From Candidatus Omnitrophota bacterium (lineage in GTDB: Bacteria; Omnitrophota; Gorgyraeia; Zapsychrales; Zapsychraceae), in assembly GCA_029261055.1 (NCBI GenBank), contig JAJDCA010000037.1, forward strand, positions 82,818-146,817: 64,000 nucleotides of DNA, given 5' to 3'. Numbering within the stretch: the first letter of the stretch is position 1; every line of letters begins with the position of its first letter. Positions 1 to 64,000 of this stretch are shown piece by piece. Position numbers and translations under genes: made by a program. Under the pieces are notes generated by a model that did no database searches, was not told the DNA's origin, and was given only the letters and a program-made list of their open reading frames with translations.

Positions 1-521
1 TATCGCCGGATCTGAGCTAAATTGACCAGATGGACTAATTTCAAACATCCATACATTTATATCTGGTGGGCTATCTGTAATTGTACCACCAGCATCATAT
101 GCATATAACTTTGCATTGAATGTATTGACATCTAATGAGCTTGGTGCTATGAAATCAATAAATAGTGTCCCTGATGGTCTATTTATAAATTCTGGATATG
201 TCGCTATGTTTGCAAAATCAAATGAATTTAGTGCTGTAATCAGCACCTCTGGCCTCGGATCAGATTCACCAACCACTTTCACTATTACCCCAGACGTATT
301 TACAGTGCTTGGACGTGCACAATTCGTCATTTGTCCAGATGTGCCCGCTATGTCTGATACAGTACCAGCAGAATCAGATATAAATGTAGTACCGTTAAAT
401 TGATTTATAGTTATGGCCGAGTTAGTACCAGTTAAACCATAGAAAGCCAAATGATCATAAGTTCCGCTTCCTAAATGACTTATTGCAGTACCACTAGCCG
501 AAGCATTTCTAAAATGAACAA
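1..521 (-). CDS. Tail fibre/structural protein, 5'-truncated by the window edge (N-terminal 173 aa present)
   Basis: Reverse-complement reading from an ATG at 519-521 is preceded by AGGAGG and stays open to position 1. It is absent from the ORF track because no stop codon lies in the window. Thr/Ser/Gly-rich composition resembles the downstream fibre proteins. Confidence 0.5.
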
Positions 522-555
522 TTCCAGTCATTTGTCTTCCTCCTAGTTGTTTTAC

Positions 556-2259
556 TTAAGTATACGAATTCACACCATCGCCAGCAAGACTTTCTTCACC
601 AATGAAGATTGAGTCAACTGCTACAGTGCTACTACCAAATGAACATGGGCTACCCAAACAATTTGGACACGCTCTTCCTCCAGGTACAAATATTGCTGGA
701 CATTCTGTAGATGCTTCGCTAGTTGTTCCTGTCTGTATTGATAGAGATAATAGTAGATCTATTCCACCAACCTCATATGTACTCTGACCAAATTCATTTT
801 TAGATGCTTCGAATATTGCATCCATTAGATTAAATTCAATAGGTAGGTTTGAGCCAACACCAGTCGCAGTATCTACTATGTATGTAAATGGAGTATCAAA
901 CACTCCTATTTTTGCTGTTTTTACTCCAACCCTAAACCTTCCACCGCTGCTAGTACCATTAATTCTAATAATGGTATTTCTATTAAATGCTTTGCCCCTT
1001 GATCTAATTGGAGATGCTTGCGTTGGTTCTACCTCATTGTATATGAATGGAATGCCGCCAATATCTGCAAAGTCACTAGACCACCAGATTGCCAGGGACT
1101 CTTTGGCGCAGGCACAAGAGCAGGTACATGTGTCTGGAGGAAAAAATAAAGAGTATGGACATTCGGTTTGACACGCCTCTTCCTCTTGTGGATTGCTCTT
1201 TACCTCTACCTTTAATATATTATTCTGAACTCCAACGAATCCTGTAAAAAACCAAGACCCCCAATTTTGAATTACAGCCGGTGCCTGTTCTACTGGCTGT
1301 GCAGATGTCCATGCAATATTTGGAGTTTGTGGACCAATTAAATTTGTTGTATACCATATTGGAGTAATGTTTGTTGGAAATGTTTCCAATTGTGGTGGTT
1401 GATATCTTACCTGATGTAAACTTAATGCCAATGCAGACATATACCCATAACCCTGATCTAAATCCGGTTCTGAAGACCCAACTTGATTTTTCGTTATTCT
1501 CTCATCTCTTGGTGGTCTGCCCGCTGGTGTCATTTCCGTATCTCTACCTTCTTGTGGCAGATCTGGATCTCTACTAGATGGATTATTTGCAGGTAATCCA
1601 ACAAGAAATTGTGGAAAATTTGGATCATCAATTGTAACATTGTGTTGGGCACGACCATCCATTGTTACGCCAATTTTTTGTACTAGCCCAACAATATCCT
1701 CTGGTGTAAATGGCCAATTTCCAGCAATAGCCTTACTTAATGGATTTATAGTAATAAAACCTGTGCTACTATCTCCAGGGATACGAATATTGTCTTTTAG
1801 TTTATTTTCACTATTCCATTCGGCCTGACTAGTAACACCCTGATTGTTTGCAAACATTCTTGCCAGATGACCGCCCAATGTGTCTGGACGATCAGAATCA
1901 TTTATTAAATTCTCTATTGCAGCCTGAATATCTCTTATGTAAGATGGATAAAACTTTATAGAAAAATCCTTTAACACTCTACCATCACTGGTTGGTGTAA
2001 ATTCTACCTTTGTGTCTTCATTCTGAGTTGTGTACACATACCATTTTGGCTCCGTTAATTCACGTATTCTATATTCTGCATTTATCTCAAGCATTATTTC
2101 TTCAATATATTGAGATGAAAATTCAATAAATTGACGCTGAATAATATCGTCTGTTGGTGTAACTGGCCTAACATTTCTACGAACATTTTCAATCGGAGTA
2201 GTAAACGGTCTTGGCTTACTGTAAACTATAAATGTTTCTCCAGTGAATCCTTTTGTCAT
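556..2259 (-). CDS. Tail fibre/baseplate structural protein (567 aa) with a Cys-rich cluster
   Basis: Long ORF in the tail module. Contains the cluster CQTECPYSLFFPPDTCTCSCACAKE, a possible metal or disulfide knot. No enzymatic motif recognised. Confidence 0.5.
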   Translation of the reverse strand: MTKGFTGETFIVYSKPRPFTTPIENVRRNVRPVTPTDDIIQRQFIEFSSQYIEEIMLEINAEYRIRELTEPKWYVYTTQNEDTKVEFTPTSDGRVLKDFSIKFYPSYIRDIQAAIENLINDSDRPDTLGGHLARMFANNQGVTSQAEWNSENKLKDNIRIPGDSSTGFITINPLSKAIAGNWPFTPEDIVGLVQKIGVTMDGRAQHNVTIDDPNFPQFLVGLPANNPSSRDPDLPQEGRDTEMTPAGRPPRDERITKNQVGSSEPDLDQGYGYMSALALSLHQVRYQPPQLETFPTNITPIWYTTNLIGPQTPNIAWTSAQPVEQAPAVIQNWGSWFFTGFVGVQNNILKVEVKSNPQEEEACQTECPYSLFFPPDTCTCSCACAKESLAIWWSSDFADIGGIPFIYNEVEPTQASPIRSRGKAFNRNTIIRINGTSSGGRFRVGVKTAKIGVFDTPFTYIVDTATGVGSNLPIEFNLMDAIFEASKNEFGQSTYEVGGIDLLLSLSIQTGTTSEASTECPAIFVPGGRACPNCLGSPCSFGSSTVAVDSIFIGEESLAGDGVNSYT

Positions 2260-2262
2260 TAC

Positions 2263-5200
2263 TTACTCCTGAAACGTTATTCCACCAAAGAATGTTGGTT
2301 TTGATACAAGTACAATTAATCTAAACTGAGCAGATGCATCAGAGCCAGAAGTTGCTGTTTCTAAAAATTGCTGAGCAGTGCATGGATCTCCAACTTCTAT
2401 AATTGAAGGGTCTGCACCAGCAAATATAACATTATATATGACACTACCACCAGTACTAGGAACTTCTCCATCGGCATAAGTTGCTCCACCATCAGGAGTA
2501 AAACTCTTTATTGCACCATTTCTATTATTTGCATCTGGCCTTGTTGTTACTTGTCCAAGAATTATATTACTACCGCCAGTAGCATTAACAAGGAAAACAT
2601 CGCTGGTCCCATCATCCTGCAAAGCAGTTGAGTCTGGAGCTATCGGAGTCTCTCCCCCTCTATTCTTATTTCCATGTGAAACTAGTGTGAATTTATCACC
2701 TACGGAAGCCTGTGGTATATTCTGTTGGTCTAGAAATGGCACCTGAAATACTTCAAATTGTATGGCGGACTGACTTTCTCCAAAATTACTAGTAACCGTT
2801 GTTGGCAGTGTTTTAACATTTGCCACCGACAGTCTTTGTCCAGCGATTTCAACTTCCTGTATTGTGCTAGATATCTCAACAACCTTAGTGTCCTTTAAAT
2901 CTACTCCGCCGGTAAAATAATGCTCAAATGTGCCGTCCGCTCTTTTTTCTATGTGATAGACGGCATCCATTCCGAACTGCAAAAATCCATCAGTTGCCCT
3001 AGCTTGTTTGAGATCGTCATCGCCAAAACCAACATCAAGTGCGCGAGGCCACTTTGTACCTTGTGAGTCTATAGCTAAATAATATTGATTAGCACCAGGA
3101 TTTCTAACGCTTATAATTTCAACTGGTATTTCACGAGTATGTTCTAGTCCTGTGTCTGCTTTTATGCCTCTGCGACCATCTGTTGTTTCAGGTAGTTCAG
3201 GAATTGGTGGCACTGTAAATTCAGGCGCTTCAAACTCTGGTATGCTGGCATCTATTCTTTTAATAGCGAATGAAAAGTCTTCATCAATTGCACGTTGTAT
3301 CGGTTTAACAGTAACAAATTGAGGGAAATGACTTTTTAAACTGTACTTCGTTTGCCATGCTGGTGTTGATATATCTTTAGTTAAGCTTATATTAGTAATA
3401 CCATGCGAAACAGTACCGTAGTTTCCACTAGAATCAATAGATTGGTTTGAATAATTATCAAATGAAATTACTGGTAGTCCAACCTTAACAACTTCAGCAA
3501 ATGTTACAGTGTTGCGATTAACTACCTGTGTACTTAAAAATGCTAATGCATCTTCATTTAGTAATTCATTTGAATCCTGAGATCCTCTAGGTTCATAGCT
3601 CCAAGGAACAAAACTATCAACAACCTCTACCTTTAAGTCTGTTCCAGTTCCAGAAGCCCATATGTCAGGAAAATCAATACCAAATCTTCTTTTAACTTTT
3701 ACAGGAATACATGCACCTATGGCATTTGTTGCAGATGGGTCTAGTTCCTGAAATGGAGTTGCTTGCTTTAGTGGGTCTGGAATATCATCTGTGGTGTCAC
3801 CATCAAAAATGCTGTCTAGTGTTTGTATACGAAATACGTTATTTAGTTCTAAGTCCCTTTGTGCTTCTGGACTCCAAGCAAATTGCGGAAGCCTCACCAA
3901 TATTCCTTTTTCTTGATTATCTATAACTTCTAAAAAATCTTCAGTGAATTTATTTCTATTGCTGTCCCATTTTTTTACTTCGATTGGTACAAATTGATTA
4001 AACTCATCCTCGTTCCATTTTTCAAATGCTGCTGGAACCTGTTCACCGTCTAGACCCCATTTAGTATCTGGAGGCATGACTGCATATGCTCTCATTTTAT
4101 TTGTGTCATGATTGTAGAATGGTGCTAAAAATTTAAACTGATCGGATATCTTATAATTATCATCGAAAGTTCCGCCGTCTGTTTGATTTTCTAAATTGCA
4201 CCACGATTCATTAACAACATCAAATTGATCTAAGTCACCATATAATTGACTATCAGGATCTAGGACATATGTTCTACCATAGTGATTTTGTGCAAATGTG
4301 CGAACACGACTATACCAATTTACAATCCAGCTACGATCAGCAACTCTTCTATTTCTTAAAAGTCCAAGACCAGAGCCCACTACAGACCTTTGCTCTACAG
4401 TCAATCCAGTGTCGGAATTTATAGTAGCATTATCAATTCTGTTATCTAGCCCAACAGATCTAGCCCACCACTCTAAACCTTTTAGAGATGCAGCTAATTC
4501 ATCGTCTGTTGGTTGGTATGAGTTTAAATTGCCATCAGGTCCAAAGTATTTTAAGGTAGCACTCCATCCCTTAATAAACTTAAAATTTGTTTCAAAATTT
4601 ACACCAAGTATATTTCCAACATTACCAAATGAACCGCTTGGCATCAATCTTACATCAGTTGGCCCAATTAAGCCCTCTATATTTCCACCGTATAGTCTTG
4701 CTACTGTTGATCGTTCCGCTTCATCATTTCCATATCGTAGAGAAATAACTTCCGCTGTATCTGACTCTGTTGGTATAGCATCTTCGCTTATTTCAACACC
4801 GAACCTTCTATTTACAACATTTATTTTATCTTTTTTCATGTCATAATAAAAATCATATGCTATATCTTTTAATATTCTTGATACGGCATCTAAAAACGGC
4901 TGTGCCTTAAATTGAAAACGATACGCATCTGGATCTCTTGGCAGTTGAGCATCTATTACCTCTGGTGGCGGCAATTTGTCTATAAGCCCATTTATTGTTC
5001 CAAGTGTGTTTTCAAAATATTGTACAGCCTCATATATTTGGCCATAAGATGCACCAACTGTGCGCAACTGATTTAAATCTTTTATTACTCTTTGACGACC
5101 AACTTCTTGACCCTTTACTTTGCAGTACCAGTATATAACATCTATTACACCAACTGCTGGTGAGTCATTTTCTCCAAAAATACCATATGTATCTATTGTA

Positions 5201-5550
5201 AAGTCATTAAGCTCATCTCTAATGTCTTCTATATCAATGCTTAGTATGTTTCCACGAGATGATTTGCTATAGTCTGAATGCTTTATTCTACCGGCAATGT
5301 GAAAATCATCACCAATATTAAACCTTACAAATGTACCAATTGGAGGTAAATCATTAAATGTAAATTCATCTGGAATATATTCTAATGAAAATCTGTGTGG
5401 TTGTTGACCGAAACCAACAGACGCATTTACAGAAGAAAGAAAGGCTGTCACCGGCACACCAAATACGCCGCTGGCTAGGAAAATTTTCTGCTGCTCAAAC
5501 GTAGTTGTGCCGCTTGCTTCAATAAATGGACTTAGTGGCTCTCCCGCCAT
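2263..5550 (-). CDS. Large tail fibre/baseplate protein (1095 aa)
   Basis: Long Gly/Thr/Ser-rich ORF in the distal tail module, tightly packed with its neighbours. Confidence 0.55.
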   Translation of the reverse strand: MAGEPLSPFIEASGTTTFEQQKIFLASGVFGVPVTAFLSSVNASVGFGQQPHRFSLEYIPDEFTFNDLPPIGTFVRFNIGDDFHIAGRIKHSDYSKSSRGNILSIDIEDIRDELNDFTIDTYGIFGENDSPAVGVIDVIYWYCKVKGQEVGRQRVIKDLNQLRTVGASYGQIYEAVQYFENTLGTINGLIDKLPPPEVIDAQLPRDPDAYRFQFKAQPFLDAVSRILKDIAYDFYYDMKKDKINVVNRRFGVEISEDAIPTESDTAEVISLRYGNDEAERSTVARLYGGNIEGLIGPTDVRLMPSGSFGNVGNILGVNFETNFKFIKGWSATLKYFGPDGNLNSYQPTDDELAASLKGLEWWARSVGLDNRIDNATINSDTGLTVEQRSVVGSGLGLLRNRRVADRSWIVNWYSRVRTFAQNHYGRTYVLDPDSQLYGDLDQFDVVNESWCNLENQTDGGTFDDNYKISDQFKFLAPFYNHDTNKMRAYAVMPPDTKWGLDGEQVPAAFEKWNEDEFNQFVPIEVKKWDSNRNKFTEDFLEVIDNQEKGILVRLPQFAWSPEAQRDLELNNVFRIQTLDSIFDGDTTDDIPDPLKQATPFQELDPSATNAIGACIPVKVKRRFGIDFPDIWASGTGTDLKVEVVDSFVPWSYEPRGSQDSNELLNEDALAFLSTQVVNRNTVTFAEVVKVGLPVISFDNYSNQSIDSSGNYGTVSHGITNISLTKDISTPAWQTKYSLKSHFPQFVTVKPIQRAIDEDFSFAIKRIDASIPEFEAPEFTVPPIPELPETTDGRRGIKADTGLEHTREIPVEIISVRNPGANQYYLAIDSQGTKWPRALDVGFGDDDLKQARATDGFLQFGMDAVYHIEKRADGTFEHYFTGGVDLKDTKVVEISSTIQEVEIAGQRLSVANVKTLPTTVTSNFGESQSAIQFEVFQVPFLDQQNIPQASVGDKFTLVSHGNKNRGGETPIAPDSTALQDDGTSDVFLVNATGGSNIILGQVTTRPDANNRNGAIKSFTPDGGATYADGEVPSTGGSVIYNVIFAGADPSIIEVGDPCTAQQFLETATSGSDASAQFRLIVLVSKPTFFGGITFQE

Positions 5551-5580
5551 GTCTTACACCTTTCCTTTGATATATTTTAT

Positions 5581-6666
5581 TTAGATTGCTCCATCAAAAC
5601 CTGCAACCAGCGTATCAGATGACCAGCGCCATTGACCGCTAACCTGAACTCGATACCTTGCTGTAACTAAATAGAGTCCTGGAGATGAATAATACGTAAA
5701 CGGATTAACAGTATTGCTGCGTGCCAAGTTTCCAAAGTTCCAGAACAAATTGCTGTCAGTTGGTGAACTTGGTTGGAATGACCCGCTAGCAACCAGAGTA
5801 AAATCTACATTCATTGATGGCGGAACAACTCCAGATCTTGGGGTTCCGCTGATAGAGATTAGCGGATAATCAACACCTGCTACTAATCCACTAGCGAGAT
5901 TGAGATTAAAGCTATCCATGCCAACCATCCCAAAATCATCTACCCCACGAGCAGTTATAGTATATATTCCTGCATCTCTATAATTATAACATCCCGACCA
6001 AACGCCTGTCACTTGACTACCAAGATCAAATCCACTTATTGAGCTATTTGCTGTTGGCAACTCATCTCTTTCTGGTTCTCCAAAATCAATCTGATTAATT
6101 ACCCATTGGTTGCCATCTCGTAGGTTTCCGCTAGCTACAACACAAACATCAATGCCGCTACCATTGATAGGTATTCCAGATTGTGGAGTAACACTAGTTA
6201 TTACAACTTGAGGCGGTCTTTTTGATTTTCCTACTGTTAGCTTTGCATTGAAGTCAGATTTAAAAGTGTTTGATATAGACAACTTAGCATTAAAGTCACT
6301 TTGATCTGCTTGAATAAATGCAATTTGCGCATCTATATTTAACGATTGACCAACTGTATCTTCACTATTTGCTTTAGCTAATACTCGACCATGCATCTCC
6401 GCAAATCTGCTAGTTCCTGGTATGCTCCATACAAAGCCACCCAAGCTAAATGGGCCAGCCTGGTACTTTGAGTCAACGAATCCACCGACTACGAACCCAC
6501 TAGCACCAATTAATGGCAGAGCATTAACATAGCCACCAATACTTGTGTCGGGAAATTGAAATCCAGTACCACTAGCAATGCCTCCCAGCAACGCTACTGC
6601 ATCTTGTCCAGGAATACCCACAGATTGGGCAAATCCTCCTAAAATACCAGACCCATCATAAGACAT
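5581..6666 (-). CDS. Tail structural protein with two PKD/Ig-like domains
   Basis: Two matches to the PKD motif Y..AG.Y.v.l.v.D.fG: YNYRDAGIYTITARGVDDFGMV and YYSSPGLYLVTARYRV. Confidence 0.5.
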   Translation of the reverse strand: MSYDGSGILGGFAQSVGIPGQDAVALLGGIASGTGFQFPDTSIGGYVNALPLIGASGFVVGGFVDSKYQAGPFSLGGFVWSIPGTSRFAEMHGRVLAKANSEDTVGQSLNIDAQIAFIQADQSDFNAKLSISNTFKSDFNAKLTVGKSKRPPQVVITSVTPQSGIPINGSGIDVCVVASGNLRDGNQWVINQIDFGEPERDELPTANSSISGFDLGSQVTGVWSGCYNYRDAGIYTITARGVDDFGMVGMDSFNLNLASGLVAGVDYPLISISGTPRSGVVPPSMNVDFTLVASGSFQPSSPTDSNLFWNFGNLARSNTVNPFTYYSSPGLYLVTARYRVQVSGQWRWSSDTLVAGFDGAI

Positions 6667-6669
6667 TAT

Positions 6670-7167
6670 TTACCCGCTATTGGTTTTTATTTGCTCAAGC
6701 AATACTGAATCTCCAGTATAGATATCTACGCTAATAAGTCTACGTGAATTATTAGATTCCCAGCCAAAGTTAAAAAAATTAAAATCTTGCTTTAGGATAC
6801 GCTCTTTAGTTGCGACTAATTTTAGTCGTCCATTAATACCTATATGCTCAGTAATCATTACACGATCATGTATATTTTTAATTCTATCGTCCCATATTGC
6901 AACATTGTCTATCTTACGCTCAACTCCACGCAACACACATTTTACAGAACATACTCCATCACTTAAGTTTATAGCAGTAATATTACCAATACCATCTTTC
7001 ATTGTGTTAGTGCATGTAAATGACTCAAATGCAATTTCGTCTTCTGATATTCTTTGAATTTCATATTCCATATCTGTTTTTAATACAACAGGAGTAAACT
7101 TCTTTCTGTAAACATCATTAATTTCACCAATAGTTTTTCCCATTATTTGATTTTTTATACTTGACAC
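6670..7167 (-). CDS. Small tail-module protein, possible fibre chaperone or assembly protein
   Basis: 165-aa ORF packed between fibre genes. No recognisable motif. Confidence 0.4.
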   Translation of the reverse strand: MSSIKNQIMGKTIGEINDVYRKKFTPVVLKTDMEYEIQRISEDEIAFESFTCTNTMKDGIGNITAINLSDGVCSVKCVLRGVERKIDNVAIWDDRIKNIHDRVMITEHIGINGRLKLVATKERILKQDFNFFNFGWESNNSRRLISVDIYTGDSVLLEQIKTNSG

Positions 7168-7177
7168 TAACCTCTCC

Positions 7178-8659
7178 TTATATGAATGGATAATCTATTC
7201 CATCTCCACTATTGTACAGTGTAGTTTTTTCGTCTGCTGATAGTATTTTGTGCCAAACTCCCCATCTAGACAATCTACCAGATAGTGGGTTAGCAAGATC
7301 TGCATAATTTCCTAACCTGAAGTCTTGTGAGCCGTCAAATACACCAAATGGAGTTATGGTTGCGTCTGATACTGCCGTACCATTATCTATCTGTATATTT
7401 ACAGTGTTTCCAGTTGAGTCATGCCAAATTACTACAAAGTGCCATGTTGCAGCAGACATAGAGGTGAAATCCTCAGCCACACTAAATGATCCTACTCCAT
7501 CTGGACTAGTAACTAATCTAGTCCTACTAGATGCTATATAATCTATTAGATATTCTTTTTGATTTCCTGTATTTGTGTATTTACTCATAATTGATTGATT
7601 TACGGCTAGACTATCAATATAGACCCATCCAGCTAATGTGAAATCTCTATTCCCTATTGTTAGATCCGCGTTGTCTGCTCTAGATAAGTAATTCGAAGCA
7701 TTCCCAACAAGTATTACGCAATCGTTGCCGTCTGGTCCACCCCCAGAACTTACTCCAACTGTACCAATTTCTGACAAGTCAAGTGAACCAACACTATCTA
7801 GTCTCGTCCCTGATGATTCATCCAAGTTCCAATATACCTTTACATCATCTTGTAGTCCAGAAGCTATCGGGTCCACTGGTTCCGGTGGTGTAGGTATCAC
7901 TGCTTCTCCAGCCAAGCAAGATGTTGCATCTGTACTTCTTGTTGCTGCTTCTATCCCTGTCCATTCGTAACTCATTTTAAACTGAAATCCAGATACCCCA
8001 ACGCCACCATATGTTCCTAATTCATATCCACTTGCATGTGCTGGAAAATGTGCCATTGTATATATATAATTTGATACCTGATCTTCTATATATGATCCAC
8101 TAGAAAATATATTTGTGCCATTTACAAATGTATTCTGCAATTCTGGCAAAGATGATGGTAGTGGTAATGCATTGGCTGTTCCAGAACTTAATTGTATATT
8201 TCTATCCCATCCACTTTGTTGTAGGTAAAACCATTGTGGCTGATATCCCTTGTCGCGAAATACATTATCATCATCTATCCAGAACTTCATGTTAAAAGCT
8301 TTGAAATCTGAATCAATAGACCCATCTTCTACCATTAAATTAAAGAAACTATCTGGATGTGAGTTTATTTCACCTAGATTAAATGTCAATGCTAGTGTTG
8401 GTGTCGTGAATCCACTGCTATCAACAAATGTATTTCCAAAACTAGCTGCTACACCCGATTCTCTTTGTGCATCGAACCCACCAACCAAGCCATCAGCTAT
8501 CAGTCTTTCGGACCCCTTTGCTGCTGCCTTGTATACTCCACTCTCCCAATGTCTAAATCCTAATGGGTCTGGAGATTCTGCATCCCATATTTCAATTTGA
8601 CCAGCAGCTCTTAAGGCACCGCTGACTGCGCCAGGAAAGAAACCAGATGTAGTTACCAT
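7178..8659 (-). CDS. Tail fibre protein with a concanavalin-like lectin / LamG (Laminin_G_3) domain
   Basis: C-terminal half matches the LamG jellyroll signature: DFTLAGWVYIDS...WHFVVIWHDSTGNTVNIQIDNG...GRLSRWGVWHKILSADE. Confidence 0.6.
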   Translation of the reverse strand: MVTTSGFFPGAVSGALRAAGQIEIWDAESPDPLGFRHWESGVYKAAAKGSERLIADGLVGGFDAQRESGVAASFGNTFVDSSGFTTPTLALTFNLGEINSHPDSFFNLMVEDGSIDSDFKAFNMKFWIDDDNVFRDKGYQPQWFYLQQSGWDRNIQLSSGTANALPLPSSLPELQNTFVNGTNIFSSGSYIEDQVSNYIYTMAHFPAHASGYELGTYGGVGVSGFQFKMSYEWTGIEAATRSTDATSCLAGEAVIPTPPEPVDPIASGLQDDVKVYWNLDESSGTRLDSVGSLDLSEIGTVGVSSGGGPDGNDCVILVGNASNYLSRADNADLTIGNRDFTLAGWVYIDSLAVNQSIMSKYTNTGNQKEYLIDYIASSRTRLVTSPDGVGSFSVAEDFTSMSAATWHFVVIWHDSTGNTVNIQIDNGTAVSDATITPFGVFDGSQDFRLGNYADLANPLSGRLSRWGVWHKILSADEKTTLYNSGDGIDYPFI

Positions 8660-8671
8660 TAATCTCTCCTA

Positions 8672-9379
8672 TTAGTCAAAAAGTGGTGTGAGGTTATCAA
8701 TTTCAAAAGTTGTTCTAAGTAGAAATCCGCTAGCACTAGTGCTTCCGTATTGGGCTAATGGCAAAGTGCCGGAGGCCGCGACAGCCATATAAACCCACTG
8801 AGAAACATCTGCGTCTCCAGACCCATGAATAGTAGATCCGCCATTTGTTCTTGACAAATTCAATGATTCTGGAAGACTGGTTGGCAAAAACTTTGACTCA
8901 TTTAGTAAATAGTTAGTTGGGAATTGTAGTCCACTAGCCCACGCATTGTGTTTTTCATATACAATTCTAAAAGAGTCTGGTGTGAGGAAGTCGCTTGTGC
9001 TTGATGCCCATAATCTTATATTATGAATTCTGGTGGTATGACAATCAAATTGTTCTGCACGAAATAGAAATACTCTAGCGCATGATATTCCTGATCCTGG
9101 CGATATATTTATAGAATTCATGTCAAAGTCGCCGAAGTTAAGGCTTGCTGGATTACTTCCAGATGCTCTAACACCGATAAAAGCTTCTGGCACACCGGAG
9201 CCGTAATGAATATGGCGTGAACCAGATGGATCTACACCCTCTACGTTATACTCTATCAGCATTGGGGTAACATTTATCTCTGGTGTTAATATAGTTGGAG
9301 ATACTGTGGCTGGCGTACCTATCCTGTTATTTAATGCTATTGGAATACTATATGCCCAATTTCCGTATCTTTCTACCAT
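8672..9379 (-). CDS. Tail-module structural protein
   Basis: 235-aa ORF in the tail gene block. No recognisable motif. Confidence 0.4.
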   Translation of the reverse strand: MVERYGNWAYSIPIALNNRIGTPATVSPTILTPEINVTPMLIEYNVEGVDPSGSRHIHYGSGVPEAFIGVRASGSNPASLNFGDFDMNSINISPGSGISCARVFLFRAEQFDCHTTRIHNIRLWASSTSDFLTPDSFRIVYEKHNAWASGLQFPTNYLLNESKFLPTSLPESLNLSRTNGGSTIHGSGDADVSQWVYMAVAASGTLPLAQYGSTSASGFLLRTTFEIDNLTPLFD

Positions 9380-9394
9380 GCCTTTCTCCTGCCC

Positions 9395-11179
9395 TTATAT
9401 TTTTAATATTGGTGTCACCCTTAACAAGGCTTCTTCTTCCTTGCTGAACCCTACATCATTTACATAGTCCCAATAGAAATCATACTGTATTCCACCTGGA
9501 CTCGTAGGCAAATCTGATACACCACTACCTAACAATATATGAGTATTATACGATCTAAATCTTCTGGCGGTATTCCAGGAAGCACCTTTGTCTATTGAAA
9601 ACTCAATTGTAACGTCTACTGGTCTTGATTCTTCGTCTGATAATGAATATGTCATTACAGCATAGTCGCTACATTTAAACAACTCTGGATTGGTTCCAGA
9701 TGGTATTGTCGCATATGGTCCCAAATTAGCTAATGGCAGAATACCCCTCGGTGTTCCTCCACCGGCACCAACGTAAATCTCTTGCCAGTCACCATTTACA
9801 TATGTGTAGATATATGTACCACCACCGGCAGTTTTTTGAGCTGCATGACCTATTACACCAACATTGCCCATTGTGATATAGCTTACTAGCATTTTATTAT
9901 TTATTGGATCTTCTGAAAGATAAATATTTCCATCAAACCTAGTTAGGTCGTCTGGCAGGTTGCTTGTTGCATTTGTCCAGTTCGATACCCCAGATGCGTT
10001 AAGTCCATCATTGATAAAATGATTAACTCCAGATGCCTCAGTACATATAAACGCATGAAGCTGTCCATCGAAATTTTTCAGAGCGCACGATCTCATGGGC
10101 TGATCGGTGTCGTCCAGTATTCTTGCGGTCCACGGATCGGATACACGAATATCTGTAGTTTGTCCAAGACCAGGAGGAATTGTTAGAGAACTAAGGTCAG
10201 CAAAGAAGTCTACCCCAGATGGGTATTGGCTGCCCAGCCTTACACTTTTTAGTATGCCAGAGCCCTCTAATACGAGTAATCTGCTTGGCCCATTAGACTC
10301 CCCATTTGTAAATCCTCCACTAGGCCATATCTCAAGTGATCTAGTTGTTGGTCTAGATGTATCTGTGTCAACTAGTGACATTGTACCGCTACCACCATTT
10401 ATTTTCACTACATCACATGGATTACAGAAATATATATCATCGCCATAACTTATCATATCGCACATATGTAATAGTTCTGGATCTGGAGAATTTTCTGATA
10501 ATCCTTCAGTAAATCTGGTTGCCGGACCAAATGTTTTTTTGTCTTGGTCATCTATTGTTGCCCAAAAGTATTGACGAGCTATGCGTGAGTCGCTAAGAGG
10601 CAATGCTGTAAAATCATAGTCCCAGCCATTTTGTGGCCATAGATCAGATGCATTATCATCTTTAAATATCTGTTGACCAACTATAAACAGTATACCATTA
10701 TGCACAACCATAGAACAATCACCAGTTCTTGTTTTCATTGGCAAACTTTGTGAATCAGTACCAACGCCACTTGGAGACATTAGTTCTAGTCCTGGACCAC
10801 TCAAGTCTGGTCTAGACTCATATTCAGAATTTCCACCATTAACAAATAATCCAGAACCATCAAATCTAACTATAGACAATTCAGAACCAACAGCTTGAAT
10901 GCTGTTTAGTGCTTGGTATAGTCTTCCATTAAATACAGCCATTGATTTTTTATTATATAGTGCTCCTGGCCATATAGAGTTTGCTCCACCAAAATAAGTT
11001 CTAAAGTAGTCAGTTGTTGATTGTTGATTGTTGAATGATCCCTGATAGTTTGGAGATACATCACTGTCTGCACTACCTGTTGTTGGATTAACCCTAAAGC
11101 TATATGCAAAATGCCTAGCCATCCTTCCATCAACATATATGAGTCCACCTCCCCAGGTTTGTAAAACAATCGGAATCAT
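9395..11179 (-). CDS. Tail/baseplate protein with beta-propeller-like repeats
   Basis: Recurrent blade-like motifs (DGQLHAFICTE, DDIYFCNP, DGNIYLSEDP, NGILFIVGQ) suggest a Kelch/propeller fold. Confidence 0.45.
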   Translation of the reverse strand: MIPIVLQTWGGGLIYVDGRMARHFAYSFRVNPTTGSADSDVSPNYQGSFNNQQSTTDYFRTYFGGANSIWPGALYNKKSMAVFNGRLYQALNSIQAVGSELSIVRFDGSGLFVNGGNSEYESRPDLSGPGLELMSPSGVGTDSQSLPMKTRTGDCSMVVHNGILFIVGQQIFKDDNASDLWPQNGWDYDFTALPLSDSRIARQYFWATIDDQDKKTFGPATRFTEGLSENSPDPELLHMCDMISYGDDIYFCNPCDVVKINGGSGTMSLVDTDTSRPTTRSLEIWPSGGFTNGESNGPSRLLVLEGSGILKSVRLGSQYPSGVDFFADLSSLTIPPGLGQTTDIRVSDPWTARILDDTDQPMRSCALKNFDGQLHAFICTEASGVNHFINDGLNASGVSNWTNATSNLPDDLTRFDGNIYLSEDPINNKMLVSYITMGNVGVIGHAAQKTAGGGTYIYTYVNGDWQEIYVGAGGGTPRGILPLANLGPYATIPSGTNPELFKCSDYAVMTYSLSDEESRPVDVTIEFSIDKGASWNTARRFRSYNTHILLGSGVSDLPTSPGGIQYDFYWDYVNDVGFSKEEEALLRVTPILKI

Positions 11180-11190
11180 ACTTTACCTCC

Positions 11191-13665
11191 CTATATTGGG
11201 TTAGTGAATGTGGGATCTACTCCACGCATTCTTATTTGTACACCTGCATAAAAAACATTTGGACTTAAAGGATTGTCACTTGTTTGGTCAGCATAGTTCC
11301 ATACAAAACTATGTTGTGCGCCAACTATACCAGATGGATCTGCTGACTTATTACTAGTATCTATATTATTAATGGTGCCAACTGATTTCCATTCAGTACC
11401 ATCATCTATAGAATACTGAACCTCAACGTTTATATTTCTCCAAAATGGCCAATCAAAAGTCTCATAGTCAATTGTTACTGTTTTGTTTACTGGATCATGA
11501 CTAGGGTTTGGTCTAGCTTGTGTTCCCGAACATATAATTACTTCTGGATCATACAAATCTATTGGAACTAATCCATTTAGCTGCTTGCTATCTCTTACGT
11601 GATTTATTAGTCTCCAATTGGAGGCAGTATTAAGTTCAAACACCATTGTTCCACCATCGCTATAGTCCTCACTAAACATAACTTTCATCGTGTTATCAAC
11701 TTCATCTACAAATGCGGATATGTGATAATTTCTACATCCTGTATAGTCTAATCCACTTGAACCAACTCCAGATGGAGAATACACTCCACCACTGCCAGAT
11801 GCGAGTGGTATACCTGCCTCTCTACCAGATGCAGCATTAATGAAACCATATCCGCCAGGGTTAACTACTGTTGTTGGATATAATGATCTTACCCTGCGTG
11901 TGTATGATAAAGGTACTCTCAATTGATCAAACGCTGTTCCTTCATCGTCTAATATAACTCCACTCGTTCCAACATTCTGATCAAAACTGTTGATTGCATT
12001 TACACCAGATGCCCATGTATCAAGAACACCCTCTTGTGAGAATCCAGATGGTCCTGCCATTCCAGATGTTGACGGATAGTCTAAAGTATTATTACCATCT
12101 GGCAAAATTCCAGAAGGGAACGATAGTTCTGGAGTTGCAGAAAATCTATATGGCGCTATTTGGCTTGTCCAGTCTACTAATAATCCGCTTGGTTTTATTA
12201 TTCCGCTAGCTGGTAAAGATGAACTTTGATCTGCCCAAGTAACTCCGTCTGTTGAAGTAGCCCAAAACACACCACGACCAAATCCAGGATTACCAGCATT
12301 GTCATCTTTAGCTACATTAAAGTTAGATTTAAAATTAAGAAATGCATGTAGTTCACCATTAAATGATATTAGTTTACAACGATATGCAGAAGATCCTCCC
12401 CATGGACTACCAAGTATTGGATTTTCTGATAAAGATCCACCGAATATTCCAGAAGAAGACAATGTTTCAATTGAGGTTAAATCTGCAACCTCTCTTATTC
12501 CACCTGGCCTGACAAGAAAAATATTACCGAGATTGTTCAACATGAATATATCGCCATCATGAGAAGCTAGCGATCTAGAAGCCGGTCCACCAAATGAGTC
12601 AACCTCTCTTCTCGTTGCATAGTTTGACATTTGCGTTGGTGTTGTTCTGGTTGCTATGCCATTTGAATGAACATCAGACGCCCTTTCGTCATTTATTATC
12701 TGCATTTTGCCACCAGGACTAACACACATTAAATTATATTGAGTCGCAGCCCAAACATGACCCTTGTGATACAATATATCATGTATGTTAGTGGATAGGT
12801 CTGGCATATTCTCTTTTCCACCATTTTTAATGCCACAGTACTGATCTACATTTCCTGGCGCTCCACCAAAACCGGCCTGAAATCTAGAATCTAGTAATAT
12901 GTCTGGACTATCTAAATTTCCGCCTTCACCCTTCCATCCAGACCCAAGCTCTGCTCCATATTGCGAAACACTTGATACTGAAGATACAAACTTATGATGA
13001 GGAAATCTGGCATTCCATAATCCATAGCTGTAAGCCTCTGCATCTTTTGTTTTGAATGCCCAAAATAATCCACCGCCTGCAATTTTTTTAAATCCAAACA
13101 TCTCTTGAAATCCAGCAGGATTATAATAAAATGGCTGCATCCAATTAAAACCATCTTGCATTACAAACTGCAATAGGTCTACCCTTTGTGTTGAGTCAAA
13201 GTTTGAGGCACCATTCTCATCTTCAAATGAGTTTATTCTTGGTTGGCCTCTACCGGCTGTGCTTAACAATGGTACGTTTGGATGATATTGAAAAAAACCA
13301 GAGGCAGGTTGTCCGTATGGTTGAAATGCATATCCAATATTTCTATTATTGGTTGCACCATCTATAAAACAATTTGTTAGATGATTTCTAAACCACTCAA
13401 CCTGCACATGGCTAAATGTCATCTCATATGCTGCCAATTTTGTTGGAAATCCAGCATTATATATATTACTACCATCGTTTGCTGGAGAGGTTGGTATTCT
13501 TACATTTTGCGCAGACGCAAACTGAGTATCGTCATCGTATCCTTTTGGGTATGGCAATTGTACAGCCTGACCACTAGGGCCGAATATAACCGCAAACGGC
13601 CAACCTTCACCCTGATCCCTGTCTCTAATTCCACCTGATGCGTAGTATCTTTTTCCAGCCATCAA
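11191..13665 (-). CDS. Large tail tip/baseplate protein (824 aa), in a Tal-like position, with propeller-like repeats
   Basis: Second ORF downstream of the TMP/Dit pair. Repeat motifs (NGELHAFLNF, HDGDIFMLNNLGNIFLVRP, KGHVWAATQYN) resemble those of the 594-aa neighbour. Confidence 0.45.
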   Translation of the reverse strand: MMAGKRYYASGGIRDRDQGEGWPFAVIFGPSGQAVQLPYPKGYDDDTQFASAQNVRIPTSPANDGSNIYNAGFPTKLAAYEMTFSHVQVEWFRNHLTNCFIDGATNNRNIGYAFQPYGQPASGFFQYHPNVPLLSTAGRGQPRINSFEDENGASNFDSTQRVDLLQFVMQDGFNWMQPFYYNPAGFQEMFGFKKIAGGGLFWAFKTKDAEAYSYGLWNARFPHHKFVSSVSSVSQYGAELGSGWKGEGGNLDSPDILLDSRFQAGFGGAPGNVDQYCGIKNGGKENMPDLSTNIHDILYHKGHVWAATQYNLMCVSPGGKMQIINDERASDVHSNGIATRTTPTQMSNYATRREVDSFGGPASRSLASHDGDIFMLNNLGNIFLVRPGGIREVADLTSIETLSSSGIFGGSLSENPILGSPWGGSSAYRCKLISFNGELHAFLNFKSNFNVAKDDNAGNPGFGRGVFWATSTDGVTWADQSSSLPASGIIKPSGLLVDWTSQIAPYRFSATPELSFPSGILPDGNNTLDYPSTSGMAGPSGFSQEGVLDTWASGVNAINSFDQNVGTSGVILDDEGTAFDQLRVPLSYTRRVRSLYPTTVVNPGGYGFINAASGREAGIPLASGSGGVYSPSGVGSSGLDYTGCRNYHISAFVDEVDNTMKVMFSEDYSDGGTMVFELNTASNWRLINHVRDSKQLNGLVPIDLYDPEVIICSGTQARPNPSHDPVNKTVTIDYETFDWPFWRNINVEVQYSIDDGTEWKSVGTINNIDTSNKSADPSGIVGAQHSFVWNYADQTSDNPLSPNVFYAGVQIRMRGVDPTFTNPI

Positions 13666-13683
13666 ACCTTACCTTTTGCGAAT

Positions 13684-14229
13684 TTATCTAAATTCATAAC
13701 TACATCTGTAAACATGACCACCCGCTGCACCGCCATAAACATTTGGCGGAACGTCTGTGTCTACGCTGACACTTAGATAGATATATTCAGTTACTTCGTC
13801 ATCAGATGCTATCCCACTAATCTCTGGCCAACCATCCTGCCTAAATAGATTTTGACCACTTGGTAGTGCTGTTGGTATGAATAAACCAGACGCATCTGTT
13901 AATTCTATATCCTGAATCCATGTGCCAGACGGAAATCCATTGAAAAAAAATGTACCTGTTGCATAATCAGAAAAATCTGGAATCCAGAATCTCATATTAA
14001 ATATAGCTTCATTGGCACCATTCATCGCGTCAACGGCAGCAGTAACTACACACGTAGAGCTATGTACCTTTTCGTTAGTATTATTAACATCTCCAAAATC
14101 AAGCTCTTGATCTGCCGCTGTTCCAATCTGTTTAACATATGTATCACTAGAAGTTAAGTGTCTAGATCCAGAAGGACTTACACCGCTTGCAGCCCAGTAC
14201 GACCATCTAATTGTTGGTGGAGTAGCCAT
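13684..14229 (-). CDS. Tail-module protein
   Basis: 181-aa ORF between the Dit-like and tip protein genes. Confidence 0.4.
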   Translation of the reverse strand: MATPPTIRWSYWAASGVSPSGSRHLTSSDTYVKQIGTAADQELDFGDVNNTNEKVHSSTCVVTAAVDAMNGANEAIFNMRFWIPDFSDYATGTFFFNGFPSGTWIQDIELTDASGLFIPTALPSGQNLFRQDGWPEISGIASDDEVTEYIYLSVSVDTDVPPNVYGGAAGGHVYRCSYEFR

Positions 14230-14238
14230 TTTATCCCC

Positions 14239-15591
14239 TTACAGTATTACTGGCCCAGTTACCTTTGCTTCGCTCAAGCTTTTAGTATACGTCCATTGTA
14301 ATGACCATTGTATGGTGTTTGAATCCTGATTTTCTGTTGTCTGCTGCTGTGTTTGTCTGAGTGTAATATAGTTAGCTGGCAACGGTCTTAGTGCATTTAT
14401 CTTACCCTCTACAAAATTCTTTAAATCCGTAAATGCAAATCCCTGTTTCCCAACCGCCGATCCTGTTATACTAAATGTTCCCTCTGTTGGGGTAGATACA
14501 TCTTGCACTACATTACCAAGAGATCTTTCAAATATTGGAAAAGATGCAAATAGTCTAATTGGTTGAGTATCTGCTACTTGAATATCAAACGTCTTTACAC
14601 CTGATGGAAGGTTGTCTGCATCATCATCTGTATATTGTGCAGTATAACCAACTGTTCCCAAGAAGCTATTTTTGGAAACACTAAAATTATTAAATTGACT
14701 AGTGTATAAAGTATCAGAGCCACCAAATTCACTGTAAACACCAGATGCATCACCTGGCAGTTGTAGTTTAATTGTATTAAATGCATCTAAAGCACGAGCA
14801 AATGCAACGTCTCCGCGCCCCAAGCCCTGTATATTTCCCTGAAGACCAACAGTAGTTATGCCGTCTTCACCTTCTTCATATGTTGCTTCTTGTACATGGA
14901 CAAAGTTGCCAGAAGACAGCGTAAACGACTCATTTACTGAAACAGAACCTTGTGCAACATCTACTGCCTCAGTTCTAAGACCCTCAAATGCTGTTGCTGT
15001 TCCACTAACAGATGCGAATGCAGGATGATTAGGTGGTACATTTCCGTAACCAACTCTACCTAAAACAAATGCTCTGGCATTAGTAACATTATTGCTTATT
15101 CCAGATCCGGCAGTATTGAGACCGACTGCTGAAATACTGTGCGTAGCATTAACTGTTCTTCTATCATCTGCCTCGTCAAAGTTCCATGCCTCAGAAAAAC
15201 TTTGTATTCCTGTATTATAAAAATCTTCTTGATAGCTGGCATTGAATGTATAATTAAGTCTATCCGCCCATGTGCCTTGTGGACTTGGATCACCTTCAAA
15301 GTTCACGTCTGAAATTTTAGGGTAAATACCACTAAGAACTGCCGAACCGTCATCGGTTATTAATAATTGCTGATTTCCAGATGCTAATGCATCGGTCAAC
15401 TCTTGGCGGCGTTGCATGACAGAGGAAAAGTTACCGCTTTCACCGGCCAATTCAAGGAATATACCATCGAATCCTATAACGTGCTGAATTCCAACTTCGT
15501 CAAGCTTTCCATCTCTTAAATAATTTGTTTGCCAATTTAATATTGGTGTTGGCACAAATTCAAAGTCACCATAAAATACTCTTATCGACAT
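14239..15591 (-). CDS. Distal tail protein candidate (Dit-like position)
   Basis: Lies immediately downstream of the tape measure gene. Its ATG overlaps the TMP stop (TAATG at 15589-15593), indicating translational coupling. Confidence 0.45.
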   Translation of the reverse strand: MSIRVFYGDFEFVPTPILNWQTNYLRDGKLDEVGIQHVIGFDGIFLELAGESGNFSSVMQRRQELTDALASGNQQLLITDDGSAVLSGIYPKISDVNFEGDPSPQGTWADRLNYTFNASYQEDFYNTGIQSFSEAWNFDEADDRRTVNATHSISAVGLNTAGSGISNNVTNARAFVLGRVGYGNVPPNHPAFASVSGTATAFEGLRTEAVDVAQGSVSVNESFTLSSGNFVHVQEATYEEGEDGITTVGLQGNIQGLGRGDVAFARALDAFNTIKLQLPGDASGVYSEFGGSDTLYTSQFNNFSVSKNSFLGTVGYTAQYTDDDADNLPSGVKTFDIQVADTQPIRLFASFPIFERSLGNVVQDVSTPTEGTFSITGSAVGKQGFAFTDLKNFVEGKINALRPLPANYITLRQTQQQTTENQDSNTIQWSLQWTYTKSLSEAKVTGPVIL

Positions 15592-18500
15592 TAGAAGCCC
15601 CTTGAGTTTACAATCTGCGCTTCATTCAACCTAGTTAAAAGACCAACCACAACCTCTTTGAGTGCTGCCTGCTCTTCTCTACTGGCGAAAGTCCCAAACC
15701 TCTCCTGTAAAGAGTTATTGATTGCACTATCTAGTGAATCTAATCCTCTTACATCTACTGTACGATTTGAATCAACCTGCACTGATATATTTTGTTCAAC
15801 TAGAGCAGCGCTGTCTAGCCTTGAAATCAAGGTGTTTACTGCTGCATTTAGCGCCACTGCCATAGATTCTAAAGATCCAGTTGTGGCAGCATTACCATCT
15901 TGTGCATTTGTTTTAGGAACTGGCCTTAACCCCATACCTCTAGCCTGTGTTCTAGTCAATACAGTTTCAGATGTATTAGCCAACATTAATCGTGAACCTG
16001 GAGGCATTCCTCTTTTTTCTCTTTGTGCAGCCAACAAGAGTCCATTTATTTCTGATCCAGACAAAGAACCGCTGGCATTGTTTGCAGTGTTTGCACCGCT
16101 GGTAATTGTTGCACTGCCTAGTCTAGCATTAAGCTCTACTAGCTGGTCCACTGCTTCACTTTGTAGATTACGAGACGCGGCCAATACTTCTAAACTTCTT
16201 TGACCTAAAACAAACTGACCAGATAGCTTTTGTAATGCTCCACTAGCTAATGTTGCTTGACGTGAGAATCCAGCCTGTGCCACATTAGCACCTCGTTGCG
16301 CTGCTGCAAGATTTTCCCTAGCCTTAACCTCCTGCTCTTTGGCAGATTCTAGCAGCCCCTTGGCTATATCTTTCTGCTGTCTAGCCTCGTTCAGTTGTTC
16401 AAATGCTATTGTTACTTGTTTTTCTGCTTGGACTACAGCAACCTGCGCTGAGTCTGCTGTTATTTGCGCCAACTGCAATTGCTTGTCTTGTATGTCTGCC
16501 AATATACTTGGGTCTACACCCAGTCTTTCTAGTCCAATTTCGCTTATTGCTCGCTCAAGACCTGGGAATAGATCTGTGAATTGTGATGCTAACTGCAATA
16601 ATTCTGGTGACAAATCTGCACCCTCACCAGCAACAACCTGTTGTGCGGCACTCAATCCTGTTTGCAAATCTCCAAATTGATCAAGTGTTGCTGTGGCAGC
16701 ACGAGTACCAAGACTTTGAATAGCACTAAACTGGCTTTGGAATATATTCAGTGCTTCTTGTGCTGTATTAGCTCTAATCTCAAGGATTTTTTCTTCGCTA
16801 ACTCCGATGATGTCAGCAGTTGTGGCAGATATTTCACTAAGTGCTGCCACCTGTTCTGCAAATGACCTAAATGCTCCTGTAGAATTCAATACACTAATTC
16901 TAGCAGAGGTAACAGCAATGTTGTAACTAACCTGCGCATCCGAAGCAGCTTGTAGTGCGGTGCTCATTCTTTCCTGTGCAGAAGCAACTTGTTCAGAAGC
17001 CTGAATTAAATTGTCTTGAGCAGATTTAACTTTGTCGGCAGCTTCAGTGGCTTTATCTCTTGCTTCCTTTAATGCTTCTTCTGCGCCTGTAGCACGATCA
17101 GCACTGCTTCTCAACTGTGATAAAATTCTCTCCCTAATAAACTGAACAGCCTCTTCGTTTCTTTGAACTATTTCTTGTTCAGCTTGAGCAGCTCTTCGCT
17201 GTCTTTGAACCGGATCTCTAATTTCAGATATTGATTGAATTATTTCACGACCACGCTCAGCCACTCTTTCAAATGCCTGTAAAGTGTTTCTAACTAAAAT
17301 TGATCCCACAGCACCAAAAGTTCTTCTAGCGTCATCTGAGATGCCCTCAAGTTCATTCTGTATGACTTGTCTGAGTCTTCTTACTGACCCACCACCAGCG
17401 TCTCCGGCTCCGCCAGCATCAATACCTTGAATAAATGACCCAAGCCTTTCTATAAGTTCTTGCTGTTCATTAAATCTTGACTGCTCAGCCTGTAATGTTT
17501 GATCAATTCCATCCAGTCTTATTTGTCTTAATTGCTCTTCATTTCTTTTTAGCTCTTCAAAAGCTTGCGCCTCTAGTTGTGGTTGTAGTTTCAGCTCCAC
17601 CTCTGCCCTAAGAGCACCCTCTTGGTCGGCTATAGCAGAAGAAAGTTGCTTGGCGGCATCATCTAGTGATTGCGCAACCTCTGGAGATGCAGAGCGGATT
17701 TGGTTTGCTAATTGCTGTAATCCTTCTACATTGCGTCTAGCAGATTCTATTTGTCTATCAACATCTGCTGTAGCTGCCTGTAAGGTCGCACCCTGTCGTG
17801 CTTCAAACTGCTGCAATAGCGTCCCGCGATTTTGCTCAACACTTAGTAGATTTCGTTGTATTTCTGCCTGTGTTTGTAGTGCTGAATTTCTATTAAGTAT
17901 TTCTGCTGTTTCACCCCTTGCAACAGATACGGATTCTCTAGATTGAGCAACTATGTCAATAAATAAACCTTGTATATCTTGCAGGTTTGATCTAATGTTT
18001 CCGTCTTCACGAGCCAACTCCTGAGTAATACGAGTCTCTTGTTCTCTTAGTCTCTGTATGTTTGATTGCAGATTCTCTATTTGTTGTTCTCTAGATAATA
18101 GCTGTTCTTTTAACTTTGATTGCTTTACTAATTCATCTGTTATATTTTCTTCTCGTTCTAGGTTTAGTAATCCTTCCAGGTTTGCAACACCAGGCACATC
18201 TTGAAGTACATTTGTTGCACCTACATCACTCAATGCTCCTCCAGCTTCAGCAACCCTCTTGGCTCCAGCTTCTAATTCTGAAACTCTATCAACACTTCTC
18301 TGTATTGCATCACTGAAATCCCCTTGCGCCGCTACCGCTAACTGAAGTTCTGCAACTTGGTTTCTTATATCTTCTGTTAATTGTCCACCTTGCAATTGAG
18401 AGCGAGCACGACTTTCTGTTTGTAGATTAAAAGCCTCGATTGTGTCTTGTATCGTAACACTTTGGTCTTCCAATATGCTTCTACCAGCTTCAAATGCTGC

Positions 18501-21500
18501 CGCTAATCTCTGTGCCGAGTTGGCACTATCATCAAGTCCACGAGTGATGTTTTCAGATATTGCTAAAGCCTGTGATAATGGATCTGTAATACCTCTTAGT
18601 TCTTCTAGTCCACGAACATCAAATTCAGCACGTATTTCGCCACCACGAACTTCTTGCTGAGCTTCTGCAATCTCTCTACGAAACTGACTCTGTGCAGCAA
18701 ATTCATTTACACGATTTGAAAAATCATCAATGGCATTTTTAGATGACTCAAGCGCTCCAGATAAGTCTTGTCCGGCAGATTGCACTAGATCACCAGAACG
18801 AAGAATAATATTTTCTAGATTCAATATAGAGTCTGGATCTAAACTTTCTAATGGACCCTTTATTCTTTCTACAGCGTCTCTAAGTAGGTCTCCACCAAAC
18901 CCTTGTTGCAGGTCTCTTATCGTAAAGTTTCCTGCTGTAGCTAATGCACTCTGAAAATCTAAAGCAGCTTTACTATTTGCCTCTTCATTTTTAGCAAATC
19001 TAATTAATGCCCCACCAGCAGCTATTAGTCCGGCCAATAAGCCAAATTTAATGCTACCTGTTAAGGCACCGAACGTTACACCAAGTTGTAATGCTTGGCT
19101 TGTTGCGTCTATTCCAGCAGCGGCAAATGCATCGTTGGCGGTTTTGCCAGCTTTAAAAGAGTCTGACAGTTTATCCAATTGCCCACCAGCTATATTAGAT
19201 ATTGCACCCAGTGCCGCTATGCCAGCAAGTCTTCGTTGACCCGCAACCTGAGCCTGTCTATCTTCTGGGGCACCGGCACCACTGAAAAAGCCACCTATCG
19301 CCTGCCTTGGGTTCCTTAACGTATCTCTTAAACTGTTTAGAGATCCTGTTAATCTCTCTAAGCCTCTTCCACCTAATCCTCTTAATCCACCTCTACCAGC
19401 AGCACCGACCGCTGCTCCAGCTTGACCAACAACCTGCCTTACCGGCGTTTGTGCAATTTGTGATATTCTTTGACGTAATCCTAGCTGTTTTTCTAGTTGT
19501 AGATTTACACCACGCTCTTTACCTTCTAATGTTGTTGTACTGCTACCAATTCTTTCTAGTGTGCCTCTAATTAATCCACCAATTTGTAGAAATTGTCTAA
19601 ATCCATTTACTAGAGATGATATTATTCTGCCGCCAACAGCCAATAGTCCTGTAGCCACCGCACCTCTTAATGCACCTGATATGGTTTGCACCACTTTACC
19701 TGCATCATTGAAGCTACTGCTTAGGTCAGAAACAACCTGTAAAACTGTAGTGGTCGTGGTTAAAACGTCTGACATTAAGCCGCGCAATCGTCCAGCACCT
19801 TCTGCACCTTCTGTAGTTCCGGCTAATGTGTTTACCAATTCATCAAATACAGATACTACTTTGCGACCTTGTGCTGCAAGTGTACTTAGTTCTTTTTCAT
19901 TTTTTGATAATGCTACACCAGAAGAATTAGCCTGTAATGCAACCAACTCTTGTGTTTTGCTAAAATTGTTTAGAATACCTGCAAAAATATTGAACTGCCT
20001 ACGACCACCAACCAAAAGACCAATTTGGTTACGTTGTGCAATACTTGTAACATCAAACACTTTCGCCAGTTTGCCTAGTACAGTTACCAAGTCGTCTCCT
20101 TGACGAATATTGGCACCAAATTGATTACCAACTTCTCTAAGTCGGTCGGCATTTGAAACTGCACGAGTAAAAATTGTCTTTAATGCTGTACCAACAGTAC
20201 CAGCTTGCAATTGCGTTTCTTCTAATGTTCCGGCAATGATACCTAATAATTGCTCAAACCCAACGCCTGATTCACGAGCGGCAGATGCAGATCTTAAAAA
20301 TGCTTGACCCACTGCACCAGCGGTTGTTGCAGCATTATCAGCAGTTACAGATAATCTGTCTAAAAATTCTATCGGGTTTTCTAAACTATCTCCGAAAACT
20401 TGTAATGCTGAAGTAATTAGTCTCGTTGAATCTGCGGCGTTTAGTTCAGATATATTTGTTGCCACTAGTGCGGCTTCTGCTCGCTCAAGTGCATCTTCTA
20501 CCCCTAAACCAGCACGAACAAATGTACCAAAAGCAGTAGAAACTTCGTCAAATGATCTAGATGTATTTCTTGCTACATCAAATAATCCTTCTGAAACACG
20601 AGCTAATTCTTGTGGAGTTGCATTCAGTACTTTATTTAAGTCCTGAATAACGCTATCAAATCTAACGATACTATCTAATGTTGCACTAAACAATTGCTGT
20701 GCTGCTATGATGGCTCTAACAGAGATAAGATACTGTCCGAACCTTGCTGTTATTTGGCCTAGTCTAGCGCCGAACACTTCAGCAGAACTTCCAGACTGTC
20801 TTAATACATTAGTAAGTTGTCTGGTTGAGCGAGTAGCGGCGTCCTCTGACTGGACCAACTTTAGATTTGCTCTTGCTAAAGCCCCCGCCTCGTTCGCCCT
20901 TCTTTGGAGCTGCATCTGTTCTAAGGCAGCTCTTGTTTGTGTTGCCCTACTTTGGACTTCAGATAAACGACCTGCGGCATTGCGAAGATTGGTTGACAAT
21001 GTTGCGGATTGCGTAGCGGCATCACCAAAGGATTGACGAACTTCCGTTAATCTACTTGCAGTATTGCGTAGGTTGCTGGTTAGAGTTGTGGATTGTCCGG
21101 CAAGGTCTCTAAAGGTTTGTTGCAGGTTTCTAAACCCCTGAACCTGTCTACTAACGCCACTTAACTGAGTTGTAGCTGTTCCAAGATTTTTAAATTCAGC
21201 AGCTAGCGTTCTAATGCGATCAGGATCTATTTTGCCTATGTCAGATCCAGGAACAGTGGCACTTTGTCTTTGCTCAAATTGACGACGAGCGTTGGCTGCT
21301 AATGCATCTCCAGTACCCCTAGCAGGGGTTGTTCTAACCTCCACATTGGATAGTTGGCCTTTTAATTGTCTAATTGCCGCTGCTGCTATTTGTGCAGATC
21401 CAATAGTAAATGGTATTCTCTTGAAGCTTTGCTGTAGTGTACTTTTGCCTGATCTACCAAATGATGTTTTCTGTACTGAAAATGCAATACTTCCAAAAGA

Positions 21501-21728
21501 TGTTTTAAGTTCTCTTTTACTCTCTGCTGAAAACTTTGCTTTGCCAATCCTAAAAGCTATTGTGGAGAATGAATCTTTTATACTAGTTTTTGCTGCCGAC
21601 GAGAATGCCACGCGCTCAATACTAACTGTCGCTGCTCCAATGGCTTTAGCAATCTGTTGGCGTATAGCTTTAACATCTACATCACGAGGTTGAAATTCAA
21701 CACCCAGCTTTAGTATAAAGTCAGCCAT
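15591..21728 (-). CDS. Tail length tape measure protein (2045 aa)
   Basis: Very long, Ala/Gln/Leu/Ser-rich, predicted helical ORF. N-terminus carries repeated (S/T)F..IAF motifs. Tandem 28-aa repeats occur (QSTTLTSNLRNTASRLTEVRQSFGDAAT / QSATLSTNLRNAAGRLSEVQSRATQTRA). Sits between chaperone-like genes and distal tail genes. Confidence 0.85.
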   Translation of the reverse strand: MADFILKLGVEFQPRDVDVKAIRQQIAKAIGAATVSIERVAFSSAAKTSIKDSFSTIAFRIGKAKFSAESKRELKTSFGSIAFSVQKTSFGRSGKSTLQQSFKRIPFTIGSAQIAAAAIRQLKGQLSNVEVRTTPARGTGDALAANARRQFEQRQSATVPGSDIGKIDPDRIRTLAAEFKNLGTATTQLSGVSRQVQGFRNLQQTFRDLAGQSTTLTSNLRNTASRLTEVRQSFGDAATQSATLSTNLRNAAGRLSEVQSRATQTRAALEQMQLQRRANEAGALARANLKLVQSEDAATRSTRQLTNVLRQSGSSAEVFGARLGQITARFGQYLISVRAIIAAQQLFSATLDSIVRFDSVIQDLNKVLNATPQELARVSEGLFDVARNTSRSFDEVSTAFGTFVRAGLGVEDALERAEAALVATNISELNAADSTRLITSALQVFGDSLENPIEFLDRLSVTADNAATTAGAVGQAFLRSASAARESGVGFEQLLGIIAGTLEETQLQAGTVGTALKTIFTRAVSNADRLREVGNQFGANIRQGDDLVTVLGKLAKVFDVTSIAQRNQIGLLVGGRRQFNIFAGILNNFSKTQELVALQANSSGVALSKNEKELSTLAAQGRKVVSVFDELVNTLAGTTEGAEGAGRLRGLMSDVLTTTTTVLQVVSDLSSSFNDAGKVVQTISGALRGAVATGLLAVGGRIISSLVNGFRQFLQIGGLIRGTLERIGSSTTTLEGKERGVNLQLEKQLGLRQRISQIAQTPVRQVVGQAGAAVGAAGRGGLRGLGGRGLERLTGSLNSLRDTLRNPRQAIGGFFSGAGAPEDRQAQVAGQRRLAGIAALGAISNIAGGQLDKLSDSFKAGKTANDAFAAAGIDATSQALQLGVTFGALTGSIKFGLLAGLIAAGGALIRFAKNEEANSKAALDFQSALATAGNFTIRDLQQGFGGDLLRDAVERIKGPLESLDPDSILNLENIILRSGDLVQSAGQDLSGALESSKNAIDDFSNRVNEFAAQSQFRREIAEAQQEVRGGEIRAEFDVRGLEELRGITDPLSQALAISENITRGLDDSANSAQRLAAAFEAGRSILEDQSVTIQDTIEAFNLQTESRARSQLQGGQLTEDIRNQVAELQLAVAAQGDFSDAIQRSVDRVSELEAGAKRVAEAGGALSDVGATNVLQDVPGVANLEGLLNLEREENITDELVKQSKLKEQLLSREQQIENLQSNIQRLREQETRITQELAREDGNIRSNLQDIQGLFIDIVAQSRESVSVARGETAEILNRNSALQTQAEIQRNLLSVEQNRGTLLQQFEARQGATLQAATADVDRQIESARRNVEGLQQLANQIRSASPEVAQSLDDAAKQLSSAIADQEGALRAEVELKLQPQLEAQAFEELKRNEEQLRQIRLDGIDQTLQAEQSRFNEQQELIERLGSFIQGIDAGGAGDAGGGSVRRLRQVIQNELEGISDDARRTFGAVGSILVRNTLQAFERVAERGREIIQSISEIRDPVQRQRRAAQAEQEIVQRNEEAVQFIRERILSQLRSSADRATGAEEALKEARDKATEAADKVKSAQDNLIQASEQVASAQERMSTALQAASDAQVSYNIAVTSARISVLNSTGAFRSFAEQVAALSEISATTADIIGVSEEKILEIRANTAQEALNIFQSQFSAIQSLGTRAATATLDQFGDLQTGLSAAQQVVAGEGADLSPELLQLASQFTDLFPGLERAISEIGLERLGVDPSILADIQDKQLQLAQITADSAQVAVVQAEKQVTIAFEQLNEARQQKDIAKGLLESAKEQEVKARENLAAAQRGANVAQAGFSRQATLASGALQKLSGQFVLGQRSLEVLAASRNLQSEAVDQLVELNARLGSATITSGANTANNASGSLSGSEINGLLLAAQREKRGMPPGSRLMLANTSETVLTRTQARGMGLRPVPKTNAQDGNAATTGSLESMAVALNAAVNTLISRLDSAALVEQNISVQVDSNRTVDVRGLDSLDSAINNSLQERFGTFASREEQAALKEVVVGLLTRLNEAQIVNSRGF

Positions 21729-21740
21729 CTCGGACCTCCG

Positions 21741-22484
21741 TTATTTGGATTTAGCAACACGTTTTTTCTTCGTGGCTGCTTTCTTTTTTGTCGCTTTCTT
21801 TTTAGTGGTTTTCTTCGCAGCTTTTCTTTTTGTCTTTCTACTATTTTTCTTGGTGTTCTTCTTCTTAACCTCTTCATTTAGGCGATCAACAAATTCTATC
21901 TCTGCCCATTCACCTGCAATCTCTTCTGGTAATTTATATTCGTAAAAATATGCTTCCTTGTGTATTAATGACATTTGATCTGGGTCTTCAGATACAAACC
22001 TCTTATATGCCTCCATGTCTTTGAAAAATCTATCACCAGAATCTTTTACGATGCAGCACCTAGCGATAAAAGTATGCATTTTCTGTTCTGTAGCCAACCC
22101 TTCGGCTGTATTAGCAAATAGCTCTTGTTTGTCTCCAATCTTAGACATCATTTCAGCACGTATTGTATTAATATTAGATGCCAATTGAAGCGACTCTGGA
22201 TCTGTTGGATCGCTGGCACGCAGAACCACTTCAAGCTGTGCTATATTTTGTGCAAACTCTCGTATCTCTTTGTCGTGCTGCTCTGTCCATGTTCCAGACT
22301 CATTATGAATACGTCTAGCTTGAATCTCTGTCATTATCCCTTTACGTATTGCTTCTGAATATATTATTCTATATGTTTTATCTACCTCGAATAGGTCTTC
22401 CTGATCTGGAGAACTAAAACATAGATTTAAATCTTGGTTATCTATCGTTACTGAAAACATTCTGCTTTTTGAATCCTTAGACAT
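21741..22484 (-). CDS. Tail-assembly-chaperone-position protein with a Lys-rich, histone-H1-like C-terminal tail
   Basis: Immediately upstream of the TMP. C-terminus reads KKKNTKKNSRKTKRKAAKKTTKKKATKKKAATKKKRVAKSK. Own RBS GGGAGG lies 6 nt before the ATG, which overlaps the stop of the upstream ORF. Confidence 0.5.
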   Translation of the reverse strand: MSKDSKSRMFSVTIDNQDLNLCFSSPDQEDLFEVDKTYRIIYSEAIRKGIMTEIQARRIHNESGTWTEQHDKEIREFAQNIAQLEVVLRASDPTDPESLQLASNINTIRAEMMSKIGDKQELFANTAEGLATEQKMHTFIARCCIVKDSGDRFFKDMEAYKRFVSEDPDQMSLIHKEAYFYEYKLPEEIAGEWAEIEFVDRLNEEVKKKNTKKNSRKTKRKAAKKTTKKKATKKKAATKKKRVAKSK

Positions 22485-22785
22485 TTTTGCCTCCCTTATA
22501 CTCTACCGTTCCTTTGTTGATTTTAAACTCTATAGATTCAGATTTTCTTTCTATGGAGTATTTTGAATCAACCAATTCTTCTAGGTTCCTTATTGCATCA
22601 TTTCCAACACGCAATATTTTTGCTCTTATGTTTTGATACCCTTCAAAGTCAGAGCCAAACCTAATTTCCACAGCCTCTAATGCAGATATAAAAACTTCTT
22701 TTATTGATTTTTCTATATCTATTTTTAAAAGATCAGATGCAGCATTATTTCTAATATTTTTAGAAGATTGTTGCTTCTTGCTCAT
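22477..22785 (-). CDS. Small tail assembly protein (start moved to Met18 of the track ORF)
   Basis: The internal ATG at 22783-22785 overlaps the stop of the upstream 360-aa gene (TAATG) and is preceded by GGAGGA. The track's longer start would overlap the upstream gene by 52 nt. Confidence 0.4.
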   Translation of the reverse strand: MSKKQQSSKNIRNNAASDLLKIDIEKSIKEVFISALEAVEIRFGSDFEGYQNIRAKILRVGNDAIRNLEELVDSKYSIERKSESIEFKINKGTVEYKGGKNV

Positions 22786-23867
22786 TACTTTCCTCCATCC
22801 ATCGTTTGTACATATTCCTTTCCTCTGAGTTGCCACTCAGTCATTCTTTTGCCAGACTTTTTAATTCTTTCGTTTTCTGATTGTAGCTTTTTACGAACAT
22901 CACTAGTATTCATTTGTTGTACTCTCTGAACAGTATCTTTGTCTTGTTCGTCAACCATTATAAATTGCTCTTGCGTGGCACCAGTCGTCCTCCCTTTGCG
23001 TTGTGTATTTTGTGGCTGTCTACTACTATCTTTATTGTTGCCAAATTTCTTATTCTTCAATTGATCATTGACCCAGGCATCACACGAGTCATCGTCGTCT
23101 ATAATTAGCTGAGATGGCCTATCTGGACTTTCAAATACATAGTCATAAAATTGAGACCAGTATACTAGTGAATTTTGCATTTCTGACCATTCGGAAATTG
23201 GCTTTCCAAACAAATCAATACCGTTTTTTGAAGCATTCCATTTAAATCTCCACTGACCACTGCGTGCCATTTCCCTTACTTCTGACTCTGGAAACATGTT
23301 ATGGTTATAATATGCTAGTGCTAGACTAAATATTAAATCAATGTCACACTCTTTAAGAAAATTAGATTCATTTTCCCACAGTTGATCACCATTCATATCT
23401 TCTGTAGACATCATCACCATATATCTACGACTTATCTCCATTGCTCTAGTTTCTGCACTACAGTTAAAAAGTTGCTGCTTTATTTTATTCCTGTCACTAA
23501 TCGTCTGCTCGTTTTCAATTAATTTTTTTCTTAGTTGTTTTTGTTTTACTGGAAAGAATTCTGAGTCTTTTATCTGTGACCTTATAAGAGTGTTTTTCTT
23601 ATCTAATATTCTTATTTCTGCATCATCTGCTTCAGTCCATATTCTATTATCAGAATATAGCTTATCCAGCTCTTTATCGGTCATTATCCCACTATCAATA
23701 CCTGACTGGAATTCTCGTTCGTAAATATGATGTATGAAATTACTCTCTGCGATTGTGAGAGATCTAAGGATAAATGTTGACTCTTGTAAAGATTTATCTT
23801 TTATGAGAACAATTGATTTGCCCCACAAAATCTTATCTAGATTCTGAGTAATCTTTTGATGAATCAT
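22785..23867 (-). CDS. Tail-module protein (360 aa)
   Basis: ORF between the putative major tail gene and the chaperone-like genes. No recognisable motif. Confidence 0.45.
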   Translation of the reverse strand: MIHQKITQNLDKILWGKSIVLIKDKSLQESTFILRSLTIAESNFIHHIYEREFQSGIDSGIMTDKELDKLYSDNRIWTEADDAEIRILDKKNTLIRSQIKDSEFFPVKQKQLRKKLIENEQTISDRNKIKQQLFNCSAETRAMEISRRYMVMMSTEDMNGDQLWENESNFLKECDIDLIFSLALAYYNHNMFPESEVREMARSGQWRFKWNASKNGIDLFGKPISEWSEMQNSLVYWSQFYDYVFESPDRPSQLIIDDDDSCDAWVNDQLKNKKFGNNKDSSRQPQNTQRKGRTTGATQEQFIMVDEQDKDTVQRVQQMNTSDVRKKLQSENERIKKSGKRMTEWQLRGKEYVQTMDGGK

Positions 23868-23885
23868 GTACCTTGCCTTAGAGTT

Positions 23886-23916
23886 TGGCTCCTAAATATT
23901 GTCTATCTAGGAGCCA
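23886..23916 (-). terminator. 9-bp stem hairpin (TGGCTCCTA...TAGGAGCCA) downstream of the putative major tail gene; attenuator or mRNA-stabilising element
   Basis: Perfect inverted repeat with a 13-nt loop in the 80-nt spacer after the 414-aa gene. No U-tract on the minus strand, so probably not a full terminator. Confidence 0.3.
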
Positions 23917-23947
23917 CTTACCTTTTTCTAATCTGTCAACTCACTAG

Positions 23948-25192
23948 TTATTGAGAAGATGGATTAAAATCAAATCTACCTGTAAAACCAGTATGAGTAA
24001 TAGTCAATGAGTTACTATTAGTATATTCAAAATTAGTAGTACCGTTTCCACCACCGGCGTCAAAACCATCAAATGTGACACTTGATAATTTATTTTTAGT
24101 ACCAAGATTTATTGTTAGTCCAGAATCAGTAGCAAGTATAATTGTTCTATTTGTTAGGTTGGAGCTACCATCTCCCACGGCATTAACCAAGTCACCCTTG
24201 TCTGTAATTGCTTCAAAAGTAGTTGTTACCGTTACTGGGAACTGAACCGCTCTAAAGAATGGTGTTTTCGAACCAAGTTCAAATATATCTTCGCGGGTAA
24301 TGTCTACGCTTACTTCAATTGATTGCAAGTGGTCTGCACCAGGAACATCTCCTGGCAAGGTTGATCCCGCAACATCGAAGTTTTCAGACCTTAGTACACC
24401 GGACCCAACGATTGTTGCATCGAATGAATCTGAAGTAGGGAATATACCAGATGGTACACCCTCTTGTCCTCCCCATGTTTTATCATTACCAACGAGAGAA
24501 ATAGACTCGGTAAAGTTACCGTCTGTTGGGAAACTTAGGGTGTATGAACTAATAAACATACCAGAAGCAACTACTGTTGAATCAGGTGTACCCTCTGCAC
24601 TATCTTGTACATCTGGATAAACGCTTACTGCTAAATCTGCCTTGTAACCGGCAGTACGACCCTTAAGTGAAGTGAAATCTGGGTCAGTTACCATTAACCA
24701 AAATGGCTTAGTTCCGTCTAATACTCGTTCTGCTGTTACTTCAACTTCTGGAATACCTTCAACATTTTCATAAGCGTCAAGCTGACCTAAATGAAAAACA
24801 TCTTCTAAGTTAAAGGTGGTTGTAAATCCGGCAGACTGTACACCAAATGGTACTTCCCAGCCCTGAACTGCTGCTACGGCAGCGGTATCGTGACTCACGG
24901 CGGTAGTTCCGGCTGCTCCGCGCTCAATACCAGACGGAACCGTTGAAGACAAGAAACTACTATAACGGATTAATTCAGTTGTATCGGTTCCCGATGGCAC
25001 AACTGCAAACATACCAGAATCAGGCCAAATTCCTGAAACTGCGGTATCCATTTCAATAAATGTATCAGTTGGAAGAATAGATGCTGTAAGACTGCGTGTA
25101 GGGGCAGATCCAGCAATGTAACTAGTAGCATCAACACGATTGTCCTTAATGGAAAGTTGCACAGTCGCATAGATAATTCTATTGTTAGTCAT
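23948..25192 (-). CDS. Major tail protein candidate (414 aa)
   Basis: Preceded by a 130-nt AT-rich intergenic region carrying a TATAAT-like element, and followed by a hairpin. This is typical of an abundantly expressed tail tube gene upstream of chaperones and TMP. The call is positional only. Confidence 0.4.
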   Translation of the reverse strand: MTNNRIIYATVQLSIKDNRVDATSYIAGSAPTRSLTASILPTDTFIEMDTAVSGIWPDSGMFAVVPSGTDTTELIRYSSFLSSTVPSGIERGAAGTTAVSHDTAAVAAVQGWEVPFGVQSAGFTTTFNLEDVFHLGQLDAYENVEGIPEVEVTAERVLDGTKPFWLMVTDPDFTSLKGRTAGYKADLAVSVYPDVQDSAEGTPDSTVVASGMFISSYTLSFPTDGNFTESISLVGNDKTWGGQEGVPSGIFPTSDSFDATIVGSGVLRSENFDVAGSTLPGDVPGADHLQSIEVSVDITREDIFELGSKTPFFRAVQFPVTVTTTFEAITDKGDLVNAVGDGSSNLTNRTIILATDSGLTINLGTKNKLSSVTFDGFDAGGGNGTTNFEYTNSNSLTITHTGFTGRFDFNPSSQ

Positions 25193-25322
25193 GTAAGTTC
25201 TCCTTGTAAAAGGTTTTATGTGACTCGTTTATATTTTAGTGCTCACTAAAAACCATAATTTTGCCAATTTGACAATACATGATTTACTAGTTCTAAGGCT
25301 ATTATATAATACGTTCTTTTGA
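25193..25322 (-). promoter_or_regulatory. Intergenic region with candidate promoter elements upstream of the putative major tail gene
   Basis: 130 nt without coding. The minus strand carries TTGTCA ... TATTATATAAT and an 8-bp inverted repeat TTTAGTG/CACTAAA. Confidence 0.25.
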
Positions 25323-26204
25323 TTATCCGCCACTTGGCAGATAGAAAGTTAAATTCCAGTCAACCCTTGCCCTGTGAAACCCATAAAACACATTGTTGTT
25401 TTCTACAACCCTTGTGGAGTCTATATAAAGCTTCTCCCACTTCAATGCATTATTCGCCTGCATATTCGTAAAATTCTCATACGTTGATGCTCTATCACCG
25501 TTTGATGTAAATAATACTGGTGTTTTGTTAAAATCTACACCCTGTATTACCTTCCTATCACTTCTAGTTGATAGCTGGTCAACTATCCGGTTCATTTGTC
25601 TTCTACTATTGGCTAAAACATGAAATACCACCTGTTGTGCTATCTCTGTCCCTCCTCCTAACTGATGTGGTGAACTTGTTCTGTTCTGTAAATCAATAAC
25701 AACTACTGGTAATTGCGTAATAAACCCAGATGGAACAGAGACGTTGGTGCCCACTACATTATCTTTAAATTCCGAAAATAGCGCTGGCGATAGAAAAGTA
25801 TCGGGGAAATCGAAGTGTGTTTCCTTGTAGCTGAATACCGCTTCGACCGTAGATGTTTCTGGTATATTTACTCCGAAAACAACGCCGCCGCCATTAAAGT
25901 CTATCTCTGGCAAATATGTTCCACTGCCGCGAGGCTGAAATACACCATCAACCGTTACGCCGCTAACATTTACTGTCTCAAATCCTGTTACGCCACTAGC
26001 ATCCGTCTCTAAAACCCAGTCATTAAAGAAACTTTCGTATTTTGTTGATGTTATTCGTGTAAGTACGTCTGAACGCTGTCCACCAATGCGAAGTTGTCCA
26101 CTTGCTATATTTTGGTATAGCCCATTGTCAATAAATTCACGCTCAAGATGAGACTTGATGTTTAGTTCTACTTGTGCAGAGTTATCGTATCTTCTTATGG
26201 GCAC
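25323..26204 (-). CDS. Head-tail connector or tail completion-region protein (293 aa)
   Basis: ORF between the capsid module and the tail gene. Function inferred from position only. Confidence 0.4.
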   Translation of the reverse strand: MPIRRYDNSAQVELNIKSHLEREFIDNGLYQNIASGQLRIGGQRSDVLTRITSTKYESFFNDWVLETDASGVTGFETVNVSGVTVDGVFQPRGSGTYLPEIDFNGGGVVFGVNIPETSTVEAVFSYKETHFDFPDTFLSPALFSEFKDNVVGTNVSVPSGFITQLPVVVIDLQNRTSSPHQLGGGTEIAQQVVFHVLANSRRQMNRIVDQLSTRSDRKVIQGVDFNKTPVLFTSNGDRASTYENFTNMQANNALKWEKLYIDSTRVVENNNVFYGFHRARVDWNLTFYLPSGG

Positions 26205-26209
26205 CTTAC

Positions 26210-26878
26210 TTATCTCCTGCGTCTTCTTAAGACAACGCCGAATCCTCTCTCGAATTCAGATTTACTAAACCTTTCCCCAATTGTTTCTAGTACTCTTGTT
26301 GGACTAAATTCCCAGAATCCAGAGCTAGACTTTCTCATTATTCCTTTTTTACTACGACTAAATCTCTTTGATGCTGCATTACTTCCAACATCTTCAAAGC
26401 TATACCCTCTCACTACGGCACCGTTCTCTAGCCAGTCAATCCATGAAATCGTTTCTGTTAGTTCAAATTGGCCGGTTGTTCTATCAAGCCGCGTCAAATC
26501 ATGCTGTGCTAGCGGGTGATCTTTTAACCTGTCAAAGTCTACCCACTCCAATATAGCCGCAAATTTAGTATTACTTTGTGTGACTTTTAGTGTGGTTATC
26601 TTTTCACTTCCTGGTGTTAGTAGTGCTAAAATCTTGCTTAAATCTCTAACTTCCTCTTGTGTGAACCCAAATTCACCAACTAGTCTTCCGCTCAAGTCAC
26701 GAAACTCCTGAGAATTAGCAAAAGTGTCTCTCAGTATTTCAGATTGTTTCATCAAAAATGATTCGGAGTCCTTTACTATTAACTCCATTTTTTTATTAAT
26801 ATTCTTTTGAAGAAATTCCTCAAACTGTCTTTCATTTGTTATTTTTATTTTTGCCATTATTGTAACTTTTGCCACCAT
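26210..26878 (-). CDS. Head-tail joining region protein (222 aa)
   Basis: Positional call. C-terminus is Arg-rich (RRRRR). Confidence 0.4.
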   Translation of the reverse strand: MVAKVTIMAKIKITNERQFEEFLQKNINKKMELIVKDSESFLMKQSEILRDTFANSQEFRDLSGRLVGEFGFTQEEVRDLSKILALLTPGSEKITTLKVTQSNTKFAAILEWVDFDRLKDHPLAQHDLTRLDRTTGQFELTETISWIDWLENGAVVRGYSFEDVGSNAASKRFSRSKKGIMRKSSSGFWEFSPTRVLETIGERFSKSEFERGFGVVLRRRRR

Positions 26879-27387
26879 GCTCTTACGTGACTGCGTGACT
26901 GTAGCCCTGTTTTCACTGGCTCTCTAATTAGTGCGTAAAATTCTCCTTCAATTCTGGCCTTGACTGACCTCTGAATATCACTAAATGCAACTACCTGCAT
27001 TTTGGTTCTAACCAATTGCGCTGGATCGCGACCAGTAGCCTCAAATTCAATATCCTTTGGATTGTATTTTAATAAAGCTGTATAATCTTGAGAACTTTCA
27101 TCTTCTACTTTGTTAGACCCTTTGCATACTGGACATTGTGCAAATTCTGGAAATGGTATGTTGAATTCTCCATTTAATGCAAACGGATTATTTGTATCTG
27201 TATAAACGCCATCTGAGGCACCATCTGGTCCTCTAGAGCAGTTAGGGCATCCTGATGCTGTAGGTTCAAAAAACAGTGTTACTGTATATCCAAGATCTGA
27301 TACTAGTTGATCAATACTAGATTCGAACTCTTGTTGTAATTCTGGACTTACGAATAGTCCTTTCGTTGGTAGGTTTTCTTCAGCCAT
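26857..27387 (-). CDS. Head-tail joining region protein (176 aa) with CxxC pairs
   Basis: Contains CPNCSRG and CPVCKG motifs, a possible Zn-binding site. Positional call. Confidence 0.4.
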   Translation of the reverse strand: MAEENLPTKGLFVSPELQQEFESSIDQLVSDLGYTVTLFFEPTASGCPNCSRGPDGASDGVYTDTNNPFALNGEFNIPFPEFAQCPVCKGSNKVEDESSQDYTALLKYNPKDIEFEATGRDPAQLVRTKMQVVAFSDIQRSVKARIEGEFYALIREPVKTGLQSRSHVRAWWQKLQ

Positions 27388-27399
27388 TATAGTCTCCTA

Positions 27400-28245
27400 T
27401 TAATGTCTATACCCGAATCCATCAAATGGACTGGTCCAATCTCGCTGATTTCCATTGCCTTCACCACTATGGTCAGAATCAGTTATGACTTTAGAGTTGT
27501 CGTATGTTATTAGTGCTCCATGTTCTCCAGCACCCTGAGTATTATCGTTTGCCAAATAGTCTACTATGGCTCTATCTAATTCGGAACATATAGATTTTAC
27601 AATATCTTTATTGGCTCCAAGTCCTGCTGTTTTATCAATTTCAGAATCGCCATCTTTAACTCTGATGCTGCCACCCAAAGAATCACTATATCTTTGTTGT
27701 GCCATTAAGCATTCCATTTGCAATACAATTAAATCCTGTATGCTTGAATTAGGTGCTGGCGTTATGGCTCCTGTTGTTTGACTAATACTAAGCTCTGATA
27801 CTGTTCCTGTAAAATTAAGCCTACGATTGAGGCGATTAAGCGCCTTTTCTGTAAATATTTCTAATTCATTGTCAGTAAACTTATCGTCTGCTACTGCTAA
27901 ATCTAACTTTACTTGTCCTGTGATGTCATCTATGTTTGTAAATGCTGTTTCCATAGAGGTAGCAACAACGAAATCTTCAGATGCAGTGTTAGTAACACCG
28001 GCAGGAGATGTAACGGTCCATGTTATGCGCCAACCATTAACCGCATGTCCAGACGGCATAACGCCAAAATCTCTAGCATCATAATGACCTGTACTGCGTC
28101 TAAATCCCGCTACACCCGATGGTGAGAGCGTTCCACTTGCAGGAGAAATTATATTGAATACTATCGCCGATGGGTCTGTTAATACCCCACCAAAGCGGGT
28201 AAAGATGTCTAGACCGCTAGGCGCAGCTCCTACTACTATATTCAT
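27400..28245 (-). CDS. Structural protein (281 aa)
   Basis: ORF downstream of the capsid gene. Function from position only. Confidence 0.4.
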   Translation of the reverse strand: MNIVVGAAPSGLDIFTRFGGVLTDPSAIVFNIISPASGTLSPSGVAGFRRSTGHYDARDFGVMPSGHAVNGWRITWTVTSPAGVTNTASEDFVVATSMETAFTNIDDITGQVKLDLAVADDKFTDNELEIFTEKALNRLNRRLNFTGTVSELSISQTTGAITPAPNSSIQDLIVLQMECLMAQQRYSDSLGGSIRVKDGDSEIDKTAGLGANKDIVKSICSELDRAIVDYLANDNTQGAGEHGALITYDNSKVITDSDHSGEGNGNQRDWTSPFDGFGYRH

Positions 28246-28272
28246 TATGTCTCCTAGCTATATATTGATAAT

Positions 28273-28695
28273 TTAGCCTGTAAATGTTAGTGTCATTCCA
28301 GTTGGGCCAGATACTCCGCTGCCAGAGAAATCAGCAAACTTCAGCGTTGCATAGTCTGTTAGTGGAATATCCTCATTTACACTTGCTTTAAACCCACTAG
28401 GAATCGTTGCGCGAAATCTAATGTAGTACGTTTGATCTAGTAACTGTTGTCCAAAATCAGAAGGGTTGAAAGATCGTCTATAAAGTCCATTGTCACTAGG
28501 TACTTCTGTCATTATTGCGAGTCCAGATGCGGGTGAAGATGCTACAAATGTATTGTTTGACCAGTCAGCTATGAAATCATCGCTATTTCTGTACAGCTCT
28601 AATGTTGGGTTTATGCCAGAAACCGCAACAAAATTGTGTTGAACTGATAACATTAGTGGAATTGTGCTGCTGTCTTTTGGCCAAAGTATTTGCAT
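28273..28695 (-). CDS. Structural protein (140 aa)
   Basis: First ORF after the post-capsid terminator. Confidence 0.35.
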   Translation of the reverse strand: MQILWPKDSSTIPLMLSVQHNFVAVSGINPTLELYRNSDDFIADWSNNTFVASSPASGLAIMTEVPSDNGLYRRSFNPSDFGQQLLDQTYYIRFRATIPSGFKASVNEDIPLTDYATLKFADFSGSGVSGPTGMTLTFTG

Positions 28696-28770
28696 TTAAT
28701 CTCCAGAGTAAATTTATACAATAATATACGAATATTGTAATACGCTAACCTAGTACAGCTTTGACCCTAT

Positions 28771-28813
28771 ATCAAAAAATAAAAGTACACGAGTTAATTG
28801 CCCATGTACTTTT
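28771..28813 (-). terminator. Rho-independent terminator downstream of the major capsid gene (a hairpin with T-runs on both sides)
   Basis: 9-bp stem AAAAGTACA...TGTACTTTT with a 15-nt loop. It is flanked by ATTTTTT on the minus strand and TTTATTTTATTTT on the plus strand. Confidence 0.55.
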
Positions 28814-28844
28814 ATTTTATTTTGTCAATTATAATAATGACTTA

Positions 28845-29876
28845 TTATAGGGCACCCAATAGGGTTCTGCGACTATCTAGAACGGCAAGACCAAATTCTG
28901 CCCAACCATAGACTCCACCCTTCATTTCTCTGTGAAGATCATCGGCTGAGAACATTTGCATGTCTTCTCGTACTGGCATTACAAATGAATCCCTGTTACT
29001 TAAATCTAAAGCTACACAAAACTCTTCTTTGCTTGCTGGAACAGAAACACCAAGAGTACTAACAAGATAATCTTGATACTCTTGACCAACACCAAGCTCT
29101 TGAAGTTCATGGAATCTAGTTCCAAACATTCCCATAAATGGTGCAAAACCATCACTATCCATTAAAGACTGTAAAGTGGGATCAGTTACGATTTGTCCAC
29201 CAGAAGATCCGGTATCAAAGTTTCTAATGTCAGCAATTGCCTCTGGTGATAGATAAATATCAGTCACTTTAGAATTACGACCACCGGCAAGACGCTTAAT
29301 AGCTGTTTGTAGGTTGGTAGTTAGACGTTTTGAGTAAACACCGCTAGTAGCAGCGCTATCAACTACAACTGAATTAGAGGCTCCGGCAGCCAATAGTGCG
29401 TGCCATCCGTCATCGTTGATTTTTTGAGTAAATCCATTGGTGTATATCTCAATAGCACGAGCAATAACGTCCCAGCGAGCATCGCGAGCATAGTCAAGAC
29501 CCCATGAAATTGCGTTACCAATCTTGTAGGTAATAACATGCAATTCACCACTATCAATGTTACGGTTAGGAATCGCACCTTCTTTTGGCACCACAAATGC
29601 TTTTCTAGAATCACCTTCTGAATCACTTGGCGTGTAGATATCTAGTGGAAACTTCGCGTCAGTGCCAGCTTCAAGTTGGATAGGGTCAAAAATTCCTTCC
29701 AGTGTGTCTGGTTCTAATACGCCTTGACGCCATGCTTGTTTTAAAACTTGACAAAGCGCCTTCTGATGCTCCTTTGAAACCTCGTCATTTCCAGCGGTTG
29801 CTCGAAGAAGTTCACGAGCCTTTTGATCAATTTTGAATTCTTGACCATTGATTTCAACTTTACCTTTGTTAAACAT
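28845..29876 (-). CDS. Major capsid protein candidate (343 aa, HK97-like size)
   Basis: RBS GGAGGTG upstream. Position after the protease/scaffold-like gene, followed by a strong terminator. No motif-level proof. Confidence 0.5.
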   Translation of the reverse strand: MFNKGKVEINGQEFKIDQKARELLRATAGNDEVSKEHQKALCQVLKQAWRQGVLEPDTLEGIFDPIQLEAGTDAKFPLDIYTPSDSEGDSRKAFVVPKEGAIPNRNIDSGELHVITYKIGNAISWGLDYARDARWDVIARAIEIYTNGFTQKINDDGWHALLAAGASNSVVVDSAATSGVYSKRLTTNLQTAIKRLAGGRNSKVTDIYLSPEAIADIRNFDTGSSGGQIVTDPTLQSLMDSDGFAPFMGMFGTRFHELQELGVGQEYQDYLVSTLGVSVPASKEEFCVALDLSNRDSFVMPVREDMQMFSADDLHREMKGGVYGWAEFGLAVLDSRRTLLGAL

Positions 29877-29927
29877 TTTATCACACCTCCAATTTAGTGT
29901 GTTTATTTCTTCAATTTAAATACTTAA

Positions 29928-30404
29928 TTACCCAGCATTATGAATGTTTAAGAACAAACGAAGCTGATTATCACTGTTTAGGGCAGCAAGTGCTCGTCCA
30001 ATAATTACTGATCCAGGCTGATTAACGTTAGATATAGAGCCATTTCCAGCACTATACAAAATTTCTCCAGCAGCATAAGTTTCGCCAGCAGTTACTTGGT
30101 CAGTTTCAATTTCACCCTGAGTAGCCAATCTAACAACACCAGAAACATAAGTTTGGCGTTTATTAAGATTTCTAGGCAACAGAGTTGTTCCAGTATCGTC
30201 TCCAGTTACAGGCAAACCGTCTGGTACAGAGCGATTAACAACGTCTTCCATTAGTAATCCGGCAATAGTATTACCAGATGCAGCTACATCCTGGATGAAT
30301 CCAGCAGTTGAAGAGTAAGCTACAAGTTGACCATCAGTTAAAACTTCCACTGCTCGGAAGTTAATGTCGTCTACAATATGATTTTCGTGTACTCCACGTC
30401 CCAT
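29928..30404 (-). CDS. Head protein (158 aa); decoration or head-fibre candidate
   Basis: Small Gly/Ala/Thr-rich ORF directly upstream of the capsid gene, with RBS GGAGGA. Confidence 0.4.
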   Translation of the reverse strand: MGRGVHENHIVDDINFRAVEVLTDGQLVAYSSTAGFIQDVAASGNTIAGLLMEDVVNRSVPDGLPVTGDDTGTTLLPRNLNKRQTYVSGVVRLATQGEIETDQVTAGETYAAGEILYSAGNGSISNVNQPGSVIIGRALAALNSDNQLRLFLNIHNAG

Positions 30405-30431
30405 GTTGTTTCCTCCAGTATTGTAATAGAA

Positions 30432-31895
30432 TTACTTGTTTTTGTTTAGATTTTTAAATGTTTTAGAATTGCGACTCACTAGTAACGGATTAATAACATT
30501 CTCAAACTGTTTTACTAAGTCACCTTCGCCAATTACAGCAGAGCTATTACTTTTGACAGGTATGTTTGGATCTGTCTGGGAAATATCACCAAGGTCTAGC
30601 TCAATTCCACTATCTTCTTCATCAGAAGATGCTTCTGACTTATCCTCTTTACTATCTTCTTCAGAGGAGTCATCTTTACTGTCTTCACTCGCCTCAGCCT
30701 TTGAGTCTTTGTCTTCACTAGCATTTGCAACGACAAACTCTTTAATATCCTCAAGATAAGCAGTAAATTCTTCATCTTTCATTGCAGCACACTTAGTAAT
30801 GCGAGCCTTAACCTGATCCTCTGTCAATCCTACCTCTTTTAATGAGTCAGATCGCTTTTGCTTTAGCTCTTGAACTTCAAAGTAACTAATGCGCTCAGAG
30901 AGAGCTTTGTTTTCTTCTAATAGTTCGTCAAGTTTGCTGTTGTCAGATGTTTCTGGCAATTTACTATCTTTTGCTTCTGTCACTTTAGTATCTTCAGAAT
31001 TAGCAGCTTTAATAGCTTCAACCTCTTCCAAGATATCTTCTTTGGTGACTTTTTCACCTTCTCCACTCATGTTGTCTTCCTCCTTGTGAGTAGAAGTTGA
31101 GCTACCGAGACTAGCTACTACATGTTGCGCTAATACCTCGTCTATATATTCTACGTTACATTGAACTAACTTTGCTGAATCAGTATTACCAACACTAAGA
31201 ACTACCGATTCTGGATTTGCTGGATTTGCAACAACTCCGATTCCACCAAACAATATATCTCTCAATACACGTCCAACTCTTTGTCCTTGAAAGTCTCCCT
31301 TTCCGCCATTAGCGCGTAGAATTGGGTCTAGAATGGGTGCTGTATCTTTATTCCTGGCTACTACTTTATTACCTACTAAAAAGTCAAAGTCAGTAAACCA
31401 TGCTTCGACAGAAACAAACAGCTCACCGGCCAGCGCCTTCTCTTTGATGTCTTCTGCTATCTCTGGTAAAATAAAAGAATATATGACAGCTTCGTTAGTG
31501 ATATCAAAATCTTGAGGCATCCCGTCTTCTTCAGATCCTAGTGCCTGATCTATATCTGAATCCTCTACTCTGCTACCATCTTTATCTGTAACAAATGTCT
31601 CAAGCATATGTCCAATTATGCGAGTTTCGTCATGTTCAATATTTACTGGTTTGTGGGCACCTGTGTCACGAGCAGGTAGAACCTCTTCTGCAAGAAAAAC
31701 ATCGTCATTTAGATTCATTCCTGTTGACACAAGAATAGATGTCATTTTTAGTAGATCAAACTGGCTATCAATTTCTCCAGATTCGCTAGCAGCAACCTTT
31801 TTAGGTATACTTATCTTACTCGCCTCTGAAGCTGAGACTTCTCGTAGGCAGGCACGAGCAAGAAGTTTGGTTTTCATCGGTTTTTTATTTGGCAT
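30432..31895 (-). CDS. Putative prohead protease / scaffolding fusion protein (487 aa)
   Basis: N-terminal roughly 250-aa globular part, then a long acidic, coiled-coil-like Ser/Glu/Asp/Lys-rich C-terminal half typical of scaffolds. Lies between the portal-side genes and the capsid gene. Confidence 0.35.
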   Translation of the reverse strand: MPNKKPMKTKLLARACLREVSASEASKISIPKKVAASESGEIDSQFDLLKMTSILVSTGMNLNDDVFLAEEVLPARDTGAHKPVNIEHDETRIIGHMLETFVTDKDGSRVEDSDIDQALGSEEDGMPQDFDITNEAVIYSFILPEIAEDIKEKALAGELFVSVEAWFTDFDFLVGNKVVARNKDTAPILDPILRANGGKGDFQGQRVGRVLRDILFGGIGVVANPANPESVVLSVGNTDSAKLVQCNVEYIDEVLAQHVVASLGSSTSTHKEEDNMSGEGEKVTKEDILEEVEAIKAANSEDTKVTEAKDSKLPETSDNSKLDELLEENKALSERISYFEVQELKQKRSDSLKEVGLTEDQVKARITKCAAMKDEEFTAYLEDIKEFVVANASEDKDSKAEASEDSKDDSSEEDSKEDKSEASSDEEDSGIELDLGDISQTDPNIPVKSNSSAVIGEGDLVKQFENVINPLLVSRNSKTFKNLNKNK

Positions 31896-31922
31896 AGTGT
31901 TTACCTCTTATATTTAAATCAA

Positions 31923-33356
31923 TTATTTTAAAGAGTTAAGAAATTCTGCAAAGTCCTTTATGAACATTTTTGGAATATATGTATCATATGAATCTACAGA
32001 TTCAATATTATTTTCGGAGTCTCGATTTATATGAAGTAACATATAAAAGCTCCTGCCCTCTTCCTCATCCTCCATTATGACCTCGATGGTCTCCCTACTG
32101 CCAATCTTTTCAACTTCCTTTATTTTTGCCTTCATTCCTAGAAATGTTCCGTCTGATGAGCATATTGAATTAATCTCGCTAGGCAATTTGTCATGCATAC
32201 TTTGAATATCTTTATCATCAAAGCTTGCTTCGATTTTTACAATCTTTCCTTCGATTTCTTCAAAACTTGCTTTGCAGGTAAGTTTTTCTACATCTGTCTG
32301 ATCTTTTGCTGCCGATGTGTTTAGACATTTTAATTCTAGATGTAAGGTAGATGCTGACTCACTATCTTCTGATGATTCGGATAATTTAACATCATTAAAC
32401 TTCTCTTCTGTGTCTTCATTATCTTCTACAGGAGTTAGTTCAATTTGCTTGCTCTTATTTGATTTGAGTTTTTTACCTATCTGACTAAGTGCGCTCAGCA
32501 ACATTTTTCCAATGTCTGAACTACGTTCATCAGAGTCTTTTTCTTCATTTGATTGTACTTTTACTTTGTCATCATCATCTGAAGCATCTTTCTTGTATTT
32601 CTTATTATCCGTTTCGGACTCTGATTTATTTTCATCTGTTGCTTTTGGTTTAGTATCTACAACTTTGCCCAAATCTACAGTTTCAGAAGATTCTGAGGTT
32701 TCTAGCTTATTGTTTATTGATTTTCCACTTGGAAATGTCGGAAATATCTGACCACGAATTTCACCTAATGGGTATTCCGCAGAATGAATATTTACCAACA
32801 GTTGTCCTTCCATCAGCATTTTAGCCTGATCATCAGTAAGGGAAACCGAACCCTCTTTTATTCTACCAATTGGTAGTGGAACAACTATCTCTGCCTCGTC
32901 TGTTCTAGTACCACTCATGCCCTTATGGAGATGTGCAGCAGTTTCAACAGTTGATAGCTCATTGTGCTCAATAGTGTAAAATAATTCATTAGATATGGAA
33001 TTGAACATAAATCTAGCAGACCCATTGGCTGGACCAAATATTGGCGGCTTTTCCTGAATGGTGCTCATGCTGGCACTAAAGAACATGAGACTGTTTTCTA
33101 TTCTAATTTTGTCAAACAAAGATGTTGCTTCTGCCTTCTCTAATGAGCCAGCTATGGCATATACGTGGTCCATTAAATGCGATTTGGCAGATTCTATTTG
33201 CTCTTTTGGCAAATCATCTACTAACTTTAAACAGAGTGCCAGTCTATCAATATCAACTGTTGCGTGTGCATTTCCGTCTTTTACATCAGGTGTGTGATGT
33301 AGTAGTAGGCGATTATCTGTAGCAAAAGCCTTTTCCGGTAGCTTATTACGATCCAT
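31923..33356 (-). CDS. CHRD-domain protein with an acidic Ser/Asp/Glu-rich linker (477 aa), in the head module
   Basis: Strong CHRD signature: GSARFMFNSISNELFYTIEHNEL...AAHLHKG..G ... LLVNIHSAEYPLGEIRGQIFP. The consensus is aHiH.G ... NvHt..P.GeiRGQi. Confidence 0.6.
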   Translation of the reverse strand: MDRNKLPEKAFATDNRLLLHHTPDVKDGNAHATVDIDRLALCLKLVDDLPKEQIESAKSHLMDHVYAIAGSLEKAEATSLFDKIRIENSLMFFSASMSTIQEKPPIFGPANGSARFMFNSISNELFYTIEHNELSTVETAAHLHKGMSGTRTDEAEIVVPLPIGRIKEGSVSLTDDQAKMLMEGQLLVNIHSAEYPLGEIRGQIFPTFPSGKSINNKLETSESSETVDLGKVVDTKPKATDENKSESETDNKKYKKDASDDDDKVKVQSNEEKDSDERSSDIGKMLLSALSQIGKKLKSNKSKQIELTPVEDNEDTEEKFNDVKLSESSEDSESASTLHLELKCLNTSAAKDQTDVEKLTCKASFEEIEGKIVKIEASFDDKDIQSMHDKLPSEINSICSSDGTFLGMKAKIKEVEKIGSRETIEVIMEDEEEGRSFYMLLHINRDSENNIESVDSYDTYIPKMFIKDFAEFLNSLK

Positions 33357-33377
33357 GTTTCTCCTAATTGTTTAAGA

Positions 33378-33854
33378 CTATTTATTTCTATCTGTTAATT
33401 TATCAATCTTGCTCTCTACTATTTCTCTAACCATTTCTGTAGAGTGTCTCTGTTCTGATACTAACTTATCTATTAAATTTCTATTTTCTGCATGATCTGT
33501 TTGCTGTAATGTAACTAATTTTTCAACTGAATTTTTCTGTGATTCTACAGATACAGAAACAACTTGTGTAAGACCATCCAACGCTGCCGTAACATGATTA
33601 AGATGATTATCCAATGTTGTATCTCTACTTTGCACTAGTCCTACCATGTTTGTCATATTCTCCTTATGACCCTTAATCATATTTCTAATTAAAAAAAATA
33701 GAACACATGCGACAAATCCAGCCAATACAACTCCAAGACCATATTCTTGTGCAGCTTTACCCCAGCCGTCTATACCCCCTGCGTAACCAACAGAACTTGA
33801 CGCTGCTTCAGCAAGTAAAAAAACCACTAATCCTCCGATATGCTGGCATTGCAA
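33378..33854 (-). CDS. Small membrane protein (two predicted TM helices) within the head module
   Basis: Hydrophobic segments GGLVVFLLAEAASSSV and LGVVLAGFVACVLFFLI. Overlaps the portal gene end by 28 nt. Confidence 0.35.
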   Translation of the reverse strand: MQCQHIGGLVVFLLAEAASSSVGYAGGIDGWGKAAQEYGLGVVLAGFVACVLFFLIRNMIKGHKENMTNMVGLVQSRDTTLDNHLNHVTAALDGLTQVVSVSVESQKNSVEKLVTLQQTDHAENRNLIDKLVSEQRHSTEMVREIVESKIDKLTDRNK

Positions 33855-35920
33855 ATACTGAACGCCTTTTGCACAATTGCTCTCATGGCCTTTTTATTTG
33901 GGGCCTTGTCATGCTTTTTACGAAATTTAGCAACCTCTTCTTTAGTTACTGACTCTACACATCTGTCCAGCTTCTTGCCAGACTTTGACTTAAGTGCATT
34001 CTTTACTAAATCTTTGGTCCACCTATTTTCGCATACTAGTTGCGGCAACGCTTTGCCTATATTATCTATAATATTTATACGATCTGCCTCAGTTAAGTCT
34101 CTCAAGCTATCGTATTTGGCATTATCTGCTATCGTTGTTGCTATCATCTTGTATAGCTTATCAAAACCATTGTCTATCCTGTCTCTAGGTATAGGAGTTT
34201 TTTTAGCCGCTGTCTTTTGACCCTGTGGGCTATCTGGCTGAGTCTGCTGCTGTTGTTTTTTCTTTGTCCCTGGCGGTCGTCCACCCTTCTCACCTTCTCC
34301 GCCCTGTTGTGCTGGATCGTTACCATCTATGTCGTCATCATTAAGTAGTTGAGCTATATTTGATGTAAATTTACCGATTCTTAATAATGCATGATCTGAT
34401 TCTTGTTCTAAGACTTTTCTTTTAGCATCCTCTCTTCTGATTCTCTCTACTTCTATCCCTATATCTTCTCCAAACCTATCAAGAAGTGTTTCAAATGATA
34501 TTACATTGCGATCAAATAGCTCTATCATAAACCTTTTTTCCACTTCTTCGTCTGTGAGTGACATTTTCCCTATGCGCACAATTGGCGATTTTCTAAATCT
34601 CATGTTTCTTGAAACAATATTGACTTGCTCAACCCAAAACGACTCTAATATCTTTTGTCCAGTCTCAAGTCTCTCCATTAGCGTTTTTATAGCTAGAAAA
34701 CTATTGGAAAAGTTTCCACCCTCTCCGTTTATTAATGCTTCCGGTATTCCTAATCCTGCACGAATGTCTGCATCAACTTGCTTATACTTTTCCGCTGAAA
34801 AGAAATTTTCAACTGGTGGAAATACTGTTTCTATTGAAATTAGGTCGTCCCAGACTATGGTTTTGCTCTTGTGGGGATTCATTAACATTGATGTTAATTT
34901 TTGGTATTTCTTTTTAGATGGCAAGAATCCTTTTTCAGTAGATCCAAGTTTCACAATTGTTAAGGCATTTGTTACGCCTTCAGCAACAGATATATCCATA
35001 TTTCGAATAAGTTTTTTAAATTTAACATCAGGTATTACTCTCCAAAGCAACGGAGTAGCCCATGAGCGATATCCGTCTCTTTTGTAATATAGCATCTTTA
35101 GTCTATTTTTAGGAAGATTTATAAATCCAGTGCTTTTAAGTTTATCAAATGTATCAGTACCTATACCTATTTGCTTTTCAAAATTATCTATAGCCTTGTC
35201 TCTGTCTTCTCCAATTTGAGTAGACGTATTTACGCTCTTAAGCCCAAGATCTTCTGGACTGAATCTATATGACCACCCAACAGTGTCTAATAATTCGCTT
35301 CCTGTTCTAAACACTCTTAGCACGTCTAGCATTTCGTATCTAAAAGGAATTACATTTTTAACAGGTATTTCTGGATCTAGTATTCGTGAACTAACAAATT
35401 TTTTCTCTTCTGCTGATGACTTACGCATACGGTTTATTTCTTCTTCGTTAAGTTCACCGAAAAAGCTTAGTATGGGTACATTTCCGTCACGATATACACC
35501 CTTTAGTATTTGCTCCGACACTTCGTATGTTTTGGCAGTTTTCATCCATTTTTTAAAAAACTGTTTTATTTTTTCATCATTATGCTGAATTTCCAAATCT
35601 TCTAATGCAAAATCTACCATTATATCTATGATGTTGCCGATAATGCCTACATTTTCGTATGCTTCACGACATGAGGCTATCCTCTGATGAGTTTCTGCCT
35701 CATCATTTGTTCCATTTATCTGTGTGTTTCCATTAAATGATATTCTATTGTAGTCTAGATTAGTAAAAGCATTGGCCTTACTAAAAACACTGTCAACTGG
35801 CATACTAATAGATGCTCTCATATCATCTTTGGCGAGTATTCCGTCCCACGCCTTAGCTTTTTTGAATAGTGTTTGATTGGCCTTATTTAAAAATGGATTG
35901 TCTGAATCTTTATTTGGCAT
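33827..35920 (-). CDS. Portal protein candidate (697 aa)
   Basis: Large ORF immediately downstream of the large terminase, of the right size. The C-terminal Lys/Gln-rich extension is unusual. Confidence 0.5.
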   Translation of the reverse strand: MPNKDSDNPFLNKANQTLFKKAKAWDGILAKDDMRASISMPVDSVFSKANAFTNLDYNRISFNGNTQINGTNDEAETHQRIASCREAYENVGIIGNIIDIMVDFALEDLEIQHNDEKIKQFFKKWMKTAKTYEVSEQILKGVYRDGNVPILSFFGELNEEEINRMRKSSAEEKKFVSSRILDPEIPVKNVIPFRYEMLDVLRVFRTGSELLDTVGWSYRFSPEDLGLKSVNTSTQIGEDRDKAIDNFEKQIGIGTDTFDKLKSTGFINLPKNRLKMLYYKRDGYRSWATPLLWRVIPDVKFKKLIRNMDISVAEGVTNALTIVKLGSTEKGFLPSKKKYQKLTSMLMNPHKSKTIVWDDLISIETVFPPVENFFSAEKYKQVDADIRAGLGIPEALINGEGGNFSNSFLAIKTLMERLETGQKILESFWVEQVNIVSRNMRFRKSPIVRIGKMSLTDEEVEKRFMIELFDRNVISFETLLDRFGEDIGIEVERIRREDAKRKVLEQESDHALLRIGKFTSNIAQLLNDDDIDGNDPAQQGGEGEKGGRPPGTKKKQQQQTQPDSPQGQKTAAKKTPIPRDRIDNGFDKLYKMIATTIADNAKYDSLRDLTEADRINIIDNIGKALPQLVCENRWTKDLVKNALKSKSGKKLDRCVESVTKEEVAKFRKKHDKAPNKKAMRAIVQKAFSICNASISED

Positions 35921-36014
35921 ATTAAATTCTCCTGATAGATATTCATTATATTGTACGTTTGATGCCTATACATATGGGCCATGTGCCCATAACATATATA
36001 TTCATGGTCTTATT

Positions 36015-39000
36015 TTATGTGAATTCATCAGACCATCCACCAATTGAGTTGTCGTCCTCGTATCTCTCTCTCAGGATCGCGTCTTTGTCATAATTTATCT
36101 CATCTAATCTCATGGCCATATAGTTAGCTAATAGAAATGAGGAATATCTATCTTTGTGCTTTACACCCTCTTCTTTTCTCTCGTCAGGTGGCTTTAAATC
36201 GAATGACTTCTTGCCTGTTTTAGTGTAGACTATTGTGATAGACGACAATTCTTTCTTTAATTCCGATACTTCAAACAGTATATCCTCTGCCTCGTCATCT
36301 AGGGCGCTAGTACTTGTGGTTACTGGAAACATGGTAAGCCTATCTTCAATATTTTTTTGAAGCAGGGTGTTTGACTCATCCAGCCACGCTGAGCCGAAAT
36401 TCTGTAAATTTAGTATTCGTAGCCCTTCTTTTGCCTCTTCGCTGTCGTCATCAAAATGATAAAACTTAGGTTCGTCTGGTTTACGAATTTCAAGACCATC
36501 ATCAGTTTTTTCCATATTTAACATTTCTTCTACAGCGTGGCCACCACCACCCGCATCCATGTTTATTCCAACAATGTTGAATCTTCTCCACAACTCTCTC
36601 ATGTGTGCTGCACATTCTGAATATTTTCTTTTTTGAGCAGTCCATTGATACACTAACTTGTGCGGTGTTCCGACCTCTATTATGGTGACAGCAAACCTAT
36701 CTAGCATTTTAGCTGGATCTACACCCATTACATACTGTCTCTTTGGCTTACCTCGCTTTAACACGGAAAAACCATTGGGCGGAGATGCTGTTGCTTCGCG
36801 TATCTGCTTGGCTTTATAGAATCCTGTACTGTCGTCTCCAAATAGCGTGTTGTACTCCATGTCGAACAATTGTTTTGGCATCTGTGACCTACTGGATTCA
36901 ATCACATCTTTTTCCATCATGCCATCTGGTATTGCCTCCCAGGGATAGCGCACGATACAGTAGTTATTGCAGTCAACCTCGTAGCCTTCGCGCTTTTCAC
37001 TTTCGTCAAATACATCACCGTGTTCGTCCACCGCACCCTTTACATTGTGTTTTATTATCTTCTGATAATGTGCGTAAACATGATGAAACGTCTCTCCTGT
37101 ATATCCTGCGGTTCCGGCCAATATAATTTTATTACCAGAATTGATATCTGACATAGCTAAATCTTCTGGCTCATTACCAATTGTACGAGCTTTTACCTTC
37201 TCCCAGGGGTCTAATTGTGTTGCAGCGAATCCACGCACTACTACATCAAATATTTCAATTGGAATTGAGTTGAACTCATCTGCCAGTATCACATGTCCAC
37301 GCTCTCCTCTAATTCTAGTATTGTGACTAAAGAATCCGTTTGCACAATACTCATGTCCATTTGGTACATGAATATCATATGTATGACCTTGACCATCGTG
37401 CTCTATGTCTGAAACTTTATCATAGAATATATTTGTATCATATAGATTTTCAATATCTTTAACTGTAGAATGATTAGTACCACCATGAACCCTTAAGAAT
37501 GTATTCGCCATCTTCCATGAAATATTTGATTTGTTTTTTAAATATCCATACGAACAATCTCTACTATTGTAGGAGCCTCTTGGTGCTCTAAACTCCTTGG
37601 AAAAACTTTTCACTTTGTCAATCATGTCTGGAAGATAATCGGAATGATTAACAAATCTTTTCTTATTTGCAATAATATTGTCTAGCCCATCTACTTTGCG
37701 AGATAAACGAAACCCTATTTTTTCATGAAATATTTTAAGATTGGCACCTCTTATTGTCAATTGATAACAAGTGTTCCATTTTTCACTACGATCACGTTTA
37801 TATACTGTTGCTACTATGCCGTAATGAAGCAGTATATATTGCAGTTGTTGAATTAGAATTTTGCTGGTATTATTAAACTCTACACATGTAGATCCTTCTC
37901 CAACATCAACAACACCTCCGTCTGAGTCCATTAGTCCTTTTATAAATTCTGTAACAACATGTCTTTCTGCACACATTATACTTTCTGGTATTCGTTTATC
38001 TTTTGTGCTAACATGTTTGTAAGATACTCCAAACTTAGACATAAAATTACTTTTGACAGACTTTCCATATGCATTGTAGTGACACCCATCTGTCGCAGGA
38101 ACAAAATTCCCAATTACACAAACAGCTTCAGCCAACTCCTGATCTTTTGTGGCAAATCCAATATTGTATTTGTCTTTAATACTGCCATCACCTATTATTA
38201 GTCCTAATGCATATGATTCATCTGGTGTAATGCTATTTGCCCCCTTGTGCCAGCGAATAGATCTGTCTATCAATACATGATCTGATTCAGTTATTTCATC
38301 AAATCTTGACCATATGATGTCTCCATCTCTAACAATTTTAACTTTGTGATTTTTTGTGCCACTAATTTCAAATCCACGAGAAGTACGAATTTTGATAATA
38401 TCTGTATAGCGATTATAATAAGACTCATTCGTTGACCTCATTTCCCCATTGCCCCAGACAGTTCTATTCCTATGAACTATGTTTTCGTTTTGGTCAACGT
38501 CTTCTGGTTGATCGTCTGATATGGTTCCAAATCTATCTCCATAAGTCACCATAGTGTCTGGACTTACACAGCCATCTCCCATTGGCAATGCTGTGACACT
38601 TGATCCACATATTTCTAGCTTCCAGCTATCCTGATTATGTACCGGCTCTCTCTCCATCATTTGACTCAACAATGGAGATTTTTTAATCATTTTTTCCATC
38701 TCATTGAAGACCAGCTTGGATTGTCTGAAGCTAGCTGAGACTAATATTATCCTTGAATATGGAAACATGATAGCATGATACAATGAATATGTAGCTAAGC
38801 TAAATGTCTTTCCGGCACCCCTTGACAATAATAGCAATGGAAACTTGTGTCTCAGCATTGCTATTATCATTGACATTTGGAATGGGAATAATTTTACACC
38901 TAGTAAATACTTTATACCAAAGGCAGGAGAATAGAATGGATTGCAGAGCTTGTAAAATTCCGTAAGCTCATCTTTTTCTTTCTGGTCCTCTCTAACATCT

Positions 39001-39101
39001 AATAATGGATTTATTAGTAATCTTTTATCTGGAATATTGTTCATCCACTCATAATCTGGATGAAATACTTTTGCAATTCTAGATATCTGTTTTGAGTCCA
39101 T
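36015..39101 (-). CDS. terL: Terminase large subunit interrupted by an intein (1028-aa precursor; about 611-aa mature TerL)
   Basis: Walker A LLLSRGAGKTF lies before the intein. Walker B-like HVILADEF follows immediately after the intein. The C-terminal half is nuclease-domain sized. RBS GAGGA upstream. Confidence 0.85.
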   Translation of the reverse strand: MDSKQISRIAKVFHPDYEWMNNIPDKRLLINPLLDVREDQKEKDELTEFYKLCNPFYSPAFGIKYLLGVKLFPFQMSMIIAMLRHKFPLLLLSRGAGKTFSLATYSLYHAIMFPYSRIILVSASFRQSKLVFNEMEKMIKKSPLLSQMMEREPVHNQDSWKLEICGSSVTALPMGDGCVSPDTMVTYGDRFGTISDDQPEDVDQNENIVHRNRTVWGNGEMRSTNESYYNRYTDIIKIRTSRGFEISGTKNHKVKIVRDGDIIWSRFDEITESDHVLIDRSIRWHKGANSITPDESYALGLIIGDGSIKDKYNIGFATKDQELAEAVCVIGNFVPATDGCHYNAYGKSVKSNFMSKFGVSYKHVSTKDKRIPESIMCAERHVVTEFIKGLMDSDGGVVDVGEGSTCVEFNNTSKILIQQLQYILLHYGIVATVYKRDRSEKWNTCYQLTIRGANLKIFHEKIGFRLSRKVDGLDNIIANKKRFVNHSDYLPDMIDKVKSFSKEFRAPRGSYNSRDCSYGYLKNKSNISWKMANTFLRVHGGTNHSTVKDIENLYDTNIFYDKVSDIEHDGQGHTYDIHVPNGHEYCANGFFSHNTRIRGERGHVILADEFNSIPIEIFDVVVRGFAATQLDPWEKVKARTIGNEPEDLAMSDINSGNKIILAGTAGYTGETFHHVYAHYQKIIKHNVKGAVDEHGDVFDESEKREGYEVDCNNYCIVRYPWEAIPDGMMEKDVIESSRSQMPKQLFDMEYNTLFGDDSTGFYKAKQIREATASPPNGFSVLKRGKPKRQYVMGVDPAKMLDRFAVTIIEVGTPHKLVYQWTAQKRKYSECAAHMRELWRRFNIVGINMDAGGGGHAVEEMLNMEKTDDGLEIRKPDEPKFYHFDDDSEEAKEGLRILNLQNFGSAWLDESNTLLQKNIEDRLTMFPVTTSTSALDDEAEDILFEVSELKKELSSITIVYTKTGKKSFDLKPPDERKEEGVKHKDRYSSFLLANYMAMRLDEINYDKDAILRERYEDDNSIGGWSDEFT
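37320..38570 (-). mobile_element. Intein (417 aa) with a LAGLIDADG homing endonuclease domain, inserted in the TerL ATPase domain
   Basis: Block A CVSPDTMV follows extein ...ALPMGDG. Block B GTKNHKV. Two LAGLIDADG motifs (LGLIIGDGS and FIKGLMDSDGG). Blocks F/G HTYDIHVPNGHEYCANGFFSHN are followed by extein Thr (TRIRGERGHVILADEF). Coordinates are derived from residue positions 178-594 and are accurate to ±2 nt. Confidence 0.8.
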
Positions 39102-39558
39102 TTCTTATTTCCTCACGATACAAAAATGCTCGTATCAACAAACTTCTAACTATCTTGTGTGCCATCTTTCTACTACCTGCAAAGATTATACTCACATTGT
39201 ACTTCATTGATAACGCTAGTATGCTTTCAAACACTGCATTTGGCGGAATTTTCGCATATCTATTTTTTTTATATATTGACGACCAATGATCTTCGACAAC
39301 TATATATCTGCGAGCGGAAGATTGCATTCTCTCCAGCTCTCTTATGAATCTTTTTCTATGCTTTCCAACATTGGCAGATAGTTCATCTGCGCTCTTTTTA
39401 CGTTCAATTGTGATAAGGTCTTCATGACCTTCGATTCCGTAATCACCGTGATCCAACTTCTTGTGTATTACTAACTCTATTGATTTGCCAGGTTTAAAGT
39501 CATATGGCATTTGCTCTCTTGAATCTATTACAATTGTTGGTAATTCTTTGTCTGACAT
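39079..39558 (-). CDS. ERCC4/XPF-Mus81-family (PD-(D/E)xK) structure-specific nuclease, 159 aa
   Basis: Full ERCC4 signature: IVIDSRE ... LDHGDYGI ... ITIERKKSADELSANV (VxDxRE / GDY / ERKx3D). RBS AGGAAGG upstream. Its 3' end overlaps the terL start by 23 nt. Confidence 0.7.
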   Translation of the reverse strand: MSDKELPTIVIDSREQMPYDFKPGKSIELVIHKKLDHGDYGIEGHEDLITIERKKSADELSANVGKHRKRFIRELERMQSSARRYIVVEDHWSSIYKKNRYAKIPPNAVFESILALSMKYNVSIIFAGSRKMAHKIVRSLLIRAFLYREEIRNGLKTDI

Positions 39559-39584
39559 GCGCCTTCCTGTTTTTGTTGATATTT

Positions 39585-40148
39585 TTATTTACACAAGCCT
39601 TTTGCATCTAGAAGTGCTTTGGCCAAACCCTCAACATCTTGCTTACTGAACCAACTGGTATCTTTTTGGCGCTGTTGCACTTTTGTCGACTTGTTTTTTG
39701 GTTCTTGGTTCAAAAATATTTGTGCCTGATCTTCAATATACGTATCAATACTCTTTTTAATTTCAGACAATTGTAGTGTAGTTTTATCGATAATGTCATT
39801 AAGATCACTGATTTTTTTACTATCATGTTTAATATCATGCTTAGTACAAAAGGACAGGGTGAGCATTGCTTTGGCCTGCTTTATCCTGGCCTCAATAGCA
39901 CGTTTAACAGTGTTTCCCATCATGTCTGGATTATACCAAGGTTCATGCACTATTTCTTTTTCTGGACCAAACATAAGCCTGCCCTCCAAGGCATCTATCT
40001 TTGTTTGTAGATCAACCTCTTGATTATGTATAGCGCTCCACTCATTACCGGATGCTCTACTGTCTAAGTTTAGGCGCTCTTGAGTTTTTGCAGAAAGCTG
40101 CTGCTTAAGTTGTTCGATGTTATCCACTACCATCTCCTGTAAAATCAT
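39585..40148 (-). CDS. Coiled-coil protein (187 aa) in the packaging module
   Basis: Heptad-like Gln/Glu/Lys-rich sequence. No motif recognised. Confidence 0.4.
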   Translation of the reverse strand: MILQEMVVDNIEQLKQQLSAKTQERLNLDSRASGNEWSAIHNQEVDLQTKIDALEGRLMFGPEKEIVHEPWYNPDMMGNTVKRAIEARIKQAKAMLTLSFCTKHDIKHDSKKISDLNDIIDKTTLQLSEIKKSIDTYIEDQAQIFLNQEPKNKSTKVQQRQKDTSWFSKQDVEGLAKALLDAKGLCK

Positions 40149-40971
40149 TAGATAGACCGCTTGGCTCTACTCCAGACTTGAACTCTAAATTTGTATCGTA
40201 CTTGTCGTTTTTGCCAGAATGTATACGTTTTCCTATTTTTTCATTGTAATCTTTTCTGGTCATCCAGCGGAACATAGCAGCCTCGTTCCCGACCTCGCTA
40301 CGAATAGTTGGATTCTGTAAGTCTTTTATTAGTGTTGTAAAATTTACAGCTTGGTCAGAGCTGTTCTTGAGTCTCTGCTCACGAGTTACATTTAGTGACT
40401 TTTCACATTCTTTAATAACGCTATTGCAGTCACCAATCTCCTTACTCTTGTTTGCTATCCACTTTCGCTGTTCCTCTTTCTCCTGGTCTGTTAATTTTTT
40501 ATTCAGTTCTATTGCATTGAAGCTATCTAAAGCACGTTTCTCTTCGGCCATAAACCGCAATAGTCTAACTTCAGCCAATGTTTTTCTATGTAGCGTATCT
40601 TTTTCAGCTGATGTCATAGTCTCGATAGTTGGGTCCATCATAAAATCCATGTAGCGCTCTTGGTAAAACTCTATTTCATGTTTCTGCAACACAGCTTTAG
40701 TCTGTTTAAACTGTGCTGTTCTTTTTAACTCTGCCAACAAAAATGACTCTTTATCGCCTTGGCTTAGTCCAGAAATGTAAGATCCACGATACTGACCCTC
40801 TATGTCTTTCTTTGGTTCTGTAGCCTTGGTCAACTTCATTCGTTCTCGTGTTTTTGTTACAGATGCACGAGTTCTATCAAGCCTATTTGCTATCTGCTGA
40901 TCTGTTAAAAGCAGATAATTAGCAGAAAGAAAATTTTTATCGTCTTGTGACCACTTGCCTCTTTTTGCCAT
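40120..40971 (-). CDS. Putative terminase small subunit / HTH DNA-binding protein (start taken at Met11)
   Basis: N-terminal HTH-like segment WSQDDKNFLSANYLLLTDQQIANRLDRTRASVTKTRERM. Charged, oligomerisation-like remainder. Lies two genes upstream of terL. Confidence 0.35.
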   Translation of the reverse strand: MAKRGKWSQDDKNFLSANYLLLTDQQIANRLDRTRASVTKTRERMKLTKATEPKKDIEGQYRGSYISGLSQGDKESFLLAELKRTAQFKQTKAVLQKHEIEFYQERYMDFMMDPTIETMTSAEKDTLHRKTLAEVRLLRFMAEEKRALDSFNAIELNKKLTDQEKEEQRKWIANKSKEIGDCNSVIKECEKSLNVTREQRLKNSSDQAVNFTTLIKDLQNPTIRSEVGNEAAMFRWMTRKDYNEKIGKRIHSGKNDKYDTNLEFKSGVEPSGLSNDFTGDGSG

Positions 40972-40973
40972 GT

Positions 40974-41537
40974 TTATCCTTTGACTAGGCGACCTGTACA
41001 TTCATCGCATTGGGTGGACCCTTGAACCTTTGTGTCAAACTGACGATGACAGACATCGCAAACGCACTTGAATAATGAAATTCTACGATTAGTTTGTGTT
41101 ACACTTGCTTTACCTGGCCTCACTGCTTTTCCATTTGCATCTACTTCCGGTGGCGGAATAAGCTCACTCTCAAGCATCGGTGGCTGATTATCAGAATCAT
41201 TGTTAGTTTCTGTGGGTTTGGGCTCTACGGATACCGTGGGCTCTGCCTTTTGTAATGTGGACACATGTGTTTCTTGCGGCTTTTTTACAACTAGTGGTTT
41301 TGCCTCATTACTTTCACCCTCTATTGGAGATATAGGCAATGAAACTTCTCCGCCATTTAAACTCTTGTAGAATATGTAAAAACCATCACAATTAGGACAA
41401 CTTACATATGATGCATCTCTATTCCCTTCCATTAATGGCGCAAGATTAGACATAAAACTATCATCTATCCCTTTTGCCATTTTTAAATCTGCTGACCCTC
41501 CCAGCCATCCACAGCTTCCACACATTGAAATGATCAT
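40974..41537 (-). CDS. Zn-ribbon protein (187 aa)
   Basis: Cys clusters CGSCGW, CPNCDG and CVCDVCHRQFDTKVQGSTQCDECTG. Confidence 0.4.
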   Translation of the reverse strand: MIISMCGSCGWLGGSADLKMAKGIDDSFMSNLAPLMEGNRDASYVSCPNCDGFYIFYKSLNGGEVSLPISPIEGESNEAKPLVVKKPQETHVSTLQKAEPTVSVEPKPTETNNDSDNQPPMLESELIPPPEVDANGKAVRPGKASVTQTNRRISLFKCVCDVCHRQFDTKVQGSTQCDECTGRLVKG

Positions 41538-41549
41538 CAGTACCTCTCC

Positions 41550-42260
41550 TTAGTATATATTGTAGCCTTGTAGTGCATCTCTTAATGCCTTTTTTAGTAT
41601 TTTTTGCTCTTCTTCTTGCAAGAGTTCAATATCGTAATTTACATCTTTTAACTTATTGAATAGTGGATGGAAGGCGGACGGAAGATTTAAGCTGATATGC
41701 TCTAATATATCTAAAGTACTTTCATGTGATCCGCTATTTTCATCTTTTAGTATAGTAGAATCTAGTGATGCTGCATTATTTGCACTCATTTTAGCCTTTA
41801 AGAACTTTTCATGAGCTTCATATTTCTCACACTTCATTTTATCCTTATATTTCATACAGTCATGATTGCCAGCCTTAGATGCCACCTTATCCCACAATGG
41901 ACAACGAAAACAGGGCTTATTATGCTTGTATACTAGTGCTCTTTTTATATCTCTAATTCTATTTTCTGCTACGACAGAGAAAAAAGTACGCAGCCTTACC
42001 CCTCGCTCTGGTTTAAACTTATCAATTGATAGCCAGAGCTTCATTCTAATCTCTTGTGCTATGTCTTCCATTGATAGGTATACTATTTTCCAGTGCTTTG
42101 CAGCCTTACTCGTTGCAACACTTTCTATTATTTCCTTTATTTCTTTCTCTGTTAATTCTGCATCTTTAGGTGTCTTCTGTTTCTTCTTCTGAGTCTTCAA
42201 TTGTGTTTTCTTCGATGATTTTTCTTTTTTCTTCTTCACTTTCCGGTGCCTCTCCGCCAA
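41550..42260 (-). CDS. Phage-encoded sigma-70-family factor (region 2 homolog) with a poly-Lys N-terminus and a Cys cluster
   Basis: DIAQEIRMKLWLSIDKFKPERGVRLRTFFSVVAENRIRDIKRA aligns with RpoD region 2.1-2.4 ([40 protein letters not shown]). N-terminus RHRKVKKKKEKSSKKTQLKTQKKKQK. Also contains CFRCPLWDK...CMKYKDKMKCEKYEAH. Confidence 0.6.
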   Translation of the reverse strand: MAERHRKVKKKKEKSSKKTQLKTQKKKQKTPKDAELTEKEIKEIIESVATSKAAKHWKIVYLSMEDIAQEIRMKLWLSIDKFKPERGVRLRTFFSVVAENRIRDIKRALVYKHNKPCFRCPLWDKVASKAGNHDCMKYKDKMKCEKYEAHEKFLKAKMSANNAASLDSTILKDENSGSHESTLDILEHISLNLPSAFHPLFNKLKDVNYDIELLQEEEQKILKKALRDALQGYNIY

Positions 42261-42292
42261 ACTTTTTTACCGACTTAGATCTGGCGAGAACC

Positions 42293-42931
42293 TCAGACTT
42301 TGCGCGTACTTTGACAACTTTTACTTTTTTCTTGCTCATGAACATCTCCTTTTACTGTAATGCTATTTTTTTCACAATATTTATCTACTCCCTTTGTACT
42401 GTTTGTAAATCCAATCATATAGCGAGCATTTTCTATTGTCGTATTTGCTAATTCTAGAAATTCTATATCTCCGAATAGTAGGCAAATGTCTCTAGCCTTT
42501 GAATTATTTAAAATTCTATTTATATGTATAGCGCTCAAATCCTCTTCTGTTGCATATGATTTACTTCTGTGTATTTTATTATCTAATAAATCTGGCCCTA
42601 TACTTAATACAAAGTGTATTTTGGACGTTTCATTACAATACTCTGATGTTATATTATAATTATACCTACAATATAAATTATTGTCAGAAGTAATTTCTTC
42701 GGCAATAGACAGCAGTTGACTTATTTCTTCCATATTGCATCTAACAAACAGTATTCCGTTTTTTGTTTTTAAACGACTCAATGTATTTAATATTGTTTTT
42801 TTCATATCGTAAATATCGTTGCCTGAAACTGTATAGAATGCTAATCTAATGGAATTTGGCTTAGTGTATTTTTTAATATCGTGCCAAGATTTGTTATGCT
42901 CTGCGGCACTATAGACCACATTTAATTCCAT
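42293..42931 (-). CDS. Hypothetical protein (212 aa) between the sigma factor and dut genes
   Basis: Alpha/beta-like sequence. No motif recognised. Confidence 0.4.
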   Translation of the reverse strand: MELNVVYSAAEHNKSWHDIKKYTKPNSIRLAFYTVSGNDIYDMKKTILNTLSRLKTKNGILFVRCNMEEISQLLSIAEEITSDNNLYCRYNYNITSEYCNETSKIHFVLSIGPDLLDNKIHRSKSYATEEDLSAIHINRILNNSKARDICLLFGDIEFLELANTTIENARYMIGFTNSTKGVDKYCEKNSITVKGDVHEQEKSKSCQSTRKV

Positions 42932-42934
42932 CAG

Positions 42935-43396
42935 CTATTCCCCACTACTCCCAAAAGATCCGTCCGAACGACTGGTATTTGTTATTTTATTAACTTCGTT
43001 ATACTGTACATTTGGCAGTTCTAGTATTACTGCCTGACATACCCTGTCTCCAACTCTATAGATGTTATCTATATCTTGAGTATTTTTTTCGTAGCTACCT
43101 TTCGTAAGTCTAAATCTTACACGTACTTCACCCAAGAATCCAGAATCCACAACTCCAACCGCATTGGCTAATTGCAAGTTTTTCTTAGAGATGCTACTAC
43201 GAGGAAATAGAAACATTCCATATCCAGCAGGCACATTAAAGGCAAGACCTATTCCGTACTCTACATACTGGTCTGACACAGCTATACTCGTTGCTGTTAG
43301 GTCAAAGCCAGCATCGTGTTCGTGAGCATGAAATGGCTCTCTTGCTTTGGGATGTAATTTCTTAAAAGAAATATTTGTAACTTGTTTATTTAGCAT
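42935..43396 (-). CDS. dut: dUTP pyrophosphatase (trimeric dUTPase)
   Basis: All five dUTPase motifs are present: AGFDL, PRSSISKK, GVVDSGFLGEV, GDRVCQAV, RSDGSFGSSGE. Confidence 0.85.
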   Translation of the reverse strand: MLNKQVTNISFKKLHPKAREPFHAHEHDAGFDLTATSIAVSDQYVEYGIGLAFNVPAGYGMFLFPRSSISKKNLQLANAVGVVDSGFLGEVRVRFRLTKGSYEKNTQDIDNIYRVGDRVCQAVILELPNVQYNEVNKITNTSRSDGSFGSSGE

Positions 43397-43408
43397 TAAT
43401 TTACCTTT

Positions 43409-45364
43409 CTATTGGATTTCACAGGCTCCACCCTGACAACTGATTTCCTTTGATCCTGTAGTATTGTCATCTATTTCAAATTTAGAGAGTTGACTATAAT
43501 CTATTTTTGGTAATTGTTTTTTCATTATGTTGTATTTTTTTTCATTTATAGATTCAAAAGGGGGCTGTTCGTAGTGTCCAGAATCAAACGGTAAAAACGA
43601 AACGCCGGTAATATATTTCCAGTTTTTATACACCCAGTTACCAACCTCCAGCCACTCGTCTTCTTTAACAAATATTGTGGCGCTAGCATTATGTTCACAC
43701 CAATGCTCCTGAATCTTTTTATAGTGTTCAAGCTGCTCAATAGCCGTCATGTCGTCTCTTAGTACAGACCCTTTGGGGGCAGCTACAGGGAACGATACAA
43801 CCCATGTATTAACCTTATCTTCCGTCCATCTCTTTCCCTTTTCATATATTATACACTTTTCTATATCACCCTTTTGTGCCATTTTCCAATCCTTCAATCG
43901 TTCTCCGTTTTCTGGTGACATCGGAAAGTTTTGATCTTTTAGCATTTGACACAGGGGATCTATAGAGGAGATTCTATAGCGCCTAATATAGAATTTAGAG
44001 AAACGACCATGTATTCCAGACGACGAGTTTACTAATTGTGAAACTGTTCCAGATGGTTTTACTGTGGTGATAGCTGTAGAGAAATTAATCCCAAGAACCT
44101 TTGATGCCTTTTTGGCGATCTTAATAGCTTTCTTTTTCATTGCTTTTAGTGCTATTGGGGTCAACATATCAATATTGTCCATCTGTCCAGTTAACGATAT
44201 TCCCAATAGCCTCTCTTCATTACAGTTTCTCTTCCACTTTTGAGATAGGTAAGAAAAATTTGTATAAGTTGATTGAAGCGCCCCTAACCATGCTGCTGTT
44301 TCTATTTTATCTAAGATATCGTCTAGGTCATCATTTGGACGAATAACAACTTCGGTCAAGTTACACATTTGGCATGATCTTAAAATTATCTCAGCACACG
44401 GATTACATCCTGCTAAAAGATTTGTTTTTCGTCTATCCGGTGATCTCTTTATTGCACCCTCTAGATTAAAAATCCCTCTTTCTCCAGTTCCGCTTTTTGC
44501 TAAAGCAGACCACTCTTCCATAAAACTAATAGCCCCAGGCTTATCCCTATATATTGTTGATATATTCGCCATCGCTCTATGTAATGGAAATGGCCAAGTC
44601 TTGGCCCCTCTAATTTCTTTGTCTGATAAGTCTGATAGAGCCAATTGAGAGCTTCTTCTAACACCCCCTACAACAACTACTTCAGCTATTTTATTTAAAA
44701 TATCCAAGCACTCAATAGATTTTAGCTGTCTGCCCTGCGCCTCAATAAAAATCATTCTAATAAAGTCGTGAAGAGTTATTAGTGGTTGTTTGCCAGAAGA
44801 CCTTCCTCCAAATGTTTTTAATCTTGCTCCCTTTGGTCTAAGTAATCCATAATCAAAGTCCATATCTTTTCCAGCATATAGTGCCTTCATAAGATATTTA
44901 ACAGAATCAGCCCATCCCTCTTTTGAATCTGGAACTATGAAGGTTCCTGCACCTTCTCCAAGCATCTTGCTGATGGTTGGTAATTTATCTACATATTTAT
45001 TTTCTACAGAAAATCCATAACCAGTTCCACACATTAGAATGTACAAACATTCAGCAAACGCCTCAATGCAGTCAATATTTTGATAGGAGCAATTATATAG
45101 TGCTGCATGAACTTTATTTCCAGCGTCTCCAGCAGCCCATAATGCCCTCATGCTGCCCATAACTGAAAAATTTAACATATAGTTTCTAGCTTTACGAAAC
45201 ACCTTTTGTGGAACACTATCACCATTGCCCTGTTCTAAAAACGTAATATATCTATCTACTGTCTCATCCCATGTTTCTCTGCGATTTTCCTCTTCTAGCC
45301 AACGCGAATAAGTCCTGGTGTACACAAATTCAGCCGCTTCATTTGCAAACTCTACTCTACTCAT
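43409..45364 (-). CDS. nrdJ: Ribonucleotide reductase, class II (adenosylcobalamin-dependent, NrdJ-like)
   Basis: Active-site loop GCNPCAEIIL (class II SNPCGEI). C-terminal redox pair CQGGACEIQ. N-terminal ETWDETVDRY. Start chosen at the Met preceded by AGGAGA (track start 45466 would overlap the upstream gene by about 90 nt). Confidence 0.7.
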   Translation of the reverse strand: MSRVEFANEAAEFVYTRTYSRWLEEENRRETWDETVDRYITFLEQGNGDSVPQKVFRKARNYMLNFSVMGSMRALWAAGDAGNKVHAALYNCSYQNIDCIEAFAECLYILMCGTGYGFSVENKYVDKLPTISKMLGEGAGTFIVPDSKEGWADSVKYLMKALYAGKDMDFDYGLLRPKGARLKTFGGRSSGKQPLITLHDFIRMIFIEAQGRQLKSIECLDILNKIAEVVVVGGVRRSSQLALSDLSDKEIRGAKTWPFPLHRAMANISTIYRDKPGAISFMEEWSALAKSGTGERGIFNLEGAIKRSPDRRKTNLLAGCNPCAEIILRSCQMCNLTEVVIRPNDDLDDILDKIETAAWLGALQSTYTNFSYLSQKWKRNCNEERLLGISLTGQMDNIDMLTPIALKAMKKKAIKIAKKASKVLGINFSTAITTVKPSGTVSQLVNSSSGIHGRFSKFYIRRYRISSIDPLCQMLKDQNFPMSPENGERLKDWKMAQKGDIEKCIIYEKGKRWTEDKVNTWVVSFPVAAPKGSVLRDDMTAIEQLEHYKKIQEHWCEHNASATIFVKEDEWLEVGNWVYKNWKYITGVSFLPFDSGHYEQPPFESINEKKYNIMKKQLPKIDYSQLSKFEIDDNTTGSKEISCQGGACEIQ

Positions 45365-45374
45365 GCTTCTCCTA

Positions 45375-46550
45375 TTAGTGCAAATTATGCTCATTGGCTT
45401 TGCGGGTGTAGAATTTACCACCGACCTCAGCAAAATCCCTAACATCTGTATAGTTGAATACAACATCTTTGGTTTCTGTGTCTACATGAATAATAATAAA
45501 CCCATTTGACCATTTTTCACCATCGCAATATGATGCATCCCTATAATGCATACCTCCCAACTGATGCCATTCATATGATCTGCGATTTACGTTATAATCA
45601 TGCCAAACTAAATGATGATGATGATGCCCATTAATTCCTGGCATTCCAGCAATATTACGACCCTGCGGTTCATGATGAACCAAAAATGCGTCATCGTATA
45701 TTTTGAAACTACGAGCAACTTGATTATTTTCGTCACCCTTATTCCATGCAGTAAGGTCAGCTTTGCCAATATAATTTATCTCAAATTTATCTAACCCCAA
45801 CATTTCTCTAACGCCCATATTATGAACTTCAGAGAGTATTGACATTGTTGCTGCATCAGCATTACACATATGCTTAACTAATCTAAGCTCGTGATTGCCT
45901 TCAATCATGTCGATCTGTGCATCACCAGCGGCTTTGCGAACTGGTTTTAGTATCTTTTCGTGAACAAATTTAATTCTGCCAGCGGCATCCCATGTGCGAG
46001 GATCTACTGGAAATCTACCAAACTCTGGCAGGTCAAATATGTCTCCGGCCAGTATCACTCCTGCTAATTGTCCAGCCTTTTTAATACGTGATATTGTATC
46101 AACAAACACTCGCAGGCAAAAGGGATCGCACTCTTTATCGTGGAAGTCTGATGCTGCAACGTATGTTTTTATTCTTCCTTTGGCTGGACGACTAAACTTG
46201 TCCGCCCAAGTTGCTCTCTCAGCATTCATTTTCCTATATATATCAGCATCTTTATGCTTGGCAATATCATTGGCTAGTTTTTTCTGCCCCCTAGTTGGGG
46301 TTATGTTTGCCGCCCTTTGAAATGCCGGAAATGTTCCAAAGTACTTCTCCCAGTGAGAGTCTTTTATCTGTGTTCTGGTTCTAAAGTATCCTCTGCTTAG
46401 CGTGGTACATCCATCATCTTGACGAAACTGCCAAAGTCCCTTTATCAATGTTATGAAATCCTGCTCTGTTAGTTTACTGGCTATTTTGTCTGGTATTTTC
46501 TTTCCAGATTTAATAGCATCATTGAAATATTCTGTTTTTGTTTTTGACAA
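45375..46550 (-). CDS. Calcineurin-like metallophosphoesterase with an N-terminal extension of about 120 aa
   Basis: Motifs ASDFHD (DxH), AGDIFD (GDxxD), EGNHE (GNHE), and histidine-rich GINGHHHHHL. Confidence 0.65.
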   Translation of the reverse strand: MSKTKTEYFNDAIKSGKKIPDKIASKLTEQDFITLIKGLWQFRQDDGCTTLSRGYFRTRTQIKDSHWEKYFGTFPAFQRAANITPTRGQKKLANDIAKHKDADIYRKMNAERATWADKFSRPAKGRIKTYVAASDFHDKECDPFCLRVFVDTISRIKKAGQLAGVILAGDIFDLPEFGRFPVDPRTWDAAGRIKFVHEKILKPVRKAAGDAQIDMIEGNHELRLVKHMCNADAATMSILSEVHNMGVREMLGLDKFEINYIGKADLTAWNKGDENNQVARSFKIYDDAFLVHHEPQGRNIAGMPGINGHHHHHLVWHDYNVNRRSYEWHQLGGMHYRDASYCDGEKWSNGFIIIHVDTETKDVVFNYTDVRDFAEVGGKFYTRKANEHNLH

Positions 46551-46558
46551 GGTTCCTC

Positions 46559-47656
46559 CTACTTTAGTCCGTGAGCACCATTTTCTCCATAGCCAAGCGG
46601 TGTCACTGGTGTAAATATAGCATTTTCATACATTTCTTTAATAGTTCCTGCGTTCAGATATGTCATGCCGGAACGTAATCCTCCAATTAGATCATCCACG
46701 ACACATTCTACTGGCCCCCTACACTCTACCAATGACAACTCACCCTCTGGTGTTCTCTTTTTCGCTATGCCGTCCCAGCCATCCATTGCTGACTGCGATG
46801 CCATGCCTTGATATTTTTTAAATCTAGGCCCTTCACTATATCCTGGACCACTGATACCGACCTCACCATCTTTAAATTGGTGCGGCCCACTAGTTACTAT
46901 TTCTCCTGGAGTTTGATCGGTTCCTGCTAATAAGCTACCCAGCATTACAGAAGAGGCACCAGCGCTTAGTGCTTTGACTATATCTGAAGAGTTCCTAACA
47001 CCACCGTCTGCTATTACAGGCACATTGTACTTTTTAGACGCAGCCGAACATTCTAGGACAGAGGAAAACTGTGGTACTCCGCAGCCAGTAACTACTCTAG
47101 TTATGCACAGTGAACCGCAACCCACTCCGACCTTTATAGCATCTGCGCCAGCTTCACACAGCCTCTTTGTCCCTTCTTCTGTGGCTACGTTTCCGGCTAT
47201 CACATCCCATTCTGGGTATGTCTTTTTTATATATGTAATGAGATCGACTACACGTTCACAATCACCATGCGCAACGTCAACGCAGACTCCAGTAGCTAAC
47301 CTATCTTTATGCTCATAGATTGCTCGCAGCGTCTCTTTATTTCCCTTGCCTAAGCCTATCGAAAAAAACCTATTCTCACAACCGTAAAGTTCTGCCTCTA
47401 AAAGATTCTTTATCATATCTTCGCATGACATAAATCTGTGCAATATGGCTGCACCACCCATTTCGTCCATAGCCACCATCATGCCACTCTCTGTAACGGT
47501 GTTCATATTTGATGCTATAATGGGAATGTTTATAGACTTGTTTTTGGTAAATTTTGTTGTCGTGGTAACGTCATCGCCATATCTAGACACTTTATCTGTA
47601 TATTGCGGCCTCAATAGGACATCATCATAGCTGAGTCCATAATCTGTGAATTTCAA
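46559..47656 (-). CDS. guaC: GMP reductase / IMPDH-family enzyme lacking a CBS domain (GuaC-like)
   Basis: Near-collinear with E. coli GuaC: IPIIASNMNTV, CVDVAHG, VIAGNVAT, GADAIKVGVGCGSLCITRVVTGCGVPQ (catalytic Cys loop), VIADGG, IGGLRSGMTY. TTG start with an AAGGTAGG RBS. Confidence 0.7.
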   Translation of the reverse strand: MKFTDYGLSYDDVLLRPQYTDKVSRYGDDVTTTTKFTKNKSINIPIIASNMNTVTESGMMVAMDEMGGAAILHRFMSCEDMIKNLLEAELYGCENRFFSIGLGKGNKETLRAIYEHKDRLATGVCVDVAHGDCERVVDLITYIKKTYPEWDVIAGNVATEEGTKRLCEAGADAIKVGVGCGSLCITRVVTGCGVPQFSSVLECSAASKKYNVPVIADGGVRNSSDIVKALSAGASSVMLGSLLAGTDQTPGEIVTSGPHQFKDGEVGISGPGYSEGPRFKKYQGMASQSAMDGWDGIAKKRTPEGELSLVECRGPVECVVDDLIGGLRSGMTYLNAGTIKEMYENAIFTPVTPLGYGENGAHGLK

Positions 47657-47716
47657 TATAACCTACCTTGGTATTTAATTTTAATGGCTGTTTGGAGTAT
47701 AATATACGACAATATA

Positions 47717-48658
47717 CTATTCTTCAATGGCTTTTCTCATCATTGTTGCCAAGTCTTGAATCTCGCGTTGCGCGTGTGAATGTTCTCGTAATCCCAAAAC
47801 CCTCTCCATTGCCTTGTTGGTGGCTGTCATGTAAACTTTACTCATCATATTCTGCGGTAGTATCATTCTTGCCATTTCTGGGGCAGTGCCATTTTCTAAC
47901 ATTGTATTATATGCTAATAAACTTCTATCAAGTGTATTTTCTAATTCATCATTATTCATGTATTGAATATCTAAATCAACTTCATCTCCGCTACCCTGCT
48001 TTATACTCTTGTCTGGTCTTTTTCTCCACACCTTGGGTTTAAAAAATTTAGGCTTGTCATCTACGTACCGTCTAGATACTTCGTTGTATGTTACTCCAAC
48101 ATTTGACCTCATCAGCTGTCGAAAGACGAATATTGGTGCCTCTATTAGTAGTGTCACACATTCCGACTCTAGCTCTTCAAAATTTAATGATTCTGTTATA
48201 TTCTTGGGTTCTCCAAATTTATTTATAATGGCATCATATGAAATTGGAGCCTTTTTACGAATACAGTTTAGCACTTGAGATGGTATTTCTGGAGGAGGAT
48301 TAGTTAGCCATCCATACAACGAATCTTCTATTATGACTGTTCCAGCACCGTATGGATCTGATTTATCGACTTCGAATACTGATCCTGGTGATGTTGATAG
48401 CCACTTTGCTAGCTGCCATGTCAAACTTACGCTAAACTTAAACCTATATCTAGCATGGGTTAATGGCGTAAAATGATTGTTATTTACTAAATATTTAATA
48501 AGTCCATCGTCTGGTCCCATGCCATTTTCGGATTTTCTAGCATCTGCTTCCGGTGTATTTGACATTACAATATTATCAACGGTTTTGTCCATCGAAACAC
48601 GAGCGGAATTAACAACCGTTAGGTCGCTATTATTATGATTAATTCTTAATACTTTCAT
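47717..48658 (-). CDS. thyX: Flavin-dependent thymidylate synthase ThyX homolog (divergent: RHR motif replaced by RSN, about 90-aa insertion)
   Basis: Blocks SARVSMDKT / LIKYLVNNNHFTPLTHARYRF / APIFVFRQLMRSNVGVTYNEVSRRYV / EMARMILPQNMMSKVYMTATNKAMERVLGLREHSHAQREIQ align with Thermotoga ThyX. Confidence 0.8.
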   Translation of the reverse strand: MKVLRINHNNSDLTVVNSARVSMDKTVDNIVMSNTPEADARKSENGMGPDDGLIKYLVNNNHFTPLTHARYRFKFSVSLTWQLAKWLSTSPGSVFEVDKSDPYGAGTVIIEDSLYGWLTNPPPEIPSQVLNCIRKKAPISYDAIINKFGEPKNITESLNFEELESECVTLLIEAPIFVFRQLMRSNVGVTYNEVSRRYVDDKPKFFKPKVWRKRPDKSIKQGSGDEVDLDIQYMNNDELENTLDRSLLAYNTMLENGTAPEMARMILPQNMMSKVYMTATNKAMERVLGLREHSHAQREIQDLATMMRKAIEE

Positions 48659-48769
48659 TTTTCTCCAATCTACAATGAATTTCGGTCTACTTCCAATTAT
48701 ATTATAACTATAATTATGTTTCTTGCTATATATTTCTATTCACAAAGCGTATTATAAGTAGATACAACA

Positions 48770-50668
48770 ATGAATATTAATGGAGGGTGGATAGTGACAA
48801 ATTCAATTAATTTTATTCCAGGTTCAGATGGTGAAAATATCGGTGATGGATCTGGCATATTTCAAGATGTAAACAATAATACTCTTCGTTTTAAGACAAT
48901 TGTTCCAGTAAGTGGGTTAGAGATAATAGACACTGGCACAGAGTTGGAATTTACAATACTATCTACTGTTGGGGAAGCTGGACCGTCTGGTGCTACAGGT
49001 CCACAAGGCCCAAGTGGCGTTGCGGGTCCAAGTGGAGCGACTGGTTTGACTGGTGCTACAGGTCCACAAGGCCCAAGTGGCGTTGCGGGTCCAAGTGGAG
49101 CGACTGGTCCTAGCGGCTCTCAAGGAGTCCAGGGAGAAATTGGTCCATCTGGTACAGCACATACTTTTTCAAACATTGGAGCTGGGGAAGGTGTATTTTC
49201 TAGCATTGTATCAGATGATGTTCAATTTAAAAGCATAGTTGGTAATTCGGGTATTGATGTATCTTCTGACAGTGATGAAATATTTATTGACTTTGACATA
49301 ACCGAAGTTACTGAGCTTGGGCCGACTGTATCTGGACTATACTACCGTAAAGACGAAGATGTTATTCCTGATATTGACGAGACATACACTATAGGTAATC
49401 AAACAACTAAATTCGTTACTGTTCATGCATCAACTGGCGTTTTCACTGGTGCCAATAATGAAGTTGGTAAAGTAGCAGTTGGTGATTTCGGCGGCGGACT
49501 AGAGTGTGCAATAATCGAAAGAGGTCTTCCTGGTGCATTTCCGGCTTTAGTTATGCGTGGTGGTAGAGCCGCTATTATGGAGACATCTAATCTGGGAACA
49601 ATGGTTTCTGGATTCTATATGGGTCCAACTCAAAATATAATTATGGGAGATATAGAGGATTATACATCCAAAACAGGTGGTCAATTATATAGTAGTGAGC
49701 TTAACCACTTTGACAAGAAAATAACCTCTGTCCTACATACTAAATTGGTTGACAGTTCTAGCAATAGAGTTGCTCATTATGTTTTTAATACAAATTCCGT
49801 TAATTCTAAAAATAGTAATCCTAGTATTGCTTTAGAGGCTGTGTCTCAAACAAATGTCACGAAGGCTGTTTCTAATTATATTACAGCAATAAAGGCTAGG
49901 GCCGTAGCACTAGATTCTAGTTCTTCAGTTGTTATACCAAACGGTCTTTACGCTGGTCTTGATTGTCAAGTTATTCATAGTGGTGTTGGGAGAGTAAGCA
50001 CAGCTAAAGCTGCTTATTTTGGATTAAGTGCATCATCTACCGGATCATTCGGTAACGCCTATGTTGTTCATATTGCAGCTCCATCTGGATCATTCTCTGG
50101 TGCCAACAAATCTCTGTGGTGTGAGGGCGAGGCATGTTTTACAAATAATGTAGAAATAGTTAATGACTTAAATATCGGCTCTGATATAATTGTTGTAGGA
50201 ACAGTAGAAGGCGATATTTTTCAAGTCAATGATTCCTTGACAGTAGAATCTATATCAACTTTTAATGATGATATTACCGCTACTGCTGATGCCTTTTTCG
50301 ACAATGATGCTAGTGTTAGCGGATGCTTAGAGACCAAAATAAGGCGCGATGCATCACGTAGGGAATCATTTGTTTTTGTCGACAATATTGCATTTGATCG
50401 CAATTTAATCTATGGAGATATGGCTGCTGCTGGCTCCATATTGACAGTGACAGATCCAGGTAAAAATGGACAAGAGACGAAAGTTGTATGGAAACAAAAT
50501 AACGCCGGAACAGGGTTCGTTACGTTTTCTTATTCTGGTGGTATTAAGTGGAGAGGTGGAGCAGCGCCAACGCTAACAGCGACATCTGGTGTCAGAGATA
50601 TATTTACATTTTTGTACGACTCGACTGATGATGTGCTCTATGGGCATGCTGATCAGGGCTATGCTTAA
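48770..50668 (+). CDS. Collagen-like (G-X-Y repeat) fibre protein with a large C-terminal globular domain, 632 aa
   Basis: About 48 uninterrupted G-X-Y triplets ([25 protein letters not shown]...). It is the only plus-strand gene within about 50 kb of minus-strand genes. A GTG at 48794 preceded by GGAGGG is an alternative start. Confidence 0.8.
48989..49107 (+). repeat. Perfect 56-nt direct repeat with 63-nt period (2 copies) inside the collagen-like region
   Basis: ggtgctacaggtccacaaggcccaagtggcgttgcgggtccaagtggagcgactgg occurs at 48989-49044 and again at 49052-49107. It encodes the 21-aa unit [18 protein letters not shown](L/P)(T/S)G. Confidence 0.8.
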
Positions 50669-50677
50669 TTCTCTACG

Positions 50678-50708
50678 CTAGAGGGTGTCTAATTATAACA
50701 TCCTCTAG
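50678..50708. terminator. Convergent-junction hairpin (CTAGAGG...CCTCTAG, 7-bp stem) between the collagen gene and the minus-strand small genes
   Basis: Inverted repeat in the 50-nt spacer where plus and minus transcription converge. Lacks a strong U-tract. Confidence 0.3.
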
Positions 50709-50719
50709 CACCGAAAATC

Positions 50720-51052
50720 TTAACTCGCAAACGTCTCAAATTCTTTTGGACAGTGTATTTCTGTTAACATCGCCACAACTCTAGGGTTGTTTTCGATGCA
50801 TTTCTCTATTCTTTTTCTGCTCCATATCTGTGCATCACTTACCCAGCTAGTCGTTTCTTCAATCTTTATCTCGTTAAATATAATTTTATTTTTTCTCAGT
50901 ATACTGCACAGAAATCTCTTGATTTTATTGTCATCTTCTGTATCGCTAACTAAGAAGTCAAATCTTTTTAAGATAGGCAACTTCTTGTCTCTATTGTCTG
51001 TGTTTATTAGTATCACTACTTTTTTTGCTTGAACGTCTTGCTGTTTTTTCAT
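50720..51052 (-). CDS. Hypothetical small protein (110 aa)
   Basis: ORF in a tightly packed minus-strand small-gene cluster. Confidence 0.35.
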   Translation of the reverse strand: MKKQQDVQAKKVVILINTDNRDKKLPILKRFDFLVSDTEDDNKIKRFLCSILRKNKIIFNEIKIEETTSWVSDAQIWSRKRIEKCIENNPRVVAMLTEIHCPKEFETFAS

Positions 51053-51272
51053 GGATGCTAACTACCTCCCTAAGAGAGTTGATAGTTTCGTCATAGGACT
51101 TGTTTTGGAGAATCCAGGATTTTTCTGCTCTCTCATAAAGTGCTGTAAATGTATTGTATGTAAAATTCATGCGCTTTCTGTTTATCCAGTCTGCTAATAT
51201 GAACCCCAGTCCAACACCTACAATTAAACACATCAGGTATATTAGTATAGAGAACATAGTCTCGTTCACCAC
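50991..51272 (-). CDS. Small membrane protein (93 aa)
   Basis: N-terminal TM helix FSILIYLMCLIVGVGLGFILA. Overlaps the next ORF by 62 nt, so one of the two starts is uncertain. Confidence 0.3.
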   Translation of the reverse strand: MVNETMFSILIYLMCLIVGVGLGFILADWINRKRMNFTYNTFTALYERAEKSWILQNKSYDETINSLREVVSIHEKTARRSSKKSSDTNKHRQ

Positions 51273-51322
51273 AACTCCTTATAGATTAATTACACATAAT
51301 ATAATACGAATTTAGTGTTCTA

Positions 51323-51661
51323 TTAATAGTCATAGTTAATGTTGCTCATTTTTGAAATATCACTATTTAGCCATTTCCACTTAGTTACACGATTTTCACC
51401 TATAAACCACAATAGCTGCAATGGCCTACTATTGCCTTTTAAATATGATGGAAATGCTATTGTCACATTGCTATAATCAATTACTTCCGCTCCCAACTCA
51501 TGTATCTCCTCTAGATATTCAAGAAGAAGATTGATGCTTTTTTCATTCTCGTCTGTAACTGTTGGCCATACTCTTTCTATATCTTTTGCAATGCATGATA
51601 TTAGCGGTATCGTTTTATTGGCAGATTTTACTGTAAATATCTTTTTCAGTGGCTTAGACAT
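51323..51661 (-). CDS. Hypothetical protein (112 aa)
   Basis: ORF with the same coding strand as its neighbours. Confidence 0.35.
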   Translation of the reverse strand: MSKPLKKIFTVKSANKTIPLISCIAKDIERVWPTVTDENEKSINLLLEYLEEIHELGAEVIDYSNVTIAFPSYLKGNSRPLQLLWFIGENRVTKWKWLNSDISKMSNINYDY

Positions 51662-51670
51662 GTATTTACC

Positions 51671-51925
51671 TTATTCTTTACGATCTTTCTTTTTGGTTAT
51701 GTGATCGGATAATTTTCTGTCTATATATTGCATTCCACCTATAATGTAAGCTAGTGCCGCAAAACAAAATACAAGCAATTTATTAGTGAGAAATATAGAA
51801 ATAATACCGGATACTACTAACCACAACAACAACCACTGAATAAATACTTTTAATGTTTTTTTGCTATATAATGACTTAATAGCGTCTAAAATTTCTAACA
51901 GTGCATCATATAAACTTAGTTTCAT
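51671..51925 (-). CDS. Small membrane protein (84 aa, 2 TM)
   Basis: Two hydrophobic helices. Confidence 0.35.
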   Translation of the reverse strand: MKLSLYDALLEILDAIKSLYSKKTLKVFIQWLLLWLVVSGIISIFLTNKLLVFCFAALAYIIGGMQYIDRKLSDHITKKKDRKE

Positions 51926-52018
51926 TTACTTTTATTCTCCGGCATTGGTTTGGCATCATTGAATATTTATTTTACGATTTTAGACATGTTCAAATATTAT
52001 CTATATGATGTAATAAAG

Positions 52019-52354
52019 TTATTTTTTATCAATTCTAGAGCAATATACAAGGTCATGGCTTTTGTTCATGATATCAAATGCCATTTTTGATATTTTTCCT
52101 GCTAAATCGTCGCCATATCCCTTTTGTTTAATTATGTCTGCTCCAACATGCCCCTGAAGAATTGCAACTATAATTGGCTCAAGTGATTTTAGTTCATTTA
52201 TAACTTCTACAAGCTCTTTAGCTATTCCAAGATGTATTTCTGCTCCAATAGTGTTCTTTGTTTGATCATCCCAATCTTGTGCTGGAGTTTTTTGATTTAG
52301 TATCTCGCACACAGAGCTTGTCAGCACATCTACTAGTGTTTTCTCTTCGTCCAT
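52019..52354 (-). CDS. Hypothetical all-alpha protein (111 aa); weak resemblance to MazG-like NTP pyrophosphohydrolases
   Basis: Helical, Glu/Asp-rich. Similarity is weak and not relied on. Confidence 0.3.
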   Translation of the reverse strand: MDEEKTLVDVLTSSVCEILNQKTPAQDWDDQTKNTIGAEIHLGIAKELVEVINELKSLEPIIVAILQGHVGADIIKQKGYGDDLAGKISKMAFDIMNKSHDLVYCSRIDKK

Positions 52355-52583
52355 TTGTTACGCCTAACTTTAATCTGTTTTCATTATAATATTTTTTAAG
52401 ATAGTATGCGGATGTCAATACCCATACTGCAAATATTAATAAAATACCACTTATTGTATAGTTCCTAAATAAGCTAGTATTATCTACCACTGATCCGCCG
52501 ACTATTACATACACTGATCCAGCAATCAACATTAATGTAATCAAATAACTAATTATCAAGGTTTTTTTATGAGACAATCGCAA
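52266..52583 (-). CDS. Small membrane protein (105 aa)
   Basis: Two or three TM segments. Overlaps the previous ORF by 89 nt, so one start is probably wrong. Confidence 0.3.
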   Translation of the reverse strand: MRLSHKKTLIISYLITLMLIAGSVYVIVGGSVVDNTSLFRNYTISGILLIFAVWVLTSAYYLKKYYNENRLKLGVTNGRRENTSRCADKLCVRDTKSKNSSTRLG

Positions 52584-52591
52584 CCTCCTAT

Positions 52592-52903
52592 CTATTCTTC
52601 CATATGTTTTAACGTCTCAAAAATATCATCTAGTCGTTTTGCTAGACCTATTTGTAATACTGAATTGTGAAGAGCCGCTATATGTATAGAAGCAGCAATA
52701 TGATTTAAAACAGCCAATTCGCTCTTACCAGCACCATCTGCCGCCTCAGATCGATTACTAAAATGATTGCCCAGTTGTGTATGTTGATCAATAATACTCG
52801 ATAAAGTACCTGTATCAAGAAGACCTTCCATTATGCTCAACCATTCATTTTTTGGATTATCGTCTGGATGACCCTCTCTATGGTAATTTTGACCTGATTC
52901 CAC
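52592..52903 (-). CDS. Hypothetical protein (103 aa)
   Basis: First gene downstream of the long non-coding spacer and its promoter. Confidence 0.35.
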   Translation of the reverse strand: MESGQNYHREGHPDDNPKNEWLSIMEGLLDTGTLSSIIDQHTQLGNHFSNRSEAADGAGKSELAVLNHIAASIHIAALHNSVLQIGLAKRLDDIFETLKHMEE

Positions 52904-53085
52904 TTCTTTCCTCTCGGCGTATTTCTTTTATTAATTTCGACATGTCAGACACAACTAACTCAAAAGAGTAGCACCCTCTGCAATAGTTGCTATTTTCAAT
53001 GTGTACACTGTTACAATTGCTACATCTTTTTAATACTATCAAAATGCTGTCCTGTCTGGTAACTAAATATCTTTGTCGCTAGTCT

Positions 53086-53094
53086 ATTGTATCA
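53086..53094 (-). promoter_or_regulatory. Extended -10 promoter (TGATACAAT) inside the 425-nt non-coding spacer, reading towards the 52903 gene
   Basis: Minus strand reads ...GTGTTTTTGTGATACAATAGACT. This is TGn plus TACAAT, with a GTTTCA element upstream. Confidence 0.35.
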
Positions 53095-53328
53095 CAAAAA
53101 CACCTGAAACACCATATATTTTAATCCTTTGACACAGAAAAGAATAAGGGGGTCTAGTCGCCTTATGTGTTCGAATAACGATAACCTTAGCCCTCACTTA
53201 CCTTTATCCTGTCTGAGTTTGGGTAATTCATTACACGCCGAAGCGCCAACATTACACCCGCGATTGATAGGTTTGAGTTACTTTTTGTATGTATTTGCAT
53301 TGGATTATCGTTACTGCTTCGCAGGGTT

Positions 53329-53706
53329 CTATTCCCATTCATAGCCTACAACAATTATTTTGCTTATGTCACCATTTACTCTTTTTGCAAAATCTGGTGC
53401 TTCACTATCTGATTCGTCTCCTGATTGTAGCCTCTCTGACCAGTCATTCCATTCTTTTCTGTGTTCCTCTTCTACAATGTACCAATGCCCTGAATCATCG
53501 ACATCGAAAAAGAAGCGACCCCCAGTATAGTTTCTCATTTCTTTATCACTCATAAAATCACCTCTTTCTAATTCTAATGGTTTGTATTCTACTAGTTCGT
53601 TTTTTATTTTTTTTATTTCTTTTTTATCTACTTTGTGCCCTACTAAAGATACTACTATTATCCAAAACATTACTAAAAATAGTACTGCTCCGCTCCAGTC
53701 GTTCAT
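53329..53706 (-). CDS. Membrane-anchored protein (125 aa)
   Basis: N-terminal TM helix AVLFLVMFWIIVVSLVG. Confidence 0.35.
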   Translation of the reverse strand: MNDWSGAVLFLVMFWIIVVSLVGHKVDKKEIKKIKNELVEYKPLELERGDFMSDKEMRNYTGGRFFFDVDDSGHWYIVEEEHRKEWNDWSERLQSGDESDSEAPDFAKRVNGDISKIIVVGYEWE

Positions 53707-53736
53707 TGGTCTCCTTACTGTAGGTTTTTATTTTTT

Positions 53737-54009
53737 TTATTCGTCTGTATTGTATACCGATTCTGCGCACATACTGAGAATTCTTTTTACGTAAGGCCAG
53801 CAGAAGAATCGTTCAATAAGCCCAACTCTTCTACCATAGTGCTCATAGTCATAACTTTTATGGCCACTAAACCCAAGCGGTCCATTGGCAATCCAGTACT
53901 TTTCACCACTTGGTATATGTTTCATTATGCAATCACTGTCACGTCTCCAGTCTTGAGGTTTGTTTTTTAGTGATGCATATACTGGTGAGAAAAATCGCTC
54001 GAAATTCAT
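53737..54009 (-). CDS. Hypothetical protein (90 aa)
   Basis: ORF only. Confidence 0.3.
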   Translation of the reverse strand: MNFERFFSPVYASLKNKPQDWRRDSDCIMKHIPSGEKYWIANGPLGFSGHKSYDYEHYGRRVGLIERFFCWPYVKRILSMCAESVYNTDE

Positions 54010-54013
54010 ATTG

Positions 54014-54247
54014 TTATCCCTGACAATCTATTACGTGTTCTTCTACTACATATCTTTTGCCATTTACTGTTTTTGTCGATTCTGCAATTACGTCCCGCCA
54101 GCCTCCGCAATAAAATCCACTGCTGGAAAATTCAGATTCAATCTGTTTTTTAGCAAGATTCAGGCTAGAGTAAACCCCATCATTGTTTATTATTCCACTA
54201 TAGCTACATATAGAGATAAGAATAAATACCCTTGATTCGTTGCTCAC
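54014..54247 (-). CDS. Hypothetical protein (77 aa)
   Basis: ORF only. Confidence 0.3.
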   Translation of the reverse strand: MSNESRVFILISICSYSGIINNDGVYSSLNLAKKQIESEFSSSGFYCGGWRDVIAESTKTVNGKRYVVEEHVIDCQG

Positions 54248-54259
54248 TTCGTCTCTTTT

Positions 54260-54745
54260 CTATAAAAATGTATAGTTTCTGTGAAATTCATTGTCTCTTA
54301 GCACGAGCAGACTGCCATCTTCTTTTGCCACTACCCAGTCTCCAGGATCTAGATTTTTTCCAGTGTCTCCAGTCCTTATAACTATATTGTCTTCCTTAAA
54401 TTTTTGCAATACATCGCTCCACTCGCTATTTAGTATTTTGTTTAACACTGTATAATTTTCATAGTATATTACATGTAGCGTCTCAAAAACATTGTGGCCA
54501 GAGTATTTGACAGCCTCTACAGTCGTCTTGTCTCTGTTGTTTTTATACATCCCTCTTGTTCCACTGACTGTTTTTCCAGATATGCTGCATGACTCTTCGT
54601 ATGTATAGCGATTTATATAATGTTTTAATTCACTACTATCTAAGTCATTGTATTCATTTATAATTCTTGTGCAGATCGATAAGATGTGGCGCAATGGCGC
54701 ACTGTTTATTTTATTATAATCCACCTGATCATATCTATTCATCTT
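54260..54745 (-). CDS. Hypothetical protein (start taken at the internal Met of the track ORF)
   Basis: The track ORF 54260..54853 overlaps the upstream gene by 119 nt. The internal MNRYDQ start reduces the overlap to 11 nt. Confidence 0.3.
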   Translation of the reverse strand, partial: KMNRYDQVDYNKINSAPLRHILSICTRIINEYNDLDSSELKHYINRYTYEESCSISGKTVSGTRGMYKNNRDKTTVEAVKYSGHNVFETLHVIYYENYTVLNKILNSEWSDVLQKFKEDNIVIRTGDTGKNLDPGDWVVAKEDGSLLVLRDNEFHRNYTFL

Positions 54746-55271
54746 GTTTCTTTCTAGTCGTTTTTTGCACCGCTTCGATTGTTTTATATGTGGCCTCAAA
54801 AATATCATGTCTGACAGAATGCAGTAGGTTATCTTTTCTAACAATCCAATCACTCTTTTTAGCTATCTTTTCATCTTCCGATGTGTGTATTATTAAATCA
54901 GAACTACCAAAAATATGTGATATTTCTTTATGACCTATGTTTAATTTTTTACAAATCTCTTCAATATTATCTCCAGCCCACTGTACTGCTTTAATGTCCA
55001 TATTGTTATGATTTTTATCCTTATACTTCCGCATTTTAAAACAATTTTCACATAATGGTTCGAAAATGGGAGAAAATAAAAACTCTGATTCATGTATGTC
55101 ATAAACATCGTGAGGCTCGCCATCACAGTCTAAGCAGGTTGCGTCAATGGGTAGGCAGCATCCGTCTATTGGGTCATACCAGAATTTTCCATCGGCACTA
55201 AGTTTCCAATTTTCCTTCACTGTATCAACCTCCAGACTCACTGCAATCTTTATTATTGGCCTTTTATCCAA
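54735..55271 (-). CDS. Cys-rich hypothetical protein (178 aa)
   Basis: Contains CCLPIDATCLDCDG and CENCF. Confidence 0.35.
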   Translation of the reverse strand: MDKRPIIKIAVSLEVDTVKENWKLSADGKFWYDPIDGCCLPIDATCLDCDGEPHDVYDIHESEFLFSPIFEPLCENCFKMRKYKDKNHNNMDIKAVQWAGDNIEEICKKLNIGHKEISHIFGSSDLIIHTSEDEKIAKKSDWIVRKDNLLHSVRHDIFEATYKTIEAVQKTTRKKQDE

Positions 55272-55519
55272 GTAACACTATGAAACTTGTTTATTCTTGA
55301 AATAAAAATATTGCCATCATGACTATCCACACTGAATTCTTTACCCAGCAATCTATCGTTCCAATGCCAACAGTTACTATTGTAATAATATGTTGGGTGT
55401 TTTCTGTCTTCTGACCCTATACGACTTAGCGCTTTGTCTGCAAGATATTCTCCATAGCTCTTTGGATTTTGCTCGTATAATATTTGCTCTTGTATTTTTA
55501 ATCTTTCTTTATTTATCAT
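55253..55519 (-). CDS. Hypothetical protein (88 aa)
   Basis: ORF only. Confidence 0.3.
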   Translation of the reverse strand: MINKERLKIQEQILYEQNPKSYGEYLADKALSRIGSEDRKHPTYYYNSNCWHWNDRLLGKEFSVDSHDGNIFISRINKFHSVTWIKGQ

Positions 55520-55757
55520 TGTCGGCCTTATGTTCTGCTTGTCTTTTTAAGTCTAGCTCAAGATACAATCTTTTCCATTCTTCTGCTTGCTCTTTATAGA
55601 ATTCTAAGTCAACTCTGTGGTGTTCACAAATGTATTCCATTCTACGAGAATGTGAAATTATTTCAGCGATTTTTCTAGCCGCCAATATTGAACCTAACCA
55701 TTCGCAGAATCTTATCGGAGCTTCGCTAATGGCAAAAAATAGTTGTACCAATGTCAT
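55509..55757 (-). CDS. Hypothetical protein (82 aa)
   Basis: ORF only. Confidence 0.3.
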   Translation of the reverse strand: MTLVQLFFAISEAPIRFCEWLGSILAARKIAEIISHSRRMEYICEHHRVDLEFYKEQAEEWKRLYLELDLKRQAEHKADNDK

Positions 55758-55990
55758 TTTGCCTCTTTTCCGTTTAAAAAGATCACAAAAGCTATTGCCA
55801 TCATTATTGGTCCAATGAGTATGGAAATTGCGTACGCCAATATAGTAATTTTTATTTCGTCAAGATGTTCGACTTCATACTTTTTGGTATTTTTTAGTAA
55901 TTCATTCGTGGTAGTGTAGGCAACAGAGATTCCCACAAATAGCCACAATATTCCAATTATACATATAATCATTTCTTTTTCACTAAACAT
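55754..55990 (-). CDS. Small membrane protein (78 aa)
   Basis: Two TM helices. Confidence 0.3.
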   Translation of the reverse strand: MFSEKEMIICIIGILWLFVGISVAYTTTNELLKNTKKYEVEHLDEIKITILAYAISILIGPIMMAIAFVIFLNGKEAK

Positions 55991-56513
55991 CTATTATCCT
56001 CTCATCTGTACGATGCCAACCATTTACTCTTAGCTGCTCTAAAAACATTTCTACTTGTGATGGTAGCTTCATATTTTTCAAAGTAGTCTGAGCATCTTCT
56101 ATACATCGAAGCATATGCTTGTTTCCTGCGTTTAGTTCATCTAGTGCCCATAAGTAAAATTCAACCATATCTAACGAGCGCAACCAAAGTTCTTCATCTT
56201 CGGTTATGTCATACTTAATACCCAGTACATCTTCTACTTGTTTTGTAGATTCTGTCATAGCTGATTTTAATTCAGGAAACATTCTTTTAGCAGGAAATGG
56301 AGTGTCACCATTCCATCTTTCGTGAAGGTCATGTCGAATAATCGCTTGATAAAGTTTTAACGATGGGTTAGGATGAAGTACCTCAAGTAGAAGCAGCATA
56401 TCGAATGAGTGCTTACCAACTGAATAGTCTGTAGAATGACGAACCGTGTGTGCTCTTTCTACGCAACTTGCCTCTCTAAGTTGTAGCACTTTGTTTAATA
56501 TTTTTTTACCCAT
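55983..56513 (-). CDS. HD-domain phosphohydrolase, YfbR-like 5'-deoxynucleotidase
   Basis: HSFDMLLL ... IIRHDLHERWNGDTPFPAK matches the YfbR pattern (H...HD...E..TGD.PTP.K). Confidence 0.65.
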   Translation of the reverse strand: MGKKILNKVLQLREASCVERAHTVRHSTDYSVGKHSFDMLLLLEVLHPNPSLKLYQAIIRHDLHERWNGDTPFPAKRMFPELKSAMTESTKQVEDVLGIKYDITEDEELWLRSLDMVEFYLWALDELNAGNKHMLRCIEDAQTTLKNMKLPSQVEMFLEQLRVNGWHRTDERIIDV

Positions 56514-56530
56514 CTAATTTTTCCTTTTTT

Positions 56531-56845
56531 TTAATCCCTACTAGCTTGGTTTCTAATATTTACAATTTTTTTTGCTTGCTCAATATCATCACGACATAAT
56601 GCACCCCAAAAATAAAACTCATCACGTAAAATTTTGTGTGTTTCGCGTAGTTCAAACAGACCCACACCCCTTTCTTTCTCTGACTTTTTATTCATTATTA
56701 ATAATATTTCTACTATTTTGTCAAAACTACAGTCATCTACAATAATGCTAGAAATATAACCACACAAATCACCAATTTTTTTATGGTTTATATTTACATG
56801 ATCACTATGTGTTTCAAACTTTTTACGCTTCATGATCTTTACCAA
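56531..56845 (-). CDS. Hypothetical protein (104 aa)
   Basis: ORF only. Confidence 0.3.
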   Translation of the reverse strand: MVKIMKRKKFETHSDHVNINHKKIGDLCGYISSIIVDDCSFDKIVEILLIMNKKSEKERGVGLFELRETHKILRDEFYFWGALCRDDIEQAKKIVNIRNQASRD

Positions 56846-56852
56846 TCTTTAA

Positions 56853-57230
56853 TTAACAAAGTAGTTCAGACAACTCTTCCATTGTCATGTATATATCATG
56901 AACCCTACAATTTCTATTGCTGGATTTCATAACTACTCTAGTTATGTCTTCCCTATCTAGTGGTGCGCCGAATGAAGAGATGTCGTTTTTAGACACAAAT
57001 ATTTCTTGTATTTTTCCACCCTCTAAAATTTTTGGAAGTTTTACATACTCTGAATCATGACCTAGCACTTTTGTCATTTTTCTAACAGCATTACATAGCT
57101 CTACACTTTGATGCTTGGGAATTTTTGCTAAACTTCTACCATATAAACCATCGTATTCGCAAATATCTAGCGACATATCACTGTTGATTGTGATTTTATA
57201 ATCTGCTCCGTCAATTTCTACCTTACTCAC
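56853..57230 (-). CDS. Hypothetical protein (125 aa)
   Basis: ORF only. Confidence 0.3.
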   Translation of the reverse strand: MSKVEIDGADYKITINSDMSLDICEYDGLYGRSLAKIPKHQSVELCNAVRKMTKVLGHDSEYVKLPKILEGGKIQEIFVSKNDISSFGAPLDREDITRVVMKSSNRNCRVHDIYMTMEELSELLC

Positions 57231-57322
57231 CAGAATATTCTCTTTTCATAAAAATTTACTATAGTTGAAAATAGATTAGTATAATTATTGTTATTATTTC
57301 GAATATTATGAATAATGTCTTC

Positions 57323-57787
57323 TTAAGAAAACTTTTCATCTATTTCTTCTTCTGTTAAACTAGTGCAATAAGAACACGGCGGATTAATATGACAAGAGCA
57401 ACAAGTTTGTGTATCATCGATCCATCCACCTATAGGATCTATAAGATTTGGTAGATCATATCTTCCTGAACCAGGCACAAATCCGACATTGCTCATTACT
57501 CCACTCATTGATCCTGGCCTATCCATATATGGGTCAGTAACAGCAACGCATGGATTGTCTGATACTGTCAAGTCGTTGGTGAATGCGCCTATATAGTCCG
57601 TTCCTTCGACAAAGTTTTCCGGTAAAATAAAATTCTTGGCAGGTTGTATTGGACTATTCTCTATCCAGAACCTTTCATTAAAATTTTTACAGTTTTTAGT
57701 GCCACATTCTATTTTTACAAATAATATTAATGCTGGCTTATTGCACAATGGACAAGTTGTATTTGCTGTCATATTAATCCTTAGCAA
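57323..57787 (-). CDS. Cys-rich (Zn-binding-like) protein (154 aa)
   Basis: Contains CPLCNKP, CGTKNC and CCSCHINPPCSYC. Confidence 0.35.
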   Translation of the reverse strand: MLRINMTANTTCPLCNKPALILFVKIECGTKNCKNFNERFWIENSPIQPAKNFILPENFVEGTDYIGAFTNDLTVSDNPCVAVTDPYMDRPGSMSGVMSNVGFVPGSGRYDLPNLIDPIGGWIDDTQTCCSCHINPPCSYCTSLTEEEIDEKFS

Positions 57788-57987
57788 TGTTTGTGTGTAG
57801 TATACCTTTGAACATCAACCTCCACATACCCTGCTATCCATGCATCTGCTCTTGTACCTGGGCCATATCCGTTAACAAGAAGGTAAATAGGTATACTGGG
57901 ATTTTTAAAAGCTTCTTGTTTGCCCTGCCATCTTACTAGCTTTATAGAAAGATCTTCTTTTGATCCTTTTTCCTCTTTATTGTTCAT
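57781..57987 (-). CDS. Hypothetical protein (68 aa)
   Basis: ORF immediately downstream of the terminator at about 58000. Confidence 0.3.
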   Translation of the reverse strand: MNNKEEKGSKEDLSIKLVRWQGKQEAFKNPSIPIYLLVNGYGPGTRADAWIAGYVEVDVQRYTTHKHC

Positions 57988-57997
57988 TATTTTCTCT

Positions 57998-58032
57998 CAA
58001 TATAAAAGTGCGGGCCTTTTTCTCACCCGCTC
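57998..58032 (-). terminator. Rho-independent terminator (GCGGG-loop-CCCGC followed by CTTTTATATT on the minus strand)
   Basis: The minus strand reads GCGGGTGAGAAAAAGGCCCGC ACTTTTATATTG. It is located downstream of the tRNA and a roughly 165-nt spacer. Confidence 0.45.
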
Positions 58033-58204
58033 GCCAGATTTGAGATGATCATGCTCACCGAGCCATTTGCCTTTCCTTGCGGAAACTTCAAGAATCATAG
58101 CTAGGCTATTCTCGCTCAACTTAAAGTCTTTTTGTTCGTACTGGACTATTGTTACGTTGTCTTAACCATATAGGGATTCGGGCAACGCAACTCAATATTT
58201 AAAA

Positions 58205-58278
58205 TACACTCATTAGGATTCGAACCTAAAACCTACAGGGTAGAAACCTGTTGCTCTATCCATTTGAGCTATGAGTGC
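58205..58278 (-). tRNA. tRNA-Arg (anticodon UCU), 74 nt
   Basis: Manual cloverleaf: acceptor GCACTCA/TGAGTGT(A), D-arm GCTC-AAATGGATA-GAGC, anticodon arm ACAGG-TTTCTAC-CCTGT, variable AGGTT, T-arm TTAGG-TTCGAAT-CCTAA. Lies 12 nt downstream of the preceding CDS. Confidence 0.8.
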
Positions 58279-58289
58279 ATAGCTTATTC

Positions 58290-58841
58290 TTAGTAAGGGA
58301 TAATGTCTTCATCCTCTTCTTTTTCGTCGCCAACTACAACAAATTCAATAATTGAAATGGTTGTTTCTGGACTAAATTCAACGTCAAGGTGTTTTTGAAC
58401 CAAGTCTTCTTTAATAGCGGCTTCGTCTTGGTATCCTGCCAAAACTGCATCTGTATCATTTAGTGAGTCAAACGACTTTGCTTCCATTGCAGTTACATAC
58501 ACCTCTACAACGTCGAGTTGGTCTACGTCATTAAATAAATTAACCAAACCCAATCCACAACCTACTGTTCCAGGAATAGCAAGAGATGTTGCTCCCGCCT
58601 CTGTTACTAGGTTTAGATCATCCTCTACCACTGAAATCTGATATTTTACAGCACTATTATTAGGATCTAAACAACAATCTTCCGTATCTTCTGGCGATGC
58701 CAACATATCTTCGACCCGATTTGCCTTTAAGATATCTAGTTCAGATTCATAGATGGCAACAAGTTCCTGTGCCGCTTCACGATAACTACTATTTCGATTA
58801 CCATAAAGTAACTCAATTAACTGTTTCTTGTCATTACTCAT
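58290..58841 (-). CDS. Highly acidic protein (183 aa); DNA-mimic / anti-restriction candidate
   Basis: Very high Asp/Glu content. C-terminus reads EFVVVGDEKEEDEDIIPY. Its start overlaps the groES stop by 8 nt. Confidence 0.4.
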   Translation of the reverse strand: MSNDKKQLIELLYGNRNSSYREAAQELVAIYESELDILKANRVEDMLASPEDTEDCCLDPNNSAVKYQISVVEDDLNLVTEAGATSLAIPGTVGCGLGLVNLFNDVDQLDVVEVYVTAMEAKSFDSLNDTDAVLAGYQDEAAIKEDLVQKHLDVEFSPETTISIIEFVVVGDEKEEDEDIIPY

Positions 58842-59145
58842 TTAATTCTCCTTTTTCATTTGTTTCTATAACTGCTAGAATATCTCCGGCAGATAAAATA
58901 ACCAGCTCGCCACTGCTGACATTTGTGGCATTGTTAGAGTTTGCATTGACTATAACGGTATCGCCAACGTCGACCGAGATCTCTTCTCTTTCCCCACTGT
59001 CCAGTAGTCTTCCTGGGCCAACGGCCAATACCTCTGCGCGTAGTGTTGCTTCACGAGCAGATTCCACTAGAAACAGCCCATTGTCGGTAGTTTCTGATGC
59101 TCTTATTGGTTTAAGAACAACTCTGTCATTTATTGGTTTCAACAT
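58834..59145 (-). CDS. groES: GroES-type co-chaperonin (103 aa)
   Basis: Collinear with E. coli GroES: NDRVVLKP / EVLAVGPGRLLDSGE / VDVGDTVI / GDILAVIE (versus HDRVIVKR / EVLAVGNGRILENGE / VKVGDIVIF / SDILAIVE). Confidence 0.85.
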   Translation of the reverse strand: MLKPINDRVVLKPIRASETTDNGLFLVESAREATLRAEVLAVGPGRLLDSGEREEISVDVGDTVIVNANSNNATNVSSGELVILSAGDILAVIETNEKGELNE

Positions 59146-59209
59146 ATTTAAACTCCTAGTCTATATTATACATTATATTTTAAATATTTTCAATATTATT
59201 TTTATTTTT

Positions 59210-59785
59210 CTATTCTTTGTCAACGCCACCAAATATTTCTTGATACATACTGATAAATATGTCGGCAGTTTCACGAGCGTCATCTATCGCCAAATGAGTG
59301 TGTTTCTGTGGACCAAACCACGACTTAGGCATATTTCGTTTTGTTGACTTAACAAACTTACAGCACATGGCGCACATTGCCATCGTTTTCATGTCGATAC
59401 ACGAAAATCCTAGACAGTTTCTACTGCCGCAGAATTCAACCATGTACCATCGAACAAATGTGAAATCAAAGCCTGCTGGGTGTGCAGTAAATATTGGTCG
59501 ACCTGGCAAACTCTTCAGCCAATTTTCGTAGTTTCTCATGGCGTATTCTGGGTCTTGAGTATCTATTCGTGTCGCCCTATATTCTTCTGGGTAATCTCTC
59601 CAAAACTTCATCGTGTCTATATCTTCGCAGTCTCCAGGCAATCTTTCAAGATTGGTTTCAAATTCTCCAATCTTATCCATGTTTTCATCAACTGCTACTG
59701 AGGCGAAACTTAACATTGAGTGCTTGCCAGGAATTGGTCCATTTGATTCAACGTCTGTAACTATATAAATTTCTGGCTTACTCAT
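59210..59785 (-). CDS. DEDDh 3'-5' exonuclease (DnaQ/oligoribonuclease-like)
   Basis: Exo I IVTDVESNG (DxE), Exo II HPAGFDFTF, Exo III HLAIDDARETADIF (Hx4D). Confidence 0.7.
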   Translation of the reverse strand: MSKPEIYIVTDVESNGPIPGKHSMLSFASVAVDENMDKIGEFETNLERLPGDCEDIDTMKFWRDYPEEYRATRIDTQDPEYAMRNYENWLKSLPGRPIFTAHPAGFDFTFVRWYMVEFCGSRNCLGFSCIDMKTMAMCAMCCKFVKSTKRNMPKSWFGPQKHTHLAIDDARETADIFISMYQEIFGGVDKE

Positions 59786-60027
59786 TATGACAAATCTTTC
59801 TCATGCTTACTTATTGCTTTGTTGAATTCTTTATTTAAAGCTTTGCTCATGTCCTCAAGTCTTTTTCTGTTCATTCTCTCTGCAAGCTTGCCAGAGCTAT
59901 ACCCTGACTTAAATCCAATATCGCTACCTATCTTATAAGACCCAATTCCGACGAATATAATAAAACACAGCAAAAACCCTACTATTGTGTAAATATATAT
60001 AAATTCCATTTTATCCACTATTTTCAT
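59785..60027 (-). CDS. Small membrane protein (80 aa)
   Basis: N-terminal TM helix. Its stop overlaps the start of the exonuclease gene. Confidence 0.35.
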   Translation of the reverse strand: MKIVDKMEFIYIYTIVGFLLCFIIFVGIGSYKIGSDIGFKSGYSSGKLAERMNRKRLEDMSKALNKEFNKAISKHEKDLS

Positions 60028-60208
60028 CTCTAATTGTAATTGTTATTTTTTGTTTGTCTTTTCCATAAACACTATGAATTTTCTTAAGATTTGCTCTTAT
60101 CTCTGCAATAGTCTCGTCCAGCTTTTCTCCATCTTTGATCTTAATACGATAATTCACCCTAATCTCTATATTTTCAGGCATTGGCGGATACTTTCTCTAC
60201 TGCTGATA

Positions 60209-60553
60209 CTATATTTTAAAATCTCCAGTCTTATTCATCATATCGTGTAACATTTCCGAACATTCAGCACATACGGTAATAGACTCTTGTACTAATTCCG
60301 AACTATTGCAATACTTATTACCATTTGTGAATGGTCGGTTTGGTATTTTCATACAATCATTTCTCATATGTTTAAAATGTGGAGTTTTAATGATTAGTTT
60401 ATTTTCATTTTTTTTATTGATCTTAATACTACAGTATTCACACTCTTTGTCTGTAGAAAAAGCCTGATAAATATTGGCTCCATGTCTAAAGAACGCTGCT
60501 AAAAATAGTGTTGCTATTACACAAGTGCCTATAATTGATAATGTTATCCACAT
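60209..60553 (-). CDS. Membrane-anchored Cys/His-rich protein with an HNH-like arrangement (114 aa)
   Basis: CEYC ... HFKHMRNDC ... N ... CAECSEMLHD resembles the CxxC/H-N-H/CxxC layout. The N-terminal TM helix is atypical for HNH endonucleases. Confidence 0.3.
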   Translation of the reverse strand: MWITLSIIGTCVIATLFLAAFFRHGANIYQAFSTDKECEYCSIKINKKNENKLIIKTPHFKHMRNDCMKIPNRPFTNGNKYCNSSELVQESITVCAECSEMLHDMMNKTGDFKI

Positions 60554-60734
60554 AATTTAACCTTTCTACCAGATTTAAACTATCTTGACAATACCATTAT
60601 ACCGGACTTTACTGAGTTTGTATCAGATTTATCTACAAATGATAAAATATTTTTTTTATCTGACTATGCTAGAATTATGTGATATACTGCTATAGGATAA
60701 AGATTATATTTTAAATTTATAGAAAGAAACTAAA
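60554..60734. promoter_or_regulatory. Divergent promoter region between leftward and rightward small-gene clusters
   Basis: 181-nt AT-rich non-coding gap. Contains TTGACA at about 60582 and an extended -10 element TGATATACT at about 60690, oriented towards the plus-strand genes. Confidence 0.4.
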
Positions 60735-61070
60735 GTGAAATGGGAAATGAAGAGGCGTCTAGATAGGTCTGGACTAATAGAATATGTTTGCAAATGTGGC
60801 GTTGGTCATCCAGTTTGGGGTTCTGCCTTGTGGATATGTCAAAATAAGAATGGGACAGATTATCCTGAACTAGATAGAGATGCTACGAACGAGATGATTC
60901 ACGGCTGTTGCGGTTGCTGTGAAAGAGATGACTGGCCTGGAACAGTTGAAAACTCATTAAAAGTAGCTCATGACATTATTAAATCTCAGAATAAAACAAT
61001 ATCTCAATTAAATCGTGAAATTAGCAGACTATTAATAGTTGAACAGAAGTCAAAGTTAAAACCAAAGTAA
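60735..61070 (+). CDS. Cys-rich small protein (111 aa)
   Basis: Contains CKCGVGH and HGCCGCCERDDW. Confidence 0.35.
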   Translation: MKWEMKRRLDRSGLIEYVCKCGVGHPVWGSALWICQNKNGTDYPELDRDATNEMIHGCCGCCERDDWPGTVENSLKVAHDIIKSQNKTISQLNREISRLLIVEQKSKLKPK

Positions 61071-61085
61071 GGTCTTGGGATTTTT

Positions 61086-61262
61086 ATGGATAACGAGCAG
61101 AAGGTAGAAGTTGCCATCAATCAAATGGAAGAAATAATTGAAAATAATGTCAAACTTCTTGAAAGTAGTAAAAGGTATAAAGTTACAAGAGAAGAACTTT
61201 TGATTCTATTGCATGAAGCATACTGTTTAGGTTTCGAGTCTTGTATGAAAGGAGATTTTTGA
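61086..61262 (+). CDS. Small ORF (58 aa), below the ORF-track cutoff
   Basis: ATG at 61086, sequence MDNEQKVEVAINQMEEIIENNVKLLESSKRYKVTREELLILLHEAYCLGFESCMKGDF. Fills the gap between neighbouring genes. Confidence 0.3.
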   Translation: MDNEQKVEVAINQMEEIIENNVKLLESSKRYKVTREELLILLHEAYCLGFESCMKGDF

Positions 61263-61309
61263 TCTTGTATTTTTTTAACAAAAAGAAAAATTCTGGTGGT
61301 GGCTTTTCG

Positions 61310-61678
61310 ATGTGGGGATATTTTAACAAGAAAAAAGCCGTCGATACCGACAAAGGAGTCACGAGAGAAATCACAATTGGTGATATGTATGATCAGATTG
61401 ATGAACTTTGTGGGTTTTTCAGCAGCATGTCTGATGATGAACTGAGTAACAAGTACTGTGAAGCTGGGAAAATATACGGTGAAGCTCTTGGCTATATTGG
61501 TCTTGGCACATGTGTTCACATGAAACGAAAAAGTCACTTATTTTTTATGCTGGAGAGAGAATATGATGTTAGGGGATTTATTCCAGTAGACTTGAATGAC
61601 TTTATTTCTGCTGGCTATTGGAGCAAGGATATTTCACATTTAATGAATATAAAGAGATCTGAAGAAAAGGAAGACTAA
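61310..61678 (+). CDS. Hypothetical protein (start at the internal Met preceded by GGTGGTGG)
   Basis: The track ORF begins at 61241. The later start avoids overlap with the small ORF and has an RBS. Confidence 0.35.
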   Translation: MWGYFNKKKAVDTDKGVTREITIGDMYDQIDELCGFFSSMSDDELSNKYCEAGKIYGEALGYIGLGTCVHMKRKSHLFFMLEREYDVRGFIPVDLNDFISAGYWSKDISHLMNIKRSEEKED

Positions 61679-61929
61679 TGGACTTATTACCTAAAAAAGA
61701 TATTAATTATGACTTGGTTGAGCTACCTCTCAAGCACCATGAAGAGTATCGCAAGCATACGTGCAAGACTGTGGTTCTTAATCCTCTATTCATTAAGAGT
61801 ATTAAGTGCTTCGGACATCCGACAATTCATCTTGATGATCAGTACGGTGGGTTAGATATAGATCTCCCAGTAGAAGAACTGATCTCTCGCCTCGGCCTAA
61901 CAGTCAAGTGGATGGAGGAGCAGTCATGA
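61678..61929 (+). CDS. Small protein, paralog A (83 aa)
   Basis: Shares DLVELP... and the C-terminal E(E/T)LISRLGL.(V/I)K motif with the next gene. Confidence 0.4.
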   Translation: MDLLPKKDINYDLVELPLKHHEEYRKHTCKTVVLNPLFIKSIKCFGHPTIHLDDQYGGLDIDLPVEELISRLGLTVKWMEEQS

Positions 61930-62282
61930 GTGAGGTGACATTTGAACAGGTAATGGAAGTGGCGACTGATTTCTATGGCAGCGACTCGACTCTAGAGATC
62001 ACACTAAAGAATAATATGGCCAAAGCTATGTTCGAGTTGCTAGATACACACAAACCACCAACCCCTAAGCCTGACTTGGTTGAGTTGCCGTACAGCAAAG
62101 GGAAAACATTTTTTGTTAGTCCAACGGATATAGCCCTGATTGGAAAACATGGTAAGAATGGAGAGTGGACATATTTCATTCGAAAAGGCGATGGAGAAGA
62201 AGAGTGTATGTACAAAGTAGAATTAACTGTTGAGGAAACTCTTTCTCGTCTTGGTTTAAGAATAAAACGACTTAACGATTAG
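61926..62282 (+). CDS. Small protein, paralog B (start at the ATGA overlap, RBS GGAGGAG)
   Basis: PDLVELPYSKGKTFF ... VEETLSRLGLRIKRL parallels the previous ORF. Confidence 0.4.
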   Translation: MSEVTFEQVMEVATDFYGSDSTLEITLKNNMAKAMFELLDTHKPPTPKPDLVELPYSKGKTFFVSPTDIALIGKHGKNGEWTYFIRKGDGEEECMYKVELTVEETLSRLGLRIKRLND

Positions 62283-62290
62283 GCATCATT

Positions 62291-62518
62291 ATGAGTAATC
62301 GTCTTAAGAAATGTCCTCACTGCGCAAGTAAAGATTTAGAAAAATGCGAGGACTACTGTGATGATTTTGGAGACGGACCCTTGCATGCAGTAGTGGAATA
62401 TATTAAGTGTTTAAATTGTGGTGCTACTGGACCTACTTGGATAGAGATGCCTCGCGGTGTTAAGGATATCGGAGAGGCCACATGGAATACGCGAAGAAAA
62501 AAGTTAAGGAAGAGATAA
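62291..62518 (+). CDS. Zn-ribbon protein (75 aa)
   Basis: CPHCASKDLEKCEDYC ... CLNCGATG. Confidence 0.4.
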   Translation: MSNRLKKCPHCASKDLEKCEDYCDDFGDGPLHAVVEYIKCLNCGATGPTWIEMPRGVKDIGEATWNTRRKKLRKR

Positions 62519-62766
62519 TGAAAAAAGAACAGCTTAAAAAAGCTAACGATATTGTAAAGAAGATGTCAGATAATGAAATTATGCAAACCAATGTTAATAG
62601 GTTTCAGAGTTTCCGTGTTGACTCTTGGACACCTCCTGATATTAATAATTTTATTAATATAATGAAACTTATCCGGTCATCTTCCAAAACCAAGATTTGT
62701 GAAATTCTTAGGGAGGATCTTAGGATAGAGAACTATACTCTAAATAAGATGTTTGAGGAACTGTAA
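62518..62766 (+). CDS. Hypothetical protein (start at the TAATG overlap)
   Basis: The track ORF starts at 62482. The ATG at 62518 overlaps the preceding stop. Confidence 0.35.
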   Translation: MKKEQLKKANDIVKKMSDNEIMQTNVNRFQSFRVDSWTPPDINNFINIMKLIRSSSKTKICEILREDLRIENYTLNKMFEEL

Positions 62767-63269
62767 TGATTAACACTGAATATAACTACAAAGAACCAAC
62801 ACACTGCTATACGTGTGAATGCGAGCTTGGTAAACCATTCACGTATGGGTTAGGAGATGACGAAGACAAGCTTACATTTTGTTCTGTTGACTGTATGTGG
62901 AAACAAAAGCATCATCAAGATGCTGCTCTTGATGTGTTCATGAATGACTGGTATGCACACAAGTTTCGTAGCATTATGGCATTTTCAGTCATTCTATTTC
63001 AGTTAATATGTATCACTACTTTTATCATAATGTTCTCTGATATTTTTTCATGGGGTATTCACATATTGTGGCTACTAATTGTACCAACCGCTCTTATTGC
63101 TATTGGTGCCAATGAGTTGTTTTCTATTAATAGAGAAAATCGCAAACTTAGCGGTGAAAATCCATATGGTAACATTGATGATGATGAACAGAAATTCTGG
63201 TACGATTCTTCCTGTAATGATATAAAAAACACCTTTGACGGCATTATGGAAGAGCGTGAGGATGACTAA
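62766..63269 (+). CDS. Membrane protein with an N-terminal Zn-finger-like segment (167 aa)
   Basis: CYTCECELGK ... CSVDCMWKQKHH, then two TM helices. Confidence 0.4.
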   Translation: MINTEYNYKEPTHCYTCECELGKPFTYGLGDDEDKLTFCSVDCMWKQKHHQDAALDVFMNDWYAHKFRSIMAFSVILFQLICITTFIIMFSDIFSWGIHILWLLIVPTALIAIGANELFSINRENRKLSGENPYGNIDDDEQKFWYDSSCNDIKNTFDGIMEEREDD

Positions 63270-63795
63270 CAAGATAATAGATCGTTTTATTGATTTGTGG
63301 GACTATATTAGATATCTACCATATAGAATTTATATCGATATGAAATATTGGTCAACTAACTTGCGTAGAATTATAGACTTTGTACCCATTGTTTGGAGTG
63401 ATTATGATTTTGATTGCCAAAGTGGACTTTATATGCTAATATACAAGAAGCTTGAAAGACTTGAGCCATGTTTACGTAATGGGCATTTGCTTAATGGTGA
63501 AAAATACGCTAAAGAAGTTCGAAATGTTATGCTTGTTCTTGAAAGAATAATGGCAGATGACTATTGTTTTGAAGAGCGCTTAGACCATTTAAAAAAATGG
63601 GGCCAATATCGTATTGGTAGAGCTAATTCAGACGAAAAAACATTTTGTAATTTATTTGTCACTACCGAAGAGGAAGAGAAGTTGTGTAAGTCGGAATATT
63701 TTGACATTATAACAAAACAGGGGCATTTATTACAAAGAGATATTGATTGGGTGTTTCGAATTATTGGAGAGCGCCATTTGTATTGGTGGGATTAG
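63262..63795 (+). CDS. Hypothetical protein (start at the ATGACTAA overlap)
   Basis: The track ORF starts at 63235. MTNKIIDRF begins at the stop of the upstream gene. Confidence 0.35.
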   Translation: MTNKIIDRFIDLWDYIRYLPYRIYIDMKYWSTNLRRIIDFVPIVWSDYDFDCQSGLYMLIYKKLERLEPCLRNGHLLNGEKYAKEVRNVMLVLERIMADDYCFEERLDHLKKWGQYRIGRANSDEKTFCNLFVTTEEEEKLCKSEYFDIITKQGHLLQRDIDWVFRIIGERHLYWWD

Positions 63796-63821
63796 AAAAG
63801 TAAAATAAAGGAGATTTTTAA

Positions 63822-64000
63822 ATGGGAATGAGCGATGGCGAAAATATGAATTTAGAAAAACTTGAAATTGTTAGACTTAACTTAATGCTTGATGAGCTGT
63901 CTGCTACTTCGGGCGGTGCAAGTACCAGAGAAAGACTTATGGACCTACTAAGTAGATATGTCGATGGTAAACCCCTACCAACAAAAGAACAACTTGTTTA
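63822..64000 (+). CDS. Hypothetical protein, 3'-truncated by the window end
   Basis: ATG at 63822 preceded by AAGGAG. Open to the end of the window (MGMSDGENMNLEKLEIVRLNLMLDEL...). Not in the ORF track because it has no stop. Confidence 0.45.
   Translation, partial: MGMSDGENMNLEKLEIVRLNLMLDELSATSGGASTRERLMDLLSRYVDGKPLPTKEQLV

Follow-up and report, generated by a model that had tools for sequence, protein, structure and literature searches.

A probable dTMP-forming ThyX with RSN in place of the RHR triplet and an inserted subdomain, from an under-described branch of the family

The gene at positions 47717..48658 (minus strand) of the window, which is the whole 64,000-nucleotide stretch of DNA analyzed here, probably encodes a genuine ThyX that forms dTMP and represents an under-described variant. 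The protein falls in what is labeled here the SRRY branch, a large ThyX subfamily without the conserved RHR triplet, and within this branch it represents the RSN subclass and a long architecture. Judged from alignments, the SRRY branch is a large and under-described variant class of ThyX, and the loss of RHR is a trait of the whole branch, not peculiar to this gene. The enzymology of ThyX and the design of inhibitors against it rest on RHR enzymes (those of T. maritima, M. tuberculosis, PBCV-1, and H. pylori), and residues R78, R80, S88, and R90 (T. maritima positions) are described in reviews as conserved dUMP ligands.

Family membership, architecture, and active site

The open reading frame begins with ATG, encodes 313 amino acids, and ends with a stop codon at positions 47717-47719. 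The predicted protein matches the Pfam model Thy1 (PF02511; E = 6e-36; 124.4 bits, with a cutoff of 24.8), the NCBIfam thyX equivalog TIGR02170 (119.1 bits; cutoff of 87.9), and the PHROG thymidylate synthase family phrog_85 (E = 1.7e-45). The best PDB sequence matches retrieved with phmmer were those of T. maritima ThyX (2e-13), which cover residues 167 to 309 and a weak stretch at residues 50 to 73; the best-matching stretch according to phmmer and Pfam spans residues 163/167 to 312. An AlphaFold2 model calculated from an input alignment of 64 relatives has a mean pLDDT of 93.6. When this model was compared with the PDB using Foldseek, only ThyX structures were retrieved (prob 1.0), with target-normalized TM scores of 0.55 to 0.58, which are low because the insertion described below lowers the value. 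A fold search of BFVD returned only ThyX-family or unnamed proteins at all significant ranks (best TMq of 0.68), and none of these significant entries closely matches the whole architecture of the query. A megablast search with the 8-kb region around thyX gave zero matches among phages, showing that there is no close cultured relative. The protein had initially been annotated as a divergent ThyX, which is borne out by Pfam, NCBIfam, PHROG, and the predicted fold, and it can be assigned to the ThyX family with confidence.

The N-terminal ThyX segment delimited by alignments (residues 1 to 76; 48431..48658, minus strand) holds the SARVS motif (S22), the invariant residue H62, and ARYRFKF, the last being the first copy of a core strand (strand E70-76 in the AlphaFold2 model). 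It is followed by an inserted, folded subdomain of approximately 91 amino acids (residues ∼77 to 167; 48158..48430, minus strand) that carries the conserved motifs SL[WY]GW and AP.S..A[IL]. The catalytic ThyX core (residues 168 to 313; 47720..48157, minus strand), delimited by the best stretch in phmmer and Pfam and by comparison of the C termini, stops directly behind the HAQ.EIQ helix; the FP.SW.AL helix that usually closes the C terminus is missing. This last block had been given as ADSHAQ in the initial annotation, and the query in fact reads EHSHAQREIQ.

The T. maritima ThyX (TM0449; PDB 1KQ4 and 1O26) shares with the query the fold and the family models. In the alignment of the two proteins, the stretch QLMRSNVGVTYNEVSRRY is the counterpart of QWFRHRIA-SYNELSGRY. 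Residues R184-S185-N186 (48101..48109, minus strand) align with R78-H79-R80, which form the RHR triplet in the signature of ThyX, so that R78 is kept as R184, whereas H79 and R80 are replaced by S185 and N186, respectively. The replacement of RHR by RSN, already proposed from the first reading of the sequence, is therefore confirmed. It had also been considered that an RHR might be conserved at a shifted position within a normal active site; no RHR was found anywhere else in the 313-residue protein, at a shifted position included, whereas the remainder of the active site is indeed normal. In addition, the spacing from the triplet to the conserved serine is longer by one residue in the query, which thus reads R-S-N-X8-S in place of the classical RHRX7S signature (Myllykallio 2002, as quoted in PMC2826268).

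Outside the triplet, the correspondence with T. maritima ThyX is extensive. Residues H53 (H62 in the query), R74 (R180), Q75 (Q181), R78 (R184), N85 (N192), E86 (E193), S88 (S195), R90 (R197), Y91 (Y198), E144 (E261), R147 (R264), R174 (R291), H178 (H295), and Q180 (Q297) are identical in the two proteins. These mapped catalytic and dUMP-binding residues are nearly all invariant across the 64 relatives, which share 35 to 60% identity with the query, and about 20 active-site positions are strictly conserved across very divergent relatives. The differences comprise G89, which is R196 in the S195-R196-R197-Y198 stretch (48065..48076, minus strand; S88-G89-R90-Y91 in T. maritima), as well as N163 to T, R165 to K, and N169 to R. 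The last of these residues, R286 of the query, is nearly invariant in the subfamily. N163, R165, and N169 of the T. maritima enzyme are presumably in contact with the ADP part of FAD. The stretch LMRSNVG[IV]VYNEVSRRYV, which includes the altered triplet, is nearly identical among proteins of approximately 40% overall identity and appears to be under purifying selection.

In characterized ThyX, R78, R80, S88, and R90 form hydrogen bonds with dUMP, R80 being a direct ligand (PMC3498832), while R174 activates dUMP and S88, R90, and Y91 assist the transfer of the methylene (PMC8316439). According to the alignment, R80 is the sole residue missing among the stated dUMP ligands, and H79 is gone as well. 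In PBCV-1 ThyX, the side chain of residue 89, a glutamine, can occupy the pocket for the dUMP phosphate (PMC3498832), which makes Arg196 a reasonable stand-in for R80.

Motif variation and genomic settings in the SRRY branch

The RHR triplet is absent from all 120 of the nearest clusters at 90% identity, where the motif is (R/K)-S-(N/T) or else K-H-x. When 1.84 billion representatives at 50% identity were searched in full with HMMER, 3633 relatives were retrieved at E ≤ 1e-3, with 97 at E ≤ 1e-30. Of the best 150 of these representatives, 135 have a readable motif, which is distributed as follows: RSN in 30, KHQ in 29, KHM in 24, KHT and KHK in 7 each, THR in 5, KST in 4, RHN in 3, and RHR in 2, the rest being RHT, RHH, RSS, and others. 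With 30 RSN clusters among the best 150, the branch breaks the RHR rule. The motifs form a continuum with one-step intermediates, from RHR through RHN to RSN, and in a rough neighbor-joining tree the RSN/KSx proteins cluster beside short RHN, RHH, and RHR proteins.

Position 89 of T. maritima ThyX is glycine or glutamine in RHR enzymes; in the 135 readable representatives it is arginine, giving SRRY, with four exceptions. Four relatives without either arginine nevertheless weaken the case for strict compensation of R80 by R89; compensation by Arg-89 is thus not general and can be only part of the explanation.

Among cultured phages, the ThyX proteins of a cyanomyovirus and of a mycobacteriophage retain RHR, whereas K-H-x together with SRRY is found in PA11 (gp023), Pectobacterium phage phiTE (159), E. 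coli Kuravirus ES17, Pelagibacter phage Mosig, Rheinheimera phage Barba1A, and Pseudoalteromonas phage XG4. All of the cultured-phage genes compared are annotated as thymidylate synthase. The KHQ/KHx proteins resemble the query in belonging to the SRRY branch, in the loss of R80, in the extra residue, in the arginine at position 89, and in the retention of R286, and some of them (Pseudoalteromonas phage XG4 and prophage-like genes of Alteromonas) carry the same insertion. In contrast to the query, they keep His79, have lysine at position 78, and are mostly short, with the C-terminal FP.SW.AL helix kept.

The peptide NE[VI]SRRYVD was scanned in one genome per species across 185,579 species, which retrieved 86 stretches. 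KHQ-type ThyX occurs on the chromosomes of SAR202, Spirochaetia, Poribacteria, and Nitrospinota. The gene is accompanied in SAR202 by those for the 2-oxoacid dehydrogenase components E1b/E2 and an MFS transporter, and it adjoins the dihydroorotate dehydrogenase gene in Spirochaetia. In Poribacteria, the flanking genes are conserved in two species, and in Nitrospinota the neighbors are IspH and MlaA. The setting is conserved between species in all four lineages. KHQ-type genes are therefore ordinary chromosomal genes in housekeeping neighborhoods of several bacterial lineages, marine bacteria among them, which is good indirect evidence that RHR-less enzymes of the KHQ type are functional. The Ser-79 variants (RSN, RST, and KSQ) have phage neighbors in all three of the genome-set contigs scanned, including a DUF927/VapE primase, a phage lysozyme, and PolA, and the gene of the RST-type relative has a dUTPase gene directly upstream. 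The three metagenomic relatives examined are likewise all located in phage genomes. Because the scanned Ser-79 loci are phage-like, the housekeeping argument is direct only for KHQ and reaches RSN by extension.

Since RHRX7S is missing from the 120 closest clusters and from chromosomal genes of four lineages, it is an unreliable criterion for membership in the family, and motif filters of this kind, such as that used in PMC2826268, throw out real ThyX genes. R80, and even H79, would be dispensable in the SRRY branch, which offers a natural test for which dUMP contacts really matter. A literature search of limited reach retrieved no description of a non-RHR ThyX branch or of the insertion, and neither an assay nor a crystal structure of a member of this branch was found in the searchable literature; the solved ThyX chains aligned over the motif region (T. 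maritima and 6J61) both contain RHR.

The insertion and the C-terminal truncation

The insertion is flanked on its N-terminal side by the strand behind H-x-T-P-x-x-H and on its C-terminal side by the strand in front of APIFV.RQ; relative to T. maritima ThyX, it comes after the second core strand. As had been noted from the sequence at the outset, about 90 residues separate this protein from compact ThyX, and residues ∼77 to 167 are indeed missing from relatives of 210 to 250 amino acids. The AlphaFold2 model predicts a well-folded inserted region, for which the pLDDT values are mostly above 90. It contains no catalytic residues, and a Pfam search with the insertion alone retrieved nothing at E ≤ 10.

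The insertions of the RSN-long and KHx-long proteins are homologous, as they occur at the same point and share SL[WY]GW and (A/Y)P.S..A[LI]. RSN is found also in short proteins, and the insertion is found also in KHx and RHR proteins. Given that each motif class contains long proteins interspersed with short ones in the rough neighbor-joining tree, the insertion and the change of motif are independent features.

Long ThyX proteins with 307 to 309 amino acids are also present in eight metagenome-assembled genomes of Aquificaceae. Their insertion resembles that of the query in size and occurs at precisely the same site; they contain SRRY and lack the C-terminal helix, and in tblastn they align across residues 4 to 311 of the query. 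Unlike the query, they have an intact RHR and do not contain the extra residue. The gene in two genera is flanked by a Sir2 deacetylase gene on one side and by those for ribosomal proteins L27/L21 (rpmA/rplU), AhpC, and a carboxylase subunit on the other, which is a housekeeping setting; an insertion at this site is thus compatible with a cell's own thymidylate synthase. The Aquificaceae and phage insertion profiles show no significant similarity (P = 0.076, compared with 0.15 for the reversed control), and what the two insertions have in common is position, size, and the C-terminal truncation, with no more claimed here.

Profile comparison points to the origin of the insertion. The insertion profile aligns with the C-terminal third of the short-ThyX profile, so that the APEMAR helix is paired with xEDxAGMV, the TGSL strand with SLWGW, and the FP.SW.AL helix with YP.S.KAL. 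The score of the insertion against short-ThyX profiles is 31 to 33 (P of ∼1e-4), compared with 12 to 14 ± 2.7 (maximum of 23) for 60 column shuffles and 9 to 13 for reversed profiles. This signal comes mostly from the KHx-long set, and that of the RSN-long set alone is weak (20.0 versus a shuffle maximum of 19.7). Moreover, phmmer placed both ARYRF and CVTLLIE on one and the same T. maritima strand, as would follow from a duplicated strand. The RSN-long proteins, including the query, are without the C-terminal FP.SW.AL helix, whereas the KHx-long proteins and all short proteins retain it. The insertion thus most likely stems from a partial duplication of the ThyX α/β core that has since decayed, and the insertion and the missing helix together are most simply read as a duplication after which one copy was lost. 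It would be an example of a domain insertion seemingly born from a decayed internal duplication.

Phage neighborhood and probable function

The thyX gene is the first in a minus-strand block of co-directional genes. Immediately downstream is a gene of the IMPDH/GMP-reductase family (46559..47656, minus strand; Pfam IMPDH, E = 6.7e-95) that scores under all NCBIfam equivalog cutoffs. The same block includes the genes for a class II (B12-dependent) ribonucleotide reductase (43409..45466, minus strand; Pfam RNR_Alpha, Ribonuc_red_lgC, and RNR-II_ins_dom) and a dUTPase, the supplier of dUMP (42935..43396, minus strand; Pfam dUTPase, E = 4.9e-14), in agreement with the guaC-like, nrdJ, and dut genes recognized in the initial annotation. 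A metallophosphoesterase (phrog_20266), a sigma-70-like protein, an ERCC4 nuclease, and an intein-containing large terminase are encoded there as well. Ribonucleotide reductase, dUTPase, and ThyX together are a standard dTMP supply line.

The neighborhood was scanned with Pfam and PHROG over most open reading frames between ∼24 and 64 kb of the window, over the 8.6 kb beyond its right end, which contains small unannotated open reading frames and RusA, and over the contigs of three relatives. The portion of the genome examined amounts to ∼73 kb of ∼155 kb; the structural-gene open reading frames at 1 to 23 kb, several small ones at 50.7 to 64 kb, and ∼80 kb of the genome lie outside the scan. 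No second thymidylate synthase was found in the open reading frames scanned. The hypermodification pathway based on 5-hydroxymethyl-dU (5-hmdU) includes a dUMP hydroxymethylase, a 5-hmdU DNA kinase, and an aGPT-Pplase, among others (PMC8989533). No 5-hmdU DNA kinase, aGPT-Pplase, glycosyltransferase, or other tailoring gene was found in the open reading frames scanned in the window, in the 8.6 kb beyond it, and in the three relatives. The only feature that can be read, if weakly, as editing of the nucleotide pool is a gene for a YfbR-like 5′-deoxynucleotidase (55983-56513), approximately 7 kb from thyX.

As a dTMP-forming ThyX, the enzyme would convert dUMP, CH2-H4folate, and NADPH to dTMP in a flavin-dependent reaction, with mechanism and substrate as in T. 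maritima ThyX by homology and with reduced FAD relaying the methylene. R291 (R174 in T. maritima) would activate dUMP, S195, R197, and Y198 would aid the transfer, and the nucleotide would be held by R180, Q181, R184, E193, and R264. The lost contacts would be that of R80 with dUMP, presumably with its phosphate, and that of H79, and both are probably replaced by R196 (position 89), Ser185, and possibly R286 (N169 in T. maritima). The insertion would be a structural appendage, which in the RSN-long proteins accompanies the loss of the C-terminal helix. For the phage, the gene would be ordinary nucleotide-supply equipment, the enzyme providing dTMP for replication together with the class II ribonucleotide reductase and the dUTPase. 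The loss of R80, listed as a direct dUMP ligand (PMC3498832), counts against a plain dTMP synthase, as do the four relatives without either arginine and the YfbR-like 5′-deoxynucleotidase nearby.

The change at two of the three positions of the classical ligand triplet could indicate an RSN-type enzyme with altered chemistry or substrate, which might release 5-hydroxymethyl-dUMP, with water capturing the exocyclic methylene intermediate, or might use UMP, dCMP, or a different pyrimidine nucleotide, and would feed the modification of phage DNA. Such an enzyme is unlikely. The Ser-79 subclass is phage-like wherever its neighbors were checked, and YfbR-like dNMP nucleotidases could help to exclude the canonical nucleotide. 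The fold itself has precedents for drift. PolB from Streptomyces cacaoi (PDB 4P5A), which matches the query core in phmmer with E = 1.9e-12, is a UMP/dUMP C5-methylase with the ThyX fold, added loops, and a shifted substrate preference; its additions are at positions other than those of the query, its resemblance to the query was seen at the level of overall similarity, and it presumably retains RHR. A ThyX-family protein of Bacillus phage SP-15, gp130, has been hypothesized to be a hydroxymethyluridylate synthase (PMC5977210). Foldseek matches this phage ThyX-fold protein weakly with the query (E = 0.016), and the two are very distant; SP-15 encodes another ThyX as well as a cluster of modification genes, neither of which was seen in the open reading frames scanned around the query gene.

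The change of substrate or chemistry that had been suggested initially finds no support in the present analysis. The residues that recognize uracil, activate dUMP, and transfer the methylene (R174, R90, S88, Y91, R147, Q75, and E86) are unchanged, and it is at these residues that a change in base specificity or in the reduction step would be expected. The loss of RHR is clade-wide and graded, with RHN and RHR proteins placed beside the RSN cluster in the rough tree, KHQ genes are ordinary chromosomal genes, and an insertion at the same position is present also in the RHR ThyX of Aquificaceae. The partners of hypermodification are absent from the open reading frames scanned, and the dUTPase neighbor is compatible with either function. 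In its more specific form, where the phage-restricted Ser-79 branch (RSN/KSN/KST) would be a flavin-dependent modifier of pyrimidine C5, such as a 5-hydroxymethyl-dUMP synthase, the proposal is a little less likely again. If true, the Ser-79 branch would be the first ThyX-fold enzyme to feed the replacement of a DNA base, possibly together with the nearby YfbR-like nucleotidase, and would provide a new route to modified phage DNA.

It is very improbable that the protein is a relic of ThyX devoid of catalysis or that its role is purely regulatory or structural. Two signature residues are lost, the insertion is devoid of catalytic residues, and the C-terminal helix is gone; however, the strict conservation of the active-site positions across very divergent relatives, the intact open reading frame, and the grouping of the gene with those for dUTPase and ribonucleotide reductase speak for an active enzyme, and the pseudo-enzyme reading was rejected in view of the strongly conserved active site. 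There is also a slim chance that the product is still dTMP and that the handling of the flavin or the reductant differs, through weaker binding, the use of FMN, or another reductant partner. The changes of H79 to S, R80 to N, N163 to T, R165 to K, and N169 to R in the query and the near invariance of R286 in the subfamily are in line with this, whereas the retention of R78 and H53 is not. Such a change in cofactor handling would be a refinement of dTMP formation by this ThyX rather than a true alternative to it.

Long ThyX proteins in Aquificaceae and among relatives of the phage enzyme

The chromosomal ThyX of Aquificaceae is also a long form, with 307 to 309 amino acids at the loci retrieved from metagenome-assembled genomes (L065, L067, L068, L074, L078, L081, L083, and L085). 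Its insertion, of about 110 amino acids, occupies the site at which the phage proteins carry theirs. These long proteins present both the RHR and the SRRY motifs and lack the C-terminal helix, and their genes are flanked by Sir2 on one side and by rpmA/rplU on the other.

Among the cluster representatives related to the phage ThyX, four long proteins (P0190, P0193, P0196, and P0282) contain neither Arg80 nor Arg89 (Thermotoga maritima numbering), and display instead the motifs KHM, KHI, or THK together with S-G-R-Y. Three other representatives are much longer (P0175, 524 amino acids; P0215, 538 amino acids; P0205, 576 amino acids), with the match to the ThyX core confined to the C-terminal ~140 residues. 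These may be fusions or intein-containing forms.

Nucleotide metabolism genes of the phage

Directly downstream of thyX lies a gene for a 365-amino-acid protein of the IMPDH/GMP reductase family (46559-47656, minus strand; Pfam IMPDH, E = 6.7e-95). This protein is devoid of CBS domains, does not come near any of the NCBIfam equivalog cutoffs set for IMPDH or GMP reductase, and belongs to PHROG 9582, for which the sole label is "dehydrogenase." Between this gene and that of the class II ribonucleotide reductase (RNR) sits a gene for a 391-amino-acid metallophosphoesterase (45375-46550, minus strand), assigned by phrog_20266 (E = 1.3e-77) and without a match in Pfam at an E value of ≤0.1. As listed, its open reading frame and the start of RNR overlap by ~90 nt.

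A protein of 176 amino acids (55983-56513, minus strand) has a match to the YfbR-like 5′-deoxynucleotidase (HD domain; PF12917, E = 1.5e-8). With dUTPase, ThyX, and RNR also encoded by the phage, such a dNMP nucleotidase could serve to edit its nucleotide pool.

Neighboring and structural-region genes

A sigma-70 region-2 protein (41550-42260, minus strand; PF04542, phrog_1740) is encoded just downstream of the nucleotide metabolism block. Divergent from thyX is the gene for a 632-amino-acid protein with a block of collagen-like G-x-y repeats (48770-50668; PF01391), the sole large gene on the plus strand within a long region of minus-strand genes; the GC skew shows a local sign flip at 48 to 50 kb of the window.

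The large terminase gene (Terminase_6N; 36015-39101, minus strand) is interrupted by an intein (Intein_splicing, LAGLIDADG_3, Hom_end) that carries a LAGLIDADG homing endonuclease. Amid the structural genes of the capsid/portal region lies a gene for a CHRD domain protein (31923-33356, minus strand; PF07452, E = 2.6e-19), a domain that is unusual in a phage structural module.
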